Sequence record: OQ383623.1
Strand: one strand, 5' to 3'
DNA length: 64,000 nt
Part shown: one piece after another, positions 1 to 64,000 of the stretch
Layout: each line of letters begins with the position of its first letter
How positions within the stretch are numbered: position 1 is the first letter of the stretch
The notes under the pieces: generated by a model
The model's database searches: none
The model's input: the letters and a program-made list of their open reading frames with translations, nothing else
What the model was told of the DNA's origin: nothing
Translations under genes and position numbers: made by a program

Positions 1-1
1 G

Positions 2-751
2 GCGGCTTTTGTTCCAGAAAACCTCAAGTTACTGGGAATTGCAAGCTCTGTAGATAACGAAATTCAACAACGCGTTATTCGTGAAATTCTGGTCCCTGAA
101 ATCTCCAGAATGGGGCAGTATCAAGAAGTAGATTTGCAAGGTGTTCCTTGGGATAACGACACGCAAGATTATTTCAGTCGCGTGTATTATCTCGACGACA
201 TCAAAACAGGTGGTCGCCCTATCCTGGACGCGCATATCTCTGTAACACCTGTTGCCGGACAGGCGTACACCATGCCACCTGCTGGTTCGTATCTGGACGG
301 TGCTACGTCGGGCGTACTGGCGTCCACTCAACAAGTGGTTGATAGTCAATCCGCGATGCCGCGTATCGCCTCACCAGAAGTCGAAGTGCTCGGTCCGAAT
401 ACCATTCGTATCAAAGACCCAGGCATGTTCGTTTACTCTACCAAACTCGTGGTGAAGTACGAACTGTCCCAGGAGATGAACGAAATCAAACCAGCATTCT
501 ATCCGGTTGTAGGTGAGCTGGCAGTCATGGCTGTTAAGCAATATATCTACAACACCATGATCTTCGACATGGATTCCGGTAAACTGGAAAATGGTATGGA
601 GTTCGGTGCCTTCAGAAACGTTATTGAAGGTTACTCGGACGCCGGTCAAATGTTCGAAGACACCTTGCCGAAAATGCAACGTTGCCTGGTCCACAACGAC
701 AACATCGGAAACCGTTGGAACTACATGAACGGTGGACGCTTCAAGTCGTAA
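2..751 (+). CDS. Probable virion structural protein, 5'-truncated by the window edge
   Basis: Frame is open from position 2 (AAFVPENLKLLG...) through the ATG at 110 to TAA at 749-751; biased codon usage; followed by a bidirectional terminator. Confidence 0.6.
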   Translation, partial: AAFVPENLKLLGIASSVDNEIQQRVIREILVPEISRMGQYQEVDLQGVPWDNDTQDYFSRVYYLDDIKTGGRPILDAHISVTPVAGQAYTMPPAGSYLDGATSGVLASTQQVVDSQSAMPRIASPEVEVLGPNTIRIKDPGMFVYSTKLVVKYELSQEMNEIKPAFYPVVGELAVMAVKQYIYNTMIFDMDSGKLENGMEFGAFRNVIEGYSDAGQMFEDTLPKMQRCLVHNDNIGNRWNYMNGGRFKS

Positions 752-804
752 CAAAAAAAGAAAGATTCCGTACCTCTACTCGCGTAGAGGTACTTCTTCT
801 TTTT
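752..804. terminator. Bidirectional intrinsic terminator
   Basis: GTACCTCTAC-TCGC-GTAGAGGTAC stem (770-793), A-run on the left and T-run on the right, between convergent genes. Confidence 0.85.
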
Positions 805-1193
805 TAACCGGCAACACCCAACACATCCTTAAGATGATGGGTAATGCCTGACGTCCACGCTTCACCTTCACGCACGATTTCTGGTTGAGCGTTAACCAGT
901 CGGCGGAGAGAAATTGTGTGTTCCGCTAAACCCGCTACTGGGAACACAGGCGGAACGGTGGCTTGTTTAACATAATCGACGACATCATCAAAGCCTTCGT
1001 TAGAAGACCAATCGATTTCTACGCCGTCGCAGACATCTAATTGACGCGTGTTGTTCTCTTCATCGGGGTGGAAAGTAAAACCCCATTGAATAGTATCCAG
1101 GAGACCACGGTCAAGTTCGTTGACCACTTTAATTTTCTTGAGGGTATCCGGATGCGCCATAATCACGTCCAGCGGACGCAGTTTGTTTTTCAT
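804..1193 (-). CDS. Hypothetical protein
   Basis: 129-aa ORF with AAAGGAG SD, ending at a terminator. Confidence 0.7.
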   Translation of the reverse strand: MKNKLRPLDVIMAHPDTLKKIKVVNELDRGLLDTIQWGFTFHPDEENNTRQLDVCDGVEIDWSSNEGFDDVVDYVKQATVPPVFPVAGLAEHTISLRRLVNAQPEIVREGEAWTSGITHHLKDVLGVAG

Positions 1194-1260
1194 CGAGCAT
1201 CTCCTTTGGAATCTATTACAGCACAGACTCCCTACAAGATAGGTGCCTGCCGTAAAAAAG

Positions 1261-1677
1261 TCAGTGTAAGGTTCCGAGGGTTTTATAGTGTTTATAATTC
1301 ATTGCGTGGATGCTGTCTAACACAATGGCGAATACTTCCTCATAAGGTAGCCGTTTCTGCATAACTGCAGCACACATCGAATCGAATAAAGAAGGCATTA
1401 GCTGCGGCATTTCATTTAACGCCGAAGATTCGCTACGGGATAAACACTCGCTTGTATTTATTGTTGGTGTGTCTGACCCAGTGTAGATAGCCACAGCATC
1501 TACCACATCTAGTGAGTCGAGCCACGGCTGGAATTGAGGCAACTGCATTAGCACCGGAAAGACCTCACTTGCAAGTATTCTCGAATAACTGCACTGTGGT
1601 CTTAATGTCGTGGGTAATTTATTTTCTTCCAATGCTTTAAATAAATCTTTCGTCTGGTAGTAGCACTGCGTAATCAT
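1261..1677 (-). CDS. Hypothetical protein
   Basis: 138-aa ORF with GGAGG SD. Confidence 0.7.
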   Translation of the reverse strand: MITQCYYQTKDLFKALEENKLPTTLRPQCSYSRILASEVFPVLMQLPQFQPWLDSLDVVDAVAIYTGSDTPTINTSECLSRSESSALNEMPQLMPSLFDSMCAAVMQKRLPYEEVFAIVLDSIHAMNYKHYKTLGTLH

Positions 1678-1713
1678 GGTAACTTCCTCCTATAAGATTC
1701 TGAGGCAGTCGTG

Positions 1714-1749
1714 AAAAAAGAAAAAAAAAGAGGGAACCGAAGTTCCCTC
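1714..1749 (-). terminator. Intrinsic terminator, C(UUCG)G loop
   Basis: GAGGGAAC-TTCG-GTTCCCTC followed by a long T-run on the minus strand. Confidence 0.85.
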
Positions 1750-1763
1750 AAAAGCATCGACTA

Positions 1764-2711
1764 CTAACCAAACTGATTATCGTACACGCTAAGCCATTGC
1801 TCACGTGGGAATAAATTATAAACTTCCTCAGGGATGTGGAGTACCAACCATCTTACACTATTGCTACCCACGTACCAGGAAACGTATGGATAGATTGAAT
1901 CCTTCGGTGGGGCCAATGGTGACGGTAACTGCTGTGCACCGTAAACGGTGCTGCCAACTAATTCACCGTCAGGCAACACCACCGCAGACATCCAGTTTGC
2001 TGGATAGTAAGTCCCCGCATCGGGACTTGCCAAATAGCGCAAATCCAGGTTATCAGGTTCGAATCGTTTACGCAGAGTTAAGAATAAACACAGCTCATAC
2101 GGCCCGATGTTCAGTCTGGTGTTCGGGAGGCTATGTCCTTTATACCAGTTTGCATAGCCTGCCTGCAGTGCCCTGATTGCCAGGATTGGTTTGTCTATAT
2201 CCACAGGTAGCTGAAGCGGTGTTACATTCAAATCTGCCACCGTTGGAAACATTACCGGTTCAGGATTGATAAGTTGGTTATACGCTTCCCGTAAACGATT
2301 CATCTTGATGCGCAATGCACCGTTCGTTAACATCAGCCTACGTCCGTGGTTTTCATCTGTAGCCCGTTCCGTAAAGAGTGCATCGCCGAAATGGCGAACG
2401 AATTCGATACTTAAGAACCTGGTGTGGTACGTAGGTGAGGTATACTCAATAAACTCGTTCTGTTGGAATCCGAAGTGGTGGAGCAATTCGCCGTTACCCC
2501 ATTTGAAAACAAATCGGAATTCGAAGTTCTTGTACTGTAGTGCATCTTTTACAGCACGTATCGCTTCCCAAGCGTCGAAGTTCGTTCTGTATAACGAACC
2601 GAATGGGAAGAATCTGCGAGGTAAGAAAGGTCGAATGCGGGTTGCTTCTGCGAGGCTGAAGCCATCCTGGTTTAATCCTTCGATAGCGCTAGGATTACTT
2701 GGTCTGTACAT
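1764..2711 (-). CDS. Hypothetical protein, probable early gene
   Basis: 315-aa ORF with AAGGTAGG SD; TATTAC early-type promoter upstream. Confidence 0.75.
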   Translation of the reverse strand: MYRPSNPSAIEGLNQDGFSLAEATRIRPFLPRRFFPFGSLYRTNFDAWEAIRAVKDALQYKNFEFRFVFKWGNGELLHHFGFQQNEFIEYTSPTYHTRFLSIEFVRHFGDALFTERATDENHGRRLMLTNGALRIKMNRLREAYNQLINPEPVMFPTVADLNVTPLQLPVDIDKPILAIRALQAGYANWYKGHSLPNTRLNIGPYELCLFLTLRKRFEPDNLDLRYLASPDAGTYYPANWMSAVVLPDGELVGSTVYGAQQLPSPLAPPKDSIYPYVSWYVGSNSVRWLVLHIPEEVYNLFPREQWLSVYDNQFG

Positions 2712-2772
2712 GATGCCTACCTTTTATAGTCGAGTTGGGGGAATTCAGATGAGGCTTTCTCATCTCACTTAG

Positions 2773-2790
2773 GTAATATCTATCTGTGAA
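2773..2790 (-). promoter_or_regulatory. Early-type (virion RNAP) promoter
   Basis: Minus strand CACAGATAGA-TATTAC; matches the phiKZ early TATTAC element and three other copies in this window. Confidence 0.6.
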
Positions 2791-2802
2791 TATTTGGAAT
2801 TC

Positions 2803-2845
2803 AAAAAAAAATAAAAGAGTTGTCCTCACTCCGAAGAGTGAGGAC
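2803..2845 (-). terminator. Intrinsic terminator, C(UUCG)G loop
   Basis: 10-bp stem GTCCTCACTC/GAGTGAGGAC plus T-run. Confidence 0.85.
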
Positions 2846-2935
2846 TTCCCTGGTGTTGGCATGTAAATCTACAAGGTCTTACAAGGTCAGACGAGGGCTA
2901 ATCGTCAGGAACATAGCTACTGGGCGTTAGCTAAT

Positions 2936-3757
2936 TCAGCGAAGGGCGTCGGTAGTCTTACCGTGAGAGTTAACCACGTAGACTTCGTCGCCTTTATAAA
3001 ACAGTTCATACAGCGCACCGGTACTGATCTGGTTATCAGGATCGTATCCAGATTCTTCTTCGATGCACATTGCGCCAATCAGCTCATCGACTGATCGGTC
3101 GCCAGGGCGAGCGCCTTTTAAAACAGTAACAACACACTCACCGTTAACCCACTGCGACTGCTCCTGGACATCAGCGAACTCGATAGATGGGCCAGGCTCT
3201 AATTCGACTTGTTGCAGTTCTTCCTGAGTGTAGACAATAATCGCCATGTCGCTATCAGGAGATGGCTTGTACCAACCTAATTTTTCTAAGGGCGTACCAA
3301 AACCAACGAGTTCGCCGCGGATACTATCCATGGCTTCTGGTTCACATAAATTTGTCGCCAGTACCAAGATAGCATTCCCCTTATTATCTAGCACGTAGCT
3401 AATAAACTCGCGTGCGTTGCAGTTAAACACCTCGACCGTTTCCAAATCGGGGATAATAAGGTTGGGGAAAAGCTGCCGCAAATACGCGTGTGCATAAACC
3501 TGACTTTTATATAATCTGTGCGACCAGCTACAATAATCAGACAAAAGCATGGTGTTCGGATCAGGCACATCGGGGGCAACGCGTTTTAACCCCGGATTAA
3601 GGGCTAACTTTTCATCATCGACAACGATGTCGAAGCGCTCGTTCTCGAGCATTTTTAATGCCTCGCGGAATACACGAGACTTACGGTCACCGATACGAAC
3701 TTTTTCATGTTCGGTAATAATGCGGTCACCATCAATTACACGTTTAACTGTAAACAT
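2936..3757 (-). CDS. Hypothetical protein (start reassigned to ATG 3757, MFTVKRVIDG)
   Basis: AAGGAAAG SD precedes ATG 3757; the upstream extension in the ORF track (to 3865) is low-complexity and overlaps structured RNA. Confidence 0.7.
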   Translation of the reverse strand: MFTVKRVIDGDRIITEHEKVRIGDRKSRVFREALKMLENERFDIVVDDEKLALNPGLKRVAPDVPDPNTMLLSDYCSWSHRLYKSQVYAHAYLRQLFPNLIIPDLETVEVFNCNAREFISYVLDNKGNAILVLATNLCEPEAMDSIRGELVGFGTPLEKLGWYKPSPDSDMAIIVYTQEELQQVELEPGPSIEFADVQEQSQWVNGECVVTVLKGARPGDRSVDELIGAMCIEEESGYDPDNQISTGALYELFYKGDEVYVVNSHGKTTDALR

Positions 3758-3771
3758 GTTGCTTTCCTTCT

Positions 3772-4130
3772 TACTACTATTGCTGCTTCTATTGGTAGTC
3801 CACGACATATCCCTCGTGGGTGGGTTCGGCGTGTAACCGAATAAGTTTTTCTGTTCCCAGGGCAACGCACCAGGCTTAAGTGATTTAGTTGGCTAACTAG
3901 GAACAGAAAAGGGAGAACAAACCAGGGCGCGAGGTGGCTCTGGATGGATGCGTAAGAAAAACCCAAACGGCCCTGGCCTGTAAGTTGGCCCGAAGTCACC
4001 GTGTCGGAGGACAGCCCATGCAGGTAGGCGGCAATGGACACGGTGACCGCGGAAGTGGTTCGTGTTACCCTTGACCCGTGTGTGGATACGCGTCTTATTT
4101 CGAATGCCTTCGGGATAAGGATAACACAAA
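3772..4130. ncRNA. Candidate structured ncRNA A
   Basis: Consecutive closed domains: 11-bp 3847-3857/3900-3910, 7-bp 3922-3928/3970-3976, 11-bp 3995-4005/4037-4047, and 4062-4072/4117-4127. Confidence 0.55.
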
Positions 4131-4131
4131 T

Positions 4132-4207
4132 TGGCGACTCTGGCAGGATTTGAACCTGCGACATATGGATTAACAGTCCACCGTTCTACCAGCTGAACTA
4201 CAGAGTC
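4132..4207 (-). tRNA. trnN: tRNA-Asn(GTT)
   Basis: 76-nt cloverleaf GACTCTG...CAGAGTC-G-CCA, anticodon loop CTGTTAA, T loop TTCAAAT. Confidence 0.95.
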
Positions 4208-4217
4208 TTAAAGAGCG

Positions 4218-4289
4218 AGCATGTGACGGGATTCGAACCCGCGAAATATCCGATTATGAGTCGGGTGTTAATTCCTCTAACTTCACTGC
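4218..4289 (-). pseudogene. Degenerate tRNA-Met/Ile2(CAT)-like gene
   Basis: Anticodon loop CTCATAA and T arm GCGGG-TTCGAAT-CCCGT are intact; acceptor stem GCAGTG/CACATGC has a bulge, position 8 is A, no encoded CCA. Confidence 0.7.
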
Positions 4290-4292
4290 TCT

Positions 4293-4361
4293 TGCTTTGA
4301 CCGGACTCGAACCGGCGACCTTCCTCGAAGAGGCTGCTCTACCTACCTGAGCTACAAAGCC
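4293..4361 (-). ncRNA. tRNA-shaped RNA with a truncated anticodon arm
   Basis: GGCTTTG-TA-GCTC-AGGTAGGTA-GAGC-A-GCCTC-TTC-GAGGA-AGGTC-GCCGG-TTCGAGT-CCGGT-CAAAGCA: canonical D, variable and T arms, but a 13-nt anticodon arm instead of 17. Confidence 0.75.
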
Positions 4362-4369
4362 ATTGTTCA

Positions 4370-4760
4370 TGGCATCATGATAGTTACATTCAACGTACCA
4401 CACCCCTACTGGTTTCCGTTTCGGGGGACTTAACCAGACACCATACGTCCAAGGTCGACGCTTAGGTGTGTTATCAGTTGCCTGACTGGAAATCTCTTAC
4501 GAGACGTCTACGTTGAACCGGCAAGCCGGCCATGATGTGAAGATGGGGGAACGCCCAGGCTTCCGCCCAGTCGAGTGAGGTACGAATCCTTCACTCCTGT
4601 CATCACTGATGGTGACAGCGCTCCCATTGTAAGGTGCCGGTGCATCCCGGCGTGTGTTAGTGCATTCAGCTCCCTCGGGCTTATCTGCGGCAACACGTTG
4701 CCCGGCGCACCGACATATACCACAGTAACCTCGTAAAGTCACTCTGGTATTGTTCGTTGC
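4370..4760 (-). ncRNA. Candidate structured ncRNA B (about 390 nt)
   Basis: Nested stems 4373-4379/4531-4537 and 4389-4397/4509-4517; minus-strand GCAA, GTAA and CTTG tetraloops; own promoter at 4760-4787. Confidence 0.65.
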
Positions 4761-4787
4761 ATACTACTAAGTTATCACGTAAACGAT
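4760..4787 (-). promoter_or_regulatory. TAC-N15-TATG promoter driving ncRNA B and the tRNA cluster
   Basis: TTTAC-GTGATAACTTAGTAG-TATG, exact 15-nt spacer as in five other copies. Confidence 0.65.
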
Positions 4788-4794
4788 TTCACCA

Positions 4795-5400
4795 CTTCCA
4801 ATAATTAACCTAAATTCATTTCTGAATGCGGATGATGGACTTCTTCTTCTGAGCCCGGCCGTAAGGTCAGGTCTTAGCGTCTCCAAGCACCACCCGCTAT
4901 CACGTACATTCGTGGCGTACCGGCCGTATGAGGTACCGCGCCTACGGTGACACACAGTCACCCTAACACTGGGAACTCAATCCCATTCGGTTATCAGATT
5001 GTGGATTTACAGGCGTAGCGTGGCGGCTTAATGGGCCGGTGCTTGCCTGTCCCCTAGGGACGGTTGTCGTGGAGACGCCAGTCTGTAAGTGGGGCCCTTA
5101 CGGGAAAACCCATCGCCTGTAAACCAAACATGATTGAATACCCAGAACCGGACGTTGGAAATCAACATCCTGATGTACTGGAGTATTTCATGCATAAACG
5201 TGTCTCGTATCGAATGAGGTTATGACCGGTCAGATACCCAGCATCCTGTACAAGCGACCTGGTGCTTTGTGTACCTGGCTGCTACGGATTTATCGGCTTA
5301 CCGTAGGTCTAAGCTACTACCGGCTCATGCGGGACATCAACCCGCACAATCTGAGTAAGTATCACGGCTCGAATAGGGTTAGTGGGCCGAAGCCCACTGT
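4795..5400 (-). ncRNA. Candidate structured ncRNA C (core about 365 nt, 4991-5358)
   Basis: 10-bp closing helix 4994-5003/5345-5354 around multibranch domains (5006-5015/5114-5123; 5150-5157/5163-5170; 5222-5230/5319-5328); C(UUCG)G hairpin at 5381-5398. Confidence 0.65.
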
Positions 5401-5643
5401 TTAGCCAGCGTTGAACGATTCATGAACGACGGTCCCAGCAGGATAGTGCGTAGTACCGATAAGAGTAACGGTCAGGGTAAGCCCTTCATCCCAGCGCTCT
5501 TTCGGTAACCAGCGGCAGTCCATCCAATGACCACAGTCGGGAGGAATTGCACACGCAGCTTGCTCCGTAGGAGCCGCCACGATTATGGAATCAAATTCAT
5601 CATACCCGATATCGTCAGTTCGTTCTAGCAAGTACAAATTCAT
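5401..5643 (-). CDS. Small hypothetical phage protein
   Basis: GGAG SD before ATG 5643 (MNLYLLERTDDIGYDEFDSIIVAA). Confidence 0.7.
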   Translation of the reverse strand: MNLYLLERTDDIGYDEFDSIIVAAPTEQAACAIPPDCGHWMDCRWLPKERWDEGLTLTVTLIGTTHYPAGTVVHESFNAG

Positions 5644-5707
5644 GTTGTTCTCCAACAGTTGACAAATCTGTGTCTTCTGTGTTGAACCTGAATTCGTTGG
5701 CTAAATG

Positions 5708-5783
5708 TGGCGGGGGCACGAGGTTTCGAACCTCGAACCTTCGGTTTTGGAGACCGGTGCGCTACCAATTGCGCCATACCCCC
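5708..5783 (-). tRNA. trnW: tRNA-Trp(CCA)
   Basis: 76-nt cloverleaf GGGGGTA...TGCCCCC-G-CCA, anticodon loop CTCCAAA. Confidence 0.95.
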
Positions 5784-5876
5784 AGAATTCTTTAAACGTG
5801 TTTATACGGATGCGCTACCCCGTTATCGCAGGCGATTGATGGGGTCAAGCTTGCGTGCTTCTGACTCCCGCATGAT

Positions 5877-6368
5877 TCACCTCCGTAGTTCGTAAGTGCT
5901 AATCTCACCACCGGTGTAGATATCGCATTCGGACGCAATCTCAACAGCACGAACCGCATTCGCGCCCATCTTCATCGCACCCAACGCGTACTCGTAACCG
6001 CTTCCGGTTGCCAGAGGTGGTGTGGCTTCACTCCACCACAACGACACGTCGTCTTCACGCTTCCCACCGACTATCGCTTTCCCTGAGGCCAGAAGCATCA
6101 GGAAAGTAAAATCCATCTTCGCAGGTAACTGCGAGCTTTGTGTTAACCCCTTGTAGCCGGGTCTCAAGCGGACCGTTTCCAGCAGGGCCAATTGTCCTGT
6201 GATGTCGCCGCTTACCCCGAACACCACAATTCGTTCACCGGTAATCCACCACTCCTCGTCAGGAGGACAGACGAATAACTTCTGGGTATTCAGGTTGCAG
6301 ATATTCGACCCACGGGTTAACTGGCCGTCAGCAGCTAAGACTTTTCCATCGAACGCTATCGTGGTCAT
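5877..6368 (-). CDS. HslV/proteasome-beta-like Ntn-hydrolase peptidase
   Basis: N-terminal M-T-T-I-A...LAADGQ and GSGYEYALGAM...AVEIA...D.YTGG motifs. Confidence 0.75.
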   Translation of the reverse strand: MTTIAFDGKVLAADGQLTRGSNICNLNTQKLFVCPPDEEWWITGERIVVFGVSGDITGQLALLETVRLRPGYKGLTQSSQLPAKMDFTFLMLLASGKAIVGGKREDDVSLWWSEATPPLATGSGYEYALGAMKMGANAVRAVEIASECDIYTGGEISTYELRR

Positions 6369-6392
6369 GATTTAATTCTCCGTTTGGTTTAT

Positions 6393-6420
6393 CATACCTC
6401 ACGCAGAATCTGTAAATTTT
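6393..6420 (-). promoter_or_regulatory. TAC-N15-TATG promoter
   Basis: AAAATTTAC-AGATTCTGCGTGAGG-TATG upstream of the HslV-like gene. Confidence 0.65.
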
Positions 6421-7005
6421 AATCAGCCAGGTACCGTCGTTTCTCAACGGGAGTACCCACCCCTCTCGTCTGTTCCGAGCCGGCAAGATATGGACCAACC
6501 TCCTCATCGGAGTTATCCCCCAAGTCTGCGGTTCTACACGCAGACCCCTTTTCGACGCAACGCCGAATTCGAATCAGTTTTGGCCCGACGCCAGAGCGGA
6601 ATCAGCGATAACTATCGGAGGTAAGTTCAACGACGTCTCTCCGCTGCCCAGTCCTCTGGCGCTGCCACGGTCAACTCGGATTTTGTCATGGGTGCGCAGT
6701 CGACTTTCTCGACACTCTCGCAAACCGAACTACGCCCGACGTAGCACCGTCGGCAGGTCGGTTATCTACCGAGTACCTGAATGGGTGGTGATTGTCGGAA
6801 TCCCCGCCGACGCTCACCGGTTCTGTTCCACGGCGAAAGTTTTCCAGAACATAATAAATCACGCAGTGTTAGATTGCGCTTTGTCGAAGACACCACGGCA
6901 GGTATTTTCGAAAAAGCGTCCTGGGTAACAATCCCAGGACTTGGAGCCCTAGTGTGCAGGGTTTAAAAAGTGATTGGACCATTGGCGCGGTCAATCGCTA
7001 TTCGC
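6421..7005 (-). ncRNA. Candidate structured ncRNA D (about 585 nt)
   Basis: No credible ORF; more than 10 hairpins, including 6524-6530/6539-6545, 6589-6596/6654-6661 and 6918-6925/6933-6940; promoter at 7005-7032. Confidence 0.6.
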
Positions 7006-7032
7006 ATATAACAACAAACTCACGTAATCAAA
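7005..7032 (-). promoter_or_regulatory. TAC-N15-TATG promoter driving ncRNA D
   Basis: GATTAC-GTGAGTTTGTTGTTA-TATG, exact 15-nt spacer. Confidence 0.6.
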
Positions 7033-7035
7033 AAA

Positions 7036-7240
7036 TTACCGGCTCGAGGCGTAGGCGTCCAGGAGCCGGTGAGTCACACAGCAGTGAGTCCCTCTGCGGG
7101 GATTTTCGTGGAGCTTGTCGTTGAAATAAAAATCCGTCCCTGGACGGGTTGGTGATGTGGGTCGACTTGTCAGAGTCTGCCGTCCAGGGAGGCGGCCACC
7201 GAAGCTATGGGTTTTGGACATCGAGTGGTGGTCTGAACAC
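7036..7240 (-). ncRNA. Candidate structured ncRNA E (about 200 nt)
   Basis: Stems 7038-7045/7063-7070, 7100-7106/7129-7135 and 11-bp 7137-7147/7180-7190; near-consensus promoter TTTTTTAC-N15-TGTG at 7238-7265. Confidence 0.5.
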
Positions 7241-7294
7241 ACGATAGGGAAACCACGTAAAAAATACACAGGGTACCCAAACTAGGACTTCCGT

Positions 7295-7540
7295 CCGATC
7301 ACGATCTCTTAATAAGGATCACGCGCGCGCCTGCACGCGTTTTAAGATCTTAATATAATATATATTATTATATATTAATATATTTATTTATATAAATAAT
7401 TATAATAATTAAATATAATACCTAAAGGTATTATTATATTTAATATTATTATATATTTTAAAAGATCCTGGAGGATACGGGTGTGCGCACGCGCACGCGT
7501 ATAAGGAAAGGGTCTTCGACCCGATCCACAGGATCAATCT
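7295..7540. other. Origin-like element: AT tract, GATC cluster and alternating purine/pyrimidine flanks
   Basis: 7350-7463 has only 4 G/C in 114 bp; 7 GATC sites in 7297-7535; alternating R/Y runs at 7321-7330 and 7481-7503. Confidence 0.5.
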
Positions 7541-8090
7541 AAAAAACAATCTAAGTGATTGTTTTAAAAAGAAATTTTGAGAATTAGATTAAATTATCCC
7601 CTAAGGGGGATTTTAGAGCGAGTTAAACAACCCAAAAGAACTCGTAAGTAACCGACAGTGTGTGTCGGTTACAGAACGATCCAGTTTTCACCCAGACATG
7701 GCACGAAGTGCTACCCAACGTGTGATCGTCGCGGCGACCGGCGACCGTCGTCCCGGAACCGAAACGGGAATGGCTCTCTCGCGCTCTCAGCGGCCCGCTG
7801 GCGCGATTTTCCGGTAGGGGGAACCCAAGTGTACTGGGTTGGGTATAAATCTCGTTCTAGCGCTTTCTAGAGCGTTTTTAATAACTGGTTAAAAAACATA
7901 CAATCCAGAATCCCCATTCCCCGTATTTCCTCGCCCCGACAAAAATAAATTCACCGACTCGATGCAAGACCCCCTCTAAAATGCACGTAACCTGCCCTAG
8001 AAAACGATAAACTATCAAAAATGAGCTACCCTACACCCAGACCACTTAATCGTTTTCTGGTGTTTCCTAGACATCTTTAATCGGATGGTT

Positions 8091-8140
8091 AAAAAAACAA
8101 AAAAAAATAAGATTGGCGTACTCCCCGAAGAGAGTACGCC
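8091..8140 (-). terminator. Intrinsic terminator
   Basis: GGCGTACTC/GAGTACGCC stem with TTCG in the loop and a long T-run. Confidence 0.8.
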
Positions 8141-8147
8141 TAGTGAC

Positions 8148-8657
8148 TTAACACTTGATGGTATAGCCATCAAGGCCAAGGTGTACTGGTTTTATCCATA
8201 ACCCTGGCTCCCCGAAAATATTCAGGTCGTAAGTTTGGTAATGCATGATCTTTGCAGGAACATGCACACCCATGCGTTGCAGAAATTCCCAGACGGCGAC
8301 GTAGCGTTCACGAGTGATGAACATTAATCCGGAGTCGAACCCGGAACCGATGTCTAAGAAATTACCAAGAGAACTGTCAAAACTTGACACGCCGTCTTGA
8401 GTAAGTGCGACCAACCCTTTAGTTAAATCTCTGTGGTTGTCAATGAAGTTACAGAGATCTACGATGGTTATTTGACCGTAAATACGACGGAGGACGGCAG
8501 CAACAGCCAAAATCTCGCTGGTATTTCCGTAGTCACCTAAAGGGTTATGGTCCATCATCGCAGTAATTATGCTTGTGTCGCAGAGGTCGATTAACCGCTG
8601 GTCATGTACCACCAGGTTAAGACCTTGCCCCACCCGCATGGTTGGCGCAGTAAACAT
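8148..8657 (-). CDS. Hypothetical protein (likely start ATG 8657, MFTAPT)
   Basis: AAGGAG SD directly after the stop of the upstream gene. Confidence 0.65.
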   Translation of the reverse strand: MFTAPTMRVGQGLNLVVHDQRLIDLCDTSIITAMMDHNPLGDYGNTSEILAVAAVLRRIYGQITIVDLCNFIDNHRDLTKGLVALTQDGVSSFDSSLGNFLDIGSGFDSGLMFITRERYVAVWEFLQRMGVHVPAKIMHYQTYDLNIFGEPGLWIKPVHLGLDGYTIKC

Positions 8658-8667
8658 AGGAGGCTCC

Positions 8668-9801
8668 TTACGTTTTGACTGACTGTGAAGGTACTCTGGC
8701 ATCGTACATTAAAAAGATTTCCAGCAGACTCATACCCGTCGCGTAAAAGATTTGGTCTGTGATGACACTTACCAACGCTTCTGGGTCTATTGCGTCTACT
8801 GCAAAATCACTGTCGAAATGCCAGAACTCGACGTCATCCCCCTTTTCAAACGTCGCGGCATACAATCCAGGTTTCACACCACGCCGGAACGAAAAGAGTT
8901 TTGCGTCAGACTCAGTGTCCTTACCATAAATTTCCCCGTCGGTCCGCGTAATCGCTGCGCGTTTACACCGAGTTACCGTAAGGAGCGCACGGTTTGCGGA
9001 TGCTTGCGATTTAAACGGATAGGGGCCATCGTATGTCGGGACATTCTGGTCGCCTAAGGCATCAAGTGCCTTACTCCGATAGACTACCGGAGACTTAAAA
9101 TTACACAGTCGATTCCCTTCGGTAAACATTGTGTATTCGACCTTAACGTCGGTACCGACGAGGTCAGCAGGGGACACTTTGTAGTGTGCTAACTGTCCCT
9201 GCACGCGGCGAGAGAGCATCGATGCCAGGAAGGTATGGTTGCCCTGTGTACGCAAGACATAACCGAACTCTGTGCAGTCGATGATACGAGCGTCCATACG
9301 TCGTACAGGCTCCAGCCGGTAAGTCACATCGTTAGCTTCGATAAGAAACTGACTGATGCTAAAATCGCGAGATCGATGTTTGATTGCTTCAAACACCTCA
9401 CCCGCTTCCAGAATAGCCGGTTCAATCACATTGACCTGGAATGGGAGCGGTTTCGTCGGTCGTTGACCCATTGTTGTCACTGTCATCGAACGTAGCCACG
9501 GGTCGTCCTCGCTAGGGTCATTGGAAAGCCAATGCGTTAACCAGCGAGAAAGGTTCTGGGGAATCGTTGCGGTTGAATATAAAATCACGGTACCCATTAT
9601 GCCTGCATCGGCTAGCAAGCGTGCGAGTACCGTGTTCATCGAATCGTATTTGCCATTTCGAAGAATAGGTAATCCTCCGACCTGGACCATTTCGCAGATG
9701 ACGCCGTGTGGCAACACCCACATCTTCACTTGTTGGGCAGAATGTATCTGCCCAGTGCGCAGCTTTTCTTGCCACGCGTGCTTACGTTCAAAGTTCATCA
9801 T
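8668..9801 (-). CDS. ATP-dependent DNA-ligase-fold protein, apparently catalytically degenerate
   Basis: By-eye collinearity with ligase motifs: LPHG (KxDG position), ILRNGK, YRLEPVRRMDARII (motif V), and OB-fold LVGTDVKVEY...FKSPVVYR. Confidence 0.45.
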   Translation of the reverse strand: MMNFERKHAWQEKLRTGQIHSAQQVKMWVLPHGVICEMVQVGGLPILRNGKYDSMNTVLARLLADAGIMGTVILYSTATIPQNLSRWLTHWLSNDPSEDDPWLRSMTVTTMGQRPTKPLPFQVNVIEPAILEAGEVFEAIKHRSRDFSISQFLIEANDVTYRLEPVRRMDARIIDCTEFGYVLRTQGNHTFLASMLSRRVQGQLAHYKVSPADLVGTDVKVEYTMFTEGNRLCNFKSPVVYRSKALDALGDQNVPTYDGPYPFKSQASANRALLTVTRCKRAAITRTDGEIYGKDTESDAKLFSFRRGVKPGLYAATFEKGDDVEFWHFDSDFAVDAIDPEALVSVITDQIFYATGMSLLEIFLMYDARVPSQSVKT

Positions 9802-9873
9802 TGGGTAAAATCTCCTTCAGGTATACTCTCAGTATGATAACATATATCCGTAAATTTTTAGAGGTTTAGTGCC

Positions 9874-11250
9874 ATGTCTGAACTGGTTTATGATTTCAGT
9901 ACCGGTTGTTATCGCGATACCGGAGTGAAGGTTGCCGTCGAATCATTCGGACGTGACCCATTCTTCGACGATGACACGTATTCTACGGGCTTGTATTACG
10001 ACTATGGTTTTGGCGGCTACGTCCCGATGGGTTTGGTGGTTGCTGCAGAAGCCATGAAGAATGACCGATTACGTAAAGTGTTTGACGAATGCTTTAAACA
10101 CGTCGTCATCGATCGTCGTTTTGCAAAGCAAATTCAACTTCACGTGGATAACATTCTTAAACGTGAAGGCAATGTGGAGTGGCTAGGGTCTAACCTGCTA
10201 GGCGTCCACACTATCCGTTTTTACGATTCTGACCGTAACCGCTTTTTTGAAGATGTCTTGAAAGTGGATGAAGACTATCTGTTCGAGATGATTAAAGAAT
10301 CGGGTACGATTAACACCGACTGGGCAGTAGCAGGTGATCCGTACAACCTCTCCACGGTCTATACTCTACATCGAATGATGTCGAAATTCGCCGATCGTGA
10401 AATCCACGCCGCGGCTGTATCGTTAGTAACGCTGCTGCAATTCAAATTCTACTCCAGTATCTATTACCACTTCTTCCCCAAGCCGGTCGACATGGCCGCC
10501 GCCGACGCTGCGTATTCAATGCTATCGTTAAAGTTCGATATCCGTCGCTTAGGTAACTGGGGCTTGCACATGCAGGAGCGTTCAGAATACTTCTGTTCCC
10601 CAGAGTACCCAAACTACGATGCGGTTAAACGCTTCGATACGCCAGATTTGGTGCTGCGCTTCATCACCGACTTGAACACCCGTACCAAACAAACCGTGAA
10701 AGACTATTACGCGGTACTGGACAAAGTACGTCGCGATAATAGCCGTGTGATTACGCAGTCAACTCGTATAGAGTTAGACGGCGAATCGATTATTCGTGAT
10801 AAAGTGGGCGCGTTGGATATCGCTAAGCAGAATCTGTTCGATGCGTCTTACGATATCAACAATCTTTACAAAGAGCAATTAGCAAAAGTGGTGTTGGAGC
10901 TAGTACCCAAAGCATCTCCCGCGGCACTGAAAACATTGCTGACGTATATTGCAAGTCTACCGCTTGGCAAAAAGCGCGATGAAATTAATGCTATCATGGA
11001 GGACACGCTATCGCACGCGTTCGATGAAATTGTTACCTCTCGTCTGAACTTTAACGACGCGAGTACGGTTCTACTGCGTATGCGTTCGCTGTACCAGGCT
11101 TCGAAGTCCCCCAACCCGTACGTGTTATCGTTACGTGAACGGATTGAGAAACTGGCTGCACGAGAAACACATATCCGCCATGAAGCCGCCTTGGCCGCTT
11201 TGCGTAATGCGTTGTTGTTGTACTTCCTGATCCGCTCTTTGCAGAAATAA
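9874..11250 (+). CDS. Virion structural protein (phiKZ gp32-like)
   Basis: 458-aa ORF with LLGVHTIRF motif; position next to terminase matches phiKZ/SPN3US synteny; AxE motifs in the N-terminus. Confidence 0.6.
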   Translation: MSELVYDFSTGCYRDTGVKVAVESFGRDPFFDDDTYSTGLYYDYGFGGYVPMGLVVAAEAMKNDRLRKVFDECFKHVVIDRRFAKQIQLHVDNILKREGNVEWLGSNLLGVHTIRFYDSDRNRFFEDVLKVDEDYLFEMIKESGTINTDWAVAGDPYNLSTVYTLHRMMSKFADREIHAAAVSLVTLLQFKFYSSIYYHFFPKPVDMAAADAAYSMLSLKFDIRRLGNWGLHMQERSEYFCSPEYPNYDAVKRFDTPDLVLRFITDLNTRTKQTVKDYYAVLDKVRRDNSRVITQSTRIELDGESIIRDKVGALDIAKQNLFDASYDINNLYKEQLAKVVLELVPKASPAALKTLLTYIASLPLGKKRDEINAIMEDTLSHAFDEIVTSRLNFNDASTVLLRMRSLYQASKSPNPYVLSLRERIEKLAARETHIRHEAALAALRNALLLYFLIRSLQK

Positions 11251-11302
11251 AATAAAATGCCACCTCTCCAGTTTCGGAGAGGTGGCTACGTCGTATTTTT
11301 TC
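11245..11302. terminator. Bidirectional terminator
   Basis: 11-bp stem GCCACCTCTCC/GGAGAGGTGGC between convergent genes. Confidence 0.8.
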
Positions 11303-11316
11303 GAGTTAAAGTTGAT

Positions 11317-11559
11317 TCAGGCGAGTGCTCCCGATACGGCAACTTGATGTAGGGTATACACAACGTGTAGCCCCGCGGTAGATAGTCCACCGATAAGCAA
11401 TGCGCCAAAGCTACAGATAATCTGTCCGAGCCGCATTGTGCGTGTGCAGACATCGTGACTTTGTGCGTGTATGCGTATTACTTCGATGGTGTGGCGTAAG
11501 CCAAAGTATAGGCAAATCCACATTACCAGCACGATTGCATAGTAGAGTTGAGTCATCAC
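11317..11559 (-). CDS. Small membrane protein (two hydrophobic segments)
   Basis: LYYAIVLVMWICLYFGL and IICSFGALLIGGLSTAGLHVVY; start overlaps the terminase stop (ATGA). Confidence 0.6.
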   Translation of the reverse strand: MMTQLYYAIVLVMWICLYFGLRHTIEVIRIHAQSHDVCTRTMRLGQIICSFGALLIGGLSTAGLHVVYTLHQVAVSGALA

Positions 11560-13667
11560 TTCATCCTCTGTCGTTGGATTAGCTCTTTCAAGCTTTCCAT
11601 CGATGCGACGTTACGAACGTCAGTGTTGAGTTGAGAGACGAGCGCTTGAATACGATTCTTGTACATGAGCTGTTGTACCGGGTCGGCCACAACTTGACTC
11701 TGTCTAATCATCGTTTCAATTTGCCCCATCAGTTGTTGTTGCTTTTCTTCTTCCTCGACTGCAGCCTCTTCATCGAATTCACCTGCCATGCCCCCGAGCA
11801 TATTGCGGTTGCGCATCATCAGTCGGCTGTTACTTATACCGTAGTGGCCTAAGTTGTTGCCGAACAGAAGTAACCACATTGCCAGAAGCCAGGATATTAC
11901 CAGGTCATCGTGACCGGATGCACGGTGGTCTATGCGCCCGTTTCGTTCGACGAGACCGAGGATTTGGTCGATCAATTCGCCTGACCGCAGTAAGTCCGCA
12001 GAAAGACGCAACGCCGTGGTAAATACTTCACCATACAACTTACGGCGTTTATCCTGGTCGGTTGAGAAACCGATGTATTTACGGAATTTGTCCCAGAAGC
12101 GCTCTGGACTGCCCACAGGGCCACGATGGAACTCTTTGTAAAGTTCATCGTTCCTTGAGTAATCCTGGGTCACTTTCACGTACAAACGACGATGCAAATC
12201 GCGAACCTTAGATTGCAGCTGCAGTATGATGGCATCTGCTACCGAGGAGCCGGTAGACCGTCGTTCCAGAATGAGTACCGTGTTCGGATATTCGATCATG
12301 AAGTCTGCTAAGTGAATCGCAAACCCGATGACGTTTGTTTCGTTCACGGTGAGCTTGCCGGCATATTCGGCAGTGACAGAGTTGACGATTGACATGGCAA
12401 TGGCGTCACGTCCAACGGCTTCGGAAGTATCCAAACCGATGATGTGGCGGTCTTGCATTTTAACCAGCATCTGTTCTTCGGTGTAATACCAATCCGTTAC
12501 GTAGTTGGAAGCAGAGATAATTTTCTGCGCTGCCCGAATACGCGAGGCGTTCATACGTCTTGCATCATCGCCTGAGAACGGTTTGTTGTAACCACCGGTT
12601 GTCCATTCACCACCGAAGTCGCGGCGGATCTGGTCTGGTGTACCTGGGGCGTTCGCAATCATATCTGCGAGTTCTTCGTCCGTGGTACCGAGCTGGCGGT
12701 GGTTGTATTTCACGTAGAACATGATACGTGGAATCTTCGCAGTAGAGCCTTTGCGAATCATGTCAATCAGTTGTGCACGAGTCGGAATGTCGATATACCG
12801 TTCATCCCACGAAATCCCCGACGTCATCAGGCTGTACATGTACTCGCCTTCTTCTGTCGCCAAATCCCCAGGCGTTGTTGCGAAGACGTTGCCGTATGGA
12901 ACACCTTCGGCTTCGTTAATACGACGCGCCGCGGTACCCGATGCTAGTGCAGCAGGGAGGATATGGTGGATGTTGTTGGTAAACGGCCCTTCATCCGAGA
13001 ACAGGCGTCCGGCTGTGAGTCCACGGCCTACCCCGTTCGCAGCTTCCTTATCGTTTTGACCGATGCCGGTGATAAGTTTGTTACCCTGCGCTAGACATGC
13101 AAATGTCTCACGGTTATCAGGATCGTCCGGGTGATGAGGCCAGAGGTAATCCGGTAACGCGTTACGCAGTTGCTTCATCTTGTTAATAGTTTCTTCACGC
13201 AGGGCAGGACCCTTCGTGATAAGAATCGTGCGTGAGTTCTCCAGGAAGCGCATCAGCCACAAAAGCAATGCGGACATCCCGACAGTTTTACCATGCTGAC
13301 GGAGAAACTCGATAGCGGCGTCGATGTTGTTGAAGAAAATCCAATACATCGAAAAGTTACCGCGGTCTAGACGAAACGGCATCCCGTTCTTTACACCATC
13401 CGCAGGGACGCGGACACATTCACGGAAGAAGTACCATGGGTTTTCCGCACACTCCGTAACAATCATCGCTTTTTGTTCGAGTGTTAAATCCGGACTGAAT
13501 GGATCAACACCACGGAGTTCAGGATTGTGTAATGCCAGGTGGACGTACCAGTGCTGGACACCTAATCCTTGTAATGTTGTGGCGAATTGAAGGAAGTGCA
13601 CGTTTGGTGTGACATCGTCAACAATCGCCCCCGGATAGTGTCGCCAATCGTTTTTTCGCAGTATCAT
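11556..13667 (-). CDS. terL: Terminase large subunit
   Basis: Walker A RQHGKT, Walker B LFSDEG, nuclease IIGLDTS and HDDLVISW; phiKZ gp25-like. Confidence 0.92.
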   Translation of the reverse strand: MILRKNDWRHYPGAIVDDVTPNVHFLQFATTLQGLGVQHWYVHLALHNPELRGVDPFSPDLTLEQKAMIVTECAENPWYFFRECVRVPADGVKNGMPFRLDRGNFSMYWIFFNNIDAAIEFLRQHGKTVGMSALLLWLMRFLENSRTILITKGPALREETINKMKQLRNALPDYLWPHHPDDPDNRETFACLAQGNKLITGIGQNDKEAANGVGRGLTAGRLFSDEGPFTNNIHHILPAALASGTAARRINEAEGVPYGNVFATTPGDLATEEGEYMYSLMTSGISWDERYIDIPTRAQLIDMIRKGSTAKIPRIMFYVKYNHRQLGTTDEELADMIANAPGTPDQIRRDFGGEWTTGGYNKPFSGDDARRMNASRIRAAQKIISASNYVTDWYYTEEQMLVKMQDRHIIGLDTSEAVGRDAIAMSIVNSVTAEYAGKLTVNETNVIGFAIHLADFMIEYPNTVLILERRSTGSSVADAIILQLQSKVRDLHRRLYVKVTQDYSRNDELYKEFHRGPVGSPERFWDKFRKYIGFSTDQDKRRKLYGEVFTTALRLSADLLRSGELIDQILGLVERNGRIDHRASGHDDLVISWLLAMWLLLFGNNLGHYGISNSRLMMRNRNMLGGMAGEFDEEAAVEEEEKQQQLMGQIETMIRQSQVVADPVQQLMYKNRIQALVSQLNTDVRNVASMESLKELIQRQRMK

Positions 13668-13711
13668 ACAATCTCCATACCTCCACCCCCGAAGGGGTGG
13701 AGGAAGGTTTG

Positions 13712-15355
13712 TTACTCGATGTGGTGCGCCAGCATTGGCGTAGCCGCGAGGTTAAGCGTATCCGTAGGAGTGCGACGAATCCAGCGAATAACTAACGAAT
13801 CGTCCAGAGCGATACGATAATCTACCGTTTGCTCATTTAACCACTCATCGATGCCGTAGGTGTAAACCTTACCACCGACATGCACCTCAAAGTGCGTAGG
13901 CTCGGGAGCCTCAGATTCATTACGACGATCGTAGAGCGGATAAATCGGCTCGTACAACGCTTTAAGCCACTCGGCTTTAGAGGCACAACCACAACGAAGG
14001 TTCAGCGTGGAGTAGTTGACGTTAGAGTATTTGAACTCTGCCCAAATTTCATTACCGTAAACCAGCCCATCAGGCAGGTACTCGATAAGGAAGTTGGTGT
14101 TCAACTCGTTACCTGGGTTAACCAGTGTGATAGCGAAAGACTGCGCCTGGATGAATGCGCGGAATTGTGGATTTACTTTGCTGATATCCACCTGTACGTT
14201 CAGACGCTGTTTCACACCCATCAGTAGTGGGTCGAATGTAGTCCCTGTGGTGTACTGGATGTTTGCGGTCGCGTCGTAGACTTGGCCGCGAGTCAGGTTG
14301 TACAACAGGAACGACAGACGATAACCACGGTTCGCATCCAACCAACGCGGAACCACAAACAGTTTCATGGAATAAGCACCATCGACTGTTTCGGTTACAG
14401 CGGTGTAGTCTTTGACAATTGTATCTTTAACAATGTCAGTACCACCGTAGGTTTCACCACGGGCCAACTGATAGCTTAACTGGCAAGGTAGCTCATTACC
14501 GGCGTTTGATGCAATGTAGAACGTGTCGTGAGCACCAGAGTTACGCAGCCCGTTAAACTTCACACGCGAACCATCGATAGGTAGGCGTTTGGTTCCGTCG
14601 CTGTACTGGATGTCGCACCACAATGGAATAGATTCCAGTGGGATGTTAATCGGCAGTGTCAGCGTAGTACCATTGTCGTCTACCAGGAACGGCGAAACCA
14701 GTTTAATGCCCAGCACAGTGCGAGACGGAGTCTCTTGCGCCATCACCAGGTTGGTTTTGATGATGTGACCGTGGGCGATCTGAACAACGTTACCGACGTC
14801 AGAGTAAACCAGGAAAGTACACTCTTCACCGTTGCTGACTTCGGCCAGACAGCTCCCAGGAATCGCTTGTTTCACCACTGTTTCTGCGTCAGCCGCGCTG
14901 ATAGTCTGCACCGGCAGATAGTTCTTTTTCAGAACCCCGTCTTTGTAATACCCAGACAGGATTTCCGCACCATCGTTTACAGATGAGCCACGCAGGATAC
15001 GCACACCATCGATATCAGGACCGTTAAAAGTAACGGCGTCATCGATAACCATCGTCGGTGGAAGTTTGGTGCTGTCCACGTAGACGCGATATTTGTCAGA
15101 GCGTAATGGGTAGTGGCCATTAAGACGCCCGTCTTGGTTTGCCACACCAACACCGCCGAACGGTTCTGTTTCCCACGACGGTACCGAATAGTTCACGCTA
15201 ACCACACGGTCAAAGCCGGAGGTCATGTCGTTCACGATGAGGTCGCGTGGGTTAGGTACGTAACCTGTTGGTTTGTTTGGTTCGTACAATTCACTCGGGT
15301 CCCAGACTTCGAACCCGCGATCCTTGTCGATTAATTTGGACGCAATCTTCGCCAT
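13712..15355 (-). CDS. Virion structural (tail/baseplate) protein, phiKZ gp26-like
   Basis: 547 aa, beta-rich; conserved synteny between terminase and sheath. Confidence 0.65.
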   Translation of the reverse strand: MAKIASKLIDKDRGFEVWDPSELYEPNKPTGYVPNPRDLIVNDMTSGFDRVVSVNYSVPSWETEPFGGVGVANQDGRLNGHYPLRSDKYRVYVDSTKLPPTMVIDDAVTFNGPDIDGVRILRGSSVNDGAEILSGYYKDGVLKKNYLPVQTISAADAETVVKQAIPGSCLAEVSNGEECTFLVYSDVGNVVQIAHGHIIKTNLVMAQETPSRTVLGIKLVSPFLVDDNGTTLTLPINIPLESIPLWCDIQYSDGTKRLPIDGSRVKFNGLRNSGAHDTFYIASNAGNELPCQLSYQLARGETYGGTDIVKDTIVKDYTAVTETVDGAYSMKLFVVPRWLDANRGYRLSFLLYNLTRGQVYDATANIQYTTGTTFDPLLMGVKQRLNVQVDISKVNPQFRAFIQAQSFAITLVNPGNELNTNFLIEYLPDGLVYGNEIWAEFKYSNVNYSTLNLRCGCASKAEWLKALYEPIYPLYDRRNESEAPEPTHFEVHVGGKVYTYGIDEWLNEQTVDYRIALDDSLVIRWIRRTPTDTLNLAATPMLAHHIE

Positions 15356-15357
15356 GA

Positions 15358-17871
15358 TTAACCCTTGATTATCAGATACTGATTAAGCTGCACTTCGCCA
15401 TTCAGATAACGTTCATTGACGCGGTCTAAGAAGGCAAAGCCAAGTTCGTTGATTTCTACCGTTTCGTATTTCACATGCGGATGCAGTTTCACAAACGCTT
15501 TATCGTAACCGATGTAGGCCGGGTCAAACGGGAGGAGGTCTTTATAACGCTCCATGATATCATCCAGCTGTGACGTCGAAATACGATACTCTGGATCGTC
15601 TTCCCGTAGAATCAGAATACCTTGTAAGTAGTCCCACAAGATTTTGTTCAGGGTTGGCGAGTAGAGATGATACAGATACGGCAACGGTACCGGGTTAACC
15701 GGCGGTGGTGTTGGGAACCAGTTAGACAAATAAGCCTCAACGCGTGTGTCCAAATCGCGGGCAGTGTCGCGCAACTTGTAAGTATCGCCGCTTACCAACG
15801 TCCGCAACGGAATAGTCGGATCGTCGACTGAGTACGGGAAGCCGTCTTGTACGATATCGACACCCACAGTGTTGTCTTCACGGAACACGACTTCATCACG
15901 CAGTAGCAGTGAACCACCACCCACAACACGAATTACTTTGTCATCACGACAATCAAATTGGTTGTTGTTAGACAGCAGACCGCTTGACACGAAACCGTGT
16001 TTAGGAATACGGAGTTCACCGGTCACCCCACGGCAACGCACTGAGATTTTGTTTGTATCTCCGTCTGCCATCCATGCCTTACAGACCACCACAATTTCCG
16101 GCCAGCGGGTGTGGTAATCGATACCATGTACCAGCGGGTGATTGTTCAGCCACACTTCAACCGTTTCCATTGGTAGCCACAGTGTGCGCTGTTGCCCGTC
16201 TTGGTTGCGTGCCACAATCGGAATACGTATCTGCCCTTCCGACACTTTAACTTCCACTTCGAAGAACAAATGGAAGTCATCGTAAATCACGGTCGGGTGA
16301 CGTCGCGTCCGATCCACAGTCCATGTAATTTTGTTCCCGTCACGGGTATAATCCGTTCCTTCCTCTGCTTTGTAGTAGTCATTGGTCGGAACTTCCCCGA
16401 TGACCATTCGAATCCACAGCCCAACGTTTGAACCTGGCTCAATTTCAAAGTCAGGAGCGTTGTCAACAATCTTCACCGCGTCTGAGACTTCGCCTGCGAT
16501 AGCCTCGATGATGCGTGCTTCTGGATTGCGTGGGATGTAAACATCGTAGCCAGCGTTACGGTGATGCTCTAACAGCAACCCATCGGCATCGTACTCGTAT
16601 ACAGTTGACAGCGTTGCCAGTAAGTCGGGCAGAGTACCGCGATAACCGCCGGATGTAAGTTCCAGACGCTGTGGAGTGTCGGCACTATAACGCGCTGCGG
16701 CATTGTAACCGTAGGCATCCGTACAGAGGTCACGGGTGATGTTCCGAAGTTTAGCTGCGGCTAACCGATTTGCTGCCGATTCTTCGAGCGCGGCTGCGGT
16801 CCACTCCGGTACGTTGGAGTTTGCCCCCACCATCGCACCGATGATTTGCTCGTCGTTAAGACGATACAGGTCATGGGTGTGGGTGGAGTTATACAGCGGC
16901 TTCAGGTCAAGGAAATCGTCGCGTATCAATAAACGAATCGTCAAATCGTCAATATCGTTCATTGGGTTAGTAAAGGTCGTGCGGTATTTCGAAATCCTCA
17001 TCGAAGGAATCGATAGATCGTTCCACGTTAACTGACGAACATCCTGATGACGATGACGATGGTAATAACGCCCTTCACCTTTCCACAGCAACTGAATTTC
17101 ACAGTCGTTGTTGAAAATCCAAATGCCGTCACCTTTCGGAATATGCAGCAGGTATTTTCGTGTTTGGTCGAGCGTTGAGTAGAACGTTTGCAAATCCCCA
17201 CAACGGTATTCAATCACACGACGAATGCGGCCGTCAACACGGATTTCAACATCGTCCCACGCTTTGATATCCGCAGGCTTAGGATCGGCGATCAACTTCC
17301 CGTTTACCCAGAAATCGACATAGCCGTTTTTCTGGCTTTTCAACAGATTATAACGGTCTAAGACGATTTGAATCTGTTGTGGGTTCGGCGGATTATACGG
17401 TTCGATAAATGTCGGTTTAACAACAGGAGCGTTTTCGCCGCCGTCATTACCCGCATAAATGCGTAGGTAACATGGCGCGTCGTCTAACCATTTGTAACGT
17501 TCTGACTGTGGAATTGCCATGTAAATTTGGCCAGAGAGTGTCCGCCAGAAATACACAGAATTCGACGGGATAATTGTCCCATCCTCGTTATACACCTGCA
17601 TCCACGCATGGAAGTTATTTACACACGTAGTAAGTTTCTTCCAGCGCTCAGGAGGGATGCTCAAGTTGCCGTAGTTGAGGTGGAGCTTGTCAATTACAAA
17701 CGCGTGCCACCACCCCTCGCCCGGTAAAGGAATCGGATTACGCCCGTGCTTGAAAAACCCGATCGCTCCGGTCTTTTCAGTTAATCGAAAAGGCGCAATG
17801 TTCAACACCCCATCGAGGTACGGACGCTGCCACGCATTTTTAACGGCGTGAGCGACCAGCCAGTTCTCCAT
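15358..17871 (-). CDS. Virion structural (baseplate) protein, phiKZ gp27-like
   Basis: 837 aa; synteny. Confidence 0.65.
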   Translation of the reverse strand: MENWLVAHAVKNAWQRPYLDGVLNIAPFRLTEKTGAIGFFKHGRNPIPLPGEGWWHAFVIDKLHLNYGNLSIPPERWKKLTTCVNNFHAWMQVYNEDGTIIPSNSVYFWRTLSGQIYMAIPQSERYKWLDDAPCYLRIYAGNDGGENAPVVKPTFIEPYNPPNPQQIQIVLDRYNLLKSQKNGYVDFWVNGKLIADPKPADIKAWDDVEIRVDGRIRRVIEYRCGDLQTFYSTLDQTRKYLLHIPKGDGIWIFNNDCEIQLLWKGEGRYYHRHRHQDVRQLTWNDLSIPSMRISKYRTTFTNPMNDIDDLTIRLLIRDDFLDLKPLYNSTHTHDLYRLNDEQIIGAMVGANSNVPEWTAAALEESAANRLAAAKLRNITRDLCTDAYGYNAAARYSADTPQRLELTSGGYRGTLPDLLATLSTVYEYDADGLLLEHHRNAGYDVYIPRNPEARIIEAIAGEVSDAVKIVDNAPDFEIEPGSNVGLWIRMVIGEVPTNDYYKAEEGTDYTRDGNKITWTVDRTRRHPTVIYDDFHLFFEVEVKVSEGQIRIPIVARNQDGQQRTLWLPMETVEVWLNNHPLVHGIDYHTRWPEIVVVCKAWMADGDTNKISVRCRGVTGELRIPKHGFVSSGLLSNNNQFDCRDDKVIRVVGGGSLLLRDEVVFREDNTVGVDIVQDGFPYSVDDPTIPLRTLVSGDTYKLRDTARDLDTRVEAYLSNWFPTPPPVNPVPLPYLYHLYSPTLNKILWDYLQGILILREDDPEYRISTSQLDDIMERYKDLLPFDPAYIGYDKAFVKLHPHVKYETVEINELGFAFLDRVNERYLNGEVQLNQYLIIKG

Positions 17872-17881
17872 AGTGGGCCTC

Positions 17882-18787
17882 TTACTTGATGTTCAGTGGT
17901 TTGGTGTTTTGATTCAACAGAAGGTTGTAAGTGAATTCAAACTTATCGCGTTTCTTAGCGGTGTCTGACTTCTTCACAATCCCACCTAACCGACTGCGGT
18001 TAAACATGTTATTATCCAGACAAGCCTTAATCATAACGAAGAGGCTAGGCGGATATTCGATGGCGCTAGTAGCGAGTTGTTTTTCATAACTCACCCCGAA
18101 GAAGCTGGTATTCAACATCTGCTGCAGAGACAGAATGCTCAGGTCACGCACACGCGGAGTGATATCTGCAGCCTGCACCATTTCGACGAATTCTGCGATA
18201 TTACGCGGGAAAAGATATTCTGTGTGGCCTGTCACCGATTCAAACAGTTCCGCAGGTAAGCCTAATTGCTGCTCCAACATCTGCTGCAAACGTAACGCTT
18301 TCACGTCATCTTCAACGTGGTTATAGAACTGCCCCACTGAGAACAATGCAGCCAACGCTTTGATTTGCCCACTTTGATATGGAGCAAGTGCAAACGTGTG
18401 GGTAATCGCATCCGACACCCATTTGCTGAAAATCTCATGGTGGTAGGGCATCTGTGCCATCAGTGCAGCAAGCTTACCATTACTCCGTTTCCACACCAAT
18501 TCCCAGCGAGCCTGGTCGAGACGCAATGCGTGTTCGACTGGGTTTCGTATTTTTAGCTCGTTGGTCTTATCCAGCGTGGTAAACGTGGCTGCGTATACAT
18601 AAACGTCGTCGCCGATAACAATCGGCAAAGGAAACGGTTTTACATCAGCGGTCTCAACAACGTAATGAACTTCATCGGACTGCGCGACAGTTTGGTTAAG
18701 TTTACGGGCTAATTCCAGGTCTGCCTTGGTGCGAGTAAGGTCAAGTGCATTAAAGGGATTACCGCTGTAAGCGTTTTCGAGTGCCAT
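17882..18787 (-). CDS. Virion structural protein, phiKZ gp28-like (start ATG 18787, MALENAY)
   Basis: AAGGA SD before 18787; the longer ORF-track start overlaps the sheath gene and is rejected. Confidence 0.65.
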   Translation of the reverse strand: MALENAYSGNPFNALDLTRTKADLELARKLNQTVAQSDEVHYVVETADVKPFPLPIVIGDDVYVYAATFTTLDKTNELKIRNPVEHALRLDQARWELVWKRSNGKLAALMAQMPYHHEIFSKWVSDAITHTFALAPYQSGQIKALAALFSVGQFYNHVEDDVKALRLQQMLEQQLGLPAELFESVTGHTEYLFPRNIAEFVEMVQAADITPRVRDLSILSLQQMLNTSFFGVSYEKQLATSAIEYPPSLFVMIKACLDNNMFNRSRLGGIVKKSDTAKKRDKFEFTYNLLLNQNTKPLNIK

Positions 18788-18844
18788 GAGTATGATCCTT
18801 AGTATGACCATCAGGTCTTTAAGACGAATATATGGAGACGTTCC

Positions 18845-20890
18845 ATGACTTTTATTCCACGAAACGGCGCGCCGTTGAATAACAAGCAAGGTTGGCAGGA
18901 TAACTCTGTCCCCGAGCTTGTGCGCACCCCTACGGGTGACGCAATTCATAAGCCGCTGATCTTCACCTTTGCCGCGCGCGGGGTAGACAACGAGGCGTTC
19001 CCGTTAACCGGGGATAATGCACTGTCTCTGCTTGGTCGCAATGTCTTTGACTTGCGAGGCCCCTACGCGACGTTCAACACGCCCTATCAGGCGATGTTCA
19101 ACGCTAACGCAAACGAGTGTATGTATCAGCGCTTGATCCCTGAAGATGCGAAAACCGCAAGTGTTCGCGTATTCGCCGACGTACTCGAAACGAAAGTTCC
19201 GTCCTACGAACGCGACAGCAACGGGATCGTTCAGTACGACAACTCGGGCAAGCCCAAGATCAAAGAACAAGTTGACGGTTTGGTAATCGTCTTCCGTTCT
19301 GTCGTAATCGACGAAACTACCCCGGCCATCGGCGCAGGTGTGGTTATCGAAGGGACGATGACTGGCGAAGGCGGCACGAAATCGAAGCTGTATCCGTTGT
19401 TCGATATCGCAGGCCCGTATGCGGGTGCTGACGTCAACGGTTTCGGTTTCAAACTGATCCCACTCAGCGAGAAATCCAGCCCGGCTCTGACCTCCTCCTA
19501 TCAAAATGAAGTCGGTGGTCGTGTTTACAGTCTGCAATGGTTCGAAACCCTGGCAGGCGTGACTTCTCCGGTAGTGTGGAAAACTCTTACTGGCATGAGT
19601 AGCATCAATTTTAGCTTTAAGCCCGATGCATACTATCAGCCGATGAGAACGCAACTCGACTTCGAAGTTGTTGTTGCGGATGCATATCGTCAGACGATGC
19701 CTGACGTTGGCGAGCTGCCAGATTATGGTCCTTTCGAGCAGTTCTATCTGTATCGCGAGAACCTGGAAACTGTACTGGGCTTGGCTCAGGCTGCTATCAC
19801 AACCGATGCGCCTGCTGACCCGTATATGGTTGACATCTTTGGCGGCTATGATTTACTGGGCCAGCCTTACGATGGTCTTCAGGTGAACCCGGCTACTGAA
19901 ACCGGTAAAGTTGTGTTCTCCGCATCCAACATCCACTACCTGCAAGGTGGTAGCGATGGTACCATGAACAACGATGTTTACGACGAACTCGTTCGCCGCG
20001 AAATGTTGCTGTTCCCGGATGGCGGTAAAGTCCGTTACGACAACGAGCTGAAATACTCGCTGGGTTGTTTCTGGGACTCTGGCTTTAGCTTCGATACTAA
20101 AGCTGCGCTCGTGAACTTCATCGGTCGTTCACGTAACACCTTCTTGACGCTGGCGACTCACGTTCACAACCAAGGTCGTAACGATGAGCAGACAGAAGAA
20201 AGTGCAAAAATCGCCCTGATCGAATTGATCACTGCGGTACCGGAATCTGCCTATTACGGCACTCCGGCTGCACGCGGTATGGTTACCGGCCAATCGGCGT
20301 TCATCAAGAACTCTTCCTACAAGAAGCCTGTTCCGATGAACTACTCCCTGGCGAACTTCTTCTCGAAGTACCTGGGTGCTGCCGATGGTCGTGCAAAACC
20401 GGCTTATCGTTTCAGCCGTGGCGAACTGACGATTATCGAAGATTTGACTGACCTGAGTATGCCGTGGAAAGGCAACGAAGTGTATGCGTCTGACTGGGAC
20501 GTGTCGCTGATCACTGCCCGCTCCTACGACTACTATCGTCTGTTTATTCCGGCGATTCAGTCAATCTACAGCGAAGATCGTTCTGTGCTGAACAACGCCC
20601 TGTTCAACTTCATGATGACCTACGTCTATCGTGTTTCCGACCGTGTATGGGCGGACATGTCTGGCGAAGCGGCCATGACGGATGATGAACGTGCGAAGAT
20701 GATTGAGAACAAAATTATCGAACGTCTGGAAGGCCGTCTCGATAACGTTGCTGTCGTCACTCCGAAGGCGTACTTCACTGCAGACGATAAATCCAATGGT
20801 TACTCTGTGACGCTGGACCTGATCGCTGAAGGCGGTGTGCTGCTCACCCAGTTCAACACCACTATCAAAGTTTACCGTCGGGAGAGCTAA
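18845..20890 (+). CDS. Tail sheath protein
   Basis: 681 aa; YLQGGSDG and FWDSGF motifs; phiKZ gp29 position; strong codon bias. Confidence 0.9.
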   Translation: MTFIPRNGAPLNNKQGWQDNSVPELVRTPTGDAIHKPLIFTFAARGVDNEAFPLTGDNALSLLGRNVFDLRGPYATFNTPYQAMFNANANECMYQRLIPEDAKTASVRVFADVLETKVPSYERDSNGIVQYDNSGKPKIKEQVDGLVIVFRSVVIDETTPAIGAGVVIEGTMTGEGGTKSKLYPLFDIAGPYAGADVNGFGFKLIPLSEKSSPALTSSYQNEVGGRVYSLQWFETLAGVTSPVVWKTLTGMSSINFSFKPDAYYQPMRTQLDFEVVVADAYRQTMPDVGELPDYGPFEQFYLYRENLETVLGLAQAAITTDAPADPYMVDIFGGYDLLGQPYDGLQVNPATETGKVVFSASNIHYLQGGSDGTMNNDVYDELVRREMLLFPDGGKVRYDNELKYSLGCFWDSGFSFDTKAALVNFIGRSRNTFLTLATHVHNQGRNDEQTEESAKIALIELITAVPESAYYGTPAARGMVTGQSAFIKNSSYKKPVPMNYSLANFFSKYLGAADGRAKPAYRFSRGELTIIEDLTDLSMPWKGNEVYASDWDVSLITARSYDYYRLFIPAIQSIYSEDRSVLNNALFNFMMTYVYRVSDRVWADMSGEAAMTDDERAKMIENKIIERLEGRLDNVAVVTPKAYFTADDKSNGYSVTLDLIAEGGVLLTQFNTTIKVYRRES

Positions 20891-20893
20891 TAG

Positions 20894-21769
20894 ATGGCAA
20901 TCAAAGATCGTCTCATTTTGCCTGATCAGGGTCTGCATGTCGACGGCGGCAAGTACGATATGGTCAACGCGTTCTCCTCGGGTCAAAACGGCCCGGTTGG
21001 ACAGGTTGGCAAGTTCGTTACTAACGCCAGCCGTCTGCGTCGTAACGTCATTGCGCGTGTCATGGAATTCCCTCGTTGGGTGGATTACATGCCGAACCCG
21101 CAAATGTGGCGTCAGGCTATCAAGTCCTTTATCGAGGTTCACTCCGAGATTACTGGCCTGGATAAAACCCTGAGCCATGCGGCTGTTGAAACTCAACAGG
21201 GTCGTAACAACCGCACCCAGTATGAAGCTGGTCTGGTAACGGAAGCACTGTCCTCTGTTACCTTCACCACCCCGGATAAACTCGGGAAGGTGTACCAGAA
21301 CATGCTGTGGGCGTGGCTGGTTTACGGTGTTTGCGATCCCCAGACTGGTCACCCAGGCCTGGCCGCAATCAACCCGAACGTTCCTGACCACCTGCCGGAT
21401 ATGTACAGCATGACCGTGCTGTTCATCGAGCCGGATGCGTATCAGCGTAAACCGCAGAACGCGTGGTGGTTAACGAACATGATTCCGGAAACCGCTGGCC
21501 AGGATATCGGTGAGCGTGAAACCAACACCGGTCCGCAGATTAACGAACTGTCAATCGCCTTTACCTCCCAGCAATGGACAGGTTGGGGTCCGATGCAGGC
21601 TGCTGCGAAAGAGCTGGATCGTATGAAGCTGTACGGCCTGCGTCCTTACGAACGCAAACTGTGGCTTACTCCGTCTCAGCAGACCGATGGTATCAACCCG
21701 GACGTCAACGCAACCCCAGGTGGCTACAACTCTGTCTCCGACGAGCAGATGGCCAACCAGATGCGCTAA
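20894..21769 (+). CDS. Tail tube protein
   Basis: 291 aa directly after the sheath; phiKZ gp30-like (YSMTVLFIEPD, AWWLTNMIP). Confidence 0.85.
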   Translation: MAIKDRLILPDQGLHVDGGKYDMVNAFSSGQNGPVGQVGKFVTNASRLRRNVIARVMEFPRWVDYMPNPQMWRQAIKSFIEVHSEITGLDKTLSHAAVETQQGRNNRTQYEAGLVTEALSSVTFTTPDKLGKVYQNMLWAWLVYGVCDPQTGHPGLAAINPNVPDHLPDMYSMTVLFIEPDAYQRKPQNAWWLTNMIPETAGQDIGERETNTGPQINELSIAFTSQQWTGWGPMQAAAKELDRMKLYGLRPYERKLWLTPSQQTDGINPDVNATPGGYNSVSDEQMANQMR

Positions 21770-21771
21770 GA

Positions 21772-21827
21772 CAAAAAAAAACAAGCGTTACCTCTCTCCA
21801 AATGGAGAGAGGTACGTTTTATTTTTT
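21772..21827. terminator. Bidirectional terminator
   Basis: TACCTCTCTCCA/TGGAGAGAGGTA stem with flanking A- and T-runs. Confidence 0.85.
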
Positions 21828-22397
21828 CGGTTGGCCAGCATCGATCTCACGCTGCGCATTGGCACGAATCAGCAAGTTCTTGATTTGCAGCAATAATAGA
21901 TAGGTTACGAGCACATCGAATTCAGACGGCGGTTGAACATCGCCCAAGTCGGGGTGGGCAATCTTCCAGAGAGACATCCCGTCTTTATAACCTTGTCCTG
22001 ATTCTGCCGCGAGAATGTCGTTGGCGGACATGCTAATGAGTTCGTGTTCCAGCCGACGGAGTACATCGTCACCCAGCTCTACTTGCAACAGGCACTTAAA
22101 GCGGATGATAAAGCCCGCGATAATACGACCGCTACTACCTTTGGTGATCGTGTCGAGAAAACGTTGGTAGCCGTTGATGGTGTGCGGAATAATCTCAACC
22201 GGATATTCGGCAATGGTTTCGAAAGCGTCTTCCAGTATAGCTTTCATGGACAACGTAAACACGTCACCGATCTGATTGATGTGGCGTATGATGTCTTCAC
22301 GTTTCATATCGGACGGAATCGGCTTGATATCATCCTGACCGAGAGTATTAAGTTGCTTCATTGTAGCTCCAAAATCAAAAAAAAATAGGGCAGTCAT
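21819..22397 (-). CDS. Hypothetical protein (likely start MKQLNT)
   Basis: Helical ORF; GGAG SD before the internal ATG. Confidence 0.65.
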   Translation of the reverse strand: MTALFFFDFGATMKQLNTLGQDDIKPIPSDMKREDIIRHINQIGDVFTLSMKAILEDAFETIAEYPVEIIPHTINGYQRFLDTITKGSSGRIIAGFIIRFKCLLQVELGDDVLRRLEHELISMSANDILAAESGQGYKDGMSLWKIAHPDLGDVQPPSEFDVLVTYLLLLQIKNLLIRANAQREIDAGQPKK

Positions 22398-22416
22398 AAG
22401 ACCACCCTATTGATTA

Positions 22417-22620
22417 CTACTTCCGACCGTATAGCGAAGCAAGCCCTTCTAACTTCGGCGGCCTCGGCATAGGTTTAGGGAAGGTAACGGTAAGACCGAT
22501 TTCCTCGTGTGGCGCAATGGTACCATCCCAACGTAACCCAGTAGCCGGATTCACATTAGGATGGCACTCCACTTTAGCCCCGAGTAGCTCAGCGAGTTCC
22601 TTTGGGCTGGACGGAATCAT
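22417..22620 (-). CDS. Small hypothetical protein
   Basis: 67 aa, translationally coupled to the upstream gene (TAATG). Confidence 0.55.
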   Translation of the reverse strand: MIPSSPKELAELLGAKVECHPNVNPATGLRWDGTIAPHEEIGLTVTFPKPMPRPPKLEGLASLYGRK

Positions 22621-23108
22621 TATTCGTCGTCTTCGTCTTCTTCATCAGTTGCCATCATGGATTTGGCAAACTCTTTACGCAGCTTGCCTTCCAACGCTTT
22701 AGACTTCGGAGAACCGAAACCGTAAGAGATGGACGCCGCCCATTCTTTCTGAGTTGGGTTTTCAGTAACCGGACGAGAGAACACGGTAGAGAATGCCGCG
22801 TTACCGATATCCAGCGTTAAATCCAGTGCACCGACATCGCTGTCCGCTTTTGCACGTTCGGCAATCAGACCACCGGCAACACCACCAAACAGTTCAGTGA
22901 AGTTTGCGTCGTGCTGACGCAGCGCATCCGCATCTTCCAGCGTGAAACGATAGTCCACATCGCCCACTTTCGTTACCGGCAATGTGTCAGCATAAATCTT
23001 AACCAGCGGGTCAGCATTCAGCGCCAGGTCTTCGGACAGGGTTGCCGCCGGAGTGTCCAGTTCAGCGATCAGTTTGTGCAGTGCTTTCATTGAAGTTACT
23101 TCAGCCAT
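22620..23108 (-). CDS. Hypothetical protein with acidic C-terminal tail
   Basis: 162 aa, AAGGA SD, strongly biased codons, ends DEEDEDDE. Confidence 0.75.
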   Translation of the reverse strand: MAEVTSMKALHKLIAELDTPAATLSEDLALNADPLVKIYADTLPVTKVGDVDYRFTLEDADALRQHDANFTELFGGVAGGLIAERAKADSDVGALDLTLDIGNAAFSTVFSRPVTENPTQKEWAASISYGFGSPKSKALEGKLRKEFAKSMMATDEEDEDDE

Positions 23109-23134
23109 CTTAATATTCCTTAAGGTCAGTGTGA

Positions 23135-23806
23135 TTAATCGTGAGAAAGACGAGCTTCGAGGTCGTCGATAATGGTATCTGTGAAATAGTTAATATCTAA
23201 CTGTTCCACGAAATCCCTGCGTTCCAGAATGCGCTCTGCGAAGAGCGTGCCGTACCAGCTAGGGACGTTACTAACACCGTTGCGTCCGAATTTCTGTTGG
23301 ACGTGACCAACGGCATGGAATTTTGCATCGCCCTTACTTTTACCTTGTTCACGGGCAAACAGATAAGAACGGTGCATGTAATTGCTCACGTCATCTACAG
23401 ACGGTATACCACGGTCAGCGGCGGCAACTATCTCAGAGACAATCCCGTTGTAGTTCCCTTTGTGAGAACTGCGGTGTTCTAAGACTGCATGGGCAATCGT
23501 CAAACATTCATCATCGGTAAGTTTATACTTACGTTTGAGCACTGGCTTGTTATCCAGTATCCAGCTATACCCTTTGATGTGGTGCGACGCACGGTCTTCT
23601 TTGGTAGAGAAGATATCGTGAGCTGCCACCGCAATCAGTATCAGCTTCAGGTGTTCGGTTTGCCCAAGCATATACGCGATACGAATCGCATTTGATTTAA
23701 CTGAGTTGATGTGATCCATGCGATGCGCACTATCGGTATAACGATAGAAGTCGCGGAATTGACGAACCAGTTTTTCCCAAAGTTTGTTGAGTTCAGTGCC
23801 CTGCAT
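23135..23806 (-). CDS. HD-domain phosphohydrolase
   Basis: H...HD...HH...EH...D motif set (AHRMDH, AAHDIF, SHH, LEHR, AAADR). Confidence 0.85.
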   Translation of the reverse strand: MQGTELNKLWEKLVRQFRDFYRYTDSAHRMDHINSVKSNAIRIAYMLGQTEHLKLILIAVAAHDIFSTKEDRASHHIKGYSWILDNKPVLKRKYKLTDDECLTIAHAVLEHRSSHKGNYNGIVSEIVAAADRGIPSVDDVSNYMHRSYLFAREQGKSKGDAKFHAVGHVQQKFGRNGVSNVPSWYGTLFAERILERRDFVEQLDINYFTDTIIDDLEARLSHD

Positions 23807-23840
23807 GTAAATATTCCTTACGGTAATGGTCGATTAACTA

Positions 23841-24230
23841 CTACGAGAAAGTGTGATAACAACGTGTCAGCGTAACCTTCACGTTATCAGACTGGTCTTC
23901 GTTGGTATACACCACCGGCCAGATAATGTTATCAGACGAAAGCGCCTTTGATAACCCTTCAATCAATTCCTTCATTGAGGTTCCCTTCAGCCGATGGGTC
24001 GTACGCCACCTGTGTGACGTCATACGGCTATAAACCACCATATCTGGTGTAAGGGTACTACTTTCCTCTTTAATCTCCTCTAAACGCTTCTCCTCGCTTT
24101 CTACGAAGCTTAGTAAAGCATCCGGATTTCGAACAAACTCACCGAAACGATCGTCTCGGCGTAAGCCACAAAGAACCCATAGCGTGAATGGGTCTCTGCA
24201 CGCATCTACTAACCCCTCTGCGATTTTCAT
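23841..24230 (-). CDS. Hypothetical protein
   Basis: 129-aa ORF with AAGGA SD. Confidence 0.65.
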   Translation of the reverse strand: MKIAEGLVDACRDPFTLWVLCGLRRDDRFGEFVRNPDALLSFVESEEKRLEEIKEESSTLTPDMVVYSRMTSHRWRTTHRLKGTSMKELIEGLSKALSSDNIIWPVVYTNEDQSDNVKVTLTRCYHTFS

Positions 24231-24284
24231 TTTATTCCTTCCTACACAGTCAAAGGATTTGTACGATTCGTGATTTTTGAGAGA

Positions 24285-24683
24285 TCAGATTAGTTGCTCA
24301 GCGCGCAAACGTTTCAAAGTGTTCGTTGCTGTAACAAGAACATCTTGCAGTTCTTGCAACGCTTCGCCAGCAAAGAACGCTTTAAGATGCAGGTCGCTAG
24401 TGATGAGTCCGCCGTATTTGTACGGTAGGTCTGTAATATCGCAGACGATGGGATTTTTTGCTCGCCACTCTTCATCAGCAACGAGAATAAGAAACTTCCA
24501 GGCGTCTTGATTGCCGAGCGATTCACCGGTTTCTGGCTTGTAGAGTTCTTTTAAACGTTTATCGCGCTCGGAGATAAGGTATTCGTCATCAGTCAACAGA
24601 CGAATTAAATCAGCTTCGTTGCTCTCGGCTTTAGCACAAAGCATCATGGCAACAAACGGGTCTTGGCGTAGTTGGTTAGTCAT
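24285..24683 (-). CDS. Hypothetical protein, probable early gene
   Basis: 132-aa ORF with AAGGAG SD; early promoter upstream. Confidence 0.7.
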   Translation of the reverse strand: MTNQLRQDPFVAMMLCAKAESNEADLIRLLTDDEYLISERDKRLKELYKPETGESLGNQDAWKFLILVADEEWRAKNPIVCDITDLPYKYGGLITSDLHLKAFFAGEALQELQDVLVTATNTLKRLRAEQLI

Positions 24684-24742
24684 TGTAAATACTCCTTCTG
24701 GGTAATAGTCGATTAAAGCGTTAACGTGTAACGCTCACCTAA

Positions 24743-24768
24743 GTAATATATATCTCAGTTCTTTTTGA
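24743..24768 (-). promoter_or_regulatory. Early-type promoter
   Basis: TCAAAAAGAACT-GAGATATA-TATTAC. Confidence 0.65.
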
Positions 24769-24782
24769 ATGCAATTAATAAA

Positions 24783-24820
24783 TTAAAAAGGCTCACCCGT
24801 ATCCGAAGATAGGATGAGCC
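24783..24820 (-). terminator. Intrinsic terminator
   Basis: Imperfect GGCTCA...TGAGCC stem, TTCG loop, T-run. Confidence 0.65.
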
Positions 24821-24829
24821 TAGTGGAGT

Positions 24830-25423
24830 TTAGACTTGCAGTAGTGTCCCCGAGTGACTAATCGGGTCATTGTAGAACGCTTCACACTGGAGGCAAATGC
24901 CATCAATGTTCGGTTCTTCAGTTCGCGACCATATCGCCGCGCCACCTTGCAAAATCCATTCTCGACAGTTACGACCATAATCGTCGACAAGCAAATTACC
25001 TCGCGAGGCGTAAGCTTTCTTCTGCCCTGAACTTTCGGTGACGATGACTTTGTCAGCTGGTACCCCAAAGTGCTTCATGAACCACCGTTGTTTTGAATCC
25101 ACAACCAATTGGTGGTCGTAGTGATCTTCTGACCCAGAGGTGAGTATTGCCCAACTGTCGCAAAGTCTATCTACCGTTTCCAGGATTCGCTCTACACCCT
25201 CAATTGGTTCGAGTTTGTAAAACAAGTCAGGATCGTTCTGATACATCGAACGAACCAAACTACGACGACGGAGTTCAGGTAATGCGTTAAACTCTTTAAT
25301 CGTCATTCCGGGAAAATGTGTGGATAAAACGTATTTACGCCAGCGTGCAAAAACGCCATCGCTATCCAGATAAAACATTTTCTTGTCCTTATTTTGTTCC
25401 CCAACACATGAAACCAACGTCAT
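24830..25423 (-). CDS. HAD-family 5'(3')-deoxyribonucleotidase
   Basis: FYLDSDGVF motif I and LLVDDYGRNCREW motif IV. Confidence 0.85.
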   Translation of the reverse strand: MTLVSCVGEQNKDKKMFYLDSDGVFARWRKYVLSTHFPGMTIKEFNALPELRRRSLVRSMYQNDPDLFYKLEPIEGVERILETVDRLCDSWAILTSGSEDHYDHQLVVDSKQRWFMKHFGVPADKVIVTESSGQKKAYASRGNLLVDDYGRNCREWILQGGAAIWSRTEEPNIDGICLQCEAFYNDPISHSGTLLQV

Positions 25424-25431
25424 GTAAAAAA

Positions 25432-25776
25432 TTACATCTGCTTTATTGCCATATTCGAACGATACGGCTCAGTGAGTAGAAAGTAAGTACGGCGATAGTC
25501 GATTGTCACTCCGGCCTCTTTAATGTCGCAATAGAGCGCCATGATATCTAGCGACGCGATTCCGGAGATAATGTTATTAACCTTGCGTTTTGTATCAAAA
25601 CGTTCCGATAAGATTTCGGCAAGCACTTCCTTACCAGCCTTTCCTTGGATGGCGTAGATCGCTAACGCTTTCAGTTCTTCCGGCGTCAAACAACGAAGGG
25701 TCGGAGGTATTGCGATGTTAACGACCTTCATGCGTCCCCCTACTGTAGTGGTTTTTAGTTGTGATTTGCAGACCAC
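25432..25776 (-). CDS. Hypothetical protein (alternative start 25731)
   Basis: ORF in the co-directional run. Confidence 0.55.
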   Translation of the reverse strand: MVCKSQLKTTTVGGRMKVVNIAIPPTLRCLTPEELKALAIYAIQGKAGKEVLAEILSERFDTKRKVNNIISGIASLDIMALYCDIKEAGVTIDYRRTYFLLTEPYRSNMAIKQM

Positions 25777-25786
25777 GAACTAGGCA

Positions 25787-26416
25787 CTACGGTGAAACGA
25801 CGTATTCGTTCAGTGCGTTATCAAAAGCAGTACGCTCAGCGGCGACCGCCTCCGAGACCTTAACTTCACTGCGCTCCCAGTTGACGCTGATAATCAGTCG
25901 ATAAAATTCGCCGGCTTTCAGCAGTTGACTGGTAGACAGGCGCACGTCTTGTCCGAAACTTAAGTGATAGACAAAAACATGGCCACCATTGCGAAGTTCT
26001 GACAACCGCATCTCGCCCAGGTAAATCGGTTTGATATCCCAGTTCGACATGCGGTGTGGTACAATCCATACTTCACCCGCCCGATTCGGTTCCTGCGTCA
26101 GGTTGACCGAAGGCTGCGCTACATCACGTTCATCAAAACCGTAAAGGTACAATCGAGTGGGTATTTCGATTGCAGAGAAGTTGTGACGTGCACCCTTAAT
26201 CGCGCGCTCTAAATCGACCGAGCAGCAAATCCGGGGTACGGTCTTGTCTTCATCTGGCGCGCACGAAAGTGGGATACGCGGCGAAAACGTCCGTATCTTA
26301 CACTTGCTTAAATGCAGTGGTTGTTCAGTCAGTTTACGCAACGTCAACTTTTTGGCGACGTGCGGCATCTGGCGTTCACACCACCGCTCTAATGACGGGT
26401 CGACATGTTCTGCCAT
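25787..26416 (-). CDS. Hypothetical protein, possible ADP-ribosyltransferase-like fold
   Basis: LHLS...FSPRIP...PRICCS...GEVWI pattern; fold call is inference. Confidence 0.45.
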   Translation of the reverse strand: MAEHVDPSLERWCERQMPHVAKKLTLRKLTEQPLHLSKCKIRTFSPRIPLSCAPDEDKTVPRICCSVDLERAIKGARHNFSAIEIPTRLYLYGFDERDVAQPSVNLTQEPNRAGEVWIVPHRMSNWDIKPIYLGEMRLSELRNGGHVFVYHLSFGQDVRLSTSQLLKAGEFYRLIISVNWERSEVKVSEAVAAERTAFDNALNEYVVSP

Positions 26417-26420
26417 TTTT

Positions 26421-27224
26421 TTACCAGCTCCTTACACCCATGCCCATTACCCGCAGATTGGACACTTTCGGAGCCAGCTGCAGGTATTCCTGCGCGAGTT
26501 GCTGGAGAGCGCCACGACGGGACTCAGTGGCAACAGCGCTGGTCGTTGTCGGATTATACAGGATGTCTTCCAGCACCTGACGACTAATAGGACGGTCGAC
26601 GTAAGTGCGAGTGGATTCCTGCGCCACTTTACTACCGCGTTGAATCGCAGAGTATTTGTTACAGATTTGCAGGCCATCTTCAATAACCCAGTCAAAGGTG
26701 ACCAGTTTATCGATACGGCGTACGATAGTCGTACCCAGACGACCTTCACGAACGATAGCACGCAGTGAGAAACACACGTTCTGATGTGGGTTCTCTAGTG
26801 CTTCCGCCAGAAGCGGACCACGTTCACGGTTAGGTTTAATCCAACCCCAGATTTCCATCACCGGCAGACCGTTACACATCTGGTCGGTCGGCTTCACTTC
26901 TACTTCGCGGATGTGCATACACACGTTACGCGTTTCGATCCATTCGTTACGTTCGATCCACTGGGCTTCGCTCATGCCTTGTTCGTATTGCGGATGGTCC
27001 TCTTCACCGAAGAGATTCCCCGCTAAAACTTTACGCATGAAAACGTTAGAGCGCTCGAAGACATGTTTTGACTCGTTATAGGCGTAGTAAATATTCTCAG
27101 AGTTGAAAATATTCAATGCACCTAACAGGACGTAGTAATACCCGTCCGCATCTTTCTTTAGCGTTGCCCCTTTATTGACCCCAGCGAGTGCCACGCAGTT
27201 ATAACGTAGTGACAAGTTTTCCAT
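26421..27224 (-). CDS. Prohead (head maturation) serine protease, phiKZ gp175/SPN3US gp245-like
   Basis: GEEDHP (catalytic His, about residue 77) and CFSLR (catalytic Ser, about residue 153); C-terminal AQE/ATE candidate autocleavage motifs. Confidence 0.88.
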   Translation of the reverse strand: MENLSLRYNCVALAGVNKGATLKKDADGYYYVLLGALNIFNSENIYYAYNESKHVFERSNVFMRKVLAGNLFGEEDHPQYEQGMSEAQWIERNEWIETRNVCMHIREVEVKPTDQMCNGLPVMEIWGWIKPNRERGPLLAEALENPHQNVCFSLRAIVREGRLGTTIVRRIDKLVTFDWVIEDGLQICNKYSAIQRGSKVAQESTRTYVDRPISRQVLEDILYNPTTTSAVATESRRGALQQLAQEYLQLAPKVSNLRVMGMGVRSW

Positions 27225-27286
27225 TGGTTTCCCCAGTTGTTATTACCGAAGCGGGTTATTGGGGACGTACAATAACCCTACCCCAG

Positions 27287-28015
27287 TTACCTCATATACA
27301 AATCCTCGAGTGGCTCTGCACGTACCGGATCGACCTGGAGTGCAGAACGGATACCTTGTTTCAGCTCCACATCTGCAATCTTGGCCAACCGGGAAGTTTT
27401 GTTCAATGAACCTGAACGCAGTGGAATAAACTGCACCCGATTCATCAAATCGCTGTCTTTTTTCAGGGTGTAGCGGAAATACGTCCGCGGGTCGCCAACC
27501 TTACGCTGTGTGTGGGCAGCGTAACAGTCAGCGGTGATTTGGTCGTTAAAGACCGTAAAGCCGTTCCACGTCTTAGTGTCAGACAATAGCTCAGCGTCAT
27601 CTACTGCGGTATACCAGAAAGGACGGTTGCCGAAGTCGTAGATGTACGAAGCGATGTTGTAGACTGGCGAGGATAGCACTTGCAGCATTCGGTTGGGGAA
27701 CACCACCGTGCCGGGGTCAAAACGGAACTCGTAATACGGCACGCCCTGAACATCAATTTCCTCAAACGCCGACGGGGTAATTTCAATGAACGTCGTGACG
27801 TTCGATACCCCGTAGGTTTTGCGGTCAGTGGAGATAGCGAAAATGCCAACGATTTCGACTTGCGAAGAAATTACCGCCAGCTCTTTAGCCACGAAGCCAA
27901 CAGGGATGTAAATGTAACATCCCCCTTTGGTGATGGTGGCCGTGCCTTGGTCCACTAAATCTGCATGAATTTTCGTCGCGTCACGACGTGCTGTTTCAAT
28001 GGCGCTCACGACCAC
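27287..28015 (-). CDS. Virion RNA polymerase beta-prime C-terminal subunit
   Basis: C-terminus SRLAKIADVELKQGIRSAL...EPLEDLY resembles the RpoC C-terminal region; SPN3US gp244 position. Confidence 0.7.
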   Translation of the reverse strand: MVVSAIETARRDATKIHADLVDQGTATITKGGCYIYIPVGFVAKELAVISSQVEIVGIFAISTDRKTYGVSNVTTFIEITPSAFEEIDVQGVPYYEFRFDPGTVVFPNRMLQVLSSPVYNIASYIYDFGNRPFWYTAVDDAELLSDTKTWNGFTVFNDQITADCYAAHTQRKVGDPRTYFRYTLKKDSDLMNRVQFIPLRSGSLNKTSRLAKIADVELKQGIRSALQVDPVRAEPLEDLYMR

Positions 28016-28024
28016 CTCTCTTTA

Positions 28025-29500
28025 TTAAACTTTGCTCGGTACAGAAATAACCACACCGCCACAAATCCAATCCAGGACGTAGTTAATCATCCAGTCGGTT
28101 GCCACCTCGTCAGGTTGACGGTTAGCAATCATACCGCGATGAATATCCAGCATCAGCTTGGACAGCTCGTACTCACCAAAGACTTCGGATGCTGAGACCT
28201 TGATAACGAACTCGGTGATGTCAGTGGTGTCGGTGGTGAAGAACGAATCGATGAAGCTTGCCGTCGAACGCTTAATGAGTTCCGGCGTTGCTACCTGACC
28301 GTCTTCCCCACGCCAGAACAGTTCAGGATCGGTCGCATCGATAGCCACGTTAAACGCTTGTTTCAGTGACTGGCGATTGCGTGTTACCCAATTGCTGTCG
28401 AGCTTAGCACGCTGAATCGCAGAACGGTGGCCCCAGGCGGCGATGTAGTCTTTCTGTTTTTCCAACAGTGAAGCTACACGCGTGGAGACATTGGTGTCAC
28501 CTTCGTCCAGCTGGTAGATAGCACCCAGTAACGCTTCAACGCTACCGCCTTTTTCCAGATAGTCGTCCATCACTTCCTGACAGATATACACTTTCTTCTC
28601 AACGTTGTCGTATCCGAAGACAATGTTACCGGTCTTGATGCGGGTAACGATGTTCTGGGTGTAGGCGTAAACCCAGCCGATATAGCTGTAATGCAACGGC
28701 AGCATCTGTGCTTTCCACTGTCCGCTATTCAGACCAGAGTCTTTCCACGGCATTTCCAGGTAGTAGCCAGAAAGCAGCATAAACAGAATGTTGCGTTTCA
28801 GGTTGTGTGGTGCCTGGTCGCTTACCGGAGAGAGCATGTTCCCTTCGAGCATGTTGCGAACGGCTTCGTTGATGTTCCAGCCCAGCGAGTTCAGCAGTTC
28901 TTTAACCAGATCGTCGTAAGCTTTGCTGCCGGTTTCCGGCAGTTCGATATCGGCAGGGACGTTGGCTTTAACCGCAGGATGTGTAGTACCGTTACCCAGC
29001 GGGTTCTCTACCGAATCAATTAATGCCTGTACCACCGGAGAGTTCAACGCTGGGTCCATACCAGCAGGTACGAGTGCCCACTCTTCGCTAACTGCCTGGT
29101 TTTCAATACCCTGGTTGTTTTGGATAACCAGTTGAACAAATGGCTGAATAACGTTACGGGCAAAGTCAAGCATACCCTGACAACGCTGGATAGCCATGCG
29201 TTTCAGTTCGAACAGCGTTGGTTCGTGGTCTTCGACGTTCAGCGTTTCTGGGCCCGCTGCGGTGTCTGCGATTACAGACGCTTCGCCTGTGCCGGACTGC
29301 GGCGTTTTCAGTGCAGTGATATCCGGCAGAGACTGGAAGAACTCTTCATCAGTTATCTGCGTATCGAAAACACTTTGCTGCGTAGTCGCTTTTGTCAGTA
29401 GACCAACAGGACTGTCAACGTCAGCTTCCAAACGAATCTGGTGTTGTTTCGCCAGTTTCATTGCGTTGGTGACAGCGTTAAGTGAATATAAGTTGATCAT
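28025..29500 (-). CDS. Virion head protein (SPN3US gp243-like)
   Basis: 491 aa; synteny between the RNAP beta gene and the protease. Confidence 0.6.
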   Translation of the reverse strand: MINLYSLNAVTNAMKLAKQHQIRLEADVDSPVGLLTKATTQQSVFDTQITDEEFFQSLPDITALKTPQSGTGEASVIADTAAGPETLNVEDHEPTLFELKRMAIQRCQGMLDFARNVIQPFVQLVIQNNQGIENQAVSEEWALVPAGMDPALNSPVVQALIDSVENPLGNGTTHPAVKANVPADIELPETGSKAYDDLVKELLNSLGWNINEAVRNMLEGNMLSPVSDQAPHNLKRNILFMLLSGYYLEMPWKDSGLNSGQWKAQMLPLHYSYIGWVYAYTQNIVTRIKTGNIVFGYDNVEKKVYICQEVMDDYLEKGGSVEALLGAIYQLDEGDTNVSTRVASLLEKQKDYIAAWGHRSAIQRAKLDSNWVTRNRQSLKQAFNVAIDATDPELFWRGEDGQVATPELIKRSTASFIDSFFTTDTTDITEFVIKVSASEVFGEYELSKLMLDIHRGMIANRQPDEVATDWMINYVLDWICGGVVISVPSKV

Positions 29501-29790
29501 GCCTGACCCCCGTTTTTGGTGCTGATGGAATCCTGGATGCGACCAGTAATACGCGCACCCACCATATCAGCGATGTCTCGTTTCAGCAAACGCTGATCGC
29601 CCATGCGGTCAGACAGGCCATTGCTGCCCTTCAGCAGTCCGTGAATAATTTCGGTGGCCAATTCAACCGCATTGCCCAGAACAACAAAGTTCAAGCGTTG
29701 CTGTGGGGAATAACCTTCCGTTTCCGGATTCGTGCTATTACGACCCACCGGAATCCCATGCTGCTGCTTGAGCGTATCTAAAATTCCCAT
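29497..29790 (-). CDS. Small virion-associated protein (SPN3US gp242-like)
   Basis: 97 aa, GGAG SD, ATGA overlap with the next gene. Confidence 0.55.
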   Translation of the reverse strand: MGILDTLKQQHGIPVGRNSTNPETEGYSPQQRLNFVVLGNAVELATEIIHGLLKGSNGLSDRMGDQRLLKRDIADMVGARITGRIQDSISTKNGGQA

Positions 29791-29837
29791 TATTAACTCC
29801 GGAGTTTATTTACCGGGCGGGAGCGACCCGCCCTACA

Positions 29838-32800
29838 TTAGTTGATTTTAGCCGGCAAGGCTGGGACGTCTTCACCATCTAAGATGCGTCCGATATTCTC
29901 CCCACCACGATACCCGACAGCATTGGTGGTTCCGATGCGCATGATAGAACCTACGATACGTGCGTCGACGGAATCACGACCAAAGATAATGTCGAGTTCC
30001 TGCCCGTCTTCCGTTTTGTTGGTTCCATACATCACTTCCTGAACCGTCGTTTTCAGCTGGTTAGCAATAACCATCTTATCCGCTGCTGCCATCTCTACCC
30101 GGTGTGTGATGTAGAATCGGACACACAGGCTATTGTACGCTAACGGCACCCCCTCAACACGAAAATCACCGTTGACTCGACCGTCCTTCGGCTCGTCACG
30201 TTTGAGAGCCAGCGCAGTCTTCCGACGTATACGGTCGTATTTACGAACCATCTCCGCCAAAGACGGGGTCATATCTTCCAACTCGCCGTGGTAAACCACT
30301 TCGATTTTGTCGATAAACCCACGAACACCAGAGCGTGGTGCAAAGGAGCTTAACTCACGCAGCGTTTCCGCTGCTTCTTTACTGAACCCGCTCATATCGC
30401 CGGTCAGGTTGTCGGTGAAGGTGCATAGAATTGAATCCACGTCTACGTGGTCCCCTTCTTTTACCATCTCCAACAGGTTCTGGGTGAACGTCATTGTGAC
30501 TTCTTTGAGTTTGGTAACATCGGCTTCAGCCTTAGCAGCGAACCGCTCACTAATGGCGTTGGAGTCCTCAATTACTTCTTCCCCTTCAATCAAAGCGACA
30601 GTTGCCAGTATCCCGTTTTTAAAACTGACCTGCGTTGGATCGTAGATGTCTGGTTCAAAGTGTTGCTCGTTGTACGTGATAACGGCACCGGCAGGGAGTT
30701 TATCTCCGCGCTTCCATTTCGTTACCAGGGTGTGTGGGTAGTAAGTCCCTTCGTGTGGACCGAACCAACGGCCCAGTGGGAAAGCTTCTTCCTCTCCGTC
30801 GTCGTATTTGATTTTAACGTGGTCGTTAAGAACCTCCACAATCTTGCCAGGTTTATCGATTACGCGTGCGTGCTTCACAGAAGTACGGTGTGCTACGAAC
30901 TTTTCTTGCTCGGTACGATACGGTGTGGTGGTTGCTCCAACACAACTGGTCGCAGAACCGAATTGAATCCCAACGAAGTTCTGACGCTTAGCATCGTCCA
31001 TCAGGGTATCCGGCACCAAGCCATCAATAAACGACAGGGCTTCACCCGGCTTCAGTTTATCGAGGTCCTTTTTAAAGGTCGTACCATCCACGGTATCGTA
31101 GCGCGGGTTGTTTGTTGCAAAGGCGGTGATACCTACGTCGCCGTTATCGACCGTGTTACCGGAAACAATCCCCAGGTCACTCGGTTGGAATTCACGGGTA
31201 CTGTAGACCATGGTCTTACGGTTACGACCACCTGTACCGCCCATGGTAACAACATCTTTTTCTTTGATGTTCTGTACCGGGTTTGCGCCAGGAGCCAGTA
31301 GAACAGACGGGTCGGAGTTAATTGCACCCCACACCATGTCCTGCGTCAACTCAAACTTACGATTCGAGTTAGGCGCGTTGTTGTAGTTACGCATCGCCCG
31401 CACCATCGCGGTATAGATGTGATACGAAATACGTTGGTTCCCGATGAACATCATTTCGTCACCGTTAATCTCCGGTAACGTGTGGTCTGTCTGCAGCAAT
31501 TCGTTAGAACGCTCCAGTAAGCCGATAAAGGTTTCCGGTTCACCCATTTTCCTGAGGATACGCGCGTGCATGTCATCAACAAATGCGGTCCGCATCAGTT
31601 TCAGCTCTTTGATGTAGCGTGGTGTTAGCCCATCTGCGTCGCGTAACAGGTTCAGGTAAATGTCTTCCCGGTCAACTTCCGACTCGGTATACGTGGTAAA
31701 GTGTTTAATGTAACGGTCTAAGCCGTTGACAATCATCCTCTGTTGATCGTTCTCGCAGACAATTGCAATTTTCGCATCCTGGAGACGAATAATGGAGTCG
31801 AACTGACCTTTATCGATACGTTGTCCGACAGAGAGAACCTCGTAACTGATACCAAAGTGTTTCAACATCCCGGTTAACCCGAGATAGTACGCAAACACAA
31901 AGCCCAGCGAGATTGATTTGCCCATCAGTGACAGTTCGGTCATTTCACGTGGAGCCTTAGAGGTGTCCACGCCAAAGACTTCGGCGAGCGTACCCAGTGG
32001 TTCGGTCTTATCCTTATCCACTCGATAGAGCTGGGAGTTTTTATCCATACCGACGATGACATGACTCCGCGGTTTCTTCGCCACAGGTACCAGCTCGACA
32101 CGGTCCGCGTCTGCCAGTTGCCCTTCGTTAAAGAATGCCGCTTTCTGTTTAATGTCAAAGTTCCATTGGTACCCAATTGCGTTGAATGCTGCCACACGAC
32201 GTGCCACCTCGGTGTACTGACGCGGCAGTTTAGACAGCGGATCGAACACATTCGCCAGTTTTGCATCAGTAATTTCGGTGTTCTTCGGATCGACCGCGCG
32301 AGTAATAATCGCATTAGTGAGCCAACGTCCGTAATCATTGACGACTTTATCACTGCGACGGACAAAGTTCTTCCCGTAGGCAGTGGTTAACGCTACGGTA
32401 TCGTGGGACACTTTACGGATAGGAACATCAACGCGCTGACGACGCATTGTATATTCCACACCATTCGCAACCCAGGTACCGTCTTCGGTTAATGCAGGAA
32501 TTGAGAAACGTACCGTGGTTGGTTCTCCGCCAATCGGCTGAATACGCAACGTGTGGTGTTCGATATTCCCGGTAACGGAAATCTCTTTCTCAACAGTGTG
32601 ATTGTGAATCGCCAAACCGAGACGTTGAGATGACGCCACTGCACCAAGAACATCTTTCGGGAAGATTTCCTGGTTGTACTGCCGGATAATTTGGTCGGTG
32701 GTATTTTCCGCCCAGGCTTCATCCGTAACTAAGCGTTCAATCTTCTTAGGCTCGGCTTTAATTTCAAGTTTCTTCGGATCGATGGTCAGACCTTCCCCAT

Positions 32801-34043
32801 ACGTCTCTTTAGGATTGTACGGGTTAGGTAAGTTTACGAAACGTTTAGAAGAATCGTTCAGGAACTGATACGCTTTGGCGGTGACGCGGCCCGCTTCTGC
32901 CAGGCGTTCAACTTCCTGTTTAATCACAGCATCGTGTGGGATGGTGCGTTCTACGACGATGGTGGTTGGCTTGACATCTTCTTTTGGTGCTTCGATGACC
33001 AGATCTTCTTTCTCATCGAACTCATGATCGTTCAATGTGTCGTCAACGTTGTCGCCTTGTGTTGCTTCATCGTCGACGATATCGAGGGTTTCTTCCGGCT
33101 TACTGGCAACGGTTTCAACCGCATCGTCATCCTCACCCAGATGGACACGCTCATCCCCTTCCGGTGTAACGAACTCGTCATCTTCGTAGTCAGCAGACGG
33201 TGGTACGGTCATCACGGTAGTCAGCGTACGGTAGAACATTCTACCCATCTGCACGTCAGTCAAACGACCACCGGCAGACTTACGCATTCTTTCAATCACA
33301 CCCATGTTCATGGATGTAAAACCACCGTTGTGTGTGAAGATGAAGTTCACGCGTGACAGCTGGTTCATGTCCATACCGTCGAACAGGGTTGCTTGCTGAT
33401 CGCCGTAAGCCCAACCGAACAGTTCCAGTAACCACAGCAGGTTAAAGTCTTTAAAGTGTTCCAGTTTGGTTTTAACACGATCGTTATACGTCGTTTTAAA
33501 ACGATCGAAAGAAGGCAGCACGTTACCCAGTTCGATGATGTAGTAGTTCTGACGCATGTACTCACGTGAGTCAGTTTTCATCTGGTTAGTCATCAGCAGC
33601 TGAATGTTGTGCAGACGTTCGTACCAGGACATCAAGGTGTCTGGGTAGAAATAATGCGGCAGCATCGGAGTGTAGTTTTCGATGAGCAGCACTTTCGGAT
33701 CGGAACGTACCACGCCGTCTTCAATCATGCGACGAATACGACGGTTGTTACGATGGTACTGGAAGATTTGACGTTCCTGGCCAACAACCGGTTTCTTACG
33801 CGGATGGCCAATAATGCCATCTTCAGGCAGCTGGAAGTGGTGACGAATCATCGCCGGTTTTTCCAGCTGGCCAAAACATGGCGTGGTTAATGGTGGCGCT
33901 AAAACCACCTGGTCTAAATCGATAGTGTGGTAGATAGAACCACGCGGGAGCTGGAGCTTCTCCAGCGGGATAATGCGCGGGCGACCGAACTCATCGGTCT
34001 TGCGCACGGTAAAGCGCTGGTTAAACTGTTTCAGAAAAATCAT
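29838..34043 (-). CDS. Virion RNA polymerase beta subunit, N-terminal/main part (phiKZ gp178-like)
   Basis: RpoB-like motifs: DDAKRQNF..IQ, GRWFG, FKNGILATVA, IEDSNAIS, ADKMVIANQLK, DIIFGRDS. Confidence 0.92.
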   Translation of the reverse strand: MIFLKQFNQRFTVRKTDEFGRPRIIPLEKLQLPRGSIYHTIDLDQVVLAPPLTTPCFGQLEKPAMIRHHFQLPEDGIIGHPRKKPVVGQERQIFQYHRNNRRIRRMIEDGVVRSDPKVLLIENYTPMLPHYFYPDTLMSWYERLHNIQLLMTNQMKTDSREYMRQNYYIIELGNVLPSFDRFKTTYNDRVKTKLEHFKDFNLLWLLELFGWAYGDQQATLFDGMDMNQLSRVNFIFTHNGGFTSMNMGVIERMRKSAGGRLTDVQMGRMFYRTLTTVMTVPPSADYEDDEFVTPEGDERVHLGEDDDAVETVASKPEETLDIVDDEATQGDNVDDTLNDHEFDEKEDLVIEAPKEDVKPTTIVVERTIPHDAVIKQEVERLAEAGRVTAKAYQFLNDSSKRFVNLPNPYNPKETYGEGLTIDPKKLEIKAEPKKIERLVTDEAWAENTTDQIIRQYNQEIFPKDVLGAVASSQRLGLAIHNHTVEKEISVTGNIEHHTLRIQPIGGEPTTVRFSIPALTEDGTWVANGVEYTMRRQRVDVPIRKVSHDTVALTTAYGKNFVRRSDKVVNDYGRWLTNAIITRAVDPKNTEITDAKLANVFDPLSKLPRQYTEVARRVAAFNAIGYQWNFDIKQKAAFFNEGQLADADRVELVPVAKKPRSHVIVGMDKNSQLYRVDKDKTEPLGTLAEVFGVDTSKAPREMTELSLMGKSISLGFVFAYYLGLTGMLKHFGISYEVLSVGQRIDKGQFDSIIRLQDAKIAIVCENDQQRMIVNGLDRYIKHFTTYTESEVDREDIYLNLLRDADGLTPRYIKELKLMRTAFVDDMHARILRKMGEPETFIGLLERSNELLQTDHTLPEINGDEMMFIGNQRISYHIYTAMVRAMRNYNNAPNSNRKFELTQDMVWGAINSDPSVLLAPGANPVQNIKEKDVVTMGGTGGRNRKTMVYSTREFQPSDLGIVSGNTVDNGDVGITAFATNNPRYDTVDGTTFKKDLDKLKPGEALSFIDGLVPDTLMDDAKRQNFVGIQFGSATSCVGATTTPYRTEQEKFVAHRTSVKHARVIDKPGKIVEVLNDHVKIKYDDGEEEAFPLGRWFGPHEGTYYPHTLVTKWKRGDKLPAGAVITYNEQHFEPDIYDPTQVSFKNGILATVALIEGEEVIEDSNAISERFAAKAEADVTKLKEVTMTFTQNLLEMVKEGDHVDVDSILCTFTDNLTGDMSGFSKEAAETLRELSSFAPRSGVRGFIDKIEVVYHGELEDMTPSLAEMVRKYDRIRRKTALALKRDEPKDGRVNGDFRVEGVPLAYNSLCVRFYITHRVEMAAADKMVIANQLKTTVQEVMYGTNKTEDGQELDIIFGRDSVDARIVGSIMRIGTTNAVGYRGGENIGRILDGEDVPALPAKIN

Positions 34044-34061
34044 ACATGTGCCTTATGGGTA

Positions 34062-35675
34062 TCATTTCAACAGCGCAGCAGTCGTTCTTTTAATCACGTT
34101 GTTAACCGGATTGATTTTGAAACTGCCGTCTGTTGCAAACCAGTAGTTTTTCGAACTGACCCACTTCCGATTTTCCTCGAGTGCTTCGGTCGACATCGGG
34201 CAGTTTGCTGAGCCGGTGTCACCATCGTAGTCACCGCCCAAGCCCCCTAATCGGGATGGGTGCGGTGCCATGGATTCCACAAAGGTTTTCACGGTACGGT
34301 CAGGGAAGCTAATTGCTCCCTTCTCTTTTAACGTGACCCAGTCATCTTCCAGTTCATGCAAATAGAGGGAAGAGGTGGTGGTCTCCAATCTTATGGTCGA
34401 GGAGTAAGTCGAACCGCGTCCCGTAACCGGATAACGCGTGATGAACGAGAAGTAGTCATTCCAAATATCGTAACCTGACAAATAGAGGAGTTCTGCTAAG
34501 CTCAGTCCGCGGACAAGCTTACGGTCACGTCCTTCCGGCAGGTCTTCAATATCGTAAAAGATTTTGAAGCTGCGTTTGTCTTGGTAGATTAAAGCCACGT
34601 AATGGTTCGGATCAATCATCAGCGGTTTATGTCGAAGCTCGCGCGCTTCCATTCTGTTGATGAGTGTTTCGATACCGTCGTCGGTGGTGAAAAGGTCATA
34701 CACCCGCCCGGAGACTTCTAAGAACTCACGCTTGAGTGTTTTGGTGTTAACACCGTATAAGTTGCCGTCCCCTGCCCGGATGTTACTGAGGTAACGTTCG
34801 CGGATGTGGTATTGAGCCACAGGCAGTAGTGCCTTCAGGGTTTGGTACAAACCGATACGGGTATCCGTTGGACGAATCGCATCTTCGCGACCCATGACCT
34901 TGGAACCGGTTGAGAATGAAGACAGTACGTTACGCGTACCGTTCATTAACTTACGTGACGTCACTTTACGACGTGCAAAACCACCTTTACCGTCTTGGAT
35001 GTTGAAGAAGTACATCCAGATATCATTAAAGGTTTGTTGGAGCTTCCAGCGAACCGGGTCAGTCAGTTCCGTTCGCGTACTGCGGTCGGGGATTGCACGT
35101 GCCAGAGAAATCAGACGGCGGTAGAGTCCGCCAATCTCTTCTTCTTGGTCGCGGCCATCCTGACGAATGACCAAATCACGTAATCCCGCAGGCAGAACCA
35201 GCACATAGCGGCTGAGACTGACCGGACGGAACTTATTGAAGAAATCGACTGTCTCGTCGCGACGCATCGATTCGTTGCGTCCCGGTGTCAGTTGTTCGTA
35301 GTAGCGTAGGAAGAAGTTGAAGCCGGTGTCTGCACCTTTATCACTGGGCAGAGCCGGCTCGAAGTCTTTTTCTTTCTCATTCCAGATAGCGAATCGCTTC
35401 CCGGAACAGATTTCTTCGTACAGCTGTTTCAGCTGGAACAATGCCAAACAAACGGTCGGCGAAATGATATCTAGTTTGATATCAATGTACGAGAACGTTG
35501 AGTCTCGTGCTTCGCTCCCTGTGAGGCCAAAAATTTCGGTTGAATACAGTCCTTCAGGGTGAAAGTTTTTCGTCAGTCCCTGAAAGGTGTCTGTTGTTGT
35601 AACTGGTTTTAAATGCGACACCAGGGACTTGTTGACGTTTAACAAGTAAAAGTCAACCCAGTTTAGCTTTCTCAC
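34062..35675 (-). CDS. Virion RNA polymerase beta-prime N-terminal/catalytic part (phiKZ gp180-like)
   Basis: LYSTEIFG, VLPAGLRD, and catalytic GGDYDGD (DxDGD) motif. Confidence 0.92.
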   Translation of the reverse strand: MRKLNWVDFYLLNVNKSLVSHLKPVTTTDTFQGLTKNFHPEGLYSTEIFGLTGSEARDSTFSYIDIKLDIISPTVCLALFQLKQLYEEICSGKRFAIWNEKEKDFEPALPSDKGADTGFNFFLRYYEQLTPGRNESMRRDETVDFFNKFRPVSLSRYVLVLPAGLRDLVIRQDGRDQEEEIGGLYRRLISLARAIPDRSTRTELTDPVRWKLQQTFNDIWMYFFNIQDGKGGFARRKVTSRKLMNGTRNVLSSFSTGSKVMGREDAIRPTDTRIGLYQTLKALLPVAQYHIRERYLSNIRAGDGNLYGVNTKTLKREFLEVSGRVYDLFTTDDGIETLINRMEARELRHKPLMIDPNHYVALIYQDKRSFKIFYDIEDLPEGRDRKLVRGLSLAELLYLSGYDIWNDYFSFITRYPVTGRGSTYSSTIRLETTTSSLYLHELEDDWVTLKEKGAISFPDRTVKTFVESMAPHPSRLGGLGGDYDGDTGSANCPMSTEALEENRKWVSSKNYWFATDGSFKINPVNNVIKRTTAALLK

Positions 35676-35704
35676 TTTTAAGCTCCTGAATTGGAAGAAA
35701 CATT

Positions 35705-38700
35705 ATGGCAAAAAGAGGCAAAGACGGTTTCGATGATATCGATTTAGATAGACTCGACGACTGGGATGATTTCGGTGAACCACCCCGTCCCAAAGACGAG
35801 AAAAAACGAAGCCCGATACTCAGTACCCTGAATGTTGCCAGGAAGTCGGCGTTGTCAACTATCTGGCCAGAAGGGAAACGCGACCAAGTTATCCTCAAGG
35901 GGATGCCTAAGCCGGCAGCTGATGCATACGAGGGTTATCAGTCAGCGGCAGCTGCAGCAAAGGACATTTACGCCCATACGAAAGGGGAGCTTGAGAAGAC
36001 CGAGCGCACGCTGAAGATGCAAGCGCGTCAACTCGGTCCGACAATGAAGAAATACTTGCCGGATGCAGTTACTAAACGCTTCGACAAGTGGTCAAAATCT
36101 GACCAGTTAGATTACCAGAACTACGATCCGAATCAGGCATTGATGGATCGTGAACTGGGCGACGTATTCTCAGGTGTGCCAAAGGACGCCGATGAGCAAC
36201 GTCAGCTGCAGGATCGGATGGTAGAGGACAAGCTCCGTGACAGCATCAAAGAGATGCGCGCGGATGCAATGCACCAAACCATGATTGGGATGGCGAAAGA
36301 TATTAACCTGTTAACCGGGTTAAGCCGTGGGGTATTCTTAAACATCGAGCGTAAGAAGCTCGAATTGCAATACCGCACCCTGTTCGCCATTCAAGACATC
36401 GTGAAGATGAAGCAGTCGGAGTTCGATCGTAACACGCCTGCTTTAGAAGCCATCGTGAAGAACACGGCACTGCCGGATTACGCGAAGGAAGATTTCTCAG
36501 AAGTCCGTTGGGCGAACGTTAAACGCCAGGCTGCGGAATGGATGAACCCATTGCGTTATGCTGACGGGTTTATGGACATGATTCGCGAAAATACCAAGAA
36601 GAAAATTTCTGGTATATTTGGCGAAGGTCGTGGTTTGTTAGAGTCTGTTCTCGGCATGGGTGTTGAAGACGATTTCGGCATGAGCGACAGCTCTTCGTTG
36701 ACTGCCGAACGTCGCAAAACAAATGCTCGCGATAAAGCAACTGCGTGGGGTAGCGGATTCCTTGCGAAGAAACTACTCGGTCCACAAATCGAGAAACTCC
36801 AGAAATGGACTCGTGAGGAGATGGAGAAAAATCCAGAGGTCATGAAACGCCTGCAGAAAGGCGCGTTCACCTTTGGTAATCTTTCCTCTATCTCGAACTC
36901 AGCTATCGCAGGCGAAACGCAAGGACCGTTGGCGGATTTGTTCCGGGTATTGAATGAACTCGGTATTGTCCAACCGTTAAACCGCGAGAAAGCTTTCCTT
37001 GATGAGCGTAATGGCGAAACGTTAAGCCGTTCGGCGAAGTTTGACCGTAAAGCGTATCTTAGCATAGTTGAAGTTATTCCTGCCTGGCTGGCAGAGATTA
37101 ACAAATCTGTTCGTCGTGGCTATGGCGAACATGCCGACCTGGAATACGACATCACCAGTCGTGGTTTCGTAGACCGCAAAGTGGTCGGTAATCGTGTACG
37201 AAAAGCGGTTGCAAATGATGAGCAGCGTCTGCGTCTTCAGAATTCCATTAATAGCACTGTGGATTTTGTTGACCGTGGCAAAACACTCTCGCAGAAGGAT
37301 CGTCAGCATCTTGCCGACTATATTGAGTCGCGTGCCTCGCAGGGCCGTGCATTCGACGTAGAAGCAATTTTGAAAGACCCGATGCATCTTCATCGGTATA
37401 TGCCAGGAAACTCTGCAGAACGCATTAAGGAAGCGTTACAGGGGCATTCTGATAGCCTGGTCGGTGGTAGCAACGAATTAAGTAACGAACTAGCTCGCAA
37501 AATCTCCACAGTGCAGTCATCTATCACCCAACGTCAGGCAATTATCGACGAGGCGGTGAATATTTACGGCGAGCGAGCACTGCGTGATGCGGGTATCTTT
37601 AACTACGACGCGAAGAGTGACACCTTCGGCGTGGATAAAGACCTGTCCGATCCCTATACCTTGTTTAATGACTTGGCAATGGGTAAGACACGCAGCGGGC
37701 GTGCATTGACTCGTGACCAGGAGATTCAACGTAAGCTGCAAAATGGTTCGGCGTTAGGCGACTATCTGCGCCGAATGAACCAAGGGGCAAGTGGTGGTGC
37801 CGATGACACGTCGTTACCGCCGGCTTTACGTGGCGGTGGTAAAGGTCGTGGAATGTCGCCTCGGCAGTTAGCCGCAGTTCTCTACGGTGAAACCTCGACT
37901 AACTTTGTTGAGTTGCTGAGTCAACGTAACCGTGGCGAAGAAGCACCACGGAATAACTTTGACGGTATCATCGAAGCGATTCGGGGTAACAACAACAGTG
38001 ACACCCTCCAGAAAATTCTGGAACACGTCAGAAGCATGGACGAAGAAGGGGTTCTCCTGGCTTCGTTAGCAGGGGGTGCTGGTTCTGGCGATGAAGAAAT
38101 GGGTCCACCTCGCCCTGGCGGTGGTGGCGGTGGTGGTAAACGCCGTCGTATTATCATCGGTGAGGATGGGCTTATTCGTCGTTGGGGTGGTGTGTTGTTC
38201 GACACCGCAACAGGAATCGGTGGCTTTGCAAAACGTGGTGTTAAGGGTGCCTGGAATAAACTGAACCAGTTCGGTGGCTGGGCACGCGGTAAGATCGCAG
38301 GGATGGGAGGTGGCGAAGGTCCTGGTTTCTTAACCCGGATGCGTGGCCTTATCAGTGGTAGTGTCCGTGGGGGCTTTGAAGCAGTAAGCTCTTTCGGTAA
38401 AGGACTACTGGGTATCCGCGACATTTACGATGACCACGGTAACGTTGTTCTGCAGGGCGCTCGCCTGGAAGCTGGGGAATATTATCAGGTTATTGATGGT
38501 AAGATGGTTCAGTTGAAAACACTGGACGACATCAAACTGGGGAGCGACATTGTTGACTCCGCAGGTAATCTGGTATTAGCGGCCGCTGACCTAGCCGCTG
38601 CCGGTAAACTCCGCTACTATAAAGGCGGGAAAATCCAAGCACTGACCCAAGGTCTGGCTAGTAAGATTGGTTTAGGCTTTAATAAGGTGGCTAAGCTACC

Positions 38701-41700
38701 GAAACGGTTCCTGGATTTCCTGTCACCAAAAGCGGGCAGCATCGTTGGTAAGATTAAGGACTGGCTGAACGAAATTCCGGAAGGCGAAGAAAAAACACGT
38801 CTCCAGAAAGCGTTCAATCGCGTAACGAGCTTGCCGGGTAAAGTGCTCGGCTTTGCGAAGCGTGGTGTTGACCGTCTGAAAGACATGATTACCGACAACC
38901 CACTAACGCGTTGGTGGAAAGGCCGTAAAGATGGTGGGGGTGGTGGTTTCAGTCTCTTCTCATCAACCGGCAAGAAAACCAACCACATCCTTATCCGTAT
39001 CTATAAACTGTTGAACCAACGTTTACCGGGCGATCCGGAAGACGAAAGTTGGACAGAAGAAATGGAGAAAGGTGTCGGTGGGGGCGGAAGTAAGATTGGC
39101 CGTGCTGTACGTGGTGCGTTCGATCGTGCGAAATCATCGTTGTCTGAGCGATTCGGTGGTCGTTGGTCAAGAACAAAAGCGTTCTTTGGCCGTGGCCGCG
39201 ATCGGTTACGTGGTTGGTTCAGTGGTTTTCGAGGCCGTGCGGGGGATATGCTCGATGGTTATCGCGGAGCACGACACGACATTGCTACACGCTACGAAGT
39301 TGAACGTCGATTAGCGGGCCGCAGTGATGACGTCGCCGATTTCTATCGCAGCCATTTGAACGCGAAAGGTGGCATTTCTGGCCGTAAAGTGTACGGTGAT
39401 GCAAAGGATGACCTTGAAACTGCCCGCGATGCGGCAGGTCGTGTTATCAACAAAGGGAAGAACGCAGCCAAGTCCGCAGGTGCAAGGTTATTCGAACGTT
39501 TAGACCGAATGATTGGGCTGCAAGAGATGTCGTGGTTTAACACCATGCGCGAATCTGTATCTCGTGCAGGTGGTGACGATGGCATTATTCGCACCATGTT
39601 TGCGAAGTTCGGTAAACGTAATAAGCCACCTGAAAGTGACGAAAAACGCGACTACTTTAACTTCTTCAAACGTTGGCGTGAGAAACGTAAGGAGAAGAAA
39701 GAGAAAGCGCAGGGTTCCAAAGGGAAATCCGGCGGTCTGTGGGATATGGTGAAAGGTTTACCTATCATCGGTCCTATCGTCAGTATCCTGGGAACTGTGG
39801 GGAGCATACTCGGCTCTATCACGAAATGGGGCGTGTTAAAACCCGTAGGTCTTTTAGGTAAGGCTGCGTGGAACGTTGGTAAGTTCGCAGTAACCCGTTT
39901 GGCGGCACCCGCGGTGTCCGCTGTGGCAACTGCAGCGTCTGCCGTCGTGACCGCAGTGGGTTGGCCGGCAATCCTCATCGGTGGTGCGATCGCCGCGGCA
40001 GGTTACGCCGCGTACAAGATTGCAACGACTACCTATACCCAGTACCTGGATAAGATGCGTTTAGCTCAGTACGGTTTCCGTGATTACGATAAGTGGTCGT
40101 CGGACGACGGGGCGAAGGCGCGTTACTTAGAAGACGCATTGCGTGAGTATGTGTCTTACGCGGAAGATGGTCAAGCCAGTCTCCGCGGACTAAGTGGAAA
40201 AGACGTTCAGAAGTTAGCTGAAGGGTTCGGTATCAACGTCGAGGAAAAAGGCGAGATGTTGGCCTTCCAGGCGTTCATGCTTCAGCGCTTCATTCCGATA
40301 TATCTCCGCTGGATTACGGCACTGAAGTCAATGCCGAACAGTATCCAGTTGGCTGACGTCGGCGATGCGAAGAAAGTATCGAAAGAGGACATGCTGACAC
40401 TCTTCAACAAAATGAAGATGACTAAGGATGCAAAAGCGTTCTCTTCGTTAACAGACCCACGCAAAGTCAACCAAGGCTTCTTCTCGAAAGCCTGGGACGT
40501 TGTAACCTTTACACCGAAGGAGTTTTTGAGCGGTGAAGAGGTTATGGAAGTGCAGAATGAAGTCGAGCGTGCGATCAAGTTCAGAATGGACGATAAGAAA
40601 GCACGTAAGTACGGAATGGCACCGGCCGTGGAGGGGATTAAGTCCGCGGGCGTTGATGAAGCTATCAACAAGCTCGGCCAGCTGGATAACGAACGTAACA
40701 AAAATCTGGCGAAGGTAGAGGGTTGGGAAGACGGAACAGAGCAGGTTCAGATTCAGGTAGACTGGAACGCGGTACTTGACCAGAAAGACATGAATGCGAT
40801 GGAGTCGGTACGTTGGAAGACTTATGGTTTTACCACCATCGACAACGCCACACGCACGTTGATTACGGTATTCGAGAAAAACGTCATCAAAGACATTGAC
40901 GTGAAAACCGCAAGCTACAAAGGCGACTGGAAGAAAGCTATCGCTTCGATGGTTCCAGACGCTATCGGCACACCGAAAGAAGATCGTTTGAAGCGGTGGT
41001 TCTTTGACCGTTTCTTACCGGTATTCATGACGTACTTGGTTGGGGTGAAACGCTACCTGCCAACAGCCGATCCGCTGAACTTGAAACTGACCGGCGGTTA
41101 CCTGTACGAAATCAGTTTGATGATGTCAACAGCCTACAGCTTGAAAGGCGGTATAAGACAGTCGGTGTGGGAAGTGAACATCAACCCATTAGGGGGCGAT
41201 GCTAACACTAATCCGTCGTCTATTAAAGCCGAACTGGAAACGCTGAAGCTGTTGTCAAAAGAAGCTGACCTTGCCGTGCGTAACATGATTAAAGCCATTA
41301 AAAATAATGGCAAGCGTGCACGCTGGAAGGATCGTAACAAGAACCGCAGTTCTCTGGAAGTCACCGGTGAAGATGAAGAAGACTCGAACATCAGTTCGGG
41401 AGATTCTTTGTCATCCGACGGTGCTCGCGCCTCAGGCTACATTCCATCGGGCACGAGTGGCGGTGTGCCGGGTAACTTAGGTCAAGTCGTCGATGCGGTC
41501 GGTGGTGTGCGGAACTACGCTGCAATGACCACTGGTTCGTCTTCGATTAACCTGAGTGATGTGAAAGACGGTGATTATAAGTCACTGGCTGAAAAATACC
41601 CGATAGAAATGTTGGGTAGAAAGGGTGCGTTGAACGTTCCGAATATCAAAGCATTGATTACCGATGCAGCGAACATGATGGGCGTGCCACCTGCAGTGGC

Positions 41701-42826
41701 GTTAGCAATGGCTAAGGCGGAGTCCGGTTTTAACTACACCGCTAAAAACCCGTATGCTTCGGCGTCTGGGTTGTTCCAGTTTGTTAACGGCACGTGGGAC
41801 GGGATGATGAAGGGGTATTCGCGGAAGTTTGGTATTCCGCGTGTTAACCAAATGGACCCGTGGGCGAATGCTATATTGGGTGTACAGTTCATTCGTGACA
41901 ACATCCAACAAGCACAGCGTGACCTGGGTGGTAAAGCACCACCTCCAGCCGTGGCTTATCTGTACCACTTCTTGGGTGCAGGCGGCGGTAAGAAATTCCT
42001 GGAAGCATGGAAGCGTAATCCGAATATGGCGGCATCGAGTGCTCCTGGGATTACATCCGCAATACTGAGAGGGAATGCCAACGTTTTCTACAGCAACGGT
42101 CGTATACGTAGCGTAGACGGGGTTATTCAGGAACTGAACCGCCGCATGGGCGCAATTTCCGCCAACGAAGTCGCTGCCGATCCGAGCAAGACGAAGGATA
42201 TGGTTGCAGGATTGTCGCCTAACTCACCAACCAACCCGGCAGCAGCAATGGGTGCACCGGCCGCTAATGACCCGAGTCTGTCGCCAGCAGATAACCTGCC
42301 GGCAGATAATGCTAATCGTCGTGATGATGCATTGACGCAGAAAGGGGCCATGGCGGCACAAGATGCAATGGCTACCGCCGCAGGCAATGTGGGACCAGCA
42401 GCGCCTACACCAACTACAGGTGGTACCGGAACATCCGATGCCTCAACAACTGCTGAGACTGTAGCGTCGCAAGCTGCAGCAGAAGGATTCTCTGCGACGG
42501 ATGTTGCTAAAGTGAAAGCAGGCGCGGAAGCGCAGGTTAACGCAGCAGCACGTCCAGTTGCCGCTCCAACTTCTGATGCCACAGCATCGACGCCAACATT
42601 GAATGGTGACCCGATAGATGTTCAGCAGCTCAAGGTACTGATTCAATCTCGCGATTACTTGAAAGAGATTCGTGATATTTTGAAATCAAATCCAAGAGCG
42701 GCAAACGACACGCGTGGTGGTAGTATCCAGCAAGCGGCAAATGTGGCTCCTCCGGGCTCAGCTGCACGTAGGCAGGAGATAACCCAACCGACGCCGTCTT
42801 TAAACGTAAGTCGGAAAGCAAGCTAA
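35705..42826 (+). CDS. Tape-measure / tail lytic transglycosylase (phiKZ gp181-like)
   Basis: 2373 aa, helical and Gly-rich, hydrophobic segment, SLT motif AKAESGFN...ASGLFQF near the C-terminus. Confidence 0.9.
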   Translation: MAKRGKDGFDDIDLDRLDDWDDFGEPPRPKDEKKRSPILSTLNVARKSALSTIWPEGKRDQVILKGMPKPAADAYEGYQSAAAAAKDIYAHTKGELEKTERTLKMQARQLGPTMKKYLPDAVTKRFDKWSKSDQLDYQNYDPNQALMDRELGDVFSGVPKDADEQRQLQDRMVEDKLRDSIKEMRADAMHQTMIGMAKDINLLTGLSRGVFLNIERKKLELQYRTLFAIQDIVKMKQSEFDRNTPALEAIVKNTALPDYAKEDFSEVRWANVKRQAAEWMNPLRYADGFMDMIRENTKKKISGIFGEGRGLLESVLGMGVEDDFGMSDSSSLTAERRKTNARDKATAWGSGFLAKKLLGPQIEKLQKWTREEMEKNPEVMKRLQKGAFTFGNLSSISNSAIAGETQGPLADLFRVLNELGIVQPLNREKAFLDERNGETLSRSAKFDRKAYLSIVEVIPAWLAEINKSVRRGYGEHADLEYDITSRGFVDRKVVGNRVRKAVANDEQRLRLQNSINSTVDFVDRGKTLSQKDRQHLADYIESRASQGRAFDVEAILKDPMHLHRYMPGNSAERIKEALQGHSDSLVGGSNELSNELARKISTVQSSITQRQAIIDEAVNIYGERALRDAGIFNYDAKSDTFGVDKDLSDPYTLFNDLAMGKTRSGRALTRDQEIQRKLQNGSALGDYLRRMNQGASGGADDTSLPPALRGGGKGRGMSPRQLAAVLYGETSTNFVELLSQRNRGEEAPRNNFDGIIEAIRGNNNSDTLQKILEHVRSMDEEGVLLASLAGGAGSGDEEMGPPRPGGGGGGGKRRRIIIGEDGLIRRWGGVLFDTATGIGGFAKRGVKGAWNKLNQFGGWARGKIAGMGGGEGPGFLTRMRGLISGSVRGGFEAVSSFGKGLLGIRDIYDDHGNVVLQGARLEAGEYYQVIDGKMVQLKTLDDIKLGSDIVDSAGNLVLAAADLAAAGKLRYYKGGKIQALTQGLASKIGLGFNKVAKLPKRFLDFLSPKAGSIVGKIKDWLNEIPEGEEKTRLQKAFNRVTSLPGKVLGFAKRGVDRLKDMITDNPLTRWWKGRKDGGGGGFSLFSSTGKKTNHILIRIYKLLNQRLPGDPEDESWTEEMEKGVGGGGSKIGRAVRGAFDRAKSSLSERFGGRWSRTKAFFGRGRDRLRGWFSGFRGRAGDMLDGYRGARHDIATRYEVERRLAGRSDDVADFYRSHLNAKGGISGRKVYGDAKDDLETARDAAGRVINKGKNAAKSAGARLFERLDRMIGLQEMSWFNTMRESVSRAGGDDGIIRTMFAKFGKRNKPPESDEKRDYFNFFKRWREKRKEKKEKAQGSKGKSGGLWDMVKGLPIIGPIVSILGTVGSILGSITKWGVLKPVGLLGKAAWNVGKFAVTRLAAPAVSAVATAASAVVTAVGWPAILIGGAIAAAGYAAYKIATTTYTQYLDKMRLAQYGFRDYDKWSSDDGAKARYLEDALREYVSYAEDGQASLRGLSGKDVQKLAEGFGINVEEKGEMLAFQAFMLQRFIPIYLRWITALKSMPNSIQLADVGDAKKVSKEDMLTLFNKMKMTKDAKAFSSLTDPRKVNQGFFSKAWDVVTFTPKEFLSGEEVMEVQNEVERAIKFRMDDKKARKYGMAPAVEGIKSAGVDEAINKLGQLDNERNKNLAKVEGWEDGTEQVQIQVDWNAVLDQKDMNAMESVRWKTYGFTTIDNATRTLITVFEKNVIKDIDVKTASYKGDWKKAIASMVPDAIGTPKEDRLKRWFFDRFLPVFMTYLVGVKRYLPTADPLNLKLTGGYLYEISLMMSTAYSLKGGIRQSVWEVNINPLGGDANTNPSSIKAELETLKLLSKEADLAVRNMIKAIKNNGKRARWKDRNKNRSSLEVTGEDEEDSNISSGDSLSSDGARASGYIPSGTSGGVPGNLGQVVDAVGGVRNYAAMTTGSSSINLSDVKDGDYKSLAEKYPIEMLGRKGALNVPNIKALITDAANMMGVPPAVALAMAKAESGFNYTAKNPYASASGLFQFVNGTWDGMMKGYSRKFGIPRVNQMDPWANAILGVQFIRDNIQQAQRDLGGKAPPPAVAYLYHFLGAGGGKKFLEAWKRNPNMAASSAPGITSAILRGNANVFYSNGRIRSVDGVIQELNRRMGAISANEVAADPSKTKDMVAGLSPNSPTNPAAAMGAPAANDPSLSPADNLPADNANRRDDALTQKGAMAAQDAMATAAGNVGPAAPTPTTGGTGTSDASTTAETVASQAAAEGFSATDVAKVKAGAEAQVNAAARPVAAPTSDATASTPTLNGDPIDVQQLKVLIQSRDYLKEIRDILKSNPRAANDTRGGSIQQAANVAPPGSAARRQEITQPTPSLNVSRKAS

Positions 42827-42835
42827 TCGTAGGGG

Positions 42836-45097
42836 GTGGCAACACCCCCTAATCATCTTACAGAGAGGTTTTACGTGGAAGCAAGACAACTAAAAGATTC
42901 AGGATGGGTAACCGGCCTGTTTGGCGGTACAACCGCACAGCGCGATGAGCGCTTCCTGGGTTTGCGTCGTTACTCTAACGCGATGCTCTCGTTTGAAGAT
43001 ACCACGATGGGTGGTTCGCAAGCGTTAAATGCGCCGCCGCAGTTTACGATGTTTGCTGATCCGAGTTCAACAGGTGCCTTTGCACAACCTGATGCGGGTC
43101 GTGGCTCGTACTCAAAGTACGTTAAAGGTCAAGACCAACGTGGTTCCTATCGTTTAGGGACTTTCTATTACGAAGCTATTAACCAAAACAGTTTTTATCT
43201 TCATTGTCGTTTCGGTAAACCTCGATATATCGGGGTGGCTGCGTTCTTCGCGAACATGTACGATTCCAACCTAGCGTATCTGGCACGCACAGGTGACTAC
43301 CCAGGTATGTTACGTGCGATGGGGACGTATGTTGCCGCCGCAGCAATATGGGCCGCAGTAGGCACGGTTGCCTTTGCGGTTATTCTGATTACGCCGCGTA
43401 TGTTGAAGATGGTGCTGAACAAGCAGACTTCTCGCTACTACTACGTGAAACCGACAATGCACTTGTATCTGCGCGCTGTGCAGAATATGGTCAACACCCA
43501 GTTAGTTTATCGCCGGTTGGTACCAACGGGTGTGTTAGGGACTTTCCAGCTTGCTAACGCTGTAGATGGATCTGAGAAAGGCGGTACTGCTAATAAGTAC
43601 AACGGCGACCGTAAAGAGTGGTACTCCATGCTGCCAGAAATCTGGACAGCTGATGGTGAGTTCGATATCTATCGAATGATTAACCGCTACCAAACATTAG
43701 CCAACTACCAGGCGAAAACCATCGATAAAATTCGTAAAGAGTCGAGTAACGAAGAGGACATGGCTCGTCGTTTGCGAAACTTCTATCTGGAAGCGACGTA
43801 CTCAACAACCCATTTGGAGAAAGCTGCGCAGTACGAGGTTTCTTTACGTAACCTTGAATACGTAGCCAAAGCTGGTAAAGGGTACGATGCTGGTTTTGAA
43901 AACGTCGATAACAAAGAAGACGAACTGGTAGCAGGGATGAACGGAAGCATTCAGGATGCTCAGTCACAAGGAGGTAAAGCTGAAAACTTCGAAAACGAAG
44001 GTGACGTGCAACGTAAAGAGCTTGCCGATCGCATGGCGCAGGTTGAAAAGAACCAGGCTCAAGTTGCCAAGAGTCAGACTGAAGCAAACTCGATGGACGA
44101 GAACAATCTCGACATTGGGAAAATTGAAAACTGGATGGACCAAGGCCAGAAAGAATCTATCGGTAGCGTCTTTAAAGACTATATCGATATTTTAGATGGC
44201 GCTATGGATGGCCTAACTTCGAACATCGCTTCGGAGATACGTAACGGTTCGCAATGGATTACTTGGCGTGTTGATGGACGTGATACCGTAGGGCGTTCGT
44301 TCTCCAACACCACCAAAGAACCTGAAATCTCTGGTACGGTTAACTCCGCCACGCAGAAAGCACGTTCTTTGGAAGTAAACCTCTCTGGTGGTAAGACTGG
44401 TTTCGACGCAGTCGATGGTCTCATTACTGGGTTGAAGTCCGCCTTTACAGGCGCACTCGATTTCTTGCATTTATCAGGGATTATGTCACTGTACAACTCG
44501 TCAGTGATTGACTTCCCGGAAGTGTGGGACTCCTCAGACACCTCAGGTGACGATATCTCGCTAAGCATTCCCCTTCGCTGTTGGTCGGGTAACGACTTAG
44601 ATGTGTTTCAGGATCTGATTGTCCCGTTGTCGTTCTGGTTAGCGGCAGTTTGTCCGTTAGCAACCGGTAAACAATCGTTTACACATCCGTTCTATCTGGA
44701 GTGTTATTCTCGTGGTCGTTATTCCATGCGTAATGCCATGGTAACTAACCTGAGTCTCCAGTTCGGTACAGGTGGTTTAGGTTGGCGTGCTGACGGTCTG
44801 CCGTTGTCGTGTGATATACAGGTAACTATTCGTGACCTGTCGCGCGTTATGTACATGCCGATTGTAACTGATATTGGTGTGTTTGATGATGATAACAAGT
44901 TCAGTGAATTTATGTCTGTGTTGGGCGCTGCCACGCTTTACGAGCGTACCAACGGCATCGCGCAGGCTAAAATCAATGCGTCTATCTGGGCGCAGAACTG
45001 GGCAAGTGCCTGGTCGCAGGGCAGCATCGTCAACGCCGCCTTAGATATCATACCAGCCCGACAAATCGCGAACATTTTCCTACCACAAGCGCGTTAA
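42836..45097 (+). CDS. Tail/baseplate hub-type virion protein (phiKZ gp182-like); likely start GTG 42875
   Basis: 753-aa ORF; GAGG SD before 42875; FPEVWDSS and HPFYLECYSRG motifs; synteny. Confidence 0.65.
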   Translation: MATPPNHLTERFYVEARQLKDSGWVTGLFGGTTAQRDERFLGLRRYSNAMLSFEDTTMGGSQALNAPPQFTMFADPSSTGAFAQPDAGRGSYSKYVKGQDQRGSYRLGTFYYEAINQNSFYLHCRFGKPRYIGVAAFFANMYDSNLAYLARTGDYPGMLRAMGTYVAAAAIWAAVGTVAFAVILITPRMLKMVLNKQTSRYYYVKPTMHLYLRAVQNMVNTQLVYRRLVPTGVLGTFQLANAVDGSEKGGTANKYNGDRKEWYSMLPEIWTADGEFDIYRMINRYQTLANYQAKTIDKIRKESSNEEDMARRLRNFYLEATYSTTHLEKAAQYEVSLRNLEYVAKAGKGYDAGFENVDNKEDELVAGMNGSIQDAQSQGGKAENFENEGDVQRKELADRMAQVEKNQAQVAKSQTEANSMDENNLDIGKIENWMDQGQKESIGSVFKDYIDILDGAMDGLTSNIASEIRNGSQWITWRVDGRDTVGRSFSNTTKEPEISGTVNSATQKARSLEVNLSGGKTGFDAVDGLITGLKSAFTGALDFLHLSGIMSLYNSSVIDFPEVWDSSDTSGDDISLSIPLRCWSGNDLDVFQDLIVPLSFWLAAVCPLATGKQSFTHPFYLECYSRGRYSMRNAMVTNLSLQFGTGGLGWRADGLPLSCDIQVTIRDLSRVMYMPIVTDIGVFDDDNKFSEFMSVLGAATLYERTNGIAQAKINASIWAQNWASAWSQGSIVNAALDIIPARQIANIFLPQAR

Positions 45098-45119
45098 TAT
45101 ACCATAGAGGTAGTGCGTT

Positions 45120-45659
45120 ATGAGTTTATTTGGAAAGACCGCAAAAGAGCTGGTTTACGATCTCATCGTGTCTCAGAATCCTGGCCTGACTGGTAAGGGC
45201 GTGACCATCGATAAATTGTCGTTCGGTAACCCGGCACACATCACCGTAGCCGATCCTGACCCAGAGCAATACACCAGACTGAACACCACTCTTGATGTCT
45301 CTGGTATTATTGAGAAAGGTACGTTCGGTAAGATGGGGCTTACTTATCGTCGGTTGGATGTTGGTCATCTCTTTGAGAACGTCGTGTTGTCTGTAGATGG
45401 TAGTGGCGCATCCACTGCTGCTGATCTCGTCCCGTTACTGCAGGCTAAGTATAACTGGATGATTGACGCATCGGAGATCTATGCAAACGAGTCAATGACA
45501 TCTTCCACGAAACACAATTTGCGTTTCAATGGCAAGTCTTTGGCTTGGACTGGCACGGTTGAAGTTTATCTAACCGAAGTTCCAAGTGATGGCGTCGATA
45601 TCAGTAAACTGATCACTGTTACTGAGCTGAATGGCTTGGTTTATGAAGTCTCGATATGA
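45120..45659 (+). CDS. Virion structural protein
   Basis: 179 aa with the YRRLDV...F and SLAWTG pattern typical of phiKZ-like tail-associated repeat domains. Confidence 0.6.
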   Translation: MSLFGKTAKELVYDLIVSQNPGLTGKGVTIDKLSFGNPAHITVADPDPEQYTRLNTTLDVSGIIEKGTFGKMGLTYRRLDVGHLFENVVLSVDGSGASTAADLVPLLQAKYNWMIDASEIYANESMTSSTKHNLRFNGKSLAWTGTVEVYLTEVPSDGVDISKLITVTELNGLVYEVSI

Positions 45660-45671
45660 CGCAGGCGTAAC

Positions 45672-45728
45672 AAAAAAAAAATAAGTATTACGAGTACCCC
45701 GACGGGGTACTCGTTTGCTTTATTTTTT
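45672..45728. terminator. Bidirectional terminator
   Basis: ACGAGTACCCC/GGGGTACTCGT 11-bp stem with A- and T-runs. Confidence 0.85.
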
Positions 45729-46164
45729 AGCGTTCAATAATCACTTTTACGATATCTTCTACCGGAGGGTAATACCACAGAACCACGCTGTTTCGTCCCA
45801 AGTCTTTTGGAAACGTTTGACAGTACGCAATGTCGGTGCCGAAGCGCTCAGAGAGCTTTAAAACGTTCTCTGGGAATTGACAGCCACCTCGCCAATCATG
45901 CGTATAGAGTACCTGCTGTAGTAACTTCACATTAGCATCGAAGAAGTACAGATTTTCCACTGGCGCAATATGTGGTACCGGAATTGGCGTGTCTGTAAGT
46001 ACGAACTCCAAACCACCACATTGTTCTGAACGCTCCGCTAGGAGTTTCAGATGCCATGGCATTAGACCGTGGTCTTCCCAGACGATATTGTTGACCAGTA
46101 AACGATCAACGTATTCATCGTAATCAACCGTGAACAGTTTCTTCGCCATCGGTAAACGCCTCAT
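45727..46164 (-). CDS. Hypothetical protein (alternative start 46149)
   Basis: ORF overlapping the end of the MazG-like gene. Confidence 0.6.
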   Translation of the reverse strand: MRRLPMAKKLFTVDYDEYVDRLLVNNIVWEDHGLMPWHLKLLAERSEQCGGLEFVLTDTPIPVPHIAPVENLYFFDANVKLLQQVLYTHDWRGGCQFPENVLKLSERFGTDIAYCQTFPKDLGRNSVVLWYYPPVEDIVKVIIER

Positions 46165-47065
46165 CTTTTACAGTAAGGGAACCGTTTACTTCGATTTCAG
46201 CAGCGGTCATGTCTGCTTCTTTAACGAAGATACCGTCCGCGTTCAGGAAACCCTTACGGTCTTTGATTTCGTCCCACGCCAGAGAGAAGCACTGTTCCAG
46301 AGTCATATCGTACGCATTAGCCAGCGCATTGGCGTATTCGACCATCTGTGCGAAGTGACATTCGATCATTACCGCGTCGCTGTTCTCGAAGTGTTTATAT
46401 TCGAGTTGCTTAGCTGAGTCGATGCCGGCTTGATCCCAGATGTAATCAACAGCTGCTGTGAGATGGAAACGCATTTTGTGGAACAGGTAATGACTGTTCC
46501 CGGCATGTGGGTTCTTTGAACGCGCTTCGTTGACATATGTGCCGATATCGGTCGAGTCAAACTTAATGAGTTCCATCAAGTTAACCAGCACGACCAGAGC
46601 ATCACCGATGCCGTCCATGATGTAACGGCGTTTGTTTTTACTGATACCGGTTGCCGCTTCACCGTCTTCTTCGTAGAGTTTGGTGGCTTGGCTATACCAG
46701 ACGCCGTTATCCAGAATACCACGCGCTTTAGACCAACCCATAACGTTAGTAATACATTGTGGGATGGTGTACAAAGGTACGTAACGCGGACGATCAACCG
46801 TACCACGATACTCGACACCTTCCAACGTCCACGGCATTTCGAAATCATTTATTTCCAAACTCTGGTCGCCTGTGAATACTTTACCTTCGACGTAAGTGTG
46901 ACCGGTTTCACTGTTCACGCACAGGGTGTACAGTTTCTCAAAGGACCACGGTTCAACAAATTGACGTTGGCAAAATCCAGCCAGAAGCTCATTAATCTGT
47001 GCCAGGTACTGGTTAGGTTCAACAATTACGTTGTACGGAATCTGGATAATGAAACGGTCGCCCAT
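46124..47065 (-). CDS. MazG-like nucleotide pyrophosphohydrolase with extra N-terminal domain
   Basis: KLYEEDGE, DGIGDALVVL and AWDEIKDRKG motifs. Confidence 0.8.
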   Translation of the reverse strand: MGDRFIIQIPYNVIVEPNQYLAQINELLAGFCQRQFVEPWSFEKLYTLCVNSETGHTYVEGKVFTGDQSLEINDFEMPWTLEGVEYRGTVDRPRYVPLYTIPQCITNVMGWSKARGILDNGVWYSQATKLYEEDGEAATGISKNKRRYIMDGIGDALVVLVNLMELIKFDSTDIGTYVNEARSKNPHAGNSHYLFHKMRFHLTAAVDYIWDQAGIDSAKQLEYKHFENSDAVMIECHFAQMVEYANALANAYDMTLEQCFSLAWDEIKDRKGFLNADGIFVKEADMTAAEIEVNGSLTVKDEAFTDGEETVHG

Positions 47066-47081
47066 TTTGATAGCTCCTTAA

Positions 47082-47121
47082 ACAAAAAAAATAACTAGGG
47101 TGTCCATATGGACACCCTAAT
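47082..47121 (-). terminator. Intrinsic terminator overlapped by a promoter
   Basis: TAGGGTGTCC-ATAT-GGACACCCTA followed by a T-run. Confidence 0.75.
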
Positions 47122-47132
47122 ACGTATTTTAA
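47105..47132 (-). promoter_or_regulatory. TAC-N15-TATG promoter for the MazG-like gene
   Basis: AAAATAC-GTATTAGGGTGTCCA-TATG. Confidence 0.5.
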
Positions 47133-47317
47133 ATCTTGCACGCACCACCGGTGCAGTTGTCGTCGTCTTTCGACGGGTCAACGCCACCTTCCACACCTGC
47201 GTCAGGGTCAAGTCCAGGGATAACCATCTCGTCATCCGGAGACATGTTTACATCCACACCTAACCCATCACGATGCACGAACGTTGTGGTTTGTCCACGA
47301 CCGAGTGTTCCAGTCAT
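47129..47317 (-). CDS. 62-aa acidic peptide resembling the NrdA C-terminal redox tail
   Basis: GAGG SD; ends DDNCTGGACKI-stop (E. coli NrdA ends DDGCESGACKI). Confidence 0.7.
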   Translation of the reverse strand: MTGTLGRGQTTTFVHRDGLGVDVNMSPDDEMVIPGLDPDAGVEGGVDPSKDDDNCTGGACKI

Positions 47318-47329
47318 ACTTTCCTCTAC

Positions 47330-47809
47330 TTAATTAATCAGGTGTATCACAACGTCTGGCGTTACTACGTCGACCAGACTGCGATAGATTTTATCGTAAC
47401 TGAACTTGTTGAAGAAGAAACCCGCTTCGTCGATAATAACCAAGCCGAATTTCTCGTAGCCGGATATGCCAGCACCAGTCGCACGTTTCCAACCCTCAGG
47501 CAAGTAGTTACAGTGCACGGTCAGCCATCCAATCCCGGCAGCCTTTTCATGGAACTTCTCCACCACTTCGCTCCGTAACGCTTCGTTATGAACCAGATAC
47601 AGAACGCTGCCGTGGAACTTTGCTGACATATCAACAGCGTGTGTTGTAACGCCTTTCTGACGACCAGCGCCATAGCGGATAGTGCGGAACTCGCTCAGTG
47701 CAATATGCGGTAAAAAGCCACAGCTACGGGCTTCATCGGAGTCCAGCTCGATAAGACCTTTGGACAGTTCTTTTACTACGGCACGATAATCGATCCGAGT
47801 TATAGACAT
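47330..47809 (-). CDS. Small degenerate P-loop NTPase-like protein
   Basis: AGRQKGVTT (Walker-A-like) and LVIIDEA (Walker B). Confidence 0.55.
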   Translation of the reverse strand: MSITRIDYRAVVKELSKGLIELDSDEARSCGFLPHIALSEFRTIRYGAGRQKGVTTHAVDMSAKFHGSVLYLVHNEALRSEVVEKFHEKAAGIGWLTVHCNYLPEGWKRATGAGISGYEKFGLVIIDEAGFFFNKFSYDKIYRSLVDVVTPDVVIHLIN

Positions 47810-47820
47810 CTGTTTTCACC

Positions 47821-48588
47821 TTATTTGTAATTAACCATATACGGCGAGCCCTGCTTAGTAAAGCCAACCGTCATCTTGCTCGCCTCTTCTTTTACCCATG
47901 CGGGTAATTCTTCACGGAATGCCGGGTTCAGGAACCAAATCTGCTCATAGCGCCCGTCAATCTTTTCAACAACACGTTCCCAACCTTCGACGTACGTCAA
48001 CGAGAACCATTTAAAACGCGCATGGCGTGCCCAGTAGTGGTATTCGATGGTTCGACCGACGTGAGTCAAGACATCAATCAGAACTTGGTAGAAGCTCGGC
48101 TTTCCGATGACATGGGTATACTCGAAGATAACAGACTCTTCGCCAGGGACGAAGTTATCTTCAAAATTCTTCTCCCCTGTTAAAGGTACCATTATCGTGT
48201 CGTTGTTGATACACAGCAACCAGTGCTTATTCGAAAATATCGGCGTGTCGCCTGAGAAACGAGCCCAGCGATAATTTTCAATCGCGACGCCAATCTGTGG
48301 CCGTAGTGTATCGACCACCTTCGCTATCGCTGCAGGGTCTATCGGCTCATAAACCAGACAAATCGCTTGCGCTTGCTCTCTTTCCTGCTCAGGCTCCGCA
48401 GGTCGTGGTCGCCGCCCCAGCATCAAAATCCCACTAAGATTAGTTTCCCCAATCTCAATGATTTCTATTTCGCTAGTAGGAAGCTGCCGTTTAGCGTCCT
48501 CCATATCGACGGCTCCTAATAACCCGTATTCGTAGTCGTCGAATTCCACCGTGTAAAATTCATCGGAGAACGCAAAGAGTTTCATCAT
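47821..48588 (-). CDS. Hypothetical protein
   Basis: 255-aa ORF. Confidence 0.7.
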   Translation of the reverse strand: MMKLFAFSDEFYTVEFDDYEYGLLGAVDMEDAKRQLPTSEIEIIEIGETNLSGILMLGRRPRPAEPEQEREQAQAICLVYEPIDPAAIAKVVDTLRPQIGVAIENYRWARFSGDTPIFSNKHWLLCINNDTIMVPLTGEKNFEDNFVPGEESVIFEYTHVIGKPSFYQVLIDVLTHVGRTIEYHYWARHARFKWFSLTYVEGWERVVEKIDGRYEQIWFLNPAFREELPAWVKEEASKMTVGFTKQGSPYMVNYK

Positions 48589-48589
48589 C

Positions 48590-48853
48590 TTATTTCTCCA
48601 TTGTTTTAAAGAGAACGTCTACGCTGTTACGGAGCATATTCAGTTCTTCTTCTTTCTTACGCAGCAGCATTTCAGGAGCGTTCTTTGCAAACTCTTTCAA
48701 TGCCATTTGGACGACATGCGAATCGGTTTCGTCTGGGAATAGGGCCTTTAATGCAACCCATTCTTCCGCCGTGAAAACGTCGCCTTTGCGAACATTACGC
48801 TGTTGTGGTAGTCGAATTGTTTTAGTGAGTCGGTCAGTCATAGCTCCACCCAA
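48590..48853 (-). CDS. Small hypothetical protein
   Basis: 87 aa, overlapping neighbouring genes. Confidence 0.55.
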   Translation of the reverse strand: MGGAMTDRLTKTIRLPQQRNVRKGDVFTAEEWVALKALFPDETDSHVVQMALKEFAKNAPEMLLRKKEEELNMLRNSVDVLFKTMEK

Positions 48854-49374
48854 ATCAGTTTAAAGGTATTACCTTCTAAGCCAGTCGGATGGATAATCAT
48901 CGCTTCGGTATAGATAGGCTCTTCTTCTGCAATACGGTGCTCAGCTGCTAAGCCTGAAAGGTGCATGTAGAGGTCTTCATCCATGTCCCCGTTAAAAGAC
49001 GAGGTCAGGATAAAGGGTGTGGACTCAGCGATTTGCAAAAGTGTTTCTTTGCTAATCTGCATTTCCATTGTCCGACGCCGTTCCATCCAACTGCCTTGTT
49101 CGTGGATATACGGGTCGGTATTAATGCGAACGACAGGTTCCGTAGACATACCCAGACCACGCGACATCATCTGGATAGCCAGAAGTGTCCACCATTCTTG
49201 TTCAGCTATAGGGAAACCGATAGCTTTCATCGTACCGTCTGGTTGTGGAACGTGCAATTGTCCACGATGTTCGTCTGGAAACTCGATGATCTTCTGTCCG
49301 TTGATAGGAATGAACGGTGGTTCGTCCGTGGCAACCACCGCTTTAGGCTTGAAGGGAACGACGTTGTCAGCCAT
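48838..49374 (-). CDS. Hypothetical protein
   Basis: 178 aa with AGGAG SD. Confidence 0.7.
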   Translation of the reverse strand: MADNVVPFKPKAVVATDEPPFIPINGQKIIEFPDEHRGQLHVPQPDGTMKAIGFPIAEQEWWTLLAIQMMSRGLGMSTEPVVRINTDPYIHEQGSWMERRRTMEMQISKETLLQIAESTPFILTSSFNGDMDEDLYMHLSGLAAEHRIAEEEPIYTEAMIIHPTGLEGNTFKLIWVEL

Positions 49375-49386
49375 AAACGCTCCTAA

Positions 49387-50430
49387 TTAGATAGCGACAG
49401 GTGCTTTAATTGGGTCGTGTGATACGTAATCCTGGATCTCAAAATCATCGAACTTATAATCGAAGATAGATTCCGGTTTACGTTTGATGACCAGTTTCGG
49501 CAAAGGTAAAGGTTCGCGCGTCAGCTGCAGCTTGGCCTGCTCCAGATGGTTGGAGTACAGATGCACGTCACCGCCGCTCCAAACGAAATCGCCTGGCACC
49601 ATGTTAACTTGCTGAGCTACCATGTGTACGAGTAATGCGTAAGACGCGATGTTGAACGGTACGCCGAGGAAAAAATCACACGATCTTTGATAAAGCTGGC
49701 ATGACAACGCGCGAGCAGGTATCTGGTGAGCCGTTAGCCACGCGTGTCTTTCCGCATCGGTTGCATTATTGCCAATAACAACATCGCGAAGATAAACGTC
49801 AGATAAAACGCGATGGTCATATCGTAATATACTCTGACGTTCTTCCAGAGACAGTTCATGAGTGTAGAACTGGAAGAAGGAGTGACACGGCGCTAAAGCC
49901 ATTTGGTCTAGCTCGCCCACATTCCAGGCGCTGACAATGATACGGCGATTATCTGGATCGTTACGCAACTGGTTTATTACAGTGGAGATTTGATCGTGGC
50001 TGTATTCCAAAAACGCTCCACGGGTTACCTGACCGTCGGTTAAAGTTCCAACTTCCTTATAGCCTTTGGCTTTCAGCAGCCCGATACGTTTAGGGTCATC
50101 AGCTACCCGCACGATTGTTTTCCACGCCCGCCATTGCTTACCGTATACCGGCCCGAGGTCGCCATTAGCGTCGGCCCATTCATCCCAAATTGTTACCCCG
50201 TTATCGTTCAGGTATTTGATGTTGGTATCGCCGCTAAGGAACCACAGAAGCTCGTGAATGATGGAGCGGAGGTGACATTTCTTAGTAGTAACTAATGGGA
50301 AGCCTTCTTGCAGGTTAAAGCGCATCTGGCGACCAAAGACAGAAAGTGTCCCTGTCCCAGTACGATCGCCTTTAACATGACCCTCGTCCAGAATATTCTG
50401 CATCATTTCAAGATACTGCTTCACAATCAT
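49387..50430 (-). CDS. thyA: Thymidylate synthase
   Basis: [24 protein letters not shown] (catalytic Cys), [22 protein letters not shown]; start ATG 50430 after GGAG. Confidence 0.97.
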
Positions 50431-51296
50431 TCTCCTTTCAATAAATTCAAAATGTCTCTTAAATCGTCGTTCGCACAAATGTTTACGGCGTTACCATCGA
50501 ACTTAACATCAACGCGAGGGTTACGATTGAACAACATTTGTTTTCTTACTATCCACGGTTCAAAGTGCGCCTTGAGAAGCTCTTGCAGCTTTTCGTTCAT
50601 AATGTCCTCCATCCGCAGCAATAGCTGCGGCATGGCGACTTCACCGTTATGTTCGGTTTGTAAATCATTCGATGTGGCCAAAAGGCAGTTTACAATGATG
50701 TCGTGAACTGACTCGTTGGTTTTGTACACCGCCTGATAGGTTTGTTTCGCCAAATCGTCGTCGGATAACGGCAACGATGCTTTGAGCAGTTCTCCGAGCG
50801 TGCTTACTGTTTCGGGTGCCTTAACAAGTTTACGATGACCGTTAAAAACAACGCGGTCAAACTCCAGCCCGCAGCGACACGCTAACAATTGATACTGTCT
50901 CATCAATCTACGAAGCAGCGCGCTGTAACTCTTAGGGTCATGTTCTGGTTCTCGCAAAACAACACTAACAGCCTCGACCGCAATTGACATGAGTTGCTGC
51001 AGTTGTCCTTCTTTCGTACCAGTTGTAGTACGGACCGACAGCGCATCACTCAACGGAACGATGATATCGCCGAGGTTAGAATGTGGACCGAGGTGTAGTA
51101 GCGCAGCAAAAGTCCAAATCGATTCGCCGATACCGGCAGCCACCTTTAGGTTATCCAGTTCATCGACACCTGCCGAGATTCTGCCGAGTGTGACGTAATA
51201 CTTTACCAACTGACGCTCAGTCGCTTTCTGTTGGTAGATATCCGTCTTGCGAAACCACTCTTCGACCGTTTGAACTTGCTGAATGATACTAAGCAC
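50427..51296 (-). CDS. Hypothetical protein (likely GTG start 51296)
   Basis: GGAGGAGG SD; ATGA overlap with thyA. Confidence 0.65.
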
Positions 51297-51711
51297 AGAC
51301 TTCCTCCTCCTGATACGCGTAGCAGATTGCAAAGTTAAGCTGGCCGGTTGTGCGAGAAACGACAACGGCGATAGTCTGGTCTTCTACACCCGACATCGGT
51401 GTGCCCTGGTTAACCATCTGGCCTGCGGCTTTACTTACTGGACCCAACAAACGCCAGCTGTACAGACGGCTACGTAACGCGGCGTTTTGTAAGAAAGCGG
51501 AGCCACAATCATAGTCGACATTAAACGCTGCAAACATTGGACCACAGTCTGCCATCGTGCCGTTTAACGGCAGCTCGCTCGTTACCACAATCTTCACCGG
51601 CTTGTCTTTGAGACGCTGTGCTAACGCTTCCCAATTAGCATTATTAGTGCCAGCGACGATGGTGTTGTTCAGAAGTAAGCCAACGCCTTTTTCAAACGCG
51701 ATATTGTTCAT
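51289..51711 (-). CDS. Hypothetical protein
   Basis: 140 aa with GGAG SD. Confidence 0.7.
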   Translation of the reverse strand: MNNIAFEKGVGLLLNNTIVAGTNNANWEALAQRLKDKPVKIVVTSELPLNGTMADCGPMFAAFNVDYDCGSAFLQNAALRSRLYSWRLLGPVSKAAGQMVNQGTPMSGVEDQTIAVVVSRTTGQLNFAICYAYQEEEVCA

Positions 51712-51735
51712 TATAGTTCTCCATGAGGTCTTTTA

Positions 51736-51763
51736 CATACGTACAGCCGTGGCCGTAAATTAT
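51736..51763 (-). promoter_or_regulatory. TAC-N15-TATG promoter (thyA operon)
   Basis: ATAATTTAC-GGCCACGGCTGTACG-TATG. Confidence 0.6.
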
Positions 51764-52122
51764 CGAAGAATAAGAATTTGGCTACTGTCGTGCACATTGT
51801 ACGTATTCATCCTGGGCTTGCTAGGCGGGTTGAACCCCATCAATAATTCACTTAACACACGACCAGGTTGACCACTGAAGATAACCAGGTGCGTGGTGTC
51901 TTCACTGTCCCCAAGCCTAGAGAAAGCCACGCGTGGTGAGGCGGCTTGCGTGTAGAGCTGCAACAGTTGAAACTTACCTTCTGCGAAGGGAGCAAGTTTC
52001 TCTTTCCATTCGGTTCTAGACGCTTCGTCCAGTTCCAGCGTGCGTACACGTCTCCCGTCGCTATCTGCAACCCCACAAACAAACACGATTCCGTGACGAT
52101 TAAAGAAGAAGCCGATTTGCAT
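51760..52122 (-). CDS. Hypothetical protein
   Basis: 120 aa with AAGGAG SD. Confidence 0.65.
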   Translation of the reverse strand: MQIGFFFNRHGIVFVCGVADSDGRRVRTLELDEASRTEWKEKLAPFAEGKFQLLQLYTQAASPRVAFSRLGDSEDTTHLVIFSGQPGRVLSELLMGFNPPSKPRMNTYNVHDSSQILILR

Positions 52123-52139
52123 TTACATACTCCTTAGGA

Positions 52140-52175
52140 TAAAAAAATGAAGATACCCTCTCCCGAAGGAGAGGG
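52140..52175 (-). terminator. Intrinsic terminator, C(UUCG)G loop
   Basis: CCCTCTCC/GGAGAGGG stem plus T-run. Confidence 0.8.
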
Positions 52176-52181
52176 CACGAC

Positions 52182-52841
52182 TTAGATGCGGGTTTCATTA
52201 TCCCAGTAGTTCGAAATAACTAACTGGGACTCCGCATCCGATGGGTTGCCTGGAATAGCGTCTTCTACTGCAAACGGCAGCACGTCCTTAATAGACGTCA
52301 GCTCAAATCGCTCAACTTCCAGTTCGACTTTCACCCACTCGCCGAATGTCGTGGAGTCGCGCAGTTCGTTGACAAGGTCTTCGAAACCTGCTTGCGATTC
52401 GATAACTGGGTGACCTGCCAGTTTAAAGAACAAGTCGATATCCCAATGTTTCGCACCTTGCTCTGCCAGTTCACCTGGTTCGAGTTTGATACGACGCACG
52501 AGATGTGCAAGATTGCCGTCTTCGTAGAAGGTCAGACCCGAAGCAAACCCGATATCCGAGTTCTCTTCGATGCGACCATCAGATGCTTGTCGTTTTAACG
52601 TTAAGACTGCGGTTTTATCGGTGGATAACCGCACACGGCGTTTACCGTTAACGACTGGCATGATGATATCCAGGAACGTTTCACCTGTCTGACCAAACAG
52701 CCATTGCCAACCTTCTTCAGTGGGCTTAACCCACATGCAATACTCACGTTCCTTCTCCGTAGAGATGGACTCGCGCGCAACAGTAATGACTTCTTTTTCC
52801 TGCTGCTCGTCGAGGTTTTTGAGAATATCAAATAGTCCCAT
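52182..52841 (-). CDS. CYTH-like (triphosphate tunnel) domain protein
   Basis: EREY, RRVRL, VLTLK, IEEN, WDIDLF and VELEV motif pattern. Confidence 0.6.
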   Translation of the reverse strand: MGLFDILKNLDEQQEKEVITVARESISTEKEREYCMWVKPTEEGWQWLFGQTGETFLDIIMPVVNGKRRVRLSTDKTAVLTLKRQASDGRIEENSDIGFASGLTFYEDGNLAHLVRRIKLEPGELAEQGAKHWDIDLFFKLAGHPVIESQAGFEDLVNELRDSTTFGEWVKVELEVERFELTSIKDVLPFAVEDAIPGNPSDAESQLVISNYWDNETRI

Positions 52842-53679
52842 CGTCGATTCCTAGTTTCTTCAAAAGTTCGGTTCGATCAAACGTACTGTCTTCAGGATCG
52901 ATATGTTCGGCTATCATCTCGATCAGATTCGGTAGCCAGTCCCAGTGTGCTGGGAATATCTTACGTCCTTGCATCATGTAATAATGCTTAAGCGGAATAC
53001 GTGCTCGCAGAATCTCCGCAAACACATTACCTAACGACGTCCCGTCGACCGACAGTATAAAGAGCTTATTTACCAGCGCATGGATAAAACGGCTTTCTGT
53101 AACCGGAGTAAATGAACCGGGTTTATAGCTGGTTCCTCCGTAGATTTCCGCTTTCAGATTACGACCTAGCCGGATACAGTCAGTGCCATCCAACGCACGT
53201 AACTTCTCAATATCTGGCCAGGTGTTCACCGCTTGTCGCATGATATCAAATTCCATCACCAAGGTGCGGTTATCGATTTCACGCATTAAGTAATCCAAAA
53301 TACGCAGGTAGTGATAATAACCCTCGAGCGTCCGGAAAGGCCCGTGGGGGGTAACAAAATACTCACCAGGGCGAGCATAGAAGTTACTCGCCATCCGACC
53401 TATCTCAGTTCGCCCCTGCGAATAGATGTTGAAGTGATTCAGACCGTCTGTAGACGGCGTGATATCCACCAAGGTACTCTGGTAACCCATACGCAGTAAA
53501 TAGCGTACAAAGGCTTCCTTTTCTTCTGGTGGGAGGATGGGACGTAAAACAGGATACGTGGTTTCTGCCGAGGCGGGCAACGTAAACCCAAAAGCAGCCG
53601 CCAAAGCATCCACCGATGCACCATCGACGCGTAGACGTTCCAACGCACTACGCAAAAACTTACCTTCATCTTTCGACAT
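52828..53679 (-). CDS. NADAR-like protein (T4 gp30.3 type)
   Basis: FNIYSQGRTEIGRMASNF...FVTPHGPFRTLEGYYHYL. Confidence 0.65.
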   Translation of the reverse strand: MSKDEGKFLRSALERLRVDGASVDALAAAFGFTLPASAETTYPVLRPILPPEEKEAFVRYLLRMGYQSTLVDITPSTDGLNHFNIYSQGRTEIGRMASNFYARPGEYFVTPHGPFRTLEGYYHYLRILDYLMREIDNRTLVMEFDIMRQAVNTWPDIEKLRALDGTDCIRLGRNLKAEIYGGTSYKPGSFTPVTESRFIHALVNKLFILSVDGTSLGNVFAEILRARIPLKHYYMMQGRKIFPAHWDWLPNLIEMIAEHIDPEDSTFDRTELLKKLGIDDGTI

Positions 53680-53688
53680 AGAGGTACC

Positions 53689-54963
53689 TTACAAGGCGAA
53701 ATAGCTCTGCACCAGCGTACTGGCAGACTGATATTGGACACTACCACCGGCGATAACGTACGGACGTTTCTCGGTGGTCAGGAGTGCTTGAATCGCATTA
53801 CTGTTGGCGTACGTGTAAAGCTTAAGCTCAACCATTCCAGGATTCGTTTTAGAGATATCCCAGTTTGGATTAAGCGCATTAAACAACGTCAACAGTCGTT
53901 GGCCGTAGGTGCTGTAACCCACACCCGGCTCAACGTTAAGGTTCATCAGAAGATTCTGAATAACAGTATCTGCAATCTCAGCACCTTGACCTGGCTGTAG
54001 TTTAGGCAAGTAATACTCAACAGAATTGAGATTGCCAGCAGCTGCAGCCTGTATCATCAGTTCGCCGTACAACGCTTGTTGTGCAATAGGATCGGTGATA
54101 GCCTGAATCATCGGATCGATGCGATTCGGCAGACCGTATTGATTGAGCTTTGTGGACATACCGTATATCAACGCGGACGAGGTGTTGATATCCAGCGAGG
54201 AGAAATTCCCACTCCCGCCCGTAAAGCTATCAATGATCCCGTCGATAGACAAGAAGTCGTCCAGGTCCTTAAAGCTATCAAACGTGTGCGTAACATCGTC
54301 AATCAGTGCGGTGACTTGCCACTTGGCGCTATTGGCCATATCGACGTAGTTACCGATTTCACGCTGTACCTCACCAGGCAGTTTGGCAAGCTGTCCCGCG
54401 ATGTTCATCGTGGACTCCAGGCGAGCTTTCACCGACGCATAATCTGTCCCGACCGCGCTTAAAGCGCTATCGCGAAGATCAGTCAGTGTATCCCATCCCT
54501 TACTTAACAGACTACCTGCGCCACCCGGTGAGAGATAGCTCAGTGCAGTTTTCCCTTCCTGGTTTACCTTCTGAAAGGGTTCGGACACATCGCGCTTCTG
54601 TGGATCGATAACTGGCAGCGCTTCTTTCGTGTTGGAAGCAAAAGTAGGCACACGTTGAGGCGGCGATACTCCGGAAGCCGCTGAACCTGCTGCCTTTTTA
54701 CCACCAACCGTGACTTGGTCGCCACCCCCGAACACGTTACCAAATTTTTCACTTATCGTGTTGCCAATGTTGGAGATCTTGTCGAAAGTTTCCCCTGCTT
54801 TGGCGGTTACGTTATTGTACAAATTTTGAGCACTTTCAATACCGCGCTCGGCATTACCAATCGTTGACTGGACACGGTTTTGAACATCGTTAACTTTGTT
54901 CTCTATTGCGCCCGTTGTGCTGCTTATCTGGTTGGTAATCCCATCAAGATTGTTCAGTTTCAT
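53689..54963 (-). CDS. Probable virion structural protein
   Basis: 424 aa with a low-complexity N/Q/S/T-rich helical N-terminus. Confidence 0.55.
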   Translation of the reverse strand: MKLNNLDGITNQISSTTGAIENKVNDVQNRVQSTIGNAERGIESAQNLYNNVTAKAGETFDKISNIGNTISEKFGNVFGGGDQVTVGGKKAAGSAASGVSPPQRVPTFASNTKEALPVIDPQKRDVSEPFQKVNQEGKTALSYLSPGGAGSLLSKGWDTLTDLRDSALSAVGTDYASVKARLESTMNIAGQLAKLPGEVQREIGNYVDMANSAKWQVTALIDDVTHTFDSFKDLDDFLSIDGIIDSFTGGSGNFSSLDINTSSALIYGMSTKLNQYGLPNRIDPMIQAITDPIAQQALYGELMIQAAAAGNLNSVEYYLPKLQPGQGAEIADTVIQNLLMNLNVEPGVGYSTYGQRLLTLFNALNPNWDISKTNPGMVELKLYTYANSNAIQALLTTEKRPYVIAGGSVQYQSASTLVQSYFAL

Positions 54964-55822
54964 TGGAACTCCAGAATCTATACGTCGCTAACGGAACGTC
55001 GTCGCTGACCTCATATTCTCTACCACTACGATGACGAACTTTGAAAGTGATTTCGAACTCACGTACGTCCAGCGCTTGTAAGATTATTAGAAACCAACGC
55101 CAGGTGATTGCCTCGGTGTGACGCATCGCCTGTTTCATGTTGTTTCGTCTGTCCCCACGTTTGGATGATGTGCCTGGGCACAACTTAGGGTTGTTGACGT
55201 AGTTCGTCGTCCACCGTTCCAGTTTATCACCATCGATTTTATACCCACGAATAACTTTGTAGATTAAACGCAGGAGAATGTGCTTCATCACATGTTCGAT
55301 AGTGTGGTCGATGTTCGCGACATACTCGTTAACGTCGTGAGATGCAGGATGCTCGAAACGCTCTTTACGTTTCTTCCTGTTCTCATTACGTAAGTTCTTA
55401 ATGAAGTCCTCACGCACAAACGTACTGTCGAATACAAAACACTTCGTGTCAAAGCTTCCCCGCTTAGTCAGCAGGGTGACTGTTAGCGTTTGCATCTCCA
55501 GGATAACTAATCCCTCGATGAAACGTTTCCACGTAAAATCGACTGTCAGGTTACGTACCGAACCACCCGTAAGTGAGGTGTTCAGCCGGTTAACGCGGTC
55601 GGTCATCGTGGTCAGTTTGCTGTCGCGAAACTGTTTCAGATACTCCGGGTCGTTGACATGTTGACGGATAAGGTCTTTCCATATCCCGTCGCTAATACCC
55701 ATCAACTTAACCAGATTCCAATAAGCTTTTCTTAACGGGTAGCTGGAATCTGACGCCGGTGGCGTACCGTGCCAAATTTGCTCGCGTGTGCTATTCAGCG
55801 GCGGCTTTTTCTCATCATCCAT
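54944..55822 (-). CDS. Hypothetical protein with tandem duplicated domain
   Basis: FTWKRFIEGLVILEM and ITWRWFLIILQALDV repeats. Confidence 0.65.
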   Translation of the reverse strand: MDDEKKPPLNSTREQIWHGTPPASDSSYPLRKAYWNLVKLMGISDGIWKDLIRQHVNDPEYLKQFRDSKLTTMTDRVNRLNTSLTGGSVRNLTVDFTWKRFIEGLVILEMQTLTVTLLTKRGSFDTKCFVFDSTFVREDFIKNLRNENRKKRKERFEHPASHDVNEYVANIDHTIEHVMKHILLRLIYKVIRGYKIDGDKLERWTTNYVNNPKLCPGTSSKRGDRRNNMKQAMRHTEAITWRWFLIILQALDVREFEITFKVRHRSGREYEVSDDVPLATYRFWSSNETEQS

Positions 55823-55855
55823 ACATCACCTTGTTACAAGGGAATAGATTAAAAG

Positions 55856-56386
55856 TTAGAGATAGTGTTCCACTATCACTTCTAACTCGCGGAAGATATG
55901 TGCGGTTTGATTAAACAGCGTATCCTGTTCGGGTGTTTGTTTATCAAATGCACGCTGATACAGTTCTAACATAGCGAAGACTGTGCGCAGTTTTTCGCGC
56001 GCGACTTCAGGATCGGATGCACCGAAATAATGATCAAGCCATCGTGGTTCTGAACTCTCTCCTTTTCTATCGATTGCCTCAGGCAACTCTAACCAACGTT
56101 GATTGGGAATGTTGCTACTGGATACACGGTTATACTCAGAAATGAAGAATTCCAATCGCTCCACCAACGTGTCAAAATCTCGAATACGTAATTCGAGTTG
56201 TCCACGCAATGAAAAAGGAAGGTATTCTTTCCCATTATATTCCAGAGGCTCTGTAATGAGTTCTAAGCCCACCATCACTCTGTGTAGGGTGTTATGGGTA
56301 TTCTTATGAAACTCAGCCTCCAAAGAGCGTCTGCGAGCTTCTACAGCCTTACGACGCAGGAGTGTTGAAAGCCATTTAAAAAGCAT
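55856..56386 (-). CDS. Hypothetical protein
   Basis: 176 aa with AGGA SD. Confidence 0.65.
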   Translation of the reverse strand: MLFKWLSTLLRRKAVEARRRSLEAEFHKNTHNTLHRVMVGLELITEPLEYNGKEYLPFSLRGQLELRIRDFDTLVERLEFFISEYNRVSSSNIPNQRWLELPEAIDRKGESSEPRWLDHYFGASDPEVAREKLRTVFAMLELYQRAFDKQTPEQDTLFNQTAHIFRELEVIVEHYL

Positions 56387-56422
56387 AGGTGTTATCCTAT
56401 TATGAGATGTTGTCTCGGATAG

Positions 56423-56448
56423 ATAATATCTGTCTGAGTTCTTTTTGA
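56423..56448 (-). promoter_or_regulatory. Early-type promoter
   Basis: TCAAAAAGAACT-CAGACAGA-TATTAT; same 12-mer and spacing as the copy at 24743-24768. Confidence 0.6.
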
Positions 56449-56462
56449 GATGAGGTTATCCC

Positions 56463-56933
56463 ATGAGCGAAGAAGTGAAATACCAAGCGTTCGACGGAGA
56501 TGTGGACAACGAAGATTCGCTTCTCCGCCAAACACAACAGCTACGCGTTAAGCTCGTCACGGATATGGTGAACGACGGTGAAGTACACAAAGACTTAAAA
56601 GCCGTCGACCGAATCGAACGCCTAATCAACGGCATCGACAAACAGGTCATGACGAAGCGGAAAATTAAAGCTGCTGAGAAAGGCGCTGAGGCGACTCAAG
56701 ATTTGGCCAACAGTTTAAACGGCTTCTTAATGACCCGTGCTGGCGTTGGTATCAAACGTCACGACGATGAAGAAGATTTAAATAACGGATACCAACCCAC
56801 CGTCCCACAGATTGCCGCAGTACGGCCTCCGAAAGAAGGTGAGTTGGCACCAGTAGGCGAAAAGATTGACGTTGACCAGATCATGGCGTCTGCGTTTGCG
56901 AGTCGTCGTCCTGCTGATGACGACGAAGACTAA
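56463..56933 (+). CDS. Hypothetical protein
   Basis: 156 aa, GAGG SD, coiled N-terminus, acidic tail. Confidence 0.7.
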   Translation: MSEEVKYQAFDGDVDNEDSLLRQTQQLRVKLVTDMVNDGEVHKDLKAVDRIERLINGIDKQVMTKRKIKAAEKGAEATQDLANSLNGFLMTRAGVGIKRHDDEEDLNNGYQPTVPQIAAVRPPKEGELAPVGEKIDVDQIMASAFASRRPADDDED

Positions 56934-57609
56934 ACAGCGCAGTGTCCTTTACGTCAGTACCGACGTATTGAGCAAGAAAACGGGTGGACTCCTTAAAGGG
57001 GTTCACCTTATCTCTTTTTATTTGCGCGATTGCTTCTTCCGTTAATTCGCTGGTCAGCATACTCGGTCGGGTAATGGTGAAATCCGGAATCGGTTTCTGG
57101 AAATGGCCCGCGTGTTGTTCTATCCACGGGTACCAGTCGTACATTATCCAACCATCCCATGCAGAAGCAAGTCGTCCTGGTGTAAGATCGCTGTGAGGAA
57201 TAACAACGACGTCTACTTGCACTTCGTTATAGTAGTAACGCAGTTCTTCCAAAAACGCATGACGTTCTTCATCATCGAGATCAGCGTACGGCCACAGGTT
57301 AAACGTTAAGACTGGCCGCTCGATAGGAGCGTGCATCTGTATCGTCATTAACATTGCCTGTACTTCGTTCTTTAGCGTAAGCAACATTTCTGTTGGCTGC
57401 GCGTTCTGCAACGCGCGTTTATCACGCTCCGCGAACTTTTTATTCCAGTCCTGAATTCCTACCACTTCGGCCCACGCATCCGTGAACCGCATCCGATACA
57501 CTTCTAAATCAAGCTTCTCTAATACATCAGGCTGCAACACTTTCGCCCAACCAATTCGTGTATCGAAGATTGTGTCGATATCGACTAAGAAACGGCGTCC
57601 TAATCTCAT
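56881..57609 (-). CDS. HAD-like conserved jumbo-phage protein
   Basis: N-terminal FLVDIDTIFDTR (DxD) motif. Confidence 0.6.
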   Translation of the reverse strand: MRLGRRFLVDIDTIFDTRIGWAKVLQPDVLEKLDLEVYRMRFTDAWAEVVGIQDWNKKFAERDKRALQNAQPTEMLLTLKNEVQAMLMTIQMHAPIERPVLTFNLWPYADLDDEERHAFLEELRYYYNEVQVDVVVIPHSDLTPGRLASAWDGWIMYDWYPWIEQHAGHFQKPIPDFTITRPSMLTSELTEEAIAQIKRDKVNPFKESTRFLAQYVGTDVKDTALFSLRRHQQDDDSQTQTP

Positions 57610-58274
57610 TCCGGGCGTCCTAAGTTGTTACCGATGTGCATTGCTTTAAAGTACGAAGACCATGTACGCGGCGCTTTTGAACTGGTACGCTCAGCCCCTT
57701 CCAGGTTGATGCGACCTTTACCGGTTTGCCGTAGCGATTGATAGAACGCACGTTGTAACGTATCGTTACCACCACGCGCCCACAGGAACTCCTGGAGCGT
57801 TGAGTCGTGTCCATCCGAGTACATGATGTACGCTTCTGGAAACGAAACACCCGAAGCTTTGGAAGGCCCTACTACCTGACCTGAGAGTTTATCGCGGACT
57901 TTATCGTTCTTCGCCACCGCCATTTTCTTCTCTTGCATCTGCGTCTGGCGACGTGCAGGTAGCCGGAAGACTAAATGGGGGTAACGGGTACGCTGTAGGA
58001 TACCGGTTTTCGGTTCCGTGAGCCACAGGCGCTGACACAAGTTCAGTCCCATCGCTTCGCAAATTTTAATATTGCGCATATGGTCAATTTTGACCTTGCC
58101 GCCAGTTGGGTTGTAAACAGGCAACCCTTCGCGCAGACGATTGAACTCTTCGTCAGACATTCGTGAGAAAGCGCGCTTGGCAGCTTCCGCGTTAATCCCG
58201 GTCGGGTCAACTAAGTTCAGTAACTGTAAAGCATAAGCTTCTGCTTTTTTTCGCCGTGCCGGGTCTAATCTCAT
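57606..58274 (-). CDS. Virion RNA polymerase beta C-terminal subunit (phiKZ gp149-like)
   Basis: DKLSGQVVGPSKASGVSFPEAYIMYSDG...LQEFLWARGG aligns by eye to the RpoB C-terminus. Confidence 0.8.
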   Translation of the reverse strand: MRLDPARRKKAEAYALQLLNLVDPTGINAEAAKRAFSRMSDEEFNRLREGLPVYNPTGGKVKIDHMRNIKICEAMGLNLCQRLWLTEPKTGILQRTRYPHLVFRLPARRQTQMQEKKMAVAKNDKVRDKLSGQVVGPSKASGVSFPEAYIMYSDGHDSTLQEFLWARGGNDTLQRAFYQSLRQTGKGRINLEGAERTSSKAPRTWSSYFKAMHIGNNLGRPE

Positions 58275-58546
58275 TTTTTCATCCTCTCACGGAGCACTGG
58301 AAGAACCACACGTTCCAGGTCTTCAATCCAGTACGGGATATCTTCATTGTGTTCAGGCACACCGACCGCATCAACCTTCGGTTTATCATTAATCAGGTTG
58401 CCGTAATGGGCATTTACCTGATGACTAAATTCAGACAGTGCATGTCGCGGTGCTGAGAACTCGTTATGGAACGCGGTGCTAAGTTCCTGGCTAATACCAG
58501 CGAGACCCAGACACAGACGCTCTACAATATCTTTCTGATAACGCAT
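58271..58546 (-). CDS. Small hypothetical protein
   Basis: 91 aa, GAGGA SD, ATGA overlap. Confidence 0.65.
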   Translation of the reverse strand: MRYQKDIVERLCLGLAGISQELSTAFHNEFSAPRHALSEFSHQVNAHYGNLINDKPKVDAVGVPEHNEDIPYWIEDLERVVLPVLRERMKK

Positions 58547-58562
58547 CGCTAATCCTCAGGGG

Positions 58563-58586
58563 AAAAAACAGGCGGGTTGCCCCGCC
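58563..58586 (-). terminator. Intrinsic terminator
   Basis: GGCGGG-GCAA-CCCGCC plus T-run. Confidence 0.7.
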
Positions 58587-58591
58587 CATGC

Positions 58592-60085
58592 TTATTTCTT
58601 CTTAGTCAAGAACTTAGGTTCCAGACCATCCACGGCCATCGCCAGTAATGACATTGCTGTTAAGCAACGCTTACCACCTTTGACTTCCTGATCCTTGAAC
58701 ATCCAGTATTCCACTGTATTGTCCAGAATTTCATTCCAGTCCCACTTTTCGTCGATAACTTTATAAAGCTCCGCCGGTGAGAGATGGTACTTCATTTCCA
58801 GTCGGTGGTAGTTATTCTGCATGTACGCTAGTGCGGCGGTGATTTCCAACGCACGGCGCAAACGCGGGTTGCTGTCACACATGTCGCGAATCGTGGTACG
58901 CATGAAAGATGTACCAGGTAGCAAGTCGAGGGTATAGTTAGCACCACTACGTTTGTAGCCCCATTCATCTTTCAGTGTGTCGCTCAGGTAATGCCACAGA
59001 GAGAGGTGATAAAGCAGACCCATCTCCTGCGAGAAGACCATTTTGAACTTAACGCCTGTGTGACCACCCTTCGCACGGTACTGCGTGAAAACAATTTCTT
59101 TCAGGTCGTTCACCGAAGCATTCATTGCTTTCGAACGCGCAGTCGGGTATTTCTCTTCGTTTACACCGGTCTTCGCGTTGTAAGTCTGATCCTGCTTCAA
59201 CTCACCAGACTTGGTTGCAACCAGCAGGGAGTTAGTTAAGAACGACAACTGACGGCGCGGGATACCCGCAAACTTCAGATCATCGCCTGCATCGTCCAAC
59301 AGTTTACCGTTCGCCTTCGGTCCACCACGGCCACCTGCCGCCATTGCTTTACCCGCATCGTCGGCCAACTGAGCAACGAAGCCCATATAGAAACCACCAC
59401 GCGCAAACGCAGACGGCCAACGGCTCATCATGTTCGATTTCTGCAGCGCATCGTGGGCGTTCAGGATGTTCTGTTCAGAATCACCGACCTCTGATTTGGC
59501 GTGTTTCTCTTCCAGGGAAGAGGTGTGCCATTCGGACAGGGAGTCAATCGAGTACAACCACGGGTCGAGAATCTTTTTCGCAGAGCGACGGATTGGGTCC
59601 GGGAACGGTGTTTCACGTGCCTTACCAGCCATATACTCTTTGAAACGTTTTTCGACTTCGTCACGGATATAAGCAGAGTAATACTCCTCACCTGCCATGA
59701 TATCCGAGCCAACCATGTTGTAACGACCTTCGTGGATCAGGTCCAGCACGCCGCCTGTTGGTGATACTTCTAATCCGTTTGCTTTCGCTGCGGAAATGTA
59801 CCCCGTTTCCAGACGACTTAATGCTGCCGTAACTTCGGTATCGTATTTCGATCCCCAGGCTGCATTATAACGTTGCAGAATCATGAAAATGCAGAAGTCT
59901 AATAAGGTAGACTTAAAGGTGTTCCCACGACCTGCGAAGCCCATGATGTGGGCAAAACCACCGTTGAGGTAGTACAAACCATCTTCCCCGCGCTCGTAGT
60001 TACCGAGAGCGTGGTCCATGATGGTATATACGTTAAAACGAGGGCGAATCACTTCACCCATGACTTGTTTAGCTGGACCTGCCAT
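58592..60085 (-). CDS. uvsX: UvsX/RecA-like recombinase (phiKZ gp152-like)
   Basis: Walker A GRGNTFKST, YDTE, SIDSLS and RAKGGHTG motifs. Confidence 0.85.
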   Translation of the reverse strand: MAGPAKQVMGEVIRPRFNVYTIMDHALGNYERGEDGLYYLNGGFAHIMGFAGRGNTFKSTLLDFCIFMILQRYNAAWGSKYDTEVTAALSRLETGYISAAKANGLEVSPTGGVLDLIHEGRYNMVGSDIMAGEEYYSAYIRDEVEKRFKEYMAGKARETPFPDPIRRSAKKILDPWLYSIDSLSEWHTSSLEEKHAKSEVGDSEQNILNAHDALQKSNMMSRWPSAFARGGFYMGFVAQLADDAGKAMAAGGRGGPKANGKLLDDAGDDLKFAGIPRRQLSFLTNSLLVATKSGELKQDQTYNAKTGVNEEKYPTARSKAMNASVNDLKEIVFTQYRAKGGHTGVKFKMVFSQEMGLLYHLSLWHYLSDTLKDEWGYKRSGANYTLDLLPGTSFMRTTIRDMCDSNPRLRRALEITAALAYMQNNYHRLEMKYHLSPAELYKVIDEKWDWNEILDNTVEYWMFKDQEVKGGKRCLTAMSLLAMAVDGLEPKFLTKKK

Positions 60086-60100
60086 TTAGCGCTCCGTCAA

Positions 60101-60400
60101 TTAGCGTTTTTTCAGTGGGAGTAACAGACGACGTTTATGCCAAACTTCGAAATGCATTTCTGCCCACTCGGTGACTTGACTGTCATCTTTAGGGTTGATA
60201 TTAGAAATGCCCTTGAAGCGGTTACGGTTACGTTCGTCGATTTCGATTTCCAGAACGCGCTGACCATCAGCACGAGTGGTCACGTTCAGGATTTTACCAA
60301 CCACGATCGGACTACCATCGGTATTCTTCTTCGTCGGGGTGGTGTAAATCTCAGGTTCGATACGAGAGGTTAAAGCGCGAGTCAGTAATTTGATTCTCAT
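60101..60400 (-). CDS. Small hypothetical protein
   Basis: 99 aa downstream of a TAC-N15-TATG promoter. Confidence 0.6.
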   Translation of the reverse strand: MRIKLLTRALTSRIEPEIYTTPTKKNTDGSPIVVGKILNVTTRADGQRVLEIEIDERNRNRFKGISNINPKDDSQVTEWAEMHFEVWHKRRLLLPLKKR

Positions 60401-60428
60401 CAGATGTTACCTTTATGCAGTTCTCGTA

Positions 60429-60456
60429 CATAAGGTTTGGGTGATACGTAAAAGAC
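60429..60456 (-). promoter_or_regulatory. TAC-N15-TATG promoter (uvsX operon)
   Basis: CTTTTAC-GTATCACCCAAACCT-TATG. Confidence 0.6.
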
Positions 60457-60498
60457 TTACTATGTAGCCCAATCCCTTATATATTCGAGGTTGATAGA

Positions 60499-61254
60499 AT
60501 GAATGTTAATCCACTTGCAGCGTTGTCGGGCTTTGTTGCCAAAGCATCCACGATTCTGCCTAAAGCCTTTAGCGGCTCTCAACAGGAACTCGCGCTGACC
60601 ACCTATGACGACATGTCTGATGTGTCCAAGTGGATGCAGCAAGAGAAGTTTTTAAACTTTACCGGAATGCTTGTACCCGTACCACCGGGCTTCAACACGT
60701 ATGTGATGGACCACATAGAACGGTTGGAATCTGTATGGGCTGTGCTCCAGAAGATTCAGGAAGGGGTTTTAAGTCCCATCGACAAACGTTTCGGCGCGAT
60801 GACACACGACCTGGGTATGCTGACACTGCCTATCGGATTTAAGTTCAAAGACCTGAATTATCCACTGAAAAACATCAATCCGAAAGACCTGGTTGAAAAA
60901 CTGGCGAAGTCGTACACCAACAATGTGATCGACCAGCGTGCGATTGAAAAGACCTACCACAGTGCAGGTGAGATTGACGTTGCGTTTAATCGTGCCAAAG
61001 CGCTGAACCTGGAAGTGACTAAGAAACTCCAGAAAGGTATTGACCGTACAGTTGAAAGCATCAACGTCTCTGTAGACATTATCTCTAATTCACAAGTCCA
61101 TCCTAATGTGGCGGCAGAGTTAGTGAAAATGGCTGACATGGGTGCTGACTGGGTTGAGCTATTCGGACTGTTTATGAAACAGATTAATGAACTGACAGAA
61201 TGCCTGAACGTAACCGGTGATCGCCTCAAGACCCTGAAAGCAAACAAAAAATAA
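60499..61254 (+). CDS. Probable virion protein (phiKZ gp153-like)
   Basis: 251 aa, helical, divergent from uvsX as in phiKZ-like synteny. Confidence 0.55.
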   Translation: MNVNPLAALSGFVAKASTILPKAFSGSQQELALTTYDDMSDVSKWMQQEKFLNFTGMLVPVPPGFNTYVMDHIERLESVWAVLQKIQEGVLSPIDKRFGAMTHDLGMLTLPIGFKFKDLNYPLKNINPKDLVEKLAKSYTNNVIDQRAIEKTYHSAGEIDVAFNRAKALNLEVTKKLQKGIDRTVESINVSVDIISNSQVHPNVAAELVKMADMGADWVELFGLFMKQINELTECLNVTGDRLKTLKANKK

Positions 61255-61305
61255 AAAGTAAGCAGTACCCACTCCCCTTACGGGAGTGGGTAGGCTTTAT
61301 TTTAT
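61247..61305. terminator. Bidirectional terminator
   Basis: TACCCACTCCC/GGGAGTGGGTA 11-bp stem. Confidence 0.85.
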
Positions 61306-61316
61306 TTCGGACCGAT

Positions 61317-61859
61317 TTAGAATTTACTGATAGAAAGAGGCTGCATTGGCTCGACCACAATCAGTATTTCTTTCAGACGCGAAACGATATGCTCCCAGAC
61401 TTGTGCTTCGAGGTGACGTAACATGGTGGTGAACTCGCCCATGTACATCTCTTTAAACTCGTCGCGATTGAGATGTTCCCACGCTTCTTTCAATGGGCCT
61501 GCTTCCGGTCCAGACATCTTAATCATCATTTCGATGTCCTTCATTTCATCAAAGGCTTTACCGACCTTATCAATAACCTCATCGGTCTTGAGTTCGAGTG
61601 AGAAGCGACCCATCTTAGACTGCAGGAAGCCGTCTTCAATGTCTTCGTCGTTGTATTCGAAACACGCAATACGTTGCGCGAGTTGATGAACTTCATTTAC
61701 CGCGATATTGACGTACGCCGCAGAGATAAGTCCAGCGAGGTGTTGACGATCGATATTCTTCGGTATCAGATAGTCTTCACACTTACGCTTAAACTCGAAC
61801 AACGCCGCTGGAAATATTTCACGAAATTCGTCATCGAGTAAATCAATGAATATTTTCAT
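61317..61859 (-). CDS. Hypothetical protein
   Basis: 180 aa, acidic helical. Confidence 0.7.
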   Translation of the reverse strand: MKIFIDLLDDEFREIFPAALFEFKRKCEDYLIPKNIDRQHLAGLISAAYVNIAVNEVHQLAQRIACFEYNDEDIEDGFLQSKMGRFSLELKTDEVIDKVGKAFDEMKDIEMMIKMSGPEAGPLKEAWEHLNRDEFKEMYMGEFTTMLRHLEAQVWEHIVSRLKEILIVVEPMQPLSISKF

Positions 61860-62395
61860 TCAACAGGTTTCCCATATTTCTCGCCGAGATACAGCAGTTC
61901 GCGACGACAGATAGCCAGCACCTTCATCTCCGCCTCACGATACAGCTTGGTGATTTTGTCAATGATTGGCTGGTCAACGATATCGGACCATGTTACCGTA
62001 TCCGTAACGTTCGACGTTTGCCCGTTAATGACCACAGCAACATATGTCTCGCCCAGGTTCTCTTGATGTAACCCCGCCAGAGATTCACCAACCTTATCAA
62101 AGGCTTCACTCAATAAGTCGGTGATTTGGTCCGTCCCTTCTACCAGTTCAAAACGATGGGGATAGTTCAGAATGTTACGCAGCCGCGTGAACATACGTTC
62201 AATAAGCTGATTTACCATATCCCCAGTGTCACAGATAGCCACATCTACACCCGAACCTATTTCGTCAGACAAACGATTTTCGTGGACGGCCAACGCATCG
62301 TGAAGTTCAAATTCCACGTCTCGTTTTAATCCTAACAGAATTTCATCTAGCTGACGTCTCGACTCCGACAGAGCGAAGTCAATTACGATTTGCAT
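61856..62395 (-). CDS. Hypothetical protein
   Basis: 179 aa, acidic helical, AAGGAG SD. Confidence 0.7.
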   Translation of the reverse strand: MQIVIDFALSESRRQLDEILLGLKRDVEFELHDALAVHENRLSDEIGSGVDVAICDTGDMVNQLIERMFTRLRNILNYPHRFELVEGTDQITDLLSEAFDKVGESLAGLHQENLGETYVAVVINGQTSNVTDTVTWSDIVDQPIIDKITKLYREAEMKVLAICRRELLYLGEKYGKPVE

Positions 62396-62405
62396 CTAAT
62401 GCTCC

Positions 62406-62879
62406 TTAAAAGTTACTTACCTCGGGCTGCGTATACCAGTATCTGCACGCTACGAGATCCACAACGTTATATTTCAGTTGTCCACCGTGCTGTGACGTGT
62501 CTGCCAATTCATGCGCAAGCTTGTACGCCAAGTCTTCACGGTTGTCGAGGATAAGCAACACAACACGCTGCACCTCATTAAAGATATCCGGTTCACGTAA
62601 ACAACTGTAGCGCTCGCTAAGATGCTTAATAACGCCTTTATAAACATCTCCTGGTACAGCAGTGCCATTTTCTGCTACGTGGAATGAAACAAGCACGATT
62701 TTAATTAAAATCTCGACAACCATGGAGTATATCATTCCACGGTTGCCGTTAATTTCCACATGCTTTAGATACTCTTGCAAGTCCATCAATGACTCGCTAT
62801 ACACCTTTAACATAGCGACCACCTCTAGTTGGTTGCCGGCCACACCCCTGGCGATGGGATTGCATCGTATCCACGCCAT
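62406..62879 (-). CDS. Hypothetical protein
   Basis: 157-aa ORF. Confidence 0.6.
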   Translation of the reverse strand: MAWIRCNPIARGVAGNQLEVVAMLKVYSESLMDLQEYLKHVEINGNRGMIYSMVVEILIKIVLVSFHVAENGTAVPGDVYKGVIKHLSERYSCLREPDIFNEVQRVVLLILDNREDLAYKLAHELADTSQHGGQLKYNVVDLVACRYWYTQPEVSNF

Positions 62880-63202
62880 TTCTTAATCACGACAAGGTTC
62901 GAGCCTGGAAGACCATCTAAATCAAAACCAACAGTAGCAACGACATCAACTTCAGCATCCAGCGATACCTGATCGCGACCCTGTGTTCTGAAATGCGCAA
63001 GAGACACCAGTTTACCGCCAGTAATCGCAGTATCGCGAATAAGACGTGCCATATTGCGCATCTCTACTGTCACTTCTCCACGAATAGCGACACTCAGCGT
63101 TGCTTTATTTAACCAGGCTTCTTGTCCCGGTTCGACAATATAGAGAATCACACCTTCTTTGTAATACTGTTTTACCATCGTTTCAAATTCGTCTTGCGTC
63201 AT
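62825..63202 (-). CDS. Hypothetical protein
   Basis: 125 aa with AAGGAG SD. Confidence 0.65.
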   Translation of the reverse strand: MTQDEFETMVKQYYKEGVILYIVEPGQEAWLNKATLSVAIRGEVTVEMRNMARLIRDTAITGGKLVSLAHFRTQGRDQVSLDAEVDVVATVGFDLDGLPGSNLVVIKKWRGYDAIPSPGVWPATN

Positions 63203-63215
63203 TTTAAATACTCCT

Positions 63216-63950
63216 TCAGTAGTTTAGTTTCTCAGCGACTTCTTTACGGATGCGACACATCACCACCATCGCACCATTCGGAATTTGGCTCACGCAGTTA
63301 TCCGTGTAAAACTTACCTCCACACAGATAAAAGTCCAGACACATGGCATCGGTCAGCTCGTGCCACAGGGTGCCGAAACCATACTGCCAAGGGCCGGAAT
63401 GAATGACATCGTAATCGCCTTCAGTTATGCCAAATGCGGCAGTAGCGGAAGACCACAATGTTGAGGAGGTGGTATAAGTGTCATACCAGTAACCGAGCAG
63501 ACGATGGTTACGACGTATCTCAGCTAACCGCTCGTACATTGGGATGAATACATCTTCCACCTGCGTGACAAAATCAGCCAGCATCAACTTTTCCGTGAAC
63601 CACTCGATCCACGCAAAGATTTGTTCTTCAACGTCTTGTTGGCTTAACCCCGTGGCAGTAATGCCTTCTTCGTAGGTGTAACCTTCGTAGACGTCAACAA
63701 CATTAATCTCTACATGTTCTAGCGTGAACAACCGTTCGGTGTTGATGCAGTCGTACATCTCTTGTAACCACGCAGTGAAGACTTCTATACAGACGTTGAT
63801 GGCTGTGTACTTGAATTCATCGCGCAATGGATACCACTGTGGGTTATCCTTTAGTTCGTTCTTCGCGAACGCGGGCCAATGCTTTTCGAACAACGCTTCA
63901 AAGAACTGGGGCGTGAGGTTTAAAAGCACTGGCACTTCGACTTTAAGCAT
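63216..63950 (-). CDS. Hypothetical protein, probable early gene
   Basis: 244 aa, AAGGAG SD, TATTAT promoter upstream. Confidence 0.7.
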   Translation of the reverse strand: MLKVEVPVLLNLTPQFFEALFEKHWPAFAKNELKDNPQWYPLRDEFKYTAINVCIEVFTAWLQEMYDCINTERLFTLEHVEINVVDVYEGYTYEEGITATGLSQQDVEEQIFAWIEWFTEKLMLADFVTQVEDVFIPMYERLAEIRRNHRLLGYWYDTYTTSSTLWSSATAAFGITEGDYDVIHSGPWQYGFGTLWHELTDAMCLDFYLCGGKFYTDNCVSQIPNGAMVVMCRIRKEVAEKLNY

Positions 63951-63986
63951 CGTGAATAAATTCTCCTTAAGGTTACGTCCCTGTAG

Positions 63987-64000
63987 ATAATATCTATCTC
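63987..64000 (-). promoter_or_regulatory. Early-type promoter (cut by the window edge)
   Basis: GAGATAGA-TATTAT. Confidence 0.5.

Follow-up and report, generated by a model that had tools for sequence, protein, structure and literature searches.

A structured RNA gene in SPN3US-like jumbo phages, best read as a new family of large non-coding phage RNAs

A block without open reading frames in the genome of a jumbo phage of Enterobacterales contains, as we hold with high confidence, a real structured RNA gene. The gene lies on the minus strand of the window (the whole stretch of 64,000 nt from sequence record OQ383623.1 that was analysed), and the segment from 7005 to about 6412 is probably a stand-alone, trans-acting structured non-coding RNA of about 590 nt. 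Together with its relatives it is best read as a new family, 415-750 nt long and present in one copy per genome, of large structured phage RNAs. A literature search found no description of this RNA. Structured RNAs of more than about 400 nt without a known function are rare in bacteria and phages, and the large RNAs found earlier (RNase P RNA, group I and II introns, OLE, GOLLD and ROOL) proved to be ribozymes, ribonucleoproteins or RNA cages.

The case for an RNA gene rests on genome comparison, because folding of the single sequence was only modestly unusual. With 100 dinucleotide shuffles, the z-scores for the segment 7005-6423 were -2.8 (minus strand) and -2.5 (plus strand), and those for a 667-nt span were -4.7 and -3.7, respectively (20 shuffles). 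Folded alone, the block is only modestly better than chance.

Genomic setting and boundaries of the RNA

The window belongs to an SPN3US-like jumbo phage of the genus Seoulvirus: the region is 100% identical to that of the Salmonella phage MET_P1_082_240 and 99% identical to that of SPN3US, both with genomes of about 240 kb. Formation of a phage nucleus has been shown for SPN3US and for the related phage Asesino (review PMC13282480). The first-pass annotation had pointed to an ORF-free block, and indeed the 1.8 kb from 6369 to 8147 are devoid of any ORF of at least 100 aa and carry no annotation in the identical GenBank record. On one side this gap is flanked by an HslV-like peptidase gene (5877-6368, minus strand), which is followed by tRNA-Trp (5708-5783), about 630 nt downstream of the RNA. 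On the other side lies a clade-specific gene for a 184-aa protein of phrog_9731 (8148-8702, minus strand). The position of the RNA between the 184-aa gene and the HslV-like/tRNA cluster is conserved. The neighbouring proteins (184 aa, a 377-aa 'putative DNA ligase' and 458 aa) had no sequence match in Pfam, NCBIfam or PDB. In the same neighbourhood, a conserved A+T-only block of 120 bp with CG clamps is located 300 nt from the RNA block and a terminase gene about 4.5 kb from it, and many GenBank records begin at the RNA block.

Upstream of the RNA we observed a promoter-like motif on the minus strand that consists of a T-run (to 7035), GATTAC, 15 nt and TATG (7005..7035). The promoter proposed earlier for 7005-7032 thus corresponds to the motif TTAC-N15-TATG at 7027-7005, which most lineages have kept 5' of the RNA. 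The motif occurs 11 times in the window, always on the minus strand, compared with 3.9 ± 2.0 expected matches. In the form TTAC-N15-T(A/G)TG, often with a preceding T-run, it is found 236-560 nt upstream of the core motif in the Seoulvirus, Erskinevirus and Machinavirus lineages, and Wellingtonvirus has an upstream promoter-like motif with a 17-nt spacer. The late promoters of phiKZ carry T(-3)ATG(+1) at the start site and an AT-rich element near -24 (PMC7598289); the conserved and enriched motif of the window would fit this pattern as a putative promoter of the same type. By analogy, the first nucleotide of the RNA would be G7005, the G of TATG. No sigma-70-like site was detected within 6369-7300.

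A second TTAC-N15-TATG motif (6393..6415, minus strand) is situated 25 nt before the HslV-like gene, outside the RNA, and marks its boundary; many lineages have such a motif just 3' of the RNA. The RNA ends in an invariant GCUG(A) and an A/U-rich stretch (6412..6427, minus strand), and no canonical terminator was seen at the 3' end in the window. We infer that the 3' end falls between GCUGA (6423) and the next promoter-like motif. The flanking motifs and the extent of cross-lineage conservation thus delimit a predicted RNA of about 590 nt (583-594 nt; 6412..7005, minus strand).

The strand is indicated by G-U pairs that are invariant on the minus strand, e.g., in 17 of 17 and in 15 of 17 sequences. 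Since they would be A-C mismatches on the plus strand, the minus strand is the sense strand, and the evidence from G-U pairs is not mixed, contrary to what had been stated before.

Nothing in the block resembled a coding sequence: there was no three-base periodicity, indels were frequent and no ORF was shared, and the stop-free frames over the RNA differed in strand and frame between lineages. The CDS of 137 aa annotated over the RNA in phage Huxley was rejected, as its frame contains a stop in the locus L144 (92-96% identical); none of the GenBank relatives fetched has a CDS annotated at that position.

Architecture and covariation

The covariation on which the identification as an RNA depends was assessed by sliding the partners of each pair by 1-3 columns. 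In the MAFFT alignment of the 3' 260 nt (17 sequences), 91.8% of the cells were paired, compared with 35-45% after sliding, and 24 of the 50 pairs had changed on both sides, compared with 5-7; the sequences represent six lineages and their effective number is 1.56, and the independent changes are far fewer than such cell counts. The covariation score was 0.370 (0.065-0.096 when slid), and the observed values were reached in 0 of 500 shuffles. The covariance model was built on the last 125 nt of the RNA only. In the model-based alignment of this part (19 sequences, 5 lineages) 95.4% of the cells were paired and 17 of the 32 pairs were compensatory, in comparison to 1-8.

Read from 5' to 3' on the minus strand, variable 5' hairpins are followed by helices whose order is common to up to six lineages: H3, H4, H6, H7/H8, H9, H10, H11/12, H13 and H14. 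Upstream of H3 there is no sequence conservation between lineages, and this part ranges from 20 to 340 nt in length. In the window it begins with H1 (6996-6972) and five U residues (6969-6965), which together form a terminator- or attenuator-like module (6965..6996) and agree with the early attenuator-like hairpin noticed in the first-pass annotation; a hairpin with a U-run is kept at this position in the Seoulvirus relatives. The small hairpin H2 (6947..6961) is present in Seoulvirus and Erskinevirus only. H3 (6918..6940), the terminator-like hairpin GTCCTGGG/CCCAGGAC, had been recognized as a helix from the window alone, and a GC-rich hairpin is located there in all lineages with a sequence that differs each time. 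It lies directly 5' of the invariant CUUUUUCGA (6916-6908), with which it makes up the second hairpin-U5 module (6940-6911). This invariant U-run doubles as the 5' strand of the long hairpin H4 (6878..6917), for which 92.7% of the cells were paired and 5 of 13 pairs were compensatory, compared with 0-3 after sliding (MAFFT, 18 sequences, 5 lineages).

The joining region that follows (6847..6876) has no predicted pairing, though its sequence is conserved across lineages in the blocks (C)CUAACAC (6876-6866) and UUAUUAUGUUC (6858-6847); the conserved unpaired block (G)CCUAACAC likewise stands between H4 and the UUCAGGU of H6. A tetraloop-receptor reading of CCUAA/UAUG was discarded, as it is not retained in every lineage. 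H5 (6783..6845) is a lineage-specific insert that holds CCACCC and occurs in Seoulvirus and Erskinevirus only. The long-range pairing CCACCC/GGGTGG suggested earlier is not borne out, since CCACCC belongs to this insert, most of GGGUGG is taken up by the covarying H14 and both sides are without variation. H6 (6669..6781) comprises the conserved UUCAGGU with the 5' strand at 6781-6769 and the 3' strand at 6679-6669, with a variable insert of about 15-90 nt between the two strands. Its strands vary by lineage yet stay complementary. As H6 could not be aligned across lineages by MAFFT, we used a duplex-energy test, in which the mean was -12.3 kcal/mol for strands of the same lineage and -8.2 kcal/mol for strands combined across lineages.

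The H7 domain (6578..6668) starts with a GG(C/U)/(G/A)CC helix, continues with GCGCCAGAG/CUCUGGCGU and contains the inner hairpin H8 (6634-6614) with its nearly invariant loop AACUUAC. Its helix CGCCAGAG/CTCTGGCG (6662-6654 with 6596-6588), one of those proposed from the window alone, is supported by covariation: 4 of 8 pairs are compensatory in H7 and 5 of 7 in H8, and the pair 22-125 of this domain is C-G in nine sequences, U-A in seven and U-G in one. A GCCAA/UUGGC closing helix, proposed earlier by RNAalifold, competes with the covarying GG(C/U)/(G/A)CC helix. The hairpin H9 (6551..6567) is 95.7% paired with one compensatory pair. In the hairpin H10 (6524..6545), which has a conserved 8-nt loop and corresponds to the previously listed GTCTGCG/CGCAGAC (GUCUGCG/CGCAGAC in the RNA, 6545-6524), the model-based alignment shows compensatory changes at 6 of 7 pairs. 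Wellingtonvirus lacks H9 and, like the copy from an E. coli 'plasmid' described below, has a replacement for H10.

Towards the 3' end, a small hairpin (6512-6500) is set within a 3-bp outer helix (together H11/12, 6490..6523, about 91% paired). It is followed by a nearly invariant core of 28-30 nt (6460..6489) that includes H13 (6479-6465). Among the few single-base differences seen in the core are a one-base insertion in the H13 loop of the window and a G/A change in the H13 loop. The RNA is completed by H14 (6425..6462), a 14-bp hairpin capped by a GNRA tetraloop, with 97.5% of the cells paired, 9 of 14 pairs compensatory and one invariant G-U pair. The invariant strand UCUUGGCGG is also part of the RNA. 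No helix was found that joins the 5' part to the 3' part.

Two further RNAalifold pairings were rejected: that of the 5' UAUGC with a strand of H10 clashes with the covarying H10, and that of CCGU with the GCGG of the core clashes with the covarying H6. Elsewhere in the window, sequences that the conserved loops could target were present in numbers expected by chance. The likeness of 8-9-mers of the RNA to 16S and 23S rRNA, which by hand arithmetic we take to be within chance expectation, was dropped.

The proposal that the minus strand encodes a large non-coding RNA of about 585 nt is thus supported by synteny, the promoter-like motif, the helix order of six lineages and covariation.

Distribution and natural variants

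The RNA is carried by six lineages: Seoulvirus, Erskinevirus, two Machinavirus groups, Wellingtonvirus and a 222-kb E. coli 'plasmid'. It measures 549-602 nt in most of them; one Machinavirus group has a shorter form of 415 nt and Wellingtonvirus a longer one of 725-752 nt. BLASTN recovered the block in full from Seoulvirus genomes, at identities as low as 71-74% (SPAsTU and pEa_SNUABM_29), and only its 3' part from Erskinevirus, Machinavirus and Wellingtonvirus. BLAST matches to the RNA were obtained in 59 phage records and matches to the phrog_9731 protein in 63; as far as BLAST shows, the phages with the RNA are those with the phrog_9731 neighbour protein.

Alignment of the 3' part brought out 28 nt with almost the same sequence in every one of these relatives. 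Scans for this core with an exact pattern uncovered 12 IMG/VR loci and six metagenome loci, all of them on jumbo-phage contigs of the same clade. The 33 exact-pattern matches in bacterial genomes lack the flanking motif. The bacterial matches that were searched with the covariance model scored at most 19.5 bits, compared with 92-129 bits for the phage copies and 77 bits for the E. coli 'plasmid'. When all complete E. coli genomes were searched, the single match was a circular 'plasmid' of 221,873 bp in strain 98232, and no chromosome was matched. Thus, a bacterial or host origin of the RNA was rejected. The 'plasmid' of strain 98232 has the same gene order, with a 377-aa protein that is 58% identical and an HslV-like protein that is 34% identical. 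This record is a related phage genome and, because it contains a divergent copy of the RNA (77 bits), it counts as the sixth lineage. The 28-nt core therefore offers a simple marker for the phage clade, one that exposed the 'plasmid' record as a phage.

The core is 84% identical over 77 nt in the 'plasmid', in comparison to 34% for the HslV-like protein, and it is identical except for a few single-base differences where the neighbouring protein is only 52-57% identical. Three changes in the core were counted in the 'plasmid' copy and two in SPLA1a. The RNA gene is therefore under strong purifying selection. An IMG/VR search anchored on HslV gave 80 loci, nearly all of them from unrelated 40-kb phages, and the RNA was not matched in the two jumbo contigs L009 and L023 from that search. 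Judged from the sequences searched, the family appears to be confined to SPN3US-like jumbo phages of Enterobacterales. Jumbo phages of Salmonella, E. coli and Erwinia that are amenable to genetics belong here, and at least some of them assemble a nucleus-like compartment; if such a phage makes a large RNA, one may ask directly where the molecule goes and to what it binds.

Several natural variants were found. pEa_SNUABM_6 lacks the part from H7 through the first half of H10, apparently through a deletion between two short stretches of similar sequence. Kwan and Wellington have an insertion of about 640 nt with an HNH endonuclease gene in the H11 loop, beside the invariant core, and this ORF is most simply explained by the arrival of a free-standing homing endonuclease in a loop that tolerates insertions, next to an invariant target. 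The existence of these deletion and insertion variants implies that the RNA is dispensable for plaque formation and laboratory growth; the variants also indicate that peripheral loops can accommodate large insertions and that the RNA does not depend on the gene downstream of it. The pEa_SNUABM_6 deletion and the Kwan/Wellington insertion are ready-made natural test material.

Alternative readings and comparison with known RNAs

The gene that follows the RNA is HslV-like in the window, a 191-aa ORF in Lh1B and SPFM4, a 129-aa ORF in SPAsTU and phrog_20200 in Machinavirus and Wellingtonvirus; immediately 3' of the RNA lies a hot spot where various small genes are found. The change of the downstream gene between lineages, while the RNA core stays nearly invariant, argues against a dedicated leader. 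According to such an explanation, the RNA would be a long 5' UTR of the downstream gene (in the window the HslV-like gene with tRNA-Trp, as the first-pass annotation had also considered), a cis-acting leader or attenuator in which the hairpin-U5 modules and the 3' domain control read-through or translation. It would account for the hairpin-U5 modules at 6996-6965 and 6940-6911 and for the RNA 3' end without a terminator. It is also consistent with the early termination past start sites that has been documented in related jumbo phages (PMC11512511). In addition, no promoter-like motif follows the RNA in SPAsTU, pEa_SNUABM_29, pEa_SNUABM_9, pEa_SNUABM_10, Huxley and the metagenomic locus L141, and wherever this was checked, the next ORF, preceded by a ribosome-binding site, begins about 25-30 nt past the RNA. 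However, the motif at 6415-6393 separates the RNA from the next gene in the window, as do such motifs in many relatives, and the length of the RNA and its conserved unpaired blocks go far beyond known leaders. We found no alternative pairing that could switch a terminator or a ribosome-binding site; nor was a competing antiterminator pairing found for the hairpin-U5 modules, and the U-run pairs in H4 only after H4 has been transcribed. A leader is thus an unlikely explanation.

Somewhat less likely still is a row of separate elements, in which short RNAs end at the hairpin-U5 modules and an independent 3' element of about 250 nt is made by processing or from an unrecognised promoter. The missing long-range helix between the 5' and 3' parts would agree with such a division, as would the terminator-like modules, which are conserved in kind in all lineages, and the unconserved sequence 5' of H3 (20 to 340 nt). 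At the same time, a promoter-like motif between H3 and the core is missing from every lineage, H3-H4 are always accompanied by the 3' domain in the same order, and the invariant U-run of the second module is itself the 5' strand of the covarying H4.

We consider it very improbable that the conservation reflects a DNA-level element (a replication origin, a packaging site or the target of a homing endonuclease). The A+T-only block with CG clamps, the terminase gene, the many GenBank records that start at the block and the HNH gene inserted beside the invariant core could all be quoted for it, but compensatory changes preserve the helices, many G-U pairs would be A-C on the other strand and the flanking promoter-like motifs share one orientation. 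A mobile self-splicing intron or its remnant is the least credible of all: although the HNH ORF lies inside the H11 loop in Kwan and the RNA has a GNRA tetraloop and multi-helix junctions, no group I (RF00028) or group II model matched at E≤10, no interrupted gene, split ORF or split tRNA flanks the RNA, which has its own promoter-like motif, the ORF is confined to one sub-lineage, and the 3' hairpin H14 lacks the bulge and triad of group II domain V and has unconserved internal-loop bases (by our own reading of the alignment against the domain V consensus).

On the preferred reading of a stand-alone RNA that acts in trans, the RNA polymerase of the phage would transcribe it from TTAC-N15-TATG, with +1 at G7005 by analogy with phiKZ. 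The polymerase would have to read through one or two hairpin-U5 modules, where a part of the transcripts would terminate; the modules may then be attenuators that set the ratio of short to full-length RNA, and the two of them could stop most transcripts within 100 nt. The full-length molecule would act in trans as a tertiary-folded RNA, whose invariant 3' core, GNRA hairpin and conserved loops may together bind a protein or RNA partner or be the seat of catalysis, and the variable peripheral helices would be tolerated decorations. Any one particular activity can be proposed only tentatively, by analogy with other large RNAs. It is conceivable, if rather doubtful, that the RNA represents a new class of large RNAs, catalytic or self-assembling, that is specific to nucleus-forming jumbo phages. 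One version of this idea is a ribozyme, an RNA-only or an RNA-protein assembly in or around the phage nucleus, and the invariant 28-nt core and the GNRA hairpin would then be its active or assembly centre.

At the gathering score, Rfam gave no RNA-family match in the gap and only tRNAs in the region, and at E≤10 no family matched the RNA in positions 4000-8300 of the window or in nine relatives. RNase P RNA, tmRNA, 6S RNA, SRP RNA and other housekeeping RNAs likewise had no Rfam or ARAGORN match. In phiKZ and 201phi2-1, premature termination just after start sites gives short RNAs of less than 250 nt (PMC11512511). The jumbo-phage RNA is similar in that a terminator-like hairpin with a U-run comes very soon after its putative start site, but its covarying structure runs about 500 nt past the first terminator-like hairpin. 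With group I introns that carry a homing-endonuclease ORF it shares an HNH ORF in the loop of a structured RNA (Kwan and Wellington); it differs from them by the absence of exons and of an intron-model match and by its own promoter-like motif.

OLE RNA, of about 600 nt, has highly conserved unpaired blocks and is thought to act as a ribonucleoprotein. The jumbo-phage RNA has a similar length and conserved unpaired blocks as well, whereas OLE is encoded in the chromosomes of anaerobic Firmicutes, has known protein partners and gave no model match here. GOLLD (RF01998) is a large, ornate, phage-associated RNA found near tRNA genes with variable peripheral domains, in all of which it resembles the RNA described here. 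It has been shown to form a multimeric cage. However, it is about 800 nt long, has another architecture and had no model match.

ROOL RNAs (RF03087) occur in phages and prophages beside tRNA genes (see also 10.1101/2024.12.08.627333). Like them, the jumbo-phage RNA is about 580 nt long (583-594 nt), phage-borne and tRNA-adjacent, with tRNA-Trp about 630 nt downstream, and it combines many helices with conserved unpaired nucleotides. The two differ in their hosts and phage type and in the promoter-proximal hairpin-U5 pair, which the jumbo-phage RNA has; the ROOL covariance model did not match at E≤10. The comparison with ROOL-class RNAs made in the first-pass annotation therefore holds for size and setting and fails for membership. 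The jumbo-phage RNA, a member of neither ROOL nor GOLLD, may be regarded as their analogue in size and in its setting at the side of tRNA genes.

Natural variants of the RNA gene

Among the related phages, the RNA gene is interrupted, shortened or altered in several records. In Erwinia phage Kwan, the HNH endonuclease gene gp291, which carries a terminator-like hairpin of its own, lies inside the loop of helix H11 (positions 1700-2570 of the Kwan locus, L093), and an insertion identical in kind is found in the H11 loop of Wellington. In both phages the insertion directly adjoins the invariant 28-nt core, and this placement fits the homing of an HNH gene into a conserved target. We also detected a sub-threshold match to the int-alpA RNA at L093 1875-1940 (31 bits versus a cutoff of 35.8).

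A different kind of change was observed in Erwinia phage pEa_SNUABM_6 (L094 2304-2580), where a deletion of about 140 nt within the RNA gene takes out H7 to H9 together with half of H10. Such a gene is either a candidate natural knock-out of the RNA or the product of an assembly error. In Salmonella phage SPLA1a (L147, approximately 2020-2035) the core, invariant in the other records, reads TTGACTGC, the form elsewhere being TTGCCGGC or TTGGCGGC; we looked for a compensating change elsewhere for this variant and found none.

Conserved elements and putative small RNAs around the RNA gene

Upstream of the RNA, window region 7295-7514 contains an A+T-only block of about 120 bp (7341-7466) that is densely packed with overlapping palindromes, has GATC sites and CG-rich clamps (CGCGCGCG, GCGCACGCGCACGCG) at its flanks, and is kept in all six lineages. 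This block is a possible site of DNA unwinding or replication origin, and a packaging-related role is another possibility; the gene for the terminase large subunit is located in the same window, at 11556-13667.

One or two more small RNAs of 100-200 nt may be encoded in window 7030-7260, as suggested by an additional promoter-like motif at 7260-7238 and, after it, two terminator-like hairpins: the first at 7147-7134, with a U-run next to it, and the second at 7069-7039, with U6. The T-run of the hairpin at 7069-7039 doubles as part of the promoter of the ~590-nt RNA. Farther upstream in the gap there is a short conserved block of 27-30 nt (7846-7813), kept in Machinavirus, and a strong terminator hairpin (8140-8115, within block 8101-8142) located 3' of the 184-aa gene and kept in Seoulvirus and Asesino.

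Downstream of tRNA-Trp, window 4210-5400 forms a second ORF-poor block. It contains two tRNA-like sequences, at 4218-4289 and 4292-4361 (31.9 and 39.9 bits in Rfam, respectively, neither called by ARAGORN), and two promoter-like motifs, at 4782-4760 and 4736-4714. Judged from these elements, the locus resembles an RNA-gene island.

Neighbouring protein genes and a related E. coli record

The 377-aa protein encoded at window 8668-9801 is named 'putative DNA ligase' in some records. This name is unsupported here, since the protein belongs to phrog_8136, a PHROG family without an assigned function, and has no sequence match in Pfam, NCBIfam or PDB. In many Seoulviruses (Lh1B, SPFM4, SPLA1a and others) an additional 191-aa ORF separates the RNA from the HslV-like gene (L002 3066-3641, L146 2134-2709 and L147 2136-2711 in three related phage loci); this ORF has no match among the families of Pfam, PHROGs and NCBIfam and is absent from the window, SPN3US and several other close relatives (SaP7, SPLA3, SEGD1).

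The gene order of the phage (377-aa protein, A+T block, RNA, HslV-like gene, tRNA) recurs in NZ_CP173450.1 (L148), a circular record of 221,873 bp annotated as a plasmid (p98232-contig_4) of the E. coli urine isolate 98232, and its 377-aa protein is 58% identical. Most probably, this record represents a related jumbo phage whose genome was carried by, or co-purified with, strain 98232.

What the first reader, a model, noticed from the sequence alone, without database searches (positions are those of the whole stretch)
47129..47317. Free-standing mimic of the ribonucleotide reductase (NrdA) C-terminal redox tail
Seen: a 62-aa acidic, probably disordered peptide with its own GAGG SD, ending DDNCTGGACKI-stop, with an upstream TTTFVHRDG. 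Established: E. coli NrdA ends ...KTLYYQNTRDG...DDGCESGACKI. Its Cys754/Cys759 pair shuttles electrons from thioredoxin/glutaredoxin to the active site, and in yeast RNR the tail can act on a neighbouring subunit. 8 of the last 11 residues are identical and terminal. No nrdA body is adjacent, and the gene lies in the thyA/MazG nucleotide region. Inference: a trans-acting peptide that speeds re-reduction of host RNR to raise dNTP supply, or a decoy that captures Trx/Grx. I am not aware of this being described.
Basis: partly seen in the sequence, partly recalled or inferred. Interest (0 to 1): 0.78.

Follow-up and report, generated by a model that had tools for sequence, protein, structure and literature searches.

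The report
Free-standing ribonucleotide reductase redox tail
A 62-residue jumbo-phage protein ends in the two-cysteine tail normally found on the bacterial enzyme that makes DNA building blocks. It belongs to a large unnamed family of such detached tails in phages and bacteria, and probably passes electrons to that enzyme from outside.

Summary
The window is the last 64 kb of a SPN3US-like Salmonella jumbo phage. ORF 47129..47317(-) is gp234 in SPN3US. It is a 62-aa acidic protein whose last 15 residues match the C-terminus of E. coli NrdA at 10 of 15 positions, end to end.

A profile of 21 phage homologues, searched against the whole PDB, hits only class Ia NrdA C-termini. Both cysteines and four more of the last eight residues are invariant, while synonymous sites are saturated (pN/pS 0.16). 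It is therefore a translated, selected gene and not nrdA debris.

1. The phage genome has no class I or III RNR by search and none annotated.
2. The peptide belongs to a wide unannotated family: 77 clusters at 50% identity, found in many phages and in bacteria such as Neisseria.
3. The module also occurs fused to a 5'-deoxyribonucleotidase, a MazG-like enzyme and a phrog_10453 protein. In one metagenomic phage lineage the fused module lies directly upstream of an NrdA that lacks exactly this tail; 0 of 160 other NrdAs examined lack it.

Best reading: a trans-acting RNR redox tail that works on host NrdAB. Whether it activates or blocks the enzyme is not shown. No prior description was found.

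The parts
47129..47317 (-). CDS of the 62-aa acidic peptide (stop codon included); SPN3US gp234 homologue
   Evidence: PHROGs 38753, 14561 and 24014, all of unknown function. pI 4.05, 12 D/E, 11 G.
47129..47176 (-). Last 15 codons plus stop: the NrdA-like redox tail with Cys55 and Cys60
   Evidence: BLASTP 10/15 to E. coli NrdA residues 747-761. tblastn hit 47176..47132. The PDB profile search hit only NrdA C-termini. pS 0.69 against pN 0.11 over the last 8 codons in 14 phages.
47132..47221 (-). Conserved C-terminal 30-residue module (residues 33-62)
   Evidence: Alignment A1 of 21 sequences: G35, G45, V46, D47, C55, G58, A59, C60 and K61 invariant; L36, D37, D52 and I62 at 90% or more.
47222..47317 (-). 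Variable N-terminal part (residues 1-32), not conserved in length or sequence among relatives
   Evidence: homologues range from 26 to 97 aa.
47322..47327 (-). Shine-Dalgarno-like AGAGGA, 5 nt before the ATG
   Evidence: GAGG/AAGG-type sites sit at the same place in most of the 12 relatives inspected; they are weaker in two or three (AGAGA-type).
47084..47121 (-). Intrinsic-terminator-like hairpin (12-bp stem, 4-nt loop) followed by a T run, 8 nt after the stop codon
   Evidence: RNA fold -20.6 kcal/mol, z -6.9. A hairpin plus T run is found at the same place in 9-10 of 12 relatives.
47330..47809 (-). Context: upstream 159-aa gene (phrog_2586), syntenic in all SPN3US-like relatives; a single RecA-like P-loop domain
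   Evidence: AF2 model pLDDT 70.7. Weak Foldseek matches to helicase domain 1, TM 0.45-0.5.
47821..48588 (-). Context: 255-aa gene (phrog_10453). Its homologue is fused to the tail module in one 237-kb viral contig (L192).
46124..47065 (-). Context: MazG-like nucleotide pyrophosphohydrolase, the next gene downstream
   Evidence: phrog_7855 E 3e-144; Pfam MazG weak. A MazG-like protein fused to the module exists elsewhere (P0182).
49387..50424 (-). Context: thymidylate synthase, at the head of the gene row

Best explanation
The ORF encodes a small, probably unstructured, acidic protein whose working part is its C-terminus. That end is a detached copy of the two-cysteine tail of the class Ia ribonucleotide reductase large subunit (NrdA).

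In NrdA this tail swings into the active site after each turnover and reduces the active-site disulfide. It is then itself re-reduced by thioredoxin or glutaredoxin. This is established biochemistry, summarised in PMC11903788 and PMC4078304.

Proposed mechanism here:
1. The peptide is made during infection from the thyA-to-peptide gene row.
2. It is kept reduced by the host's glutaredoxin 1 or thioredoxin 1.
3. It enters the active site of the host's NrdA and delivers electrons in trans.
4. This adds a diffusible shuttle to the tethered one, sustaining dNDP output for a 243-kb phage that has no RNR of its own.

Shown: the tail identity, its invariance under purifying selection, the lack of a phage RNR, the nucleotide-metabolism context, the existence of the wider family, and one natural case where NrdA has lost the tail and the neighbouring protein carries it.

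Inferred: expression, reduction by host redoxins, entry into host NrdA, and the direction of the effect (activation).
For: (1) Tail likeness. 10/15 identities to E. coli NrdA, C-terminus to C-terminus. All 14 PDB hits of the family profile are class Ia NrdA C-termini, with E 0.019 for E. coli. These include the 25-residue NrdA tail peptide of entry 1QFN and N. gonorrhoeae NrdA 7MDI (identity confirmed in PMC11226230).

(2) Selection. In 21 phage homologues both Cys and G58, A59, K61 are invariant. Over the last 8 codons pS is 0.69 and pN 0.11.

(3) No class I or III RNR in the phage by tblastn, and none among 261 annotated features. Host-type NrdA tails are near-invariant in 80 Enterobacterales species.

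(4) Context. The thyA ... peptide - mazG synteny holds across five phage genera. 22 of 51 viral module loci have ThyA, MazG, dCMP deaminase or dCTP deaminase neighbours; many of these loci are close relatives.

(5) Fusions of the module to a 5'-deoxyribonucleotidase and to a MazG-like enzyme.

(6) The split case. In L123-L125, from three samples, the order is DHFR / nucleotidase-module / nrdA / nrdB. That NrdA is 70% identical to E. coli NrdA but stops at the position of E. coli residue 740 of 761. It has no Cys in its last 40 residues and no hidden tail in the spacer. By contrast 80 of 80 viral relatives and 80 of 80 enterobacterial NrdAs keep a two-Cys tail.

(7) Expression signals: SD and a conserved terminator.
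Against: - The host NrdA has its own tethered tail, so the benefit of a free one is not obvious.
- No expression or interaction data could be reached; the SPN3US infection proteomics paper is not held.
- Bacterial homologues are not next to nrd genes. They sit between iscS and iscU in N. meningitidis, after an Nramp gene, after LysR genes, or alone.
- No NrdA or NrdB lies in the held flanks of 51 viral module loci.
- The split case is a single lineage.
- The family's second conserved stretch (G45-V46-D47 and upstream) has no counterpart in NrdA and is unexplained.
- The tail competes with nucleotides for the active-site pocket (PMC11903788), so a free tail could also inhibit.
Confidence: 0.55

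Rival explanations
1. Blocker or decoy. The free tail occupies the NrdA active-site channel, or soaks up reduced glutaredoxin/thioredoxin. It would then lower or re-tune host RNR activity or the host thiol redox state, in the manner of the small disordered RNR inhibitors of yeast.
For: The tail and nucleotides compete for the same pocket (PMC11903788). The closest known small-protein regulators of RNR are inhibitors acting on tail function; see the title of the Sml1 paper listed in PMC4078304. The bacterial homologues sit in stress-linked settings: the isc operon, next to Nramp, next to LysR.
Against: The phage has no RNR of its own and a 243-kb genome to copy, so shutting down host RNR would starve it. 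The tail-less NrdA with a module next door argues that free modules are productive partners.
Confidence: 0.15
2. Docking tag or adaptor. The invariant tail serves mainly to bind NrdA or a redoxin. The variable N-terminal part, or a fused enzyme, is thereby brought next to RNR, forming a dNTP-synthesis complex.
For: The C-terminus is invariant and the N-terminus highly variable. There are natural fusions to a 5'-deoxyribonucleotidase, a MazG-like enzyme and the phrog_10453 protein, whose homologue is encoded two genes upstream in the window. Several N-terminally unrelated small proteins share only the tail.
Against: Many members are only 26-45 aa, leaving little besides the acidic stretch and the tail to bind a second partner. 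Strict conservation of both cysteines points to redox chemistry rather than binding alone. This reading does not exclude the shuttle reading.
Confidence: 0.15
3. A thiol or metal-handling small protein unrelated to RNR, for example an Fe-S assembly or metal-stress accessory. Its C-terminus would resemble the NrdA tail only because both are substrates of the same redoxins, or by convergence.
For: In N. meningitidis the gene lies between iscS and iscU. In another bacterium it follows an Nramp transporter gene. The protein is very acidic.
Against: Bacterial contexts are inconsistent. Phage contexts are consistently nucleotide metabolism. The fusions and the tail-less NrdA neighbour tie the module to dNTP synthesis. 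Up to 12 of 16 terminal residues are identical between the Neisseria peptide and E. coli NrdA.
Confidence: 0.1
4. A non-functional leftover of a deleted nrdA, or a spurious ORF.
For: It is short, has no domain hit, and is annotated only as hypothetical.
Against: Synonymous sites are saturated while tail residues are invariant. It has its own SD and terminator, conserved in relatives. There is no NrdA similarity upstream of the tail. Homologues with their own start codons occur in bacteria and unrelated phages.
Confidence: 0.02

Closest known systems
C-terminal redox tail of class Ia RNR alpha subunit (E. coli NrdA Cys754/Cys759)
   Same: An acidic run, then two cysteines four residues apart, then K-I at the very C-terminus. 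10/15 identity for the window peptide and 12/16 for the Neisseria homologue. Many phage NrdAs end with exactly the tail variant seen in free modules.
   Different: Here the tail is a separate gene product of 62 aa with no catalytic body. It also has an extra conserved stretch (G45-V46-D47 and upstream) that NrdA lacks.
Small disordered RNR regulators of eukaryotes (Sml1 and relatives)
   Same: Small, presumably unstructured proteins that act on the large subunit through the step served by its C-terminal tail. Basis: the paper title cited in PMC4078304, with details from my own knowledge.
   Different: No sequence likeness. Those proteins inhibit and carry no copy of the tail. They are eukaryotic.
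Dedicated RNR electron donors and helpers (thioredoxin, glutaredoxin, NrdH, phage T4-type redoxins; NrdI, YfaE)
   Same: Small accessory proteins, often encoded with nrd genes or by phages, that serve the redox cycle of RNR (review PMC4009431).
   Different: Those are folded thioredoxin-fold, flavodoxin or ferredoxin proteins. This one has no such fold or CxxC motif, and it copies the acceptor end of the relay rather than the donor.
Cysteine-rich C-terminal domains of class II RNRs
   Same: C-terminal cysteine-bearing elements that mediate turnover with thioredoxin (PMC5704485; PMC9669993).
   Different: They are part of the RNR polypeptide and form zinc-finger folds. They are not free-standing.

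Membership tests
Class Ia RNR large subunit (NrdA) | Catalytic alpha/beta barrel body (Pfam Ribonuc_red_lgN / lgC) with the active-site cysteines | tested here: not met
   62 aa; no Pfam or NCBIfam hit. The BLASTP likeness is limited to the last 15 residues. No NrdA body anywhere in the phage genome.
Class Ia RNR large subunit (NrdA) | Flexible acidic C-terminal tail with a cysteine pair ending the chain | tested here: met
Free-standing NrdA-tail module family (PHROGs 38753 / 14561 / 24014; no name) | Small acidic protein, or the C-terminal end of a fusion, whose last eight residues have Cys at positions 1 and 6, G-A at 4-5, K at 7 and I or L at 8, directly before the stop | tested here: met
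   There are 77 representative clusters with E<=1e-3; for nearly all of them the match ends at the C-terminus of a 38-120 aa protein.
Free-standing NrdA-tail module family | Works with class Ia RNR (functional definition) | not testable with these tools
   Indirect only: the tail-less NrdA next to a module, fusions and context.
Thioredoxin-fold redoxins (Trx, Grx, NrdH) | Thioredoxin fold with a CxxC active site | tested here: not met
   No family hit. The cysteines are four residues apart at the extreme C-terminus. The composition suggests disorder. A structure prediction of the peptide could not be run.
RiPP precursor peptide | Adjacent maturase (radical SAM, cyclase, protease/transporter) conserved with the peptide | tested here: not met
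   No such neighbour in the window or in more than 20 phage and bacterial contexts.
Decaying nrdA pseudogene fragment | Neutral evolution and remnants of the nrdA body upstream | tested here: not met
   pN/pS 0.16 with saturated synonymous sites. No upstream NrdA similarity.
Sml1-type disordered RNR inhibitors | Binds the large subunit and blocks tail-mediated regeneration | not testable with these tools
   No sequence relative was returned by any search. This is a functional analogy only.
Acidic Fe-S assembly accessory proteins (IscX / CyaY-like) | Conserved placement in isc operons and a family signature | tested here: inconclusive
   isc placement occurs only in the N. meningitidis group. 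Other bacteria place the gene elsewhere. No family hit.

The most novel reading that the evidence does not exclude
The RNR redox tail exists in nature as a portable, separately encoded module. Phages that lack RNR use it to plug a diffusible electron shuttle into the host's NrdAB. Some phages have moved the tail off NrdA onto a neighbouring enzyme. Bacteria such as Neisseria keep a spare copy under stress-linked control. That would make it a new class of RNR accessory factor and a new kind of phage auxiliary metabolic gene.
Probability: 0.5. Interest if true: 0.85.

Novelty: new variant of a known kind. Interest (0 to 1): 0.8.

Why it matters
Re-reduction of the active site through the C-terminal tail is a required half of the RNR cycle. 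It has been treated as a built-in property of the large subunit.

A separately encoded tail, conserved across many phages and some bacteria, would mean this half-reaction can be supplied or tuned from outside. That gives a simple handle on how RNR-less jumbo phages secure dNTPs from the host enzyme. It also adds a fourth kind of small RNR helper beside redoxins, NrdI/YfaE and the eukaryotic inhibitors.

The finding assigns a testable role to three PHROG families and to hundreds of unnamed 40-100-aa proteins. It also shows that very short, domain-less ORFs in phage nucleotide-metabolism clusters can be read by their termini.

Tried and rejected
- Single-sequence phmmer of the peptide against the PDB found nothing; only the family profile reached NrdA.
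- Pfam and NCBIfam gave no hit for the phage or bacterial members.
- blastn of the tail-coding DNA against 5,426 E. coli genomes found no match, so there is no recent capture of nrdA DNA.
- tblastn of the peptide against 50,697 phage records found only SPN3US-like, Erwinia and Cronobacter jumbo phages and no nrdA genes.
- The upstream 159-aa neighbour as a possible redox partner: its model is a RecA-like P-loop domain with no redox link.
- The RiPP-precursor idea: no maturase neighbour anywhere.
- Fe-S accessory idea: supported by one bacterial context only.
- NrdA or NrdB in the held flanks of 51 viral module loci: none.
A degenerate DNA pattern of the eight terminal codons was used instead.
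- The SPN3US infection-proteomics paper (PMC6384053) and the Sml1 paper (PMC1892911) are not held. The SPN3US essential-gene paper does not mention gp233 or gp234.
- The literature search for the terminal five letters was swamped by a surname.

Full report
WHAT THE WINDOW IS. Bases 46000-49500 are 100% identical to Salmonella phage MET_P1_082_240 (OQ383623.1, Seoulvirus) and about 96% identical to SPN3US. The window is the last 64 kb of that 243,224-bp record. The ORF in question is annotated there as a hypothetical protein and is SPN3US_0234 in SPN3US.

THE OBSERVATION. ORF 47129..47317(-) encodes 62 aa with pI 4.05, 12 Asp/Glu and 11 Gly. It has an AGAGGA 5 nt before the ATG. A 12-bp hairpin plus T run begins 8 nt after the stop, with fold energy -20.6 kcal/mol and z -6.9.

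I fetched E. coli K-12 nrdA through an accession shown in papers. Its product ends in a stretch that matches the peptide's last 15 residues at 10 positions, both at the extreme C-terminus, with pairwise E 4e-5.

IS THE LIKENESS SPECIFIC? I aligned 21 homologues from Seoulvirus, Machinavirus, Erskinevirus, Derbicusvirus, Alexandravirus and metagenomes (A1).
- Invariant columns: G35, G45, V46, D47, C55, G58, A59, C60, K61.
- The last residue is I in 20 sequences and L in 1.
- The residue after the first Cys varies (T, P, E, A). The next is G or S.
- The first 32 residues vary in sequence and in length; total lengths run from 48 to 97 aa.

A profile of A1 searched against all 177,635 distinct PDB sequences returned 14 hits, every one a class Ia NrdA matched at its C-terminus. 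E. coli scored E 0.019. The hits include the 25-residue NrdA tail peptide of entry 1QFN and N. gonorrhoeae NrdA 7MDI (the identity of 7MDI comes from PMC11226230). From my own knowledge, 1QFN is the mixed-disulfide complex of that free peptide with glutaredoxin 1. If so, a detached tail is a competent redoxin ligand.

SELECTION. Across 14 phage genes the last eight codons have pS 0.69 (saturated) and pN 0.11. All non-synonymous change is confined to the two variable positions. The gene is therefore translated and under purifying selection, which excludes a decaying fragment. An SD-like site and the terminator recur in relatives: a hairpin plus T run in 9-10 of 12.

NO PHAGE RNR. The 261 annotated features of the genome include thymidylate synthase, thymidylate kinase, dihydrofolate reductase, MazG and an HD hydrolase. 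They include no RNR and no thioredoxin or glutaredoxin. Local tblastn with E. coli NrdA, NrdB and YfaE, a phage NrdA/NrdB and a bacterial NrdD/NrdG found nothing except the peptide's own tail. Class II RNR was judged from annotation only. By contrast, phiKZ encodes RNR (PMC12571901). NrdA tails of 80 Enterobacterales species are almost identical, so the presumed host target is constant.

CONTEXT. In all SPN3US-like relatives the order is thyA ... a 150-175-aa P-loop gene - peptide - (sometimes one or two genes) - mazG. In Alexandravirus a dCMP deaminase lies nearby. The P-loop neighbour models as a single RecA-like domain and gives no redox clue.

A MUCH WIDER FAMILY. A profile search of the 5.8-billion-protein collection gave 177 hits. 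An index-free HMM search of 1.84 billion representatives gave 77 clusters with E<=1e-3. Nearly all are 38-120 aa with the match ending at the C-terminus.

Many hits are bacterial: Neisseria species, Pasteurella testudinis and unnamed metagenomic bacteria. These have their own start codon and an acidic N-terminal part. They share the G-V-D stretch and the tail with the phage peptides. The N. meningitidis member matches E. coli NrdA at 12 of 16 terminal residues. N. gonorrhoeae NrdA keeps its own tail, so in Neisseria, at genus level, the free peptide appears to be an addition rather than a replacement.

Bacterial contexts differ:
- between iscS and iscU in N. meningitidis;
- directly after an Nramp gene, with nrdG-nrdD 2.4 kb downstream;
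- after LysR genes;
- alone.

No Pfam or NCBIfam model covers any member.

OTHER PHAGES. I searched IMG/VR with a degenerate DNA pattern for the eight terminal codons plus stop, taking the G-G variant only. It matched 89 stretches, and the 80 loci returned were examined:
- 27 are full or split phage NrdA genes that end in exactly this tail.
- 44 are free-standing ORFs of 26-80 aa.
- 7 are longer non-NrdA ORFs.
- 2 are chance matches.

Several free-standing groups have N-terminal parts unrelated to the family above and share only the acidic run and the tail. The tail is therefore the common functional unit. No NrdA or NrdB lies in the held flanks of these 51 loci. However, 22 of them have ThyA, MazG, dCMP deaminase or dCTP deaminase/dUTPase neighbours, although many of the 51 are close relatives of one another. 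Two further metagenomic phage groups place the peptide next to thyA, tmk or dCTP deaminase genes.

FUSIONS AND THE SPLIT CASE.
- P0164 is a 5'-3' deoxyribonucleotidase (phrog_2643, E 3e-15) ending in the module.
- P0182 is a MazG-like pyrophosphohydrolase (phrog_671, E 2e-30) ending in the module.
- L192 fuses the module to a phrog_10453 protein, whose homologue is the 255-aa gene at 47821..48588 in the window.

P0164 sits in three contigs from three samples in the order DHFR / P0164 / nrdA / nrdB. That NrdA is 70-71% identical to E. coli NrdA across both exteins. Its alignment stops at E. coli residue 740 of 761. It has no Cys in its last 40 residues, and the 46-nt spacer before nrdB hides no tail in any frame.

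Loss of the tail is otherwise not seen. 80 of 80 viral relatives of this NrdA and 80 of 80 enterobacterial NrdAs keep a two-Cys tail. The one tail-less NrdA found has the module encoded immediately upstream. This is the strongest evidence that the module does the tail's job in trans.

MECHANISM. Established: after each turnover the active-site disulfide of NrdA is reduced by the tail's cysteine pair, which thioredoxin or glutaredoxin then re-reduces (PMC11903788, PMC4078304).

Inferred for the window: the peptide is reduced by host redoxins, enters host NrdA and reduces the active site, adding a diffusible route in parallel with the tethered tail.

Open points:
- Direction of effect. The tail also competes with nucleotides for the pocket.
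- The role of the G45-V46-D47 stretch and of the variable N-terminus, which could dock on NrdA or on a phage partner.
- Why bacteria that keep a tail on NrdA also carry a free copy.

My estimates: trans-acting shuttle 0.55, blocker or decoy 0.15, docking tag 0.15, unrelated thiol/metal role 0.10, non-functional 0.02.

NOVELTY. Three PHROGs hold the phage members without annotation. Reviews of RNR accessory proteins and of RNR C-termini list no free-standing tail (PMC4009431, PMC9669993). Four literature searches found no description. I rate it a new variant of a known kind: the chemistry is known, but the separate, mobile encoding is not.

LIMITS.
- No expression or interaction data.
- No structure model of the peptide.
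- The RNR status of the other module-bearing phages is unchecked.
- The split case is one lineage.
- Bacterial taxonomy is known only for named records.
- In several SPFM phage records the gene and its 3.5-kb surroundings appear in many pieces: the peptide match is in 2-3 pieces in seven listed records, and up to 40 pieces over 3.5 kb appear in the records with the shattered region. I take these to be assembly errors.

Noticed in passing
window 47330-47809 (-): A 159-aa protein (phrog_2586) with Walker-A-like and Walker-B-like stretches lies always directly upstream of the peptide in SPN3US-like phages. It models as a lone RecA-like P-loop domain with only weak matches to helicase domain 1. 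Its function is unknown.
   Followed up: partly
window 47821-48588 (-); L192:79-1143: The 255-aa phrog_10453 protein has no known fold or family. In one 237-kb viral contig its homologue is fused in frame to the tail module, and the P-loop gene is absent from the held stretch.
   Followed up: partly
L101:6082-6210 (N. meningitidis contig AEQJ01000026.1): A 42-aa homologue of the peptide lies between iscS and iscU, flanked by uptake-sequence-like inverted repeats. The called 69-aa ORF overlaps the end of iscS and probably starts at the internal Met.
   Followed up: partly
L123:1944-4970: A metagenomic phage NrdA carries an intein of about 260 aa and lacks the C-terminal cysteine tail. A terminator-like hairpin sits in the 46-nt spacer before nrdB.
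   Followed up: yes
L221-L300 (viral NrdA relatives): Most of these marine-type phage NrdAs end in a different tail, with the two cysteines only two residues apart. Whether free-standing modules of that type exist was not examined.
   Followed up: no
window 4132-4207 and 5708-5783 (-): Two phage tRNA genes, tRNA-Asn(GTT) and tRNA-Trp(CCA).
   Followed up: yes
window 45690-45714: A perfect 11-bp-stem hairpin reads as a terminator on both strands, between the converging genes 45120..45659(+) and 45727..46164(-).
   Followed up: no
OQ383623.1 41789-44024 (outside the window; L004): Two adjacent radical-SAM-domain genes in the same phage genome, far from the peptide gene. They were not examined.
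   Followed up: no
L199:458-667: A 70-aa viral protein (phrog_20277) combines a zinc-ribbon-like four-cysteine N-terminal part with the same terminal tail.
   Followed up: partly
phage records LR5359xx (SPFM series): In several of these records the 3.5-kb region around the gene aligns in up to 40 pieces, and the peptide gene in 2-3 pieces. This looks like sequencing or assembly error rather than biology.
   Followed up: no
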